IMG/VR virus record: IMGVR_UViG_3300044723_007644
Location: 1-29,818 of that record
DNA length: 29,818 nucleotides
Reading direction: 5' to 3' (one strand)
Source: a virus
Taxonomy: Duplodnaviria > Caudoviricetes
The stretch's first letter is position 1. Every line of letters begins with the position of its first letter. The notes below the pieces were generated by a model that made no database searches, was not told where the DNA came from, and was given only the letters and a program-made list of their open reading frames with translations. Both the position numbers and the translations under genes were made by a program. Of the stretch, positions 1 through 29,818 are shown piece after piece.

Positions 1-109
1 CGAAGAGCCCGATTTTATATGCCTCGGTTGGGGCCGGTGTATAGTCCTATGTGTGCCTGTGATATGCCTTGATGTGATTGTGTTCTAACTTTCGTTTTAA
101 CACACCTAC

Positions 110-532
110 TTATAAGGTCTTTAATGCCTCTTTAAGGATTTTCGAACCACCAACTCTGACGTTGATGATTCCGTTATAGTAGTCATCAGTTTCAAGTACT
201 CGCCTTTCAAATTGCTCTCGGGCTTCTATGTAACTTGCTACTCCTCGGCTAGGGCAATAGTATAATATTTCTCTACGAAACTTGTCCTCTCCTAGCTCTA
301 ATACATCAGCATTTAAATGATCTGAACTCCCCCAATAAGTACGCCAGTCACTTTCTTTGGTGCCACGACGTTTATTCTTTTTTCCTTTAAGAGGAGGTTT
401 AGTTGTTTTAAATTTTGCTAACTTTTTGCCAACATATTTTTTATCGTTAGTTAGGTTTGTGATTAGGTATACAAATGCTTCGCAGTCTTCTGGTAATTCT
501 GTAATTAAATTATCTTGGTAATACCAGCTCAT
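110..532 (-). CDS. GIY-YIG-family endonuclease (short, Seg/EndoII-like)
   Basis: N-terminal FVYLITNLTNDKKYVGKK matches GIY-(x9-11)-YIG; downstream YWGSS and YYN motifs; start codon overlaps the upstream stop (TAATG). Confidence 0.8.
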   Translation of the reverse strand: MSWYYQDNLITELPEDCEAFVYLITNLTNDKKYVGKKLAKFKTTKPPLKGKKNKRRGTKESDWRTYWGSSDHLNADVLELGEDKFRREILYYCPSRGVASYIEAREQFERRVLETDDYYNGIINVRVGGSKILKEALKTL

Positions 533-675
533 TATAACTCTTCTGTTCCTTGATCACCATTTTTCTTTTTAATATAATTGTTTAATACCTTTATAAAAAT
601 ACTTCGTTCCTTCCAGCTCATAGCCCAGGCATCACTTAATGATATTTTTCCTTCAGCATAAATTACCATTTCCAT
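532..675 (-). CDS. gp51-like baseplate hub assembly protein (47 aa from ATG; frame open up to ~765, probably reached by -1 frameshift)
   Basis: Absent from the ORF track. Hand translation MEMVIYAEGKISLSDAWAMSWKERSIFIKVLNNYIKKKNGDQGTEEL resembles the gp51-type SLxE..M.W.ER.I pattern; its TAA overlaps the nuclease ATG. Confidence 0.65.
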   Translation of the reverse strand: MEMVIYAEGKISLSDAWAMSWKERSIFIKVLNNYIKKKNGDQGTEEL

Positions 676-752
676 TATATTGTTAGTGATAGCCTCTGAA
701 TCTTTTTTGAGCTTCTCTAGATACCCGATTATTTCCTCAGGCTTGGCTTTGC

Positions 753-1604
753 CTAGGAAGCCATGAAAAAATTTACAGGGTCAAAGGATACTGCGGCCTC
801 AAATTCTTTTTCACATTTTTCACATTCAAACTGCATAGATTTTTGTATGCCTATTTTGTTTATTTCTGCTACAGCCTTTTCTACTGCATTGCCGATCTCT
901 GCCTCACAGTTGTCTAAAAACTCTCTAATATGATCTCGATCAGATATAACAACTGCCTCTTCTCCACCTCCAATTGTGATATTATGTACAGCGTCTACAA
1001 TAAGTTCGTAGTTGGTATTAGCCAATTTTGTGAAACTTTCGTTGAATACTCTGAGCTTGTCCATATCATCTGGAAGTTCTCCCAAAACCTGTAAACTTCT
1101 GGAACTCTGGAAACTGGCAATACCTGCCTTTATGGTATTTGCATATTTAAATGGTTTGATCTGTATGCTTAAACCTGATTTAGTTGGTACATCATAAATG
1201 TCATCCAGTTCTACCATTGTTTCCAAGGCACCTTCAACACTGGCAATGCCGGTCACCATTTCCTGGCAATCTGGGCATTCTGCTGAAACTTCTAAATCGT
1301 CTCCGTTAGTAGCACCCTGAATAGCAATTAATAATGTGTCAACATCGTTAGATATCATTTCTCTAACATTTTTTACATTTGGAACACAACTGTTTATAAG
1401 TTGAATCACTGCTTCACCATTTAATAAAGCATCAGGGTTTTTCATAATTATTTCATCTTTAGCAGTCATGGGAAAAACTGGCAGTTCTCCTGAATCAGGA
1501 TATTCCACAATATCCTTGTTATAAAATTTTCCGCCTGACGGCAATTTTACATATAATTTAGGCGATCTAAAGTATTCGCTTAATGGGTTAGGTGTATTTG
1601 GCAT
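753..1604 (-). CDS. gp26-like baseplate hub / tail assembly chaperone
   Basis: PKLYVKLPSG start, VFPMTAKDEI, two CxxC pairs (CPDC, CEKC) and C-terminal NFF, typical of T4-like gp26 family; lies next to the tape-measure-like gene. Confidence 0.7.
   Translation of the reverse strand: MPNTPNPLSEYFRSPKLYVKLPSGGKFYNKDIVEYPDSGELPVFPMTAKDEIIMKNPDALLNGEAVIQLINSCVPNVKNVREMISNDVDTLLIAIQGATNGDDLEVSAECPDCQEMVTGIASVEGALETMVELDDIYDVPTKSGLSIQIKPFKYANTIKAGIASFQSSRSLQVLGELPDDMDKLRVFNESFTKLANTNYELIVDAVHNITIGGGEEAVVISDRDHIREFLDNCEAEIGNAVEKAVAEINKIGIQKSMQFECEKCEKEFEAAVSFDPVNFFMAS
765..771 (-). other. Candidate -1 ribosomal frameshift site T_TTT_TTC
   Basis: Minus strand reads AAT TTT TTC ATG GCT TCC TAG; X_XXY_YYZ heptamer in the correct phase; -1 frame is open for 77 codons. 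Confidence 0.65.
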
Positions 1605-1631
1605 TCTATTAAAACTCCTGTTAATTAAAGT

Positions 1632-1639
1632 GATAAATA
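1632..1639 (+). promoter_or_regulatory. Late-promoter-like motif GATAAATA (towards tape measure gene)
   Basis: One mismatch from the T4 late promoter TATAAATA; recurs in most intergenic gaps. Confidence 0.65.
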
Positions 1640-1665
1640 TAACATATGATATCTACGCACAAGAC

Positions 1666-1673
1666 TATTTATC
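1666..1673 (-). promoter_or_regulatory. Late-promoter-like motif GATAAATA (towards gp26-like gene)
   Basis: TATTTATC on + strand, ~60 nt upstream of the minus-strand ATG at 1604. Confidence 0.65.
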
Positions 1674-1708
1674 ATCATTAAAACTAGTGTTTATAGGAAA
1701 ACCGATAA

Positions 1709-4327
1709 ATGAGTGAAACAGTTACATTCGAGCAAGGACTTAGTGCTCCTATGTGGGCCAAAGAGTCCACTATGCGTGAACTAGTGGATGCTTTAAAAGA
1801 TCAAAAGTCTACCAGTAACAAAGACCAGAAAACACAAGAGAAAACCCTGAAAGAAGTTGATGAAGCTCTTACTCAGTTTATTAATAATTTACAAAATTTA
1901 AATGATGTAGGCAGTGAAACTCTTAGAATTGAAAAAGATAACAATAAACTGCAAGATGATATAAATGACAATATGGAAACCTTAGGATTTTCATTTAAAA
2001 GACTAGGTGAACGTGCTGGTTTTGTTGGAAATATGATAGGGAAAGTATTTGGTGTTGCCTTAGTTGCCGCAGGTACGGCCTTTGCCGCCGTGACAGCCAA
2101 ACTTATTCAGACAGGGCAAACATTTGCAGAACTAAGCCAGAAAGGTTTAGCTCTAGAAGGTGCTACTGCTGGTAATATAGCCGCTATGAACTTAATGGGT
2201 TTATCCACAGCCCAAACAGCCAAGTTCATGGATGATAATGCAGAAGTATTTAGGGTTATGGGTGAAAAGGTGGTACCAGGCGTCACCCAACAATTTTTAG
2301 AACTTACTGATCAGGGTGGTTCTTTAGGGTTATCTTTAGAAGATACCATCTCATTAATTGGTGATGAACTTACCATGCGAAGTGGGTTAATAAATTTAGG
2401 CAGATTAGATGCTGGTCAAAGAAAAACAGCCATATCTCAAATTGCTGAAACAAACAAAAAGCAGTTAAATTATACAAGAGCATTGGGTGTGAGTACTGAT
2501 GTAATGAGAGATTTTGCAGATCAGGTAATAGGTAATAACAAAATGCTACTTGCTAATATTCTTAGATTGCCTAATGATGCCAGAGCTCAGTTAGTGACAG
2601 GACTTTCAGAGTTTAATTCATTAATGAGAGCAATGGGCGGCGAAGCAGGTGGTGAAATAGCCGCGGCAATTACAGAAGCGGCCAGTATGGGAGCAATAGG
2701 GTTTAGTGATGCCGCATTCGGATTTATAACAGTATTACCTCAATTAGCAGATAACTTCCAGGGAGTTATAAAAGACTTTGAAGCAGGATTAATAGATGGT
2801 GAACAAGCCGCACTGGCCATCACAGCAGAGTTAGGAAATTTAAGCCAAGCAGAAAAAGACAGGGTATTCCTATTAGCCAGAACAGGTGACGAACAAGCCA
2901 AACAAATGGCAACAGCGATACAGAATTTTGAAAAATCTGCAGATGCAATGAAAACACTCACTAACGGTCAAGCAGATATAGAAGGCGTGCAGAGAGGATT
3001 CCAGGCATTTAATACGATTCTTGATAAAGTTAAAGGGGCATTTAGTGGTGCATTTAATACTTTTATACAGGGATTCGGAGAAGGATTAGATACTGAAGGC
3101 TTTGATGAAATAGTAAAAGAACTTGTTAATGCAATGACACCAGTTGTACAGTCTTTATTTTCGCTCAGAATTGGTGCCCAATCATTTGGTGGTACAATAA
3201 AAGAATCTGGACAAAGTTTTTCAAAGTATTTGGTAGAGAAAATAAAAGATTTTGCTTTAGAAATGGAACTTTTTATAAAATTTTTTCAGGGATATATGAG
3301 CACGTTTAATTCCTTAACTGATATGTTTAAAGATATTGGCAAGCGAATGCTTGAAGGTATTACAGATCTTATACCCTGGCCATCAATAGGTGATGCACTT
3401 CTTGTAGTGATATCAGCGACAGTGGTTGCCGGTATTGCTAAAGGCATAGCGGCAGGATTTGCCCAAAAGAAAACAATGTCTTTAATGTCTAAATTAACAA
3501 GTGGTGGTAGTAGTGGAGGAGCCATGGGGCCTCCAGCACCAGGTGGTATGAGAGGAATGGGCATGGGTCTAACGAGCATGGCAGGTGGTTTGTCAGCCCT
3601 GGGGAGTGGTCCAGCATTATTAGGAATAGCGGCTTTAACTGCCGCCATAATAGGTATCGGTTTTGCTCTTAAACTGGCCGCACCAGGTATTGAGGCATTT
3701 GGTACAGCAATAAAAAGTGTATTTGAAGGCATAGGAGCAGTAGTAGAGAGTGTCGGTAAGGCAATTGCCAATATTATAGAAAAAGTTGGCCAGAACAAAG
3801 TTGCAAAAATTAATGCTAAAGCAGAGGCTATGGTTAAGACAACAGAAGCCACTACAGCCGCAATTAAGGAATTATCTCATTTAGATCCAGCAAATGTTCT
3901 AGATATGGCATTAGGTATAGACCAGTTAGGACAGGCTCTTGGTACATTCTCAGAAAATATGACACCTGGAATTATTGGTAGTCTTAAACAGGGATTTGCA
4001 AGTTTAATTGGTCAGGAATCTCCAGTACAAGCAGTTATACAATTATCAAAAGAATCCGATCCGCAAAAGATCATGAACTTAGCAAAAGCAACCATGGCCA
4101 CTAATGCCGCAAATCAGGGTGCCACAAGTTTAGATAGCAGTCTTACACCAGGTAGCGACACCACAAACAATACTACCACAAATAACACATACGCAGATAG
4201 TGATACCAGCAAATCAGATCAAGCCCTTGCAGACTTAATTTTAGAACAGTCTGCTATTCAACTCAATGCACTTGCAGAAATGAGAAAACAAAATAAATTA
4301 CTCACAGAAATAAGCAGTAAAACATAA
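1709..4327 (+). CDS. Tape measure-like tail protein
   Basis: 872 aa, helical Ala/Gly/Leu-rich, several hydrophobic segments, N-terminal coiled coil, adjacent to a chaperone gene with frameshift signature. Confidence 0.7.
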   Translation: MSETVTFEQGLSAPMWAKESTMRELVDALKDQKSTSNKDQKTQEKTLKEVDEALTQFINNLQNLNDVGSETLRIEKDNNKLQDDINDNMETLGFSFKRLGERAGFVGNMIGKVFGVALVAAGTAFAAVTAKLIQTGQTFAELSQKGLALEGATAGNIAAMNLMGLSTAQTAKFMDDNAEVFRVMGEKVVPGVTQQFLELTDQGGSLGLSLEDTISLIGDELTMRSGLINLGRLDAGQRKTAISQIAETNKKQLNYTRALGVSTDVMRDFADQVIGNNKMLLANILRLPNDARAQLVTGLSEFNSLMRAMGGEAGGEIAAAITEAASMGAIGFSDAAFGFITVLPQLADNFQGVIKDFEAGLIDGEQAALAITAELGNLSQAEKDRVFLLARTGDEQAKQMATAIQNFEKSADAMKTLTNGQADIEGVQRGFQAFNTILDKVKGAFSGAFNTFIQGFGEGLDTEGFDEIVKELVNAMTPVVQSLFSLRIGAQSFGGTIKESGQSFSKYLVEKIKDFALEMELFIKFFQGYMSTFNSLTDMFKDIGKRMLEGITDLIPWPSIGDALLVVISATVVAGIAKGIAAGFAQKKTMSLMSKLTSGGSSGGAMGPPAPGGMRGMGMGLTSMAGGLSALGSGPALLGIAALTAAIIGIGFALKLAAPGIEAFGTAIKSVFEGIGAVVESVGKAIANIIEKVGQNKVAKINAKAEAMVKTTEATTAAIKELSHLDPANVLDMALGIDQLGQALGTFSENMTPGIIGSLKQGFASLIGQESPVQAVIQLSKESDPQKIMNLAKATMATNAANQGATSLDSSLTPGSDTTNNTTTNNTYADSDTSKSDQALADLILEQSAIQLNALAEMRKQNKLLTEISSKT

Positions 4328-4363
4328 CCCAGCCAGGTAAATAAATTTTAGTTGACAATAATT

Positions 4364-4371
4364 GATAAATA
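4364..4371 (+). promoter_or_regulatory. Late-promoter-like motif GATAAATA upstream of portal
   Basis: Exact motif 30 nt before ATG 4401; also TTGACA (4352-4357) 17 nt before TAATAT (4375-4380). Confidence 0.6.
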
Positions 4372-4400
4372 GTGTAATATAATACATTAAGGTTACATTT

Positions 4401-6134
4401 ATGAGTTGGAGAAAATATTTTTCGAGTGTTGATAACAGTGGACTGCCACTAAACGTCACTGGAAACAACCAAAACAGCACAGACGGCCCAGGCGCCGCCT
4501 CTGCCAGATTTGCGAGTTGGCTACCAGAAGTATATGCTGGATCTCCAAACAGATTGATGAGATACATGCAGTATGACCAAATGGATAGCGATTTGGAAAT
4601 AAATGCCGCATTAGATACTATAGCAGAGTTCGGCACACAGGAAGATGATCACACCAAGATGCCTTTGAGAGTATATTATAAAGGCAGACCCAGTGATACT
4701 GAAGATAAGATTTTAACTAAATCTCTACAGCAATGGTGTAATATAAACGAAATTCATAAAAGAGCATTTAGAATATTCCGTAGCACAATTAAATACGGAG
4801 ATCAATTTTTTGTAAGAGATCCACAAACATATAAACTTTATTGGACAGATCCTGCAAACGTGGAAAAGGTTGTAGTAAATGAAAGTGCTGGTAAAAAAAT
4901 TGAAACCTATTTTATTAAAAATTTAGCACCCAATTTCGGTGAGCTTTTAGCAACTAATCCAAGTGCATTACATTCCAGACCTTATGGAGCAGGTGGAGGA
5001 CAATATATAGGTACACCTCCTAATAATCCAGGTTCATCAGGCAGTTATTTAACAGGTTCTATAGATGGTGTAAATCAAGGCGTGCCTGTAGACGCTGAAC
5101 ATGTTGTGCATGTCAGTTTAACAGAGGGTATGGACCATGCATGGCCTTTTGGTATCAGTATATTAGAACCTATTTTCAAAGTTTTCAAGCAAAAAGAGTT
5201 ACTTGAAGACTCTATTATAATTTACAGGGTACACAGAGCACCAGAAAGACGTGTATTTACTATTGACGTTGGAAACATGCCTCCACATAAAGCAAGGCAG
5301 TATCTGGAACAGATCAAGTATGAAGTACAGCAAAAACGAGTACCAAATAAAAACAAAGCAGGTGAAAATGTAATTGATGCCGCATATAATCCAATGAGTA
5401 TGTTGGAAGATTATTTCTTTGCGGCAACATCAGAAGGCAGAGGCAGTAAAGTTGATACACTACCAGGTGGTGAGAATTTGGGGCAAATTGACGATCTTAG
5501 ATACTTTAACAACAAACTATTACGTGGTTTGAGAATACCAGCAAGTTATTTGCCAACAGGCCCAGAAGATGGAAGTGCAACTTACAATGACGGTAAAGTA
5601 GGTATTGCTTATATTCAGGAATACAGGTTTGCTAGATATGTAGAAAGGTTGCAGAAGCAAATACAGGAAGACTTAGACAGAGAGTTTAAAATGTTCCTGA
5701 AGCACAGAGGCATAGAGATAGATAGTGGAGATTTTGACATAGTATTTAATCCTCCTATGAACTTTAGTAGTTATAGAGATTTACAGTTGGATGCCGAAAG
5801 AGCTAACTTATATAACACAGTAGCCGCAGTACCATACCTTGCTAACCAGTTTAAAATGAAAAAATATCTTGGACTCACAGAACAGGAAATGAAACAAAAT
5901 GAAGAAATGTGGAGAGAGGAAAACAAATACGAAAAATATGCAGATGATAAAACACCAGCAGATCTCAGAAACATCGGTGTAAGGCCACAACCTGATGCCG
6001 CAGTAAATCCAGATATGGAAATACCTGCAGACCAGGTACCCCTGGAAGATCCTGCCCAAGATCCGCTAAATACTGATGCAGGAGTTGTTCCTCAAGGTGG
6101 CACACCACCAGGATCTCCGCCAGAAGGTATATAA
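4401..6134 (+). CDS. gp20: Portal vertex protein (T4 gp20 family)
   Basis: Motifs LLEDSIIIYRVHRAPERRVFTIDVGNMP, MSMLEDYFF, TLPGGENLGQIDDLRYF. Confidence 0.97.
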   Translation: MSWRKYFSSVDNSGLPLNVTGNNQNSTDGPGAASARFASWLPEVYAGSPNRLMRYMQYDQMDSDLEINAALDTIAEFGTQEDDHTKMPLRVYYKGRPSDTEDKILTKSLQQWCNINEIHKRAFRIFRSTIKYGDQFFVRDPQTYKLYWTDPANVEKVVVNESAGKKIETYFIKNLAPNFGELLATNPSALHSRPYGAGGGQYIGTPPNNPGSSGSYLTGSIDGVNQGVPVDAEHVVHVSLTEGMDHAWPFGISILEPIFKVFKQKELLEDSIIIYRVHRAPERRVFTIDVGNMPPHKARQYLEQIKYEVQQKRVPNKNKAGENVIDAAYNPMSMLEDYFFAATSEGRGSKVDTLPGGENLGQIDDLRYFNNKLLRGLRIPASYLPTGPEDGSATYNDGKVGIAYIQEYRFARYVERLQKQIQEDLDREFKMFLKHRGIEIDSGDFDIVFNPPMNFSSYRDLQLDAERANLYNTVAAVPYLANQFKMKKYLGLTEQEMKQNEEMWREENKYEKYADDKTPADLRNIGVRPQPDAAVNPDMEIPADQVPLEDPAQDPLNTDAGVVPQGGTPPGSPPEGI

Positions 6135-6135
6135 T

Positions 6136-6348
6136 ATGAGACTAATAGAATTTTACAATCCTGAATTTGATGATTTTCAGAAAGCAGATTCTGAAAAACG
6201 CAGAAAACCTAAAATGACTTTGGAGCAATTGAATAAATTGCGTAAAGTTAGGGCAATTAAACGAGCAGAAGATATAGAGCACAAAAAATTTGTTGCTGTT
6301 ATGTATCCATCACCTGATACCGGTGGAGCAGGTGGCGGACTTATCTAA
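6136..6348 (+). CDS. Small basic protein after portal (possible prohead core component)
   Basis: ATG 1 nt after the portal stop; MRLIEFY...RRKPKMTLEQLNKLRK; position matches small T4 core genes. Start moved from track 6076. Confidence 0.6.
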   Translation: MRLIEFYNPEFDDFQKADSEKRRKPKMTLEQLNKLRKVRAIKRAEDIEHKKFVAVMYPSPDTGGAGGGLI

Positions 6349-7339
6349 TCTAGTTAAAATAGAAATTGTTAATGATGGTAAGCATAAAAATGCTAAACTT
6401 TTAGAGCAAGATCTTTTATCAAATAAATCCCAAATATTAAAAAACGGTTGTTTAATAGACTTTAGTACTGAGTCTAATTATTATCTTAACCATGCAACCG
6501 ATGAACAAGACGTATTTACTGCTATACACACAATACTTGATAATGTACAAATCCCTGCAAATCTAGTGCATTTCTGTACAGGAAACTTACTTAATAAGCA
6601 AAACTATAATACATATATTAGTCTTAGAACAGCAGAAGATAACAATTTCCTGCCCTTTAAAAGTGCCTTTTATAAGGATTTTTGGTGTAGTCATACATTA
6701 ACTTTCCATAAAGATTATAGCGAAAACTTTAATAAAACAAATAAGCCTAAGTATTTTTCCTGCCTAAATGGCAGAAATAGGCAACACAGAGCGTATGTAT
6801 ATCACTATTTAAATCAGTATAATTTATTAGATAAAGGGATTTCTACTTTTGTATGGAAGGGCATAAGTGTTGATGGCTATACTGATCCAAATGACTTAAA
6901 TAGCCATACATTACAGCCTGATAATTTTTATACGGTATTTGATAATACTTACTATGATGTTATAACAGAAACACTTATAGGTAATGAATCTAAACACAAC
7001 TGGTGGCAAGAAGTTTTCATTACAGAAAAAATTTGGAGAAGTATTTTCTATAAACGTCCTTTTATGGTTATTGGCAACAAAAACACATTACAACAACTTA
7101 AAATTTTGGGATTTAAAACTTTTAATGATATACTTTTTGACGAATCTTATGATAAAGTGGAAGATGATCAATTGAGAACTTACAGGGTTCTAGAGCAAAA
7201 TAAACATATTATTGATACATATAGTTTAAAAGAGCTGGAAGACATAATAAAATCTCCAGAAATGAGTAGTATTTTACAATATAATTATGATAAGATAAAT
7301 AACATTACAATACATAATTCATCACAGTTTTCACACTGA
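6332..7339 (+). CDS. Glycosyltransferase-like protein (GT10/alpha-1,3-fucosyltransferase-like motif)
   Basis: FITEKIWRSIFYKRPFMVIG resembles the GT10 motif YITEKLWRNAL..PVVLG; also FSCLNGRNRQHR and GFKTF..FDESYD. Likely start is GTG at 6332 after GGAG. Confidence 0.5.
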   Translation: MADLSNLVKIEIVNDGKHKNAKLLEQDLLSNKSQILKNGCLIDFSTESNYYLNHATDEQDVFTAIHTILDNVQIPANLVHFCTGNLLNKQNYNTYISLRTAEDNNFLPFKSAFYKDFWCSHTLTFHKDYSENFNKTNKPKYFSCLNGRNRQHRAYVYHYLNQYNLLDKGISTFVWKGISVDGYTDPNDLNSHTLQPDNFYTVFDNTYYDVITETLIGNESKHNWWQEVFITEKIWRSIFYKRPFMVIGNKNTLQQLKILGFKTFNDILFDESYDKVEDDQLRTYRVLEQNKHIIDTYSLKELEDIIKSPEMSSILQYNYDKINNITIHNSSQFSH

Positions 7340-7394
7340 AATACACCGGAATGGTTCGTTTCGAGCCCTTTCAAGCATAAAAACACAACATTAC

Positions 7395-7402
7395 TATAAG
7401 TA
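7395..7402 (+). promoter_or_regulatory. Late-promoter-like variant TATAAGTA upstream of core/protease/capsid genes
   Basis: One mismatch to TATAAATA; intergenic, followed by a hairpin leader and GGAGA RBS. Confidence 0.5.
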
Positions 7403-7465
7403 TATAACAGGCACATCTGAAAGGTAACTTTCTGTGTGTGATTTAATTAAAAATTGGAGACCACA

Positions 7466-8260
7466 ATGTCAGAATCAAGAACACAATTAGAAGAGATTCT
7501 AGAACTGTTACTTGCAGAAGAAAACGAAAAAGCGGAAGAAATGCTTCATGAGTATGTTGTTGCAAAAGCAAGAGCAGAATATGAAAAAGTTCTAGACGAA
7601 GACGTATCGGAAGAAGAAGCAGTTGAAGAATCAGAAGAATCCGAAGAAGAAGCAGTTGAAGAATCAGAAGAATCTGAAGAAGATGCTGTTGAAGAGTCAG
7701 AATATTCAGAGGAAGAAGCAGTTGAAGAAGAAATCAGCGATGTAGATCCTGCTGGAGACTTTGCAAACGAAATTCTTCAAGACGAAGAAGAAATTGAAGG
7801 TGAAGAGCAAGAGGAAGCAGAAGGTGAGGAAGAATCATCAGATGAAGACTTAGAAGATAAAGTTGACAACATTGAAGACGAGCTTGAAGACCTTAAAGCA
7901 GAATTTGAAAAATTACTTGCTGATGAAGAAGAAGGTGACGAACCTGAAGATAACGATGAAGCAGAAATGGACATGGAAGATGAACTTGACCTAGAAAGTG
8001 TTGAGTATGATCTAGACGAAGAAATTGCTGAAGAGTCAGACGAAGTTGTTGAAGAAGCAACTAAGTTACAAGATAAGGTAGCAGATCCTAAAGCACCAGT
8101 GGCAGACAACAACGATGCACCACTTCCAAGTGGCGGATCAAAAGTTGAGAAGTCAGGTTCACCTGTTAAGTCGAAAGACGGCGGAGAAGGCAACCACGGT
8201 GATTCAGCAAAAGACCACACACCATCAGACAACATTAAAGTTGAACCTAAAAAGGCGTAA
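7466..8260 (+). CDS. Highly acidic prohead core/scaffold protein (gp67-like position)
   Basis: Very Glu/Asp-rich, directly upstream of prohead protease; ATG 7466 follows GGAGA. Confidence 0.7.
   Translation: MSESRTQLEEILELLLAEENEKAEEMLHEYVVAKARAEYEKVLDEDVSEEEAVEESEESEEEAVEESEESEEDAVEESEYSEEEAVEEEISDVDPAGDFANEILQDEEEIEGEEQEEAEGEEESSDEDLEDKVDNIEDELEDLKAEFEKLLADEEEGDEPEDNDEAEMDMEDELDLESVEYDLDEEIAEESDEVVEEATKLQDKVADPKAPVADNNDAPLPSGGSKVEKSGSPVKSKDGGEGNHGDSAKDHTPSDNIKVEPKKA
7610..7730 (+). repeat. 33-nt coding tandem repeat (EEEAVEESEES, ~3.6 copies)
   Basis: gaagaagaagcagttgaagaatcagaagaatc(c/t) at 7610 and 7643, degenerate copies at 7676 and 7709. Confidence 0.85.
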
Positions 8261-8269
8261 GTCTTTTTA
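8248..8269 (+). terminator. Weak terminator/attenuator-like hairpin over core-gene stop
   Basis: taaaaaggc-GTAA-gtcttttta; stop codon lies in the GNRA loop. Confidence 0.4.
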
Positions 8270-8284
8270 CTGATAGGAGTTTAA

Positions 8285-8908
8285 ATGGCTAATAAGTTAT
8301 ACGAATATATGAGTCCTGAACAATCTGGAATACAGATTGTTGAGTCTAAAGACGGAAAGGACTTATTTATGAAGGGTTTATTCATTCAGGGCGATGTAAA
8401 AAATCAGAATGGAAGAGTTTATCCTAAAAACGAGATAGCGAAAGCCTGCGAGAGTGTAAAGGAACGCCTTCAAAAGGGCGAGACTGTGATGGGTGAATTA
8501 GATCATCCTGAAGAACTCCAAATAAATTTAGACCGTGTAAGCCATATCATTACAGATTTGTATTGTGAAGGTTCAGACGGTTTGGGCAAACTTAAAATTA
8601 TAAAGACACCAATGGGAAATATTGCAGAAGCATTATTAAAGGCGGGAGCAAAACTTGGAGTGAGCAGTAGAGGAAGTGGAAACGTAAACGAAAGTGGTAA
8701 CGTTTCTGATTTTGATATTGTAACAGTGGACATTGTGGCACAACCAAGTGCCCCAGATGCCTATCCGAAGTCAATATATGAAAGTTTATTTAATATGCGA
8801 GGCGGTAGTCAAATGTTTGAAACCGCTAAAGCATTAACACACGATAAAAGTGCAGAAAAACACTTGATGAAAGCAATCACTGGTTTCATCAATGATTTAA
8901 AATTATAA
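8285..8908 (+). CDS. gp21: Prohead core protease (T4 gp21 family)
   Basis: KNQNGRVYP, GELDHP, LGVSSRGSG, VDIVAQPSAPDAY motifs. Confidence 0.96.
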   Translation: MANKLYEYMSPEQSGIQIVESKDGKDLFMKGLFIQGDVKNQNGRVYPKNEIAKACESVKERLQKGETVMGELDHPEELQINLDRVSHIITDLYCEGSDGLGKLKIIKTPMGNIAEALLKAGAKLGVSSRGSGNVNESGNVSDFDIVTVDIVAQPSAPDAYPKSIYESLFNMRGGSQMFETAKALTHDKSAEKHLMKAITGFINDLKL

Positions 8909-8921
8909 GTAGGAGACTACT

Positions 8922-10034
8922 ATGGCAGTGAATTTTACAGAACTACTTGAGAACGCAGAGTTAACGGAAGACGTTAAATCAGCTCTTCAAGAAGCATGGG
9001 AAGGTAAAATTTCAGAAGCAAGAGAAGAGCTTACAGCGGAACTTAGAGAAGAGTTTGCACAGCGATATGATCATGACAAAAGTCAGATTGTTGAAGCAGT
9101 AGACAAATTTATTTCTGAAAAAGTTGAAGCAGAAATTTCTCAAATTGCAGAAGAAAAACAATCCCTTGCAAACGACAGAGTAAAATACACGAAAGCAATT
9201 AGTGAACATTCTAAAGTACTTGATAAATTTGTAACTGAAATGGTTGCAAAAGAAGTTAAAGAACTTAGAGCAGATAGAACAAGAACAAGTGAGCATGTAA
9301 CAAAATTAGATAATTTTGTAGCAGAGCAACTTGCTGGTGAACTATCAGAGTTCCACGAAGATAAAAAATCTTTAGTAGAACAAAAAGTCAAAATGGTAAA
9401 AGAAGGCAAGAAGCAATTAGCAGAAGCCAAAATGGACTTTATTAGAAAAGCGGCTGACAAAGTGGAAACAGTTGTCAACAAAACGATTACTAATGAAGTT
9501 AAATCTTTCCGTGATGATATTACTAAGGCACGTGAAAATGACTTTGGTCGTAGGATTTTTGAAGCATTTGCAAATGAATATGGCATGAGCTATCTGAATG
9601 AAGCAAAAGAAATCAAGAAAATACAAAAAGAAATTACTGAAATGGAAACAAGACTTAATGAATCACAGCAAGTAATTGCTGAGAAAGAAGAAGCAACTAA
9701 ATTAGTTGAGTCTAAGTTAAGGATTGCAGAAGACAAAATGAACCGTAAGGATACATTAAACAGTCTAATGGCACCACTAGGTAAAGAGAAGAAAGAATTG
9801 ATGTCAGATTTACTTGAAAGTGTAAAAACAGACAAACTGGAAGAGTCCTTTAATAAGTACTTACCTTCAGTATTGGATGGAGAAGCACCAAGAGTTAAGA
9901 AGACATTATCAGAATCCGTTGTCAGTGAGCACACTGGCGATAAGGCGGCTGTTGTAACAACAGAAGCCGACGAGAAAGCGGATGATATAGTAGAAATTGA
10001 TATGATCCGCAAACTAGCCGGACTTTCAAAATAA
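8922..10034 (+). CDS. gp22: Major prohead scaffolding protein (T4 gp22 family)
   Basis: Long Glu/Lys coiled coil between gp21 and gp23; FGRRIFEAF motif. Confidence 0.88.
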   Translation: MAVNFTELLENAELTEDVKSALQEAWEGKISEAREELTAELREEFAQRYDHDKSQIVEAVDKFISEKVEAEISQIAEEKQSLANDRVKYTKAISEHSKVLDKFVTEMVAKEVKELRADRTRTSEHVTKLDNFVAEQLAGELSEFHEDKKSLVEQKVKMVKEGKKQLAEAKMDFIRKAADKVETVVNKTITNEVKSFRDDITKARENDFGRRIFEAFANEYGMSYLNEAKEIKKIQKEITEMETRLNESQQVIAEKEEATKLVESKLRIAEDKMNRKDTLNSLMAPLGKEKKELMSDLLESVKTDKLEESFNKYLPSVLDGEAPRVKKTLSESVVSEHTGDKAAVVTTEADEKADDIVEIDMIRKLAGLSK

Positions 10035-10049
10035 TTAGGAGTTATTAAA

Positions 10050-11189
10050 ATGGCAAACTTATTTGAAAGCAACTGGTCCGCAACTAAAGACGCTTTATTA
10101 GAAGGTCTTTCTGGAAACAGAAAATCTTCTTTAGATGTTGTCCTCGAAAATACAAAGAGACATTTGTCCGAGGCCGCAACTTCAGGTGCCACAGGTGCAG
10201 GTTCAGTAGCGACATTAAACAAAGTTATGTTACCACTAATTAGAAGGGTTATGCCTTCTGTTATTGCTAACGAACTAGTAGGTGTTCAACCTATGACTGG
10301 TCCAGTAGGGCAAATCCACACACTAAGAGTCAGATATTCTGAAACTGGTGGTGGAGCAACAGCAGGTGACGAGGCTTTAAGTCCTTTCAAACTTGCTAGT
10401 ACTTATGCAGGTTCTCCAGATGCTACGGCAACTGCTGAAGGAAGTGCAGGTAGAAAAATGAGCATTCAGATCTTAAAAGAAACTGTTGAAGCGAAAACCA
10501 GAAGGTTATCAGCAAGATGGACTTTTGAGGCGGCTCAAGATGCAGAAGCAATGCACGGCGTAGACGTCGAAGCAGAAATTATGCAGGCTTTAGCACAAGA
10601 GATCGTAGTTGAAATCGACCAAGAAATTATCGGTTCACTAAGAACTCTAGCAGGTGCTGGAACAACTTTAGACTTCGGTTCACTAAGTGGAACAAGTATT
10701 TACGTTGGTGACAGACATGCGGCTTTGGCTATTGAGATCAACAGAGCGGCTAACAGAATCGCGGCTAGAACAAGACGTGGCGCTGGTAACTACATTGTTG
10801 TTTCTCCAGAAGCACTTACAATTTTACAAAGTGCATCTACATCAACATTTGCAAGAACAACTGAAGGATCTTTTGAAGCACCTACAAATACTAAATTTGT
10901 TGGTACACTAAACGGATCAATCAAAGTATTTGCTGATAACTATGCGGCTGACGGTACTAAAGTACTAGTTGGTTACAAAGGATCAAGCGAAACTGATGCT
11001 CCTGCATTCTATTGTCCTTACATTCCATTAATGAGCACAGGCCCAGTAATGGATCCAAGTACATTTGAACCAGTAGTAAGTTTCATGACCAGATATGGTT
11101 ATAAAGAACTTACAAATACTGCTTCATCTCTTGGTAATGCGGCAGACTACGTTGATGCAGTTACTTTAAGTAACGTTGCATTCCAGTAA
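10050..11189 (+). CDS. gp23: Major capsid protein (T4 gp23 family)
   Basis: LIRRVMPSVIANELVGVQPMTGPVG, EAKTRRLSARWTFEAAQD, FYCPYIPL, TRYG motifs. Confidence 0.98.
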   Translation: MANLFESNWSATKDALLEGLSGNRKSSLDVVLENTKRHLSEAATSGATGAGSVATLNKVMLPLIRRVMPSVIANELVGVQPMTGPVGQIHTLRVRYSETGGGATAGDEALSPFKLASTYAGSPDATATAEGSAGRKMSIQILKETVEAKTRRLSARWTFEAAQDAEAMHGVDVEAEIMQALAQEIVVEIDQEIIGSLRTLAGAGTTLDFGSLSGTSIYVGDRHAALAIEINRAANRIAARTRRGAGNYIVVSPEALTILQSASTSTFARTTEGSFEAPTNTKFVGTLNGSIKVFADNYAADGTKVLVGYKGSSETDAPAFYCPYIPLMSTGPVMDPSTFEPVVSFMTRYGYKELTNTASSLGNAADYVDAVTLSNVAFQ

Positions 11190-11245
11190 GCCGAAAGACT
11201 TACCGGTTTCAAAGTAGACCAGTTACTAGTTCAACTAGAAACATT

Positions 11246-11275
11246 AAAAGAGGACTTTTAAAGTCCTCTTTTTTT
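11246..11275 (+). terminator. Rho-independent terminator after capsid gene
   Basis: aaaagaggacttt-t-aaagtcctctttt followed by a T-run. Confidence 0.85.
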
Positions 11276-11302
11276 GAGCAAAAAATCTAAACTAGCAAAA
11301 GT

Positions 11303-11310
11303 GATAAATA
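11303..11310 (+). promoter_or_regulatory. Late-promoter-like motif GATAAATA
   Basis: Exact motif between terminator and ATG 11339. Confidence 0.65.
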
Positions 11311-11338
11311 GTCTTATATATTAAAGGGATTATAATAA

Positions 11339-14300
11339 ATGGCAACGAACAATACCTATATAAATGCACAAGATGACTTTACAGTCAAGGGAAACCTTAC
11401 AGTTGAAGGTAATGTTACTCAGGTCACTACAACTATTAATGAAAACAGAGTTGCGGCAGAAGAATTTATTATAAATTCCGATGGTACAAATACCACTGCA
11501 AAATTAACTTTAAACAGTAACAACACTCTAGCAAACATCAGTTTCGTTACAGGCGGCAACATGGTTGTTGAACCTAACTTACAAGGTAACATTATTATAG
11601 GTGCAGGGCAAACACTAACAGTAGATAGTGGAGCCAGCATTTCAGGAAATGTATTTACTGGTAATTTACAAGGAGAGGCCGCAAACGCAATCACATTAAG
11701 TGATTTTGTAACTGTAGTATTAGACGGTGATGCTACAGGACAAGCACAATTTAGAGGTGCAGGAAATACTGCTACGATACCGTTAGTGTTAGATTCAGTA
11801 AATGCTAATACAGGAAGTTTTGGTAATGCCGCAACAATTCCAAACTTTACAGTAAATGCAAAAGGCTTGATAACAGCCGCAGGTGAAACAGCCGCAAACA
11901 TTACAGCATCACAAGTTTCAGATTTTACAACTTCAGCAAGAGCCGTAAATTCAGGAAGTTTAGGTGTTGAGTATAATGCAAGTACAGGAGTTATATCATT
12001 AAGCCAATACAGTAATGCAGGACAATTTGGTAATGCAACAGCAGTACCGCAAATAGATGTGGACTCTGGTGGTAGACTGTCATCAGTCACGGCTTTTGAT
12101 ATAGCAATACCTAGTACACAGGTTACAGATTTTGAAACAGCCGGCAGAGCATTAATATCTGATAATAGCAGTTCAGCAACAGGTGACGGTTCATTAACGT
12201 ATAGTTCCGCAACTGGTGTAATTACTTACACAGGTCCTAGTGCCGCAGAAGTAAGAGCTCACTTTACAGGCGGAACAGGCATCACATACGACAATAGTAG
12301 TGGTGCAATCAGTATTGATAGCACAGTAGTAACTAAAGCAGATGCTCAAACAATTAATGGCGATAAAACATTTACTGGTACAGTAGATTTAACAGGTGCA
12401 ACTATACCTGGCACAGTTACATTTGCTGGAAATATTATAGCAACAAATATAGATACAGTTACTCAAACAGACTCTATTGTAACAGATAACAATATTTTCC
12501 TTAACAAAGGTGGTGTTGACCAAGATGCAAAAATACAAGTAGAGCATACAACTGCAAACGTATATCTAAAGTGGGACGAAGGAACTGATAGATGGCAGTT
12601 TAGCAATGACGGTAGTTCAGATAATAATATGCTGTTACTATCTGATTTTAGTGGTGGCACAGGTATTACATATAGTGGCGGCGCATTTAGTATTACTAAC
12701 ACAGCCGTAAGTGCAGGTACTTATGGCACAAGTAACGATGTAGCACAAATTACAATAAATGCTCAAGGTCAAATTACAGGCGCAAGTGATGTAGCAATTG
12801 ATCATGATGCCTTAGCAAATTTTGTAGCAAACGAACATATAGATCACAGCGGTGTTACACTAACAGCAGGTGATGGTTTATCAGGTGGTGGTGATATTAC
12901 AGCAAATAGAACGTTTGCATTAGATTTAAATGAACTTACATCTGCAAATGTTGATGTAAGTGCAGATAGTATTGCAATTATTGATGCAAATGATAGTAAT
13001 GCAAGTAGAAAAGAAAGTATTGCAGACTTTGTAAGTGCAATGGCAGGTGCTGGTCTGTCCGCAACAAACGGTGTACTTTCACAATCAGGATTTACAGGAA
13101 CGATTGAAACTGCTGATGTTGGTGCAACAGGTCAAGATATTTTGCAAGGGAGTGAAACTCTTGGTAATGGAACAATTAGATACTATATTAGAAGTATAGA
13201 CGGTGGAACATATACAACCTCTAGTGAATCCGGAAATGTAATCACAATAGACGGAAACATCAGTGCAATTAGAACAGGATTTAGTGGTAGTAGTGGTGTA
13301 AATTATGATCCTTCCACAGGTGCCATTACAGCCGATCAATCAGAAATTAGAGGATTGTTTAGTCCAAGTGGTTCAACACTCAGTTACGATAGTGGTACTG
13401 GTATATTTACAAGTTCAGCAGACAATTACAGCAGTTGGAGTTTCGATACATCATCAGGTAGTGCAGAAACTGTAACAAGTGGCGAAACAGTTATATTTAA
13501 CGCCGGCACAGGCATAGATATTTCTCATAGTAATAATACAATCACTATAGCACAAAACTCTCCAGTGGGAGATATAACTTCCGTTGTAGCAGGATCTGGT
13601 TTAATAGGTGGTGGTACAAGTGATGACGTAACTCTCAATGCAGTAGGCGGATATGGTATAACTGTAAATGCAGACGATATAGAAGTTGCGAATGCAGACA
13701 TCAGAGGATTAATAAGTGCAACTGGTGATATTTCATATGACAGTAGTACAGGTGTAATTAGTTTTACAAATGACGCAGGTGATATTGAAAGTGTAACAGC
13801 AGGAACAAATTTAACAGGTGGCGGAACATCAGGCGCAGTAACACTTGATTTAGATACGGGCAATGATATAGACATGCTTGGTAATAAAGTATTATTTGGT
13901 AATATGTATTCCACAGAAGGCGACCTACCAAGTGCATCTACATATCACGGAATGTTTGCCCATGTACACGGTACAGGAAAGGGTTACTTTGCACATGGTG
14001 GTAATTGGATAAAATTAATAGACGAAACAAGCTCATCAACAACTAATTTAAGTGAAGGTACAAATTTATATTATACAGATGCTAGAGCCAGAGCGTCAAT
14101 AAGTGTAAGTGGAGATTTATCATACAATAGTAGTACAGGTGTAATTAGTTTTACAAATGACGCAGGTGATATTGAAAGTGTTGTAGCAGGCGCAGGTTTA
14201 ACAGGTGGTGCTACCAGTGGAGTGGCAACATTAGATATTGGTGCTGGAACAGGTATTACTGTAAATGCAGATGACATTGCAGTTAATATGTCTGCATTCG

Positions 14301-15322
14301 ATACAGGTGATTTATCAGAAGGTTCAAACTTATACTTCACGAATGCAAGAGCAGATGCAAGAATTACAGCGGCATTAATTGACGAAGACAATATGTCAAG
14401 TAATAGTGCTACTAGATTACCTTCACAGCAATCAGTTAAGGCATACGTAGATTCACAAGTAGCAAGTAAAGATGCATTAAGTGAACTAAGTGGTGATACA
14501 GATGATGTTTCAGAAGGCTCAACAAATTTATATCATACTACGGCAAGAGCCAGAGCGGCGATTAGTGTCACAGACAATGGCGGAGATGGTAGTTTAACAT
14601 ATAATTCAGGCACAGGTGTAATTACATATACTGGACCAAGTGCATCAGAAGTTAGAGCACATATCAGTGCCATAGACAATGGCGGAGATGGTAGTTTAAC
14701 ATATAATTCAGGTACAGGTGTAATTACATATACTGGACCAAGTGCATCAGAAGTAAACAGTAGAATAGCAAGTTACTTGTCAGGTGGTAGTGGTATCTCA
14801 TTAAGTAGTGGAGTAATCTCAGTAAATTCCTTAGACACAACTAAATTTACAAGTACTAATACAGCAAGTAGAGTTGTAGTCAGAGATTCAGATGGAAGTT
14901 TTGCGGCTAATATAGTTACAGCAACGGCTACAAAGGCTCAATATGCTGACTTGGCTGAGAATTATGTAGCAGATGCAGATTACGAACCAGGAACAGTTTT
15001 AATACTTGGTGGAGAACATGAAGTAACTGTGACAGACGAAGCAGGAAGTTACAAAGCAGTTGGTGTAGTTAGTACAGATCCAGCACACTTAATGAATTCA
15101 ACATGTGAAGGTGAGCATGTAGTAGCAGTAGCATTACGTGGTCGAGTGCCATGTAAGGTAATTGGTAACATAAACAAAGGTGATGTACTTGTTGCAAGTG
15201 ATACTCCAGGGTATGCAATGGTAGGTTCTATGCCACACACATTAAGCCCGTTACAAATAGTTGGAAGATCATTAGAAGCAAAAACTGATGCACAACCAGG
15301 TGTTATAGAAATCTTAGTTTAA
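11339..15322 (+). CDS. Long repetitive fibre/virion structural protein with C-terminal peptidase-G2-like chaperone domain
   Basis: 1327 aa, Gly/Thr/Ser-rich beta repeats (YNSSTGVI, DLSEGSTNLY); C-terminal AQYADLAENY...GVVSTDPA...ALRGRVPCKV...KGD.LV. Confidence 0.8.
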   Translation: MATNNTYINAQDDFTVKGNLTVEGNVTQVTTTINENRVAAEEFIINSDGTNTTAKLTLNSNNTLANISFVTGGNMVVEPNLQGNIIIGAGQTLTVDSGASISGNVFTGNLQGEAANAITLSDFVTVVLDGDATGQAQFRGAGNTATIPLVLDSVNANTGSFGNAATIPNFTVNAKGLITAAGETAANITASQVSDFTTSARAVNSGSLGVEYNASTGVISLSQYSNAGQFGNATAVPQIDVDSGGRLSSVTAFDIAIPSTQVTDFETAGRALISDNSSSATGDGSLTYSSATGVITYTGPSAAEVRAHFTGGTGITYDNSSGAISIDSTVVTKADAQTINGDKTFTGTVDLTGATIPGTVTFAGNIIATNIDTVTQTDSIVTDNNIFLNKGGVDQDAKIQVEHTTANVYLKWDEGTDRWQFSNDGSSDNNMLLLSDFSGGTGITYSGGAFSITNTAVSAGTYGTSNDVAQITINAQGQITGASDVAIDHDALANFVANEHIDHSGVTLTAGDGLSGGGDITANRTFALDLNELTSANVDVSADSIAIIDANDSNASRKESIADFVSAMAGAGLSATNGVLSQSGFTGTIETADVGATGQDILQGSETLGNGTIRYYIRSIDGGTYTTSSESGNVITIDGNISAIRTGFSGSSGVNYDPSTGAITADQSEIRGLFSPSGSTLSYDSGTGIFTSSADNYSSWSFDTSSGSAETVTSGETVIFNAGTGIDISHSNNTITIAQNSPVGDITSVVAGSGLIGGGTSDDVTLNAVGGYGITVNADDIEVANADIRGLISATGDISYDSSTGVISFTNDAGDIESVTAGTNLTGGGTSGAVTLDLDTGNDIDMLGNKVLFGNMYSTEGDLPSASTYHGMFAHVHGTGKGYFAHGGNWIKLIDETSSSTTNLSEGTNLYYTDARARASISVSGDLSYNSSTGVISFTNDAGDIESVVAGAGLTGGATSGVATLDIGAGTGITVNADDIAVNMSAFDTGDLSEGSNLYFTNARADARITAALIDEDNMSSNSATRLPSQQSVKAYVDSQVASKDALSELSGDTDDVSEGSTNLYHTTARARAAISVTDNGGDGSLTYNSGTGVITYTGPSASEVRAHISAIDNGGDGSLTYNSGTGVITYTGPSASEVNSRIASYLSGGSGISLSSGVISVNSLDTTKFTSTNTASRVVVRDSDGSFAANIVTATATKAQYADLAENYVADADYEPGTVLILGGEHEVTVTDEAGSYKAVGVVSTDPAHLMNSTCEGEHVVAVALRGRVPCKVIGNINKGDVLVASDTPGYAMVGSMPHTLSPLQIVGRSLEAKTDAQPGVIEILV
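13742..14181 (+). repeat. 53-nt exact direct repeat (13742-13794 and 14129-14181)
   Basis: agtagtacaggtgtaattagttttacaaatgacgcaggtgatattgaaagtgt occurs twice, in frame. Confidence 0.85.
14572..14754 (+). repeat. 81-nt near-identical tandem repeat, period 102 nt
   Basis: agacaatggcggagatggtagttt...tgcatcagaagt at 14572 and 14674, one synonymous mismatch; encodes DNGGDGSLTYNSGTGVITYTGPSASEV. Confidence 0.85.
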
Positions 15323-15348
15323 AAACTGATGTTTGCATCGTAAACATC

Positions 15349-15356
15349 GATAAATA
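15349..15356 (+). promoter_or_regulatory. Late-promoter-like motif GATAAATA, 5 nt before ATG
   Basis: gataaata-atatt-ATG with no SD; preceded by hairpin gatgtttgc-atc-gtaaacatc (15328-15348). Confidence 0.6.
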
Positions 15357-15361
15357 ATATT

Positions 15362-16438
15362 ATGAAAATTATTAAAGGCCAAACTCCTACGGAAGTTGTT
15401 CTGCATGAGGACGAATATCCAGCAGGACTTGAACCCACAGACATTGTAGAAATATTTCAAACTCCACTAACAGGTGCATATAATTGGGATTATACTGTAC
15501 AAGACAATCGTGTTAAAAAACTATACGAATTAGGCAAACAGTTAAACTGGAATGCAGAAGTGGATGTTGACTGGACACCAGAGTTTCCAGATATCGATAC
15601 AGAAGCATTTGAGTTTGAAAACAATCAATGGAGCAATCATCCTGTATACGCAGAATGGGATAAAGAAAAGAAACTAGAATTTATCAGAGACTTAAATGCA
15701 TGGAGTATCAGCCAATTCTTACATGGAGAACAAGGTGCTTTATTAGTAGCAAGTCAGTTGGCCAGTTGTGCTCCTACATTTAATGCCAAACTATACGCGG
15801 CTTCACAGACATTCGATGAAGCAAGACATGTAGAAGCATTTAACAAATACCTGCAAACAAGACTTAAACGAACATGGCCTATAGGCACAGCACTGAAAGG
15901 ACTACTAGACAAAATACTAACTGACCCACGATGGGATTTAAAGTTTATTGGTATGCAAATTGTTATAGAAGGACTAGCACTTGCGGCCTTTCAGGCTAGT
16001 AAAGATGCCAGTAACGATCCTGTATACAAAGAAATGGTAGGATATATTATCAGAGATGAAGCAAGGCATGTTACCTTTGGTGTAAACTATTTAGAAGAAT
16101 ATGTAAAAACACTCACAGAAGAAGAACGTCAGGACAGAGCACAATTTGCCTTAGAGGCCTGTACTGTAAGCAGAAACAGATTAAGAGCATATGATGTTTG
16201 GGAAAAATATGGTATGGATTTAGAACAAACAGAAGCATATCAGAAAGAATTTATATTTCAAACACAATTTCAAGACGTATTATTCAGTCGAATAATGCCC
16301 AACCTAAAAAGAATAGGACTACTAACGGACGAACTTATACCTGAATATGATAAATTGGGTGTAATGGGTTATGCAGATGGTGACTCAGATTTCGAAACCA
16401 GTTGGGAAGAACTAAGTAAACCACTTAAAACAGTATAA
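15362..16438 (+). CDS. Ferritin-like diiron protein (AurF/N-oxygenase-like superfamily)
   Basis: Paired diiron ligand sets: FLHGEQGAL...DEARHVEAF and IEGLAL...DEARHVTFG. Confidence 0.8.
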   Translation: MKIIKGQTPTEVVLHEDEYPAGLEPTDIVEIFQTPLTGAYNWDYTVQDNRVKKLYELGKQLNWNAEVDVDWTPEFPDIDTEAFEFENNQWSNHPVYAEWDKEKKLEFIRDLNAWSISQFLHGEQGALLVASQLASCAPTFNAKLYAASQTFDEARHVEAFNKYLQTRLKRTWPIGTALKGLLDKILTDPRWDLKFIGMQIVIEGLALAAFQASKDASNDPVYKEMVGYIIRDEARHVTFGVNYLEEYVKTLTEEERQDRAQFALEACTVSRNRLRAYDVWEKYGMDLEQTEAYQKEFIFQTQFQDVLFSRIMPNLKRIGLLTDELIPEYDKLGVMGYADGDSDFETSWEELSKPLKTV

Positions 16439-16441
16439 AAA

Positions 16442-16449
16442 GATAAATA
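16442..16449 (+). promoter_or_regulatory. Late-promoter-like motif GATAAATA
   Basis: Exact motif 3 nt after the diiron gene stop, followed by a 117-nt leader. Confidence 0.6.
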
Positions 16450-16454
16450 TAAGT

Positions 16455-16560
16455 AGACGGAGAAGACTGTGTCGACACTCATGAATTGGTCATGGGGACA
16501 CAGACTAGGGTTCGTAAGGCATGGTGTCCTTATCACAACTCCTAGAACTGACCTGGATAA
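16455..16560 (+). ncRNA. Candidate structured leader / small RNA
   Basis: GC-richer than other gaps; nested helices ctgtgtc/gacacag, catga/tcatg, ctagggtt/aactcctag, taagg/cctta. Confidence 0.35.
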
Positions 16561-16566
16561 TAAAGT

Positions 16567-18339
16567 ATGGCAATTTTTGGAAATTTTAAAGGCACAACTC
16601 AATCTGAATTTCAGATAGGAAAGACTGATAGTGGCACAAAAATATCTACAGGCACCCAGCCTAGTAGCGATATCTCCAATGGTGATATATACATAGATAG
16701 TTCTAATTCGACTTTGCAAGTGTATAACAATGCATGGGTAAGTGTAGGAAGTACTTTAAAAGACTTGAACGTTGATTCTGGCACATTATTTGTAGACAGT
16801 AGCAACGACACAGTCTCCGTCGGCTCAACTGCTTCTAATGATAAACTGTTTGTAAATGGTAGTTTAAGATTAGGAACAAACCCAACATTAAAATTTAGTG
16901 GAGCATATTTAGATGTGGCCCACAGTAACGGAACTGCTACCCAATTAAGAGTAAGAGATAACGGTTCCGGTTCAGACCCCATATTTAAAATTTACGATGC
17001 AAATAATACATCAGAAGTATTTAAAGTACAAGGCAGAACAGTAACATTTACAGATCAAGAGTTTACAAATTCAAACATAATGAAGTTCAACCAGATGTAT
17101 ACTGGTGCTTCAACTGGTAGTTACTTTACTAACGGTGAATACCAAAAAGTTGTAACAATTATCCCAGATGGAACAAGTCAAAATTATCAAGTAGTAGGAC
17201 GTATTACGGCTCAAAATGCTGGTGAAACTCACACAGTTTATTTTAATACAGCATTGAGAAGTGGTGAAACACTTCCTGATTTAAGTTGGTCTACCAGTTA
17301 CGAAGAAGAATACAATGGTAGTAGATACATAGATCCACAACTGTGGACCAAAGAAACAACCACAGCAGGATTTATTTTTGCATTTAAAACATTAGGAACA
17401 ATTTACGGAACTGTTACAGTTGACATGGAAGTTATTCCAAGAAATAGTTCACAAAAAGATAATGTTACTGTGAATGCAGTTCAAAACAGTGAACAAAGTG
17501 CAGTTGAGACAGGTTACACTATTAACGATATGGTTAAGGGTGGATTAAGTAAAGTTTCTAACAACATTATTATTAATGGTGAAGTAAGCAGTCATATTAT
17601 ACCAAGTGCTAATGTAACATACGATTTAGGTACTGATACAGCAAGATGGAGAGACTTATACCTAAGTGGTAGCACCATTAAATTAGGCACCACAGCAATC
17701 AGTGTTACCTCAGATAACGAAATAGACTTTTCAGATAGTGCTAACACCAGTATAAAAAGAAAACTTGTTGTTGATGAAATAGAAATAGGTTCCGGTGACG
17801 ACAAAGTTATTTTAAGAAAAGGTTCAGACGGTAAATTAAAATCTGTTAGTAAAAATAGAAGTACGAAAGAAGAAACTTCTAACAAAGTTGATCTAGATGA
17901 TAATGATACAGATGATTTAAGCGAAGGCTCAACAAACAAATATTATACAACTGAGAGAGCAAATACAGCCATTGATGCCAAACTGGCAGGAGATTTAACA
18001 TTTGGAAATGCTACGGTTAGTGGCACAACTTCAAGTGGTGTTGTTGAGGGAGTAGTTTTCCAACCTATCACCGATTATGGGCTTATCACTGCTAACACCA
18101 CAATTAGTATTGACTATGGAAGTGTAAGAGAATCTGGAACAGTACCTGCTATAGGAGACTTTGAATATGTTTCAGATATATTTGGACCAACAGGAGATAG
18201 TTTTGTGGTTGCTTCATTACCAAGTGCGGCACAACCAGGACAAATGATTTATGTCAGTGATGAAACAGGCGGCTCAGTCATGGCATTTAGCGATGGCAGT
18301 AACTGGCGTAGGATCACAGATAGAGCGGTAGTTAGTTAA
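16567..18339 (+). CDS. Virion structural / fibre-associated protein
   Basis: Beta-rich; HIIPSANVTYDLG...RWRDLYLSG and DTDDLSEGSTNKYYT modules shared with neighbouring fibre genes. Confidence 0.65.
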   Translation: MAIFGNFKGTTQSEFQIGKTDSGTKISTGTQPSSDISNGDIYIDSSNSTLQVYNNAWVSVGSTLKDLNVDSGTLFVDSSNDTVSVGSTASNDKLFVNGSLRLGTNPTLKFSGAYLDVAHSNGTATQLRVRDNGSGSDPIFKIYDANNTSEVFKVQGRTVTFTDQEFTNSNIMKFNQMYTGASTGSYFTNGEYQKVVTIIPDGTSQNYQVVGRITAQNAGETHTVYFNTALRSGETLPDLSWSTSYEEEYNGSRYIDPQLWTKETTTAGFIFAFKTLGTIYGTVTVDMEVIPRNSSQKDNVTVNAVQNSEQSAVETGYTINDMVKGGLSKVSNNIIINGEVSSHIIPSANVTYDLGTDTARWRDLYLSGSTIKLGTTAISVTSDNEIDFSDSANTSIKRKLVVDEIEIGSGDDKVILRKGSDGKLKSVSKNRSTKEETSNKVDLDDNDTDDLSEGSTNKYYTTERANTAIDAKLAGDLTFGNATVSGTTSSGVVEGVVFQPITDYGLITANTTISIDYGSVRESGTVPAIGDFEYVSDIFGPTGDSFVVASLPSAAQPGQMIYVSDETGGSVMAFSDGSNWRRITDRAVVS

Positions 18340-18358
18340 AAATAAAACAGGAACACAC

Positions 18359-19789
18359 ATGCCAAGAGCAAAAAAGACTGCTACTAAAACACAAAAAAAA
18401 GTAGTAGCAAAAAAAGAGATTGTTAAAGATACATCTCAAGAGCTAGATTTAAAAAAGTTAAAAGCGGCACTTAAAAGAGAATTAAAAAAGGAGTTGCAAG
18501 GCCAAATAGATGAAAGTTTCCTGATGTGGGGAGCCGAATCAGAAGAGCCTGAACAAGCAGATGCATTTGTAGATATGGATTTGTTAAGAGCTGAAATATC
18601 AGCAGAGTTTAAAAAAGAGTTTGATAAAAAACTTGCTAAGATAAAAAGTATTAGTGCAGGAGAAACACAGGCTTTAAATTTATCTAATAATCTTGTTGAC
18701 ATAGAACAATCACAAGATGGTATAAGTGTAAAGACAGCAGGACAAGACGACATTGTTCTTACTGCAACAAAGAATGGTGCATTGGCTTTTGGAAACAAAG
18801 CACCAAGAGTATCAGGATTTGGTACAGCACATTTTAGGATGAAAGGTGCAGGTAAATCACCAATACCCTCAAATGGCCCTGGAAGCACAAGAGGGGTAAT
18901 TGTTGAAGGAGATGGTGATGACGATAAGACGTTTAGTTTTAGAGCTTTAAGTACTGGAAATAGACAAGGTTTTAATGTAGGTAGTACAGGTAAAGTAATG
19001 TTAGGTATAAGTGAAGACATTACCAATAGTTTATTTACTGCTTACAACAATGATAATGATGTAGATGGATTTAATGTTGTTTCTGCAAGTAAGTATTTTA
19101 CAGGAAATATGCTTAAATTACAAAATGCATCAGATATAAGAGACACATATAACTTTATAGATGCTAAAACTAATGCTTTTGAAGATAATCCTTTTAGTGT
19201 ATTTAGAGTTAATGGTTTAGGTGAAACATATACACATAAAGGGTTTTTTACTAATAGTACAGGATATGCAGAAGCATTTGAATGGGCAGACGGTAATAGA
19301 AACAATGAGGATCGCAATGGCTTAACAGTTGCAGTTAATGAGCAAGGAAAACTTATTGATGCAGGAGATGACAACGAAACCATAATAGGAGTAGTTGTAG
19401 AAAGTGCGGCAGTTGTTGGTAATGCAGGATGGAATATTTGGCAAAATTATGATAATTTTGAAGAAACCAAATACAAGAAATATAAAGTTGTAGAATGGAA
19501 AGATGACGCAGGTGTACTACATAGTAATTATTTAAGTTCATTAAGCCAAAACTTTGCACTTCCAGAAGATGCAATTATATATGAGACAGAATACGACGGT
19601 TCATCACTGACCCGTCCTGTACTAAAAGGAAACTTTGATGCAGGCAAGGAGTATGAGCCCAGATTAAAAAGAGGGTGGACACTGGTGGTATTAAAAGGTA
19701 CAGTGGCTATGTTTAAAGGACAAAATGTAAACAAGTCCTGGATTAAAATTAGAGATTTAAATGACGAATTAGAACAGCGAATTTTGTGA
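18359..19789 (+). CDS. Structural protein with C-terminal peptidase G2 (IMC autoproteolytic)-like domain
   Basis: GYAEAFEWADGNRNNEDRNG...IIGVV...AVVGNA...FDAGKEYEPR...WTLVVLKG pattern; basic, coiled-coil N-terminus. Confidence 0.7.
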   Translation: MPRAKKTATKTQKKVVAKKEIVKDTSQELDLKKLKAALKRELKKELQGQIDESFLMWGAESEEPEQADAFVDMDLLRAEISAEFKKEFDKKLAKIKSISAGETQALNLSNNLVDIEQSQDGISVKTAGQDDIVLTATKNGALAFGNKAPRVSGFGTAHFRMKGAGKSPIPSNGPGSTRGVIVEGDGDDDKTFSFRALSTGNRQGFNVGSTGKVMLGISEDITNSLFTAYNNDNDVDGFNVVSASKYFTGNMLKLQNASDIRDTYNFIDAKTNAFEDNPFSVFRVNGLGETYTHKGFFTNSTGYAEAFEWADGNRNNEDRNGLTVAVNEQGKLIDAGDDNETIIGVVVESAAVVGNAGWNIWQNYDNFEETKYKKYKVVEWKDDAGVLHSNYLSSLSQNFALPEDAIIYETEYDGSSLTRPVLKGNFDAGKEYEPRLKRGWTLVVLKGTVAMFKGQNVNKSWIKIRDLNDELEQRIL

Positions 19790-19793
19790 TAAT

Positions 19794-19801
19794 GATAAAT
19801 A
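19794..19801 (+). promoter_or_regulatory. Late-promoter-like motif GATAAATA
   Basis: Exact motif upstream of ATG 19846. Confidence 0.65.
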
Positions 19802-19845
19802 CATTATATAAATTTGCTAATAGAAAAATATTAGGGGTATAAAAA

Positions 19846-22338
19846 ATGGCAACAGCAATTCAAAGACGTCGAGGTACTACTACCCAGCATGGTTCATTTA
19901 CTGGACTGGCTGGTGAGATTACAATCGATACAACAAAAAATACGGTAGTCGTACATGACGGCTCAACAGCAGGTGGTGTTCCATTAGCAACAGAGTCTAG
20001 TGTATCATCTTTAGGTGGTGCAGACATTACAGCCGTTTTAGCAGGTTCTGGTTTAACAGGTGGCTCATCATCAGGTGATGCAACAATTAGTTTAGACTAC
20101 GAAAATTTAACAGGTAATTTGGTACCAAGTGCAAACAATACTTACAGTTTAGGTACTGCAAGTAGTGTTTGGAAAGACGTATTTGTTGGACCAGGTTCTT
20201 TATACGTTAATGGACAACAAGTATTATCAGATAATTCAGGTACTATACAAATTAGTGCAGATACTGGACAAAACATTAGTATTGTTACTACTGGTGCAGG
20301 TAGTGTTGAATTAACATCAGGTTCTGGTGTAATTGAAATGAAATCTAATGTCCAAATGACATCAGGTAAAACAATTAGCACAGCAGGTGGCGGAGCCACT
20401 CAGCAAGGTGGTAATATTGATATGGATAGTAACAATATTAATAACCTTGATGATCCAGTACTGGCTCAAGACGGTGCCACTAAGGCATATGCAGATGGTT
20501 TATTAACTGGTGTAACATTTACAGCAGGTACTGGTTTAACAGGTGGCGGAACATTAGCCGCAGACAGAACATTTAATGTTGTAGGTGGTGATGGTATTAC
20601 CGCTAATGCAGATGATATAGAAGTAGATAACACAGTTGTAAGAACAAGTGGAACTCAAAGTATTGGTGGTACAAAAACATTTGATGATAACATTGTTTTT
20701 AGTGGAAATATAACAGTAAACGGAACACAAACAATTCTTAATACTGAAACATTAACAGTTGACGACAATATCATTGTACTCAATAACAACGAAGCAGGCA
20801 CCCCTAGCCAAGACGCTGGTATTGAAGTTGAACGTGGAACAGCCACAAACGTAAAATTACAATTTGACGAAAGTGCAGATGTTTGGCAGTTTACAAATAA
20901 CGGCTCAGATTATTTTACTATTCAAACAACAGCAGATACAAGAGCATTAGTAAGTGTAACAGATTCAGGTGGAGACGGAAGTCTAACATATACATCAGGA
21001 ACAGGTGTATTTGAATATACAGGACCTAGTGCGGCAGAAACACAAGCTCACTTTAGTGCCACAGATGCAGGTGGAGACGGTAGTTTCTCATACAGCGATG
21101 GTGTATTTACATATACAGGACCTAGTGCCACAGAAGTTAGAGCACATATCAGTGTTACTGATAATGGTGGTGATGGTGCATTAAGTTATGATAATAGTAC
21201 TGGTGTTATATCATACACAGGCCCAGCAACATCAGAAGTTGCGGCGCATTTAAGTGTAACTGATGCTGGTGGAGATGGTTCATTAGCATATAATGACAGC
21301 ACAGGTGTATTTACTTATACTGGCCCAAGTGCATCAGAAGTTAGAGCTCATATAAGTGGTGGAACAGGAATTACAGTTAGTTCAGGTGAAATTAGTGTTA
21401 CAGCAGGTAGTATTGGTGCAACACAATTAGAAGCGACATCCGTTACAGCAGGTATATATGGTGATGCAGATAGTGTTTCTCAAGTTACTGTTGATGCAGA
21501 TGGACGTGTCACAGGTGCAAGTAATGTTAATATTGCAATAGCCAGTGGTGCAGTTAGTGGATTGGCAGACTCAGCCACAACAAACGCCCTAGATGCTAGT
21601 AATATTAATGCAGGTACATTAGCAAGTGCTAGGTTACCAGACTTAACTGTTGCAGATTTTGCCGGAGCGGCAATACAAGTTGCTTCAGAAAGTTATGCAG
21701 ATAATGACACTTCATTAATGACATCAGCGGCTATTCAGGATAAGATACAAGCATTTGGCTACTCAACAACCACAGGTACTGTAACAAGTGTTAGTGGTGG
21801 TGATGGACTATCAGGTACAGTTAGTACTTCCGGTTCATTAGCAGTTGACTTAACAGATACAGCAGTATTTACAAGTACAAATACAGCAAGTAGAGCCGTA
21901 GTTAGAGATGGAAGTGGTAACTTTGCCGCAGGAACCATAACTGCTACAGCAACACAGGCTCAATATGCGGATTTGGCTGAGAAATACGAAAGTGATTCAG
22001 AGTACGCACCAGGAACAGTAGTAGTGTTTGGTGGTGAAGCAGAAGTTACTGAGTGTACCTCAACAGGAAATCATGCAGTAGTTGGTGTAATTAGTACAGA
22101 TCCAGCATATATGATGAATAGCGAAGCAGAAGGACAATATGTTGCTTTAACAGGAAGAGTTCCTTGTAAAGTTACAGGTCCAGTTGCAAAAGGTGATTTA
22201 CTAGTTACCTCATCAGAAAGCGGACATGCAGAAGTAAACAATGACGCAAAACCAGGAACAATCCTTGGTAAAGCGATAGGCGAAAATCCAGAAGGAAATG
22301 GGCCAGCAATCATTGAAGTACTTGTTTCATTAATGTAA
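19846..22338 (+). CDS. Fibre protein with Mtd-N/hyaluronidase-like N-terminal anchor and peptidase-G2-like C-terminus
   Basis: IQRRRGTT...FTGLAGEITIDT...VVVHDGSTAGG N-terminus; four GDGSL.Y...TGV..YTGP repeats; AQYADLAEKY C-terminal domain paralogous to 11339..15322. Confidence 0.8.
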   Translation: MATAIQRRRGTTTQHGSFTGLAGEITIDTTKNTVVVHDGSTAGGVPLATESSVSSLGGADITAVLAGSGLTGGSSSGDATISLDYENLTGNLVPSANNTYSLGTASSVWKDVFVGPGSLYVNGQQVLSDNSGTIQISADTGQNISIVTTGAGSVELTSGSGVIEMKSNVQMTSGKTISTAGGGATQQGGNIDMDSNNINNLDDPVLAQDGATKAYADGLLTGVTFTAGTGLTGGGTLAADRTFNVVGGDGITANADDIEVDNTVVRTSGTQSIGGTKTFDDNIVFSGNITVNGTQTILNTETLTVDDNIIVLNNNEAGTPSQDAGIEVERGTATNVKLQFDESADVWQFTNNGSDYFTIQTTADTRALVSVTDSGGDGSLTYTSGTGVFEYTGPSAAETQAHFSATDAGGDGSFSYSDGVFTYTGPSATEVRAHISVTDNGGDGALSYDNSTGVISYTGPATSEVAAHLSVTDAGGDGSLAYNDSTGVFTYTGPSASEVRAHISGGTGITVSSGEISVTAGSIGATQLEATSVTAGIYGDADSVSQVTVDADGRVTGASNVNIAIASGAVSGLADSATTNALDASNINAGTLASARLPDLTVADFAGAAIQVASESYADNDTSLMTSAAIQDKIQAFGYSTTTGTVTSVSGGDGLSGTVSTSGSLAVDLTDTAVFTSTNTASRAVVRDGSGNFAAGTITATATQAQYADLAEKYESDSEYAPGTVVVFGGEAEVTECTSTGNHAVVGVISTDPAYMMNSEAEGQYVALTGRVPCKVTGPVAKGDLLVTSSESGHAEVNNDAKPGTILGKAIGENPEGNGPAIIEVLVSLM

Positions 22339-22353
22339 ACAATAAAGAATTAT

Positions 22354-22384
22354 AAAAAAAGGAGCATTTATGCTCCTTTTTTTT
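22354..22384 (+). terminator. Rho-independent terminator (symmetric, possibly bidirectional)
   Basis: aaaaaaaggagcat-tt-atgctcctttttttt. Confidence 0.88.
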
Positions 22385-22422
22385 GACTTGTATTTCATAA
22401 CAATGTGTTTAATAGCGAAACT

Positions 22423-22430
22423 GATAAATA
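22423..22430 (+). promoter_or_regulatory. Late-promoter-like motif GATAAATA heading the csg operon
   Basis: Exact motif between terminator and ATG 22463. Confidence 0.65.
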
Positions 22431-22462
22431 CACGGTAGAGAGTAACAAACACAGGAAGTAAT

Positions 22463-22759
22463 ATGGAAGATATCTTTAGATTAATTGCGGAGGTAGGAGC
22501 CCCCATCGCTGGTAGTATGGCAATGGGATTTTTTATCTTTTTGGTTATCAAACAAATAATGCAAGGTATTGTAGAACAGGTTAAGACACTTACAATTTTT
22601 TGTAAAAGTTTAGAAGCCAGAGCCAGTACAATGAGTAATGAAATGATGAAAATTGATTTACTTGTTAGTAGTGCATTAGAATTGAGACCAGATATTGAAC
22701 GTATTGCAAGAGCAGAAAACTTCGTCGAGGACGGCAAGGTTGATGCTAGGAGAGATTAA
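22463..22759 (+). CDS. Small single-pass membrane protein with coiled coil
   Basis: LIAEVGAPIAGSMAMGFFIFLVI TM segment, then helical tail; AGGAAG RBS. Confidence 0.7.
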   Translation: MEDIFRLIAEVGAPIAGSMAMGFFIFLVIKQIMQGIVEQVKTLTIFCKSLEARASTMSNEMMKIDLLVSSALELRPDIERIARAENFVEDGKVDARRD

Positions 22760-23052
22760 TGGATTTAGGTGCATTAATTTCAGAATTTGGTTTTCCAGTT
22801 GTAATGACTGTAGGACTTGGTTACTTTATATATTACATATGGAACTTTATTGGTGAACATATAGATCCTGCATTAGAGGATATGCATTTTGCATTAATAA
22901 GAGTTATAGATAAAACTCGTATGCTAGATCAAGATATGATACGTTTACAACAGAAAGTAAATGTGGTGTTGGAATATAAAGCAACACAAAAAATATTAGA
23001 GCAAGATAAAATGAAAGAGGCTCTAGCGAAACAGGAAGGGAAGAAAAAATGA
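22759..23052 (+). CDS. Small single-pass membrane protein with coiled coil (paralog-like to previous)
   Basis: LISEFGFPVVMTVGLGYFIYYIW TM segment; TAATG coupling and AGGAG RBS. Confidence 0.7.
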   Translation: MDLGALISEFGFPVVMTVGLGYFIYYIWNFIGEHIDPALEDMHFALIRVIDKTRMLDQDMIRLQQKVNVVLEYKATQKILEQDKMKEALAKQEGKKK

Positions 23053-23615
23053 ATATTAAAGATAAAACATTATTGAAACAACAATTCAGTAATCAAGGAC
23101 TTTGGAGTAACGAAGCAGTTTTTAAAATATTTTGTTTTGGTTGCTTAATAGGAGCATTACTTATGGCTCCAGTTGTAATGGCAGACGAAATTAAATTTAA
23201 ATTCAAAAACCCTAGTTTTAGTGGACAAGGAACAGGTGCTCATTATTTGACTATTGAGAACCAGGAAAAGTCACGTAGAGATAAAATTAAATCAGATATA
23301 GAAGCGGCATTAAAGGCGGCTGAAAGAGCAGACGACAATTCAACAATTAATAAATTTATTAGAAATTTGGAGAGTAGGATTTATTCACAAATTTCTAAAG
23401 GATTAGTTGATAGTATGTTTTGTGATCCAGCAACAGTAATCAGTTGTACAGGGTCAACCAGTGGAGCATTTGATATTGAGGGTAATACAGTATCATATCA
23501 AATAGTCACAAATGCAGATGGATTAGAAGTTATACAACTCACAATAGTAGATCCAGATGGAACTATTACTACTATTGAAATACCAATTGGCATAGGCCAA
23601 ATTGCAGGCGGTTAA
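23049..23615 (+). CDS. csgF: Curli assembly protein CsgF homolog
   Basis: Signal peptide ending VMA, then DEIKFKFKNPSFSG..G.HYLTIEN.E (CsgF NPxFGG-type N-terminus), F..NLESRIYSQIS, IVDPDGTITTIEIP; directly upstream of csgG. Confidence 0.85.
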   Translation: MNIKDKTLLKQQFSNQGLWSNEAVFKIFCFGCLIGALLMAPVVMADEIKFKFKNPSFSGQGTGAHYLTIENQEKSRRDKIKSDIEAALKAAERADDNSTINKFIRNLESRIYSQISKGLVDSMFCDPATVISCTGSTSGAFDIEGNTVSYQIVTNADGLEVIQLTIVDPDGTITTIEIPIGIGQIAGG

Positions 23616-24649
23616 TGAATAAAATATTAGTAACAGCACTGATAGGTGTTTTATTTTTAAGCGGATGCGCCAGTGTAGCGATACCCGGTGATAAGGTATG
23701 TATGACAGATTTTCTTGAATGTGTGGAAGAACCACAAAAAGTAGAACTCCCCACATATAGAAAATTACGATATTTGCCACCGGCAGAAACAATGCCTGTT
23801 GTTGCTATATATCAATTTGGTGATGGAACAGGACAAAGAAAAAGTCAAGACGGAGTTGCTAGTTTTAGTACAGCAGTTACGCAAGACGCAAAAAGTTTAT
23901 TAGTAGACGCTCTAAAGGCGGCAGGTTCAGGAGAGAATCCAAAAGGAACTTGGTTTAGAGTAGTTGAAAGAGGACTGGGTTTAGATAACTTAGTCAGAGA
24001 AAGACAAATAGTTCGAAGTACTCGATCAGAACAAGCCAAACAGGCAGGATTAGATGAGTTCCAAGAACTACAGCCAATGTTATTTGCTGGAATGATATTA
24101 GAAGGAGGCGTAATAGGATACGACACTAATATTGAAACAGGAGGTACAGGGGCAAGATATTTGGGTATTGGGACAACAAACCAATATCGAAGAGATAGCA
24201 TAGTTATATCATTAAGAGCCGTTTCCACACTTACAGGCGAAGTGATATTAAATGTGCAAACACAGAAGACCGTTTTAAGTTCAGGTCAAGCAGGAGATGT
24301 ATTTAGATTTCTAGATATGGATACTAGGTTGTTAGAACTTGAGAGCGGAATGACACAAAACGAAAGTGTGACATTTGCGGTGAGATCGGCGATTGAAGCC
24401 GCGGTGTTAGAACTCATTAAGCAAGGTGATGAAAGAGGATACTGGAAAATAGTATATCCGGAAGATTGGGACGAACAGGTAGAGGAGCAAGAGCAAGCCT
24501 ACTGGATGAGTCTTAAAGAATCTGGTGTTCTTCCTGACGAGGAGGATAGAAAACAATTTTCTAAAAATCCTAATGATTTACCACTTTGGAAGAGGGTTCT
24601 TCTAAAGAATAATAAACCAATATTGGAGAAAAATAATGAAGATATTTAA
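23615..24649 (+). CDS. csgG: Curli secretion channel CsgG homolog (outer-membrane lipoprotein)
   Basis: Lipobox LSGC; VAIYQFGDGTGQRK, FSTAVTQ, WFRVVER.GLDNLVRERQIVRS, EGGVIGYDTN..TGG.GARYLGIG, QYRRD, NESV..AVRSAIEAAV. Confidence 0.95.
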   Translation: MNKILVTALIGVLFLSGCASVAIPGDKVCMTDFLECVEEPQKVELPTYRKLRYLPPAETMPVVAIYQFGDGTGQRKSQDGVASFSTAVTQDAKSLLVDALKAAGSGENPKGTWFRVVERGLGLDNLVRERQIVRSTRSEQAKQAGLDEFQELQPMLFAGMILEGGVIGYDTNIETGGTGARYLGIGTTNQYRRDSIVISLRAVSTLTGEVILNVQTQKTVLSSGQAGDVFRFLDMDTRLLELESGMTQNESVTFAVRSAIEAAVLELIKQGDERGYWKIVYPEDWDEQVEEQEQAYWMSLKESGVLPDEEDRKQFSKNPNDLPLWKRVLLKNNKPILEKNNEDI

Positions 24650-25427
24650 AAACTTAGCGGTTGGTGTCTTCGCTTTAATCGGCCTTATGGCTAATCCGGT
24701 ACTTGCAGATGATAATGAAGTGTTACTAGACCAAGACGGTGACAATTTAACTTTAACAATCTTACAAGCAGGTACAGGTAATACTCTGTCAGGTGACAGT
24801 ACCCAAAGTAGTGATTTATTACTAAGAGGATCTAGTATAATATTAGATCTTATACAAGATGGTGATAATAACGACTTTTTTGGTAGTTTGATACTTGATG
24901 GTAGTGGGTCAAGTGTTTTAGACTTCTATATGTTAGGAGACGGAAACATTTGGGACTTAAACATAGGTGCAACAGGATCAAGTGACTATGCTGATATGCT
25001 TGTAGATATACAAGGTGACAGCAACTTATTTGATATGGATGTAGGCGGAAATGCCAGTGCAGAATACCTTAACTTTGATTTAGTAATACTAGGAGACAGT
25101 AATGACTTTGATAGTTCTTTTACTAACAGTAATGTTTGGGCGGCCGGAGTTGGCACAAATAACACTGGAACAAGCACTATGACAGGTATCATAATAGATA
25201 CTGATAATGTTGTTTGGAACTTTGACATAAACGGTGGCAACAACAACTTCGCAACTTTACAAAATGGTAATAGTGGAGCAAGTATAACAGCAGACATAGA
25301 CGGTAGTAACGGAGATTTCCAGTTTACACAGAATATGACTACAACTTGTACACCCGCTTGTACTGGTGTAATTGATGTTGAGATAGACAGCGAAAATGCT
25401 TCAGTTAGTATTAAACAAACCGACTAG
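24636..25427 (+). CDS. Secreted acidic curlin-repeat-like beta-solenoid protein
   Basis: Signal peptide (VLA/D); repeats TLTILQAGTGN, LDLIQDGDNN, LVDIQGDSN, DLVILGDSN, NFATLQNGN; follows csgG. Confidence 0.65.
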   Translation: MKIFKNLAVGVFALIGLMANPVLADDNEVLLDQDGDNLTLTILQAGTGNTLSGDSTQSSDLLLRGSSIILDLIQDGDNNDFFGSLILDGSGSSVLDFYMLGDGNIWDLNIGATGSSDYADMLVDIQGDSNLFDMDVGGNASAEYLNFDLVILGDSNDFDSSFTNSNVWAAGVGTNNTGTSTMTGIIIDTDNVVWNFDINGGNNNFATLQNGNSGASITADIDGSNGDFQFTQNMTTTCTPACTGVIDVEIDSENASVSIKQTD

Positions 25428-26562
25428 ATTATTAGTCGCAGTTTTGCTAATTGCAATAGGAAACTCATACGCCGCCGAGCCAATTGGCGGCGTAATTGAG
25501 CAAAGTGGAAAGGCTGGAAGTATTGTAAGGCTTTCAGGAGAAGAATTAATAGCAAACTTACAAACAGACATAGTTAGTTTTGACGAAGTTGAAACAGAAA
25601 ATGGCAGACTTAAAATACAGTTTGTTGACGAAACGCAAGTCAGTTTAACAGAACATACATATATGGAAATAGATGAATATGTGTATGATCCAGACCCCAG
25701 TAAAAGTAAAATGGCACTAAATTTTGTACAAGGTACAGCCAGATTTGCTACTGGCGGATTAGGCTTAGTCCCAAAAGAAAACATACAAATTCAAACTCCC
25801 ACCGCCACAATTGGTATTAGGGGAACAGATTTTACTACCACAGTAGATGAACTGGGTAGAAGTTTAGTTATATTACTGCCAGATGCAGATTGTGATGATA
25901 CTATAAAATTAGAGTATGGGTGTAGACCCAGTGGAAGTATCACGGTAACCAATGACGGCGGAACTGTAATATTAGAAGAAGCCTTTCAGGCAGTAATGGT
26001 TAGCACATTTGAAACAGCACCTACAAATCCTGTGGTGATAATGGACTTAGATTTAAATATGATAGACAATATGTTTATTGTGAGCGAACCAAAAGAAATA
26101 ACAGTAGCAAAAGAAGAACAAATACAAGAATTAAAAGGCGATGGCGGACTATTAGATTTTGACGGGTTAGACAAAGACTTTTTAGAAAGTGAAGATTTAG
26201 GTAAAGCCGCAGAACGAGAATTAGAATTTACAGAATTAGACATCAATTTTTTAGATGTTGACTTCTTAAGAGATCTTTTAGATGTCTTGGAAGAAAAAGA
26301 TGCATTAGCAGGACAAGAAGAAGCCAGTGGTAGTGATAGGCTAGTAGACAGAGGTTTTGGATTGCAACCAGACAACCAATTCAACATAGTACCAGATGTG
26401 GACGGTAAAGTATTTTTTCTCAGAGTCAGTACAAATTATGTGGGATTAAAAATTAAAAGAGGGCAATCAGGGCAAATAGAAATAAGAGACAAAGACCTAG
26501 GAGAAACTGTGATGTGCCTAAATAACTGTGAAGGAATTACTATTACAATTACACAAGAGTAA
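25396..26562 (+). CDS. Exported FecR-domain protein with acidic C-terminal linker
   Basis: Signal peptide; D.VETENGRLKIQFVDETQVSLTEHT...IDEYVYDP...GTARF.TG...IQTPTATIGIRGTDF. Confidence 0.85.
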   Translation: MLQLVLNKPTRLLVAVLLIAIGNSYAAEPIGGVIEQSGKAGSIVRLSGEELIANLQTDIVSFDEVETENGRLKIQFVDETQVSLTEHTYMEIDEYVYDPDPSKSKMALNFVQGTARFATGGLGLVPKENIQIQTPTATIGIRGTDFTTTVDELGRSLVILLPDADCDDTIKLEYGCRPSGSITVTNDGGTVILEEAFQAVMVSTFETAPTNPVVIMDLDLNMIDNMFIVSEPKEITVAKEEQIQELKGDGGLLDFDGLDKDFLESEDLGKAAERELEFTELDINFLDVDFLRDLLDVLEEKDALAGQEEASGSDRLVDRGFGLQPDNQFNIVPDVDGKVFFLRVSTNYVGLKIKRGQSGQIEIRDKDLGETVMCLNNCEGITITITQE

Positions 26563-26568
26563 TAAATA
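26561..26568 (+). promoter_or_regulatory. Late-promoter-like variant AATAAATA, 5 nt before ATG
   Basis: aataaata-ctatt-ATG with no SD; same spacing as 15349 and 28994. Confidence 0.45.
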
Positions 26569-26573
26569 CTATT

Positions 26574-27416
26574 ATGAACATAGACGAAAAATTAAACAAA
26601 ATGGAACCAAAGGATACACCACTATTGGTGTTGGGTTATATCTTATTGGGTATGATGTTATTAATACCTGCTACAGCAAATGCACAAGACAATGAAGTAT
26701 TATTAGACCAAACAGGCAATAATATTGATTTAACAATTTTACAAGCAGGATATGATAACAAAATAAATTTTAGTATTGGTGGTACTGATAATGTGGTTGA
26801 CTTATTACAACAAGGCAATGGTGGATATATTGGGTACACATCTGTTTGGGGTAGTGGTCTTGCTTGGGGCGGAGATTTATCTGGTAATTACAATAATCTT
26901 AATATTGTACAAACGTGTAATCAAGGATCATCCTGTGGGGGTGATAGATTTGAATTTCATATACAGGGTAATAGCAATGATGTAGACTTCTATCAAGGAT
27001 ATCACGTAACAAGTTCAGGCACGGTGTTAGCAATTGATGATTACGAGTATGGCGGCCATTTTGTACAACTGGATATTCACGGTTCAAATAATACATTTTT
27101 AGGAAGTCAACGTTCAAACAACTCCGGACACGAACATTCGAACACTACTAACATCTACGGTAATTACAATGATGTGTACGCAAGACAAGAAGGCAACCAA
27201 GACAAAACACTTAATTTAACAATCAATAATAGTTCCAATGATGTTGATATGATACAAAAGGGAAGTGCGACACATACTGCCACAGTCACACTAAGTGGAA
27301 CGTATTCTACTACTTTAAATATGCTTCAACAAGGAGGCACAGCACAATCATATACACTCAGCCAAACCTGTGCAACAGTTGGTGGTTGTTCAGTCTCAGT
27401 CACTCAAGGAAATTAA
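26574..27416 (+). CDS. Secreted curlin-repeat protein (CsgA/CsgB-like)
   Basis: Signal peptide (ANA/Q); N-x5-Q-x-G repeats NVVDLLQQG, NDVDFYQG, NDVYARQEG, NDVDMIQKG, TTLNMLQQG; Asn/Gln/Gly-rich. Confidence 0.75.
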   Translation: MNIDEKLNKMEPKDTPLLVLGYILLGMMLLIPATANAQDNEVLLDQTGNNIDLTILQAGYDNKINFSIGGTDNVVDLLQQGNGGYIGYTSVWGSGLAWGGDLSGNYNNLNIVQTCNQGSSCGGDRFEFHIQGNSNDVDFYQGYHVTSSGTVLAIDDYEYGGHFVQLDIHGSNNTFLGSQRSNNSGHEHSNTTNIYGNYNDVYARQEGNQDKTLNLTINNSSNDVDMIQKGSATHTATVTLSGTYSTTLNMLQQGGTAQSYTLSQTCATVGGCSVSVTQGN

Positions 27417-27431
27417 AATTATCCTAAACAC

Positions 27432-27460
27432 TTGACAAGCAGTACTCTTTCTGCTATAAT
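27432..27460 (+). promoter_or_regulatory. Consensus sigma70 promoter
   Basis: TTGACA-17 nt-TATAAT, perfect match; ATG 8 nt downstream. Confidence 0.85.
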
Positions 27461-27468
27461 AGTTAATC

Positions 27469-27654
27469 ATGAAGCATATGATAAAATGGCTGAAGATAAC
27501 AGCCGGTATAAACATATATCTATCAGTAATAATGACATTTGTGTTTTTAACATTACTGTTTGCAATAGTATCTGACTATAATTTAACCAATGCAGATGAA
27601 TATGTAAGATTCTTAATAAAAGAAGAACTTAACAAGCCTAATGCAAATAACTAA
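27469..27654 (+). CDS. Small membrane protein, unknown function
   Basis: 61 aa with one TM segment, directly after the sigma70 promoter. Confidence 0.6.
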   Translation: MKHMIKWLKITAGINIYLSVIMTFVFLTLLFAIVSDYNLTNADEYVRFLIKEELNKPNANN

Positions 27655-27949
27655 TTACACAAACAGTCTGAGAAACTATGCTATGGCAGTTGCAAGTGCC
27701 CACATAGTAGCAATTGGTTGGTTATATCCAATGGTGCTATTTTATATTTTTGTGCCTCCCATAATATTTTATATGTTATTTTTATATTGCGAACTTATGT
27801 ACGAAATTGAAGTTGGTACTAGATTGAGATTACTAAAAGCAATACGTGAAACAGACGATCCAATCACAAAAGACGTGCTTACATGGGAATTATTATTACA
27901 CGAAGAGCATTGTATATTTAATGCTTCAAACGATAGGTTAGGATTTTAA
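27641..27949 (+). CDS. Small membrane protein, unknown function
   Basis: 102 aa with a long hydrophobic stretch; overlaps the previous ORF by 14 nt. Confidence 0.55.
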   Translation: MQITNYTNSLRNYAMAVASAHIVAIGWLYPMVLFYIFVPPIIFYMLFLYCELMYEIEVGTRLRLLKAIRETDDPITKDVLTWELLLHEEHCIFNASNDRLGF

Positions 27950-27955
27950 TTTAAT

Positions 27956-27963
27956 GATAAATA
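27956..27963 (+). promoter_or_regulatory. Late-promoter-like motif GATAAATA
   Basis: Exact motif upstream of a hairpin leader and AAGGAG RBS of 28017. Confidence 0.6.
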
Positions 27964-28016
27964 TATTATGTTATAATAACAGATGGTTTTATAACATTCT
28001 TATATAAGGAGAAAAT

Positions 28017-28352
28017 ATGAATAAATTGAAAAATATATTTTTTGGTGTATTCTTTGTGATGTTCGCTCAAGGTTGTGCCACAGTTGGTACAGTAATTGAC
28101 GGCGGAAAACAACTTGCTACAGATACAATTGATACTGTAACCGGTACTGCTAGTTCAGTAGTTGGTTCAGTTGCAAATGATGTTGGTAGCATTGTGCAAA
28201 CTGGTGCAGAAGTAGGTGTTGGATTAGTCCAAACTGCGGCTGACACAGGTGCTGGATTAGTGAAAGTTGTTGCTGACGAAGTAAACGACCAAACTGATGC
28301 TTTACAAGAAGGCGAAGCAAAAGAAGAAACTAAAGAAGAGCCAAAAAAGTAA
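28017..28352 (+). CDS. Lipoprotein with 11-residue amphipathic repeats
   Basis: MNKLK + hydrophobic + FAQGC lipobox; strong AAGGAG RBS; ends CCA AAA AAG TAA. Confidence 0.8.
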   Translation: MNKLKNIFFGVFFVMFAQGCATVGTVIDGGKQLATDTIDTVTGTASSVVGSVANDVGSIVQTGAEVGVGLVQTAADTGAGLVKVVADEVNDQTDALQEGEAKEETKEEPKK

Positions 28353-28528
28353 CACGCTCATTCTTTAAACCCTTTAAGTTTTTAACTAAGAACGAAAAGG
28401 CTAAAGTCTTACCCTCAATAGAGGATGAGCAGGTTTCAGATGAGGAGATCCAAGAGTTTATTAAACAGGTAAAATTGTATCAAAAACTAATGGAGTACTG
28501 CTCTAAGAATCCTAAAGAGTGTGAATAA
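28343..28528 (+). other. Candidate -1 frameshift site A_AAA_AAG and 59-codon extension frame
   Basis: Heptamer 28343-28349 just before the stop; -1 frame reads VTRSFFKPF...YCSKNPKECE* to 28528 and fills the gap. Confidence 0.65.
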
Positions 28529-28530
28529 TT

Positions 28531-28998
28531 ATGAGAACGGCAATAGCAGGCATGTTATTGCTGTTTTCTTCTAGTCTATTTGCTTTAGACCTCACTTATA
28601 ATCCCCCACTAGATCCTTATTACTGCGATAATAATCCTGAAATTTGTAAAAGTTTTGAATCCAATGACGTTCCAAAGTTTAATATAACTCCACGAGCTAC
28701 CAATGGACAATGGTTAGCATTTTGGACATTTCAGTTATTAGATGTTTACTCAACATCAAAAGCATTAAAGTATGATTGTGTAAAAGAAGTAAATCCACTT
28801 TTTACAGAAAATCCTAGTGATGCTAGATTAGTACTTACGAAAACACTTTTACTTGTACCTGGATTAGTTTACAATGATTATTGGAAAGAAGTCACACCCC
28901 ACGAACTTGATGATTCTAATATGGTGTACTCAGTAGTTGTTGCGAATAACTTTAGATTACTAAACAAAGCCAAGCAGGAATGCAATAAAATACGATAA
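28531..28998 (+). CDS. Exported/membrane protein, unknown function
   Basis: Signal peptide (LFA/L), YYCDNNPEIC, LDVYST..AL...KEVNPLF. Confidence 0.7.
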   Translation: MRTAIAGMLLLFSSSLFALDLTYNPPLDPYYCDNNPEICKSFESNDVPKFNITPRATNGQWLAFWTFQLLDVYSTSKALKYDCVKEVNPLFTENPSDARLVLTKTLLLVPGLVYNDYWKEVTPHELDDSNMVYSVVVANNFRLLNKAKQECNKIR

Positions 28999-29001
28999 AT
29001 A
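28994..29001 (+). promoter_or_regulatory. Late-promoter-like motif GATAAATA, 5 nt before ATG
   Basis: gataaata-tcggt-ATG (29007). Confidence 0.55.
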
Positions 29002-29006
29002 TCGGT

Positions 29007-29818
29007 ATGAAATGGTTATACAGCGGGTACGCAGTAGCGGTATCTATAGCATTGTTACTCGCACTAAGGGTAGTTGACCCTACGCCATTACAAAGTCTTA
29101 GAGGTCAAGTATTTGACAGTTACCAACAATTAGATGAAATAGTACAAAGTGAAGATGTTGTATTGTTAAACTTTGGTGAAAACACTTTAGCAACTTATGG
29201 ACAATATCCTTTTCCAAGACAATACTATGCTCAACTAATTGTAGATGTTGCTAGTAAAAATAGTGGAGTTGTGGGTTGGACAATAATGTTTCCAGAAGAA
29301 GATCGTTTTGGTGGAGATCCAGCCTTTGCTAGTTTTTTAGAACAAAATAAAGTAAATGTTCCTGGAGCAAGACGAAACCCTGTAAATTATAATGTGTTAA
29401 GTCAGACACCTAGTGTTAAAGGTATCAAAACTACAGGCCCTCATATAGGCACAGGCACTATTGGTCCTGTACCAGCAAAAGACTATTTGTTAAAATGGCC
29501 TAACTTAGTGACTAATGTACCTATGCTGGAAGTAATGGCAAATGGAAAAGGGGTAAATGCTTCTGCGCCACAACCAGATAACCAAACAAGAACTTACCCA
29601 CTAGCAATCACAGTAGGTGAAAAAATTTATCCTAGTTTTGCTGTGGAAATGTTGAGAGTTAAAACCGGCAATAAAAGTTATATAGTTAAAACAAGTGAAA
29701 TAGGTATACAGGAAATTGCTGTTAAAGGATTTGAACCTATTGTTACTCAACCTGATGGCACAGCATATATAAGATTTAATAACAAATTTGAAACTATAGA
29801 ATATACCGGAGCAGACAG
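29007..29818 (+). CDS. CHASE2-domain membrane sensor (probably adenylate/guanylate cyclase type), truncated by window end
   Basis: Absent from the ORF track (no stop). Hand translation MKWLYSGYAVAVSIALLLALRVVDP...VFDSYQ...YGQYPFPR...MFPEEDRFGGD...PQPDNQTRTYPL...YPSFAVEMLRV fits CHASE2 motifs; no catalytic domain visible. Confidence 0.8.
   Translation, partial: MKWLYSGYAVAVSIALLLALRVVDPTPLQSLRGQVFDSYQQLDEIVQSEDVVLLNFGENTLATYGQYPFPRQYYAQLIVDVASKNSGVVGWTIMFPEEDRFGGDPAFASFLEQNKVNVPGARRNPVNYNVLSQTPSVKGIKTTGPHIGTGTIGPVPAKDYLLKWPNLVTNVPMLEVMANGKGVNASAPQPDNQTRTYPLAITVGEKIYPSFAVEMLRVKTGNKSYIVKTSEIGIQEIAVKGFEPIVTQPDGTAYIRFNNKFETIEYTGAD

Follow-up and report, generated by a model that had tools for sequence, protein, structure and literature searches.

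The lipoprotein gene near the 3' end of this viral record, a gene of uncultured marine giant phages, raises a question of translation: do all ribosomes terminate at its TAA codon, or does a share of them slip back one base just before it and continue through a further 59 codons? The window analyzed is the entire record, positions 1 to 29,818 (29,818 nucleotides; IMG/VR record IMGVR_UViG_3300044723_007644), which has a completeness of about 9%. It carries T4-type portal and major head genes, the head protein sharing 68.7% identity with its counterpart in jumbo phages PA5oct and MIJ3, and the sequencing runs containing most of the window are estuary metagenomes. Upstream of the lipoprotein gene lie csgF, csgG, a curlin-like gene, a FecR gene and a second curlin-like ORF (labelled by eye); a 155-aa ORF and then a CHASE2 gene follow downstream. 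This cluster corresponds to the viral curli/T8SS module that PMC7029224 and PMC9599517 report from pelagiphages, made up of CsgF, CsgG, curlin, FecR and adenylate cyclase; the main texts of both papers do not contain the words ‘frameshift’ or ‘lipoprotein’.

The 0-frame product is a predicted lipoprotein of 111 aa (28017..28352, + strand) with a Shine-Dalgarno-like TAAGGAG at 28005..28011 (+ strand). Its ORF ends CCA AAA AAG TAA, with the A6 run at 28343-28348 and the G at 28349, and the last two sense codons carry the slippery heptamer A_AAA_AAG (28343..28349, + strand); the 0-frame stop falls within a 6-nt spacer (28350..28355, + strand), as delimited by pairing probabilities in homologs. 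The original prediction read the -1 frame at this junction accurately: there is a stop near 28331 (at 28331-28333), the frame is then open over 28334-28528, it offers no start codon until near its end (only TTG 28475 and ATG 28490), and from 28349 it encodes the 59 residues quoted (28349..28528, + strand; hereafter the tail), ending 2 nt before the next ATG at 28531. The CxxxPxxC motif of the tail is also echoed, as claimed, in the next protein (155 aa, 28531..28998, + strand; DUF5658-like, below the cut-off). Among the 46 in-frame X_XXY_YYZ heptamers in the 25 plus-strand genes of the window, only A_AAA_AAG at 28343-28349 falls on a last codon, and its -1 opening of 59 codons compares with ≤35 codons at the other 45. 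The last-codon heptamer and long -1 frame are more than chance would provide.

Elsewhere in the window, the gene at 18359-19789 has three in-frame A_AAA_AAG heptamers in its lysine-rich start, each with a -1 stop within 7 codons; these are probably incidental. A second likely -1 site is located on the minus strand (780-532) at the end of ORF 1604-753. The heptamers A_AAU_UUU and U_UUU_UUC overlap at the end of this 283-aa gene; its -1 frame is open for 77-78 codons, has no early start and reaches the next gene, and the 283-aa gene adjoins a tape-measure-like gene, as G/GT-type chaperones do.

A frame broken at a homopolymer run could reflect an assembly error, with A7 and a single 170-aa ORF as the true sequence. 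Public contigs, however, keep the A6 run: two from RNA runs of different studies, X7 (28289-28439) and X23 (28263-28468), match the window without gaps across it, and no indel at 28343-28349 appears among the rows listed for 8 of 24 runs, which are contigs rather than raw reads and cannot show strand, level or rare variants. Contigs from DNA runs also span the A run, with <31 letters on one side. The identical break recurs in dozens of independent assemblies with different heptamers, and neither the 106 family proteins from databases nor a weak search of longer proteins yielded a full-length in-frame fusion. Neither of two outcomes that the original prediction had named as refuting it, an A7 run or homologs always fused in frame, was realised, and an assembly error is next to impossible. 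Two apparent in-frame fusions, each a single and possibly chimeric record, were rejected: in P0046 the tail is fused to an unrelated protein, and P0059 has the end of the tail attached to the first 57 aa.

Conservation of the heptamer and of the -1 frame in homologs had been proposed as a check, and both are conserved. In the first two scans, 30/30 loci (14 distinct tails) share the heptamer, the stop, three free bases and the stem arm described below. Wider scans took in the best 80 of 205 and the best 80 of 159 lipoprotein relatives, 45 tail loci and pattern matches; 294 lipoprotein matches were obtained, 293 of which passed the filters and gave 99 distinct junctions, the window included. 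The tail is present in 86 of these 99, and a slippery site was found in 86/86 tailed and 0/13 tail-less junctions. The sites are A_AAA_AAG (74), G_GGA_AAG (5), G_GAA_AAG (1) and AA_AAG_AAG (6), so that 79 of the 80 -1 junctions have A_AAA_AAG or G_GGA_AAG; A_AAA_AAG occupies the last two codons in 53 cases and sits one codon earlier in 21. The association also holds for the 82 loci found with the lipoprotein alone (69/69 tailed, 0/13 tail-less), a search that cannot have favoured the site. AAG is otherwise rare in these genes (67 of 465 other Lys codons). Since the junctions are related, as are the 539 sequence pairs used below for dN/dS, such counts overstate the number of independent events. 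A lipoprotein tree of 63 rows and few columns accounts for the tail-less state with only 2 changes and forces at least 3 for G_GGA_AAG; L326 (site and tail) and its sister row L329 (decayed site, no tail) group at 99/93.

Tailed genes are located beside curli/CHASE2 genes in 47 of 65 loci of ≥2.5 kb, compared to 0/13 for tail-less genes, while others follow a head gene or lie near replication genes. Unlike the pelagiphage module, then, the tailed homologs occur outside the curli cluster too, indicating that the cassette travels with the lipoprotein and not with the cluster. L326/L327 and L329/L145 are sister genes that both follow the major head gene; site and tail are kept in the first pair, whereas in the second the site has decayed, the tail is missing and a terminator-like hairpin is present. 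The tail-less homologs L127, L137, L124 and L120 belong to other phage types, and some lie near ORFs that look by eye like holins or endolysins, a lead for an envelope or lysis role. Among 50,697 records of cultured phages there was no match to the lipoprotein of the window or to the distant lipoprotein of L139. GTDB genomes, searched with query patterns that fit only close relatives, gave one locus, L394, a phage-like piece that runs into an apparently unrelated frame on a MAG contig labelled Ilumatobacteraceae; the contig is probably chimeric or misbinned and was rejected as a host assignment.

The tail is a coding sequence under purifying selection. For 539 related pairs the dN/dS of the whole tail is 0.28 and that of its 3' portion, beyond the stem, is 0.09; other frames of the region give 0.91-2.46 with many stops. 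CxxxPxxC is present in 85/86 tails, the exception being cut by the end of its locus. Tails of 31-74 aa occur across the homologs. In the window the tail consists of a charged linker, an amphipathic helix and a CxxxPxxC cap; AlphaFold2 places the helix at residues 31-53, with block pLDDT values of 92-94 over residues 31-59, and the hydrophobic period of the helix peaks at 3.4. Invariant synonymous sites show that the 5' half is also constrained at the RNA level, which would suit a non-coding element (a terminator, processing or stability signal) with the open -1 frame as its by-product. Such an element is extremely unlikely, as the 3' half outside the stem combines the dN/dS of 0.09 with free synonymous change, no terminator-like site was found on the + strand, and Rfam gave no credible match.

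A coding tail could also be a small gene of its own, whose translation begins at a late or non-standard codon or relies on reinitiation once ribosomes have terminated at the lipoprotein stop. TTG 28475 and ATG 28490 exist, GAGG motifs in the tail resemble ribosome-binding sites, and a start occurs within 8 codons after the junction in 10/80 -1 junctions, leaving 70/80 without one. At or before the junction there is no start codon in any of the 80, and the frame is open there for only 2-19 codons. The tail's frame is moreover open and in phase from the heptamer onward through whole-codon indels, and a separate gene would need neither a slippery site in 86/86 junctions nor a fixed spacer; we regard it as very unlikely. 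Nor does the tail require the next gene, an idea that was dropped: the tail is kept where no homolog of its neighbour was detected, and the CxxxPxxC echo therefore does not tie the two together. In 20/86 junctions the next gene starts at a GTG overlapping the tail's stop, and 16 further junctions have that GTG with <100 codons in the available sequence. In L006, L022 and L024 an inverted repeat, TTCCTCTG...CAGAGGAA, lies just 3' of the tail's stop, in the start of the next gene, and it persists even where that gene looks broken.

Downstream of the spacer we predict an RNA structure that the earlier sequence-only note had missed. The predicted 3' stimulator (28356..28430, + strand, 75 nt, three-way-junction-like) starts at the seventh base after the heptamer (fold z -2.45); its closing helix pairs 28356-28366 with 28420-28430 and encloses two hairpins, one variable (about 28370-28400) and one small. 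At the 74 A_AAA_AAG junctions, nucleotide 6 after the heptamer has a mean 5'-arm pairing probability of 0.15 and nucleotide 7 one of 0.74; in the 5 G_GGA_AAG junctions the same step is from 0.40 to 0.98, while the tail-less junctions are flat. The mean z against shuffles is -2.82, with 52/74 below -2 (tail-less, -1.14 and 3/13), and the first predicted helix follows after 6 nt in 40/74 and after 6-7 nt in 45/74. These predictions place the structure within the 5-9 nt at which 3' stimulators mostly lie (PMC5009743).

In 46/46 close junctions the closing helix has canonical pairs at positions 1-10, and it closes 37 of 40 distinct elements, with lengths of 57-90 nt that are all multiples of 3. 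The sequence of the enclosed hairpin varies freely, and it folds better than its own shuffles in 40/40. Among the 46 junctions few lineages show two-sided changes, which fall at pairs 8, 10 and 11, and covariation was nil on a 22-sequence alignment (6+4-pair structure), making true two-sided covariation in the stem thin. Distant relatives have unrelated hairpins at equal spacing, and the L347-L381 group has no clean helix at nucleotide 7. CCTC (28413-28416) and GAGG (28442-28445) are both present in 43/44 elements, can form 4-7 bp at fixed distances and keep their sequence even as the residue encoded there changes between P, S, A and T; from this invariance we hypothesize, and only hypothesize, a pseudoknot (28413..28445, + strand) as an alternative to the small hairpin. 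An upstream Shine-Dalgarno stimulator is not conserved, with 19/86 reaching 4 kcal with the anti-SD octamer.

The spacing of this structure also bears on slippage by RNA polymerase, which could add an A to some mRNAs and so encode the long form in frame. Most homologs do have A6-A7 runs. Runs as short as these, however, rarely cause RNA polymerase slippage, the G_GGA_AAG homologs have only A3, the structure is conserved at a spacing suited to ribosomes, and no extra A was seen in the RNA-run contigs, which drop rare variants. Slippage during transcription is thus highly unlikely.

Taken together, the junction appears to have the testable features of a bacterial-type programmed -1 site, and its anatomy fits established frameshift work, from which we infer products of 111 aa and 170 aa. 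Programmed -1 frameshifting at the end of the lipoprotein gene is very probably the correct reading, and the two isoforms (111 and ~170 aa) originally proposed gain support from the conservation of site, -1 frame and tail in homologs. In dnaX, -1 shifting on A_AAA_AAG reaches about 80%, once the two Lys codons have been read and because tRNA-Lys pairs better with AAA (PMC6787027), and in E. coli G_GGA_AAG is likewise a highly shift-prone heptamer (PMC5009743); these are observations on dnaX and E. coli. By analogy with known systems, two tRNA-Lys would slip in tandem after reading both Lys codons, driven by the gain from AAG to AAA and by the encounter of the ribosome with the stem. A share of ribosomes would slip back one base at the heptamer, aided by the spacer and the branched RNA structure, and produce the 170-aa form with its extra helix and cysteine-capped tail; those that do not slip would terminate immediately at the spacer's TAA, giving the 111-aa form.

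The mechanism is classical (dnaX, IS911, lambda G/GT), and its use in a phage lipoprotein would be the unusual part. E. coli dnaX (tau/gamma) shares A_AAA_AAG, two tRNA-Lys and a 3' stem-loop (PMC6787027), but there the shift shortens the product, whereas here it would lengthen it, and dnaX uses an upstream SD-like stimulator of the kind that is not conserved at the lipoprotein site. OrfA/OrfAB of IS911 and the IS3 family likewise consist of a short 0-frame product and a -1 fusion, and the slippery site of IS911 is A_AAA_AAG. Its stimulator is a three-way junction (PMC5009743), resembling the fold predicted here; the IS product is, however, a transposase and not a lipoprotein, a sequence relation between the two is not expected, and distant relatives of the lipoprotein use plain hairpins. 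Lambda G/GT is a cytoplasmic chaperone, in contrast to a predicted lipoprotein with a signal peptide, and the gene studied here lies not between tail tube and tape-measure genes but among curli-cluster and CHASE2 neighbours; the strong 3' structure suggests a ratio higher than the 30:1 of lambda. A tail assembly chaperone was rejected on the basis of the signal peptide and lipobox, the non-tail neighbours and the absence of a PHROG match.

In phages T7, T3, Lactobacillus A2 and Listeria phages, frameshifting gives some of the chains an additional C-terminal domain (PMC5009743), as is predicted here; those capsid and tail-tube products are virion shell proteins, often with Ig-like additions, in contrast to a helical tail of 31-74 aa on an envelope lipoprotein. 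The original prediction considered recoding in a non-tail phage envelope gene unusual. As far as the lipoprotein is concerned this stands, with no paper on a frameshifted phage lipoprotein returned by full-text searches of a collection with few subscription papers. The ‘non-tail’ part does not stand, because frameshifting also occurs in capsid genes, namely those of T7, T3, A2 and Listeria phages (PMC5009743).

What the two forms do has to be judged from the protein. It has a signal peptide, a lipobox with Cys20, a 77-aa amphipathic core with an 11-residue period and a charged end with KK. The lipobox Cys is invariant after a hydrophobic stretch in both alignments, with AQGC, LPSC, ATSC and other variants across the 86 junctions, a pattern that predicts a bacterial lipoprotein with a type II signal peptide. 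In 78 distinct homologs the mature core shows a sharp 3.67-residue hydrophobic period, and its length is only ever 66 or 77 aa, that is, six or seven 11-mers. Pfam and PHROG gave no convincing family for the lipoprotein, and with Rfam and the ESM Atlas included no named family was found for lipoprotein, tail or RNA; the best named ESM Atlas cluster, DUF6726 at 0.86, is a lead only. The AlphaFold2 model of the lipoprotein is of low confidence (pLDDT 43), and with the fold unreliable the inference of function rests on the sequence pattern.

Late expression is suggested by TAAATA, which precedes 73/73 tailed and 3/13 tail-less homologs (those with enough flank) and which we take, like ATAAATA, to be the T4-type late promoter motif. 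In the window ATAAATA lies at 27957..27963 (+ strand), one of 11 sites of this type on the + strand that are mostly immediately 5' of genes. A perfect sigma-70 consensus (12/12) lies at 27432-27460, before two small membrane-protein ORFs 5' of the lipoprotein gene, which may accordingly have both an early and a late promoter.

We tentatively propose, at somewhat less than even confidence, that both forms are lipid-anchored late proteins of the host's outer membrane, that the helix and disulfide-capped end of the long form act as a docking or oligomerising tag, and that frameshifting sets the tagged share. The 11-residue-period helices of both forms would lie on the membrane or bundle, and the frameshift would set the number of tagged chains, as in lambda G/GT for the T domain. 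The tail is charged and has no membrane helix, and the 14 mapped tailed loci are not beside lysis genes, features that bear on a spanin, which would be expected in a lysis cassette with a paired inner-membrane subunit or a C-terminal membrane helix. Exclusion, lysis and curli export are all candidate roles for the lipoprotein.

Six distinct junctions (L092, L096, L097, L112, L242, L310) have AA_AAG_AAG in place of the usual heptamer. Their stem begins one base earlier, giving a 5-nt spacer in 5/6 by the folding rule, and the tail is intact in the +1/-2 frame in 6/6, while the -1 frame stops after 6 codons. A search with a pattern covering the four combinations of site and spacer gave at least 24 homologs among 120 metagenome matches listed; among the matches listed, 19 combine A_AAA_AAG with the long spacer and 5 combine AA_AAG_AAG with the short one, with no mixed case. 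In IMG/VR, 4/4 homologous AA_AAG_AAG matches have the short spacer (a fifth match was unrelated), and a loose pattern search returned mostly chance matches (9 homologs of 120) and no new type. On the cassette tree the six group with L234 (96/88), which carries the -1 version of nearly the same cassette, nearly identical to that of L242, and the AA_AAG_AAG type thus probably has one origin. It needs 4 changes on the lipoprotein tree, where it is scattered, versus 2 on the cassette tree, where it is clustered; the 5' part of the lipoprotein gene and the cassette therefore seem to recombine near the junction.

A -2 shift is known in phage Mu (PMC5009743), and on U6A it works best at spacers 1-2 nt shorter than those for -1 (PMC3458567). 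The six-junction lineage shares the shorter spacer with the U6A tests but differs in motif, and its cassette occurs naturally in both a -1 and a candidate -2 version. The tail of these six could instead be translated from an internal +1-frame ATG, reached by a +1 shift or no longer made at all, the -1 product being just 6 codons longer. A_AAG_AAG gives 44% -1 shifting in dnaX (PMC6787027), -2 re-pairing on AA_AAG_AAG requires a second-position G-U mismatch, and 5/6 junctions have an upstream start in the tail's frame. Such starts are, however, the background of that frame (62/80 in the -1 controls), vary in position and are missing in L112; the tail is intact in all six; each of the two heptamer types has its own spacer length in every one of the matches listed; and L234 is nearly the cassette of L242 in -1 form. 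We consider these other origins of the tail a serious competitor, though somewhat short of an even chance, and lean slightly towards a natural switch from -1 to -2 in this lineage as the candidate explanation. With the same slight preference, we picture a widespread family of marine phage lipoproteins with a swappable cassette that gives two envelope isoforms, one lineage having moved from -1 to -2 by one codon change and one deleted spacer base and making up to three products.

The family provides a natural mutational series, with three heptamers, two positions, many unrelated stimulators and one spacer. The matched pair L234 (-1) and L242 (candidate -2) makes the spacer-tension model directly testable on bacterial ribosomes, and the switch, if true, would be nature's own proof that the length of the spacer determines how far they slip. 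Gene callers miss the long form, as seen in the 106 database family proteins. Frameshifting of this gene would carry phage recoding beyond tail and capsid genes, into a lipoprotein of the host envelope, and would add a two-form component to the unexplained phage curli region.
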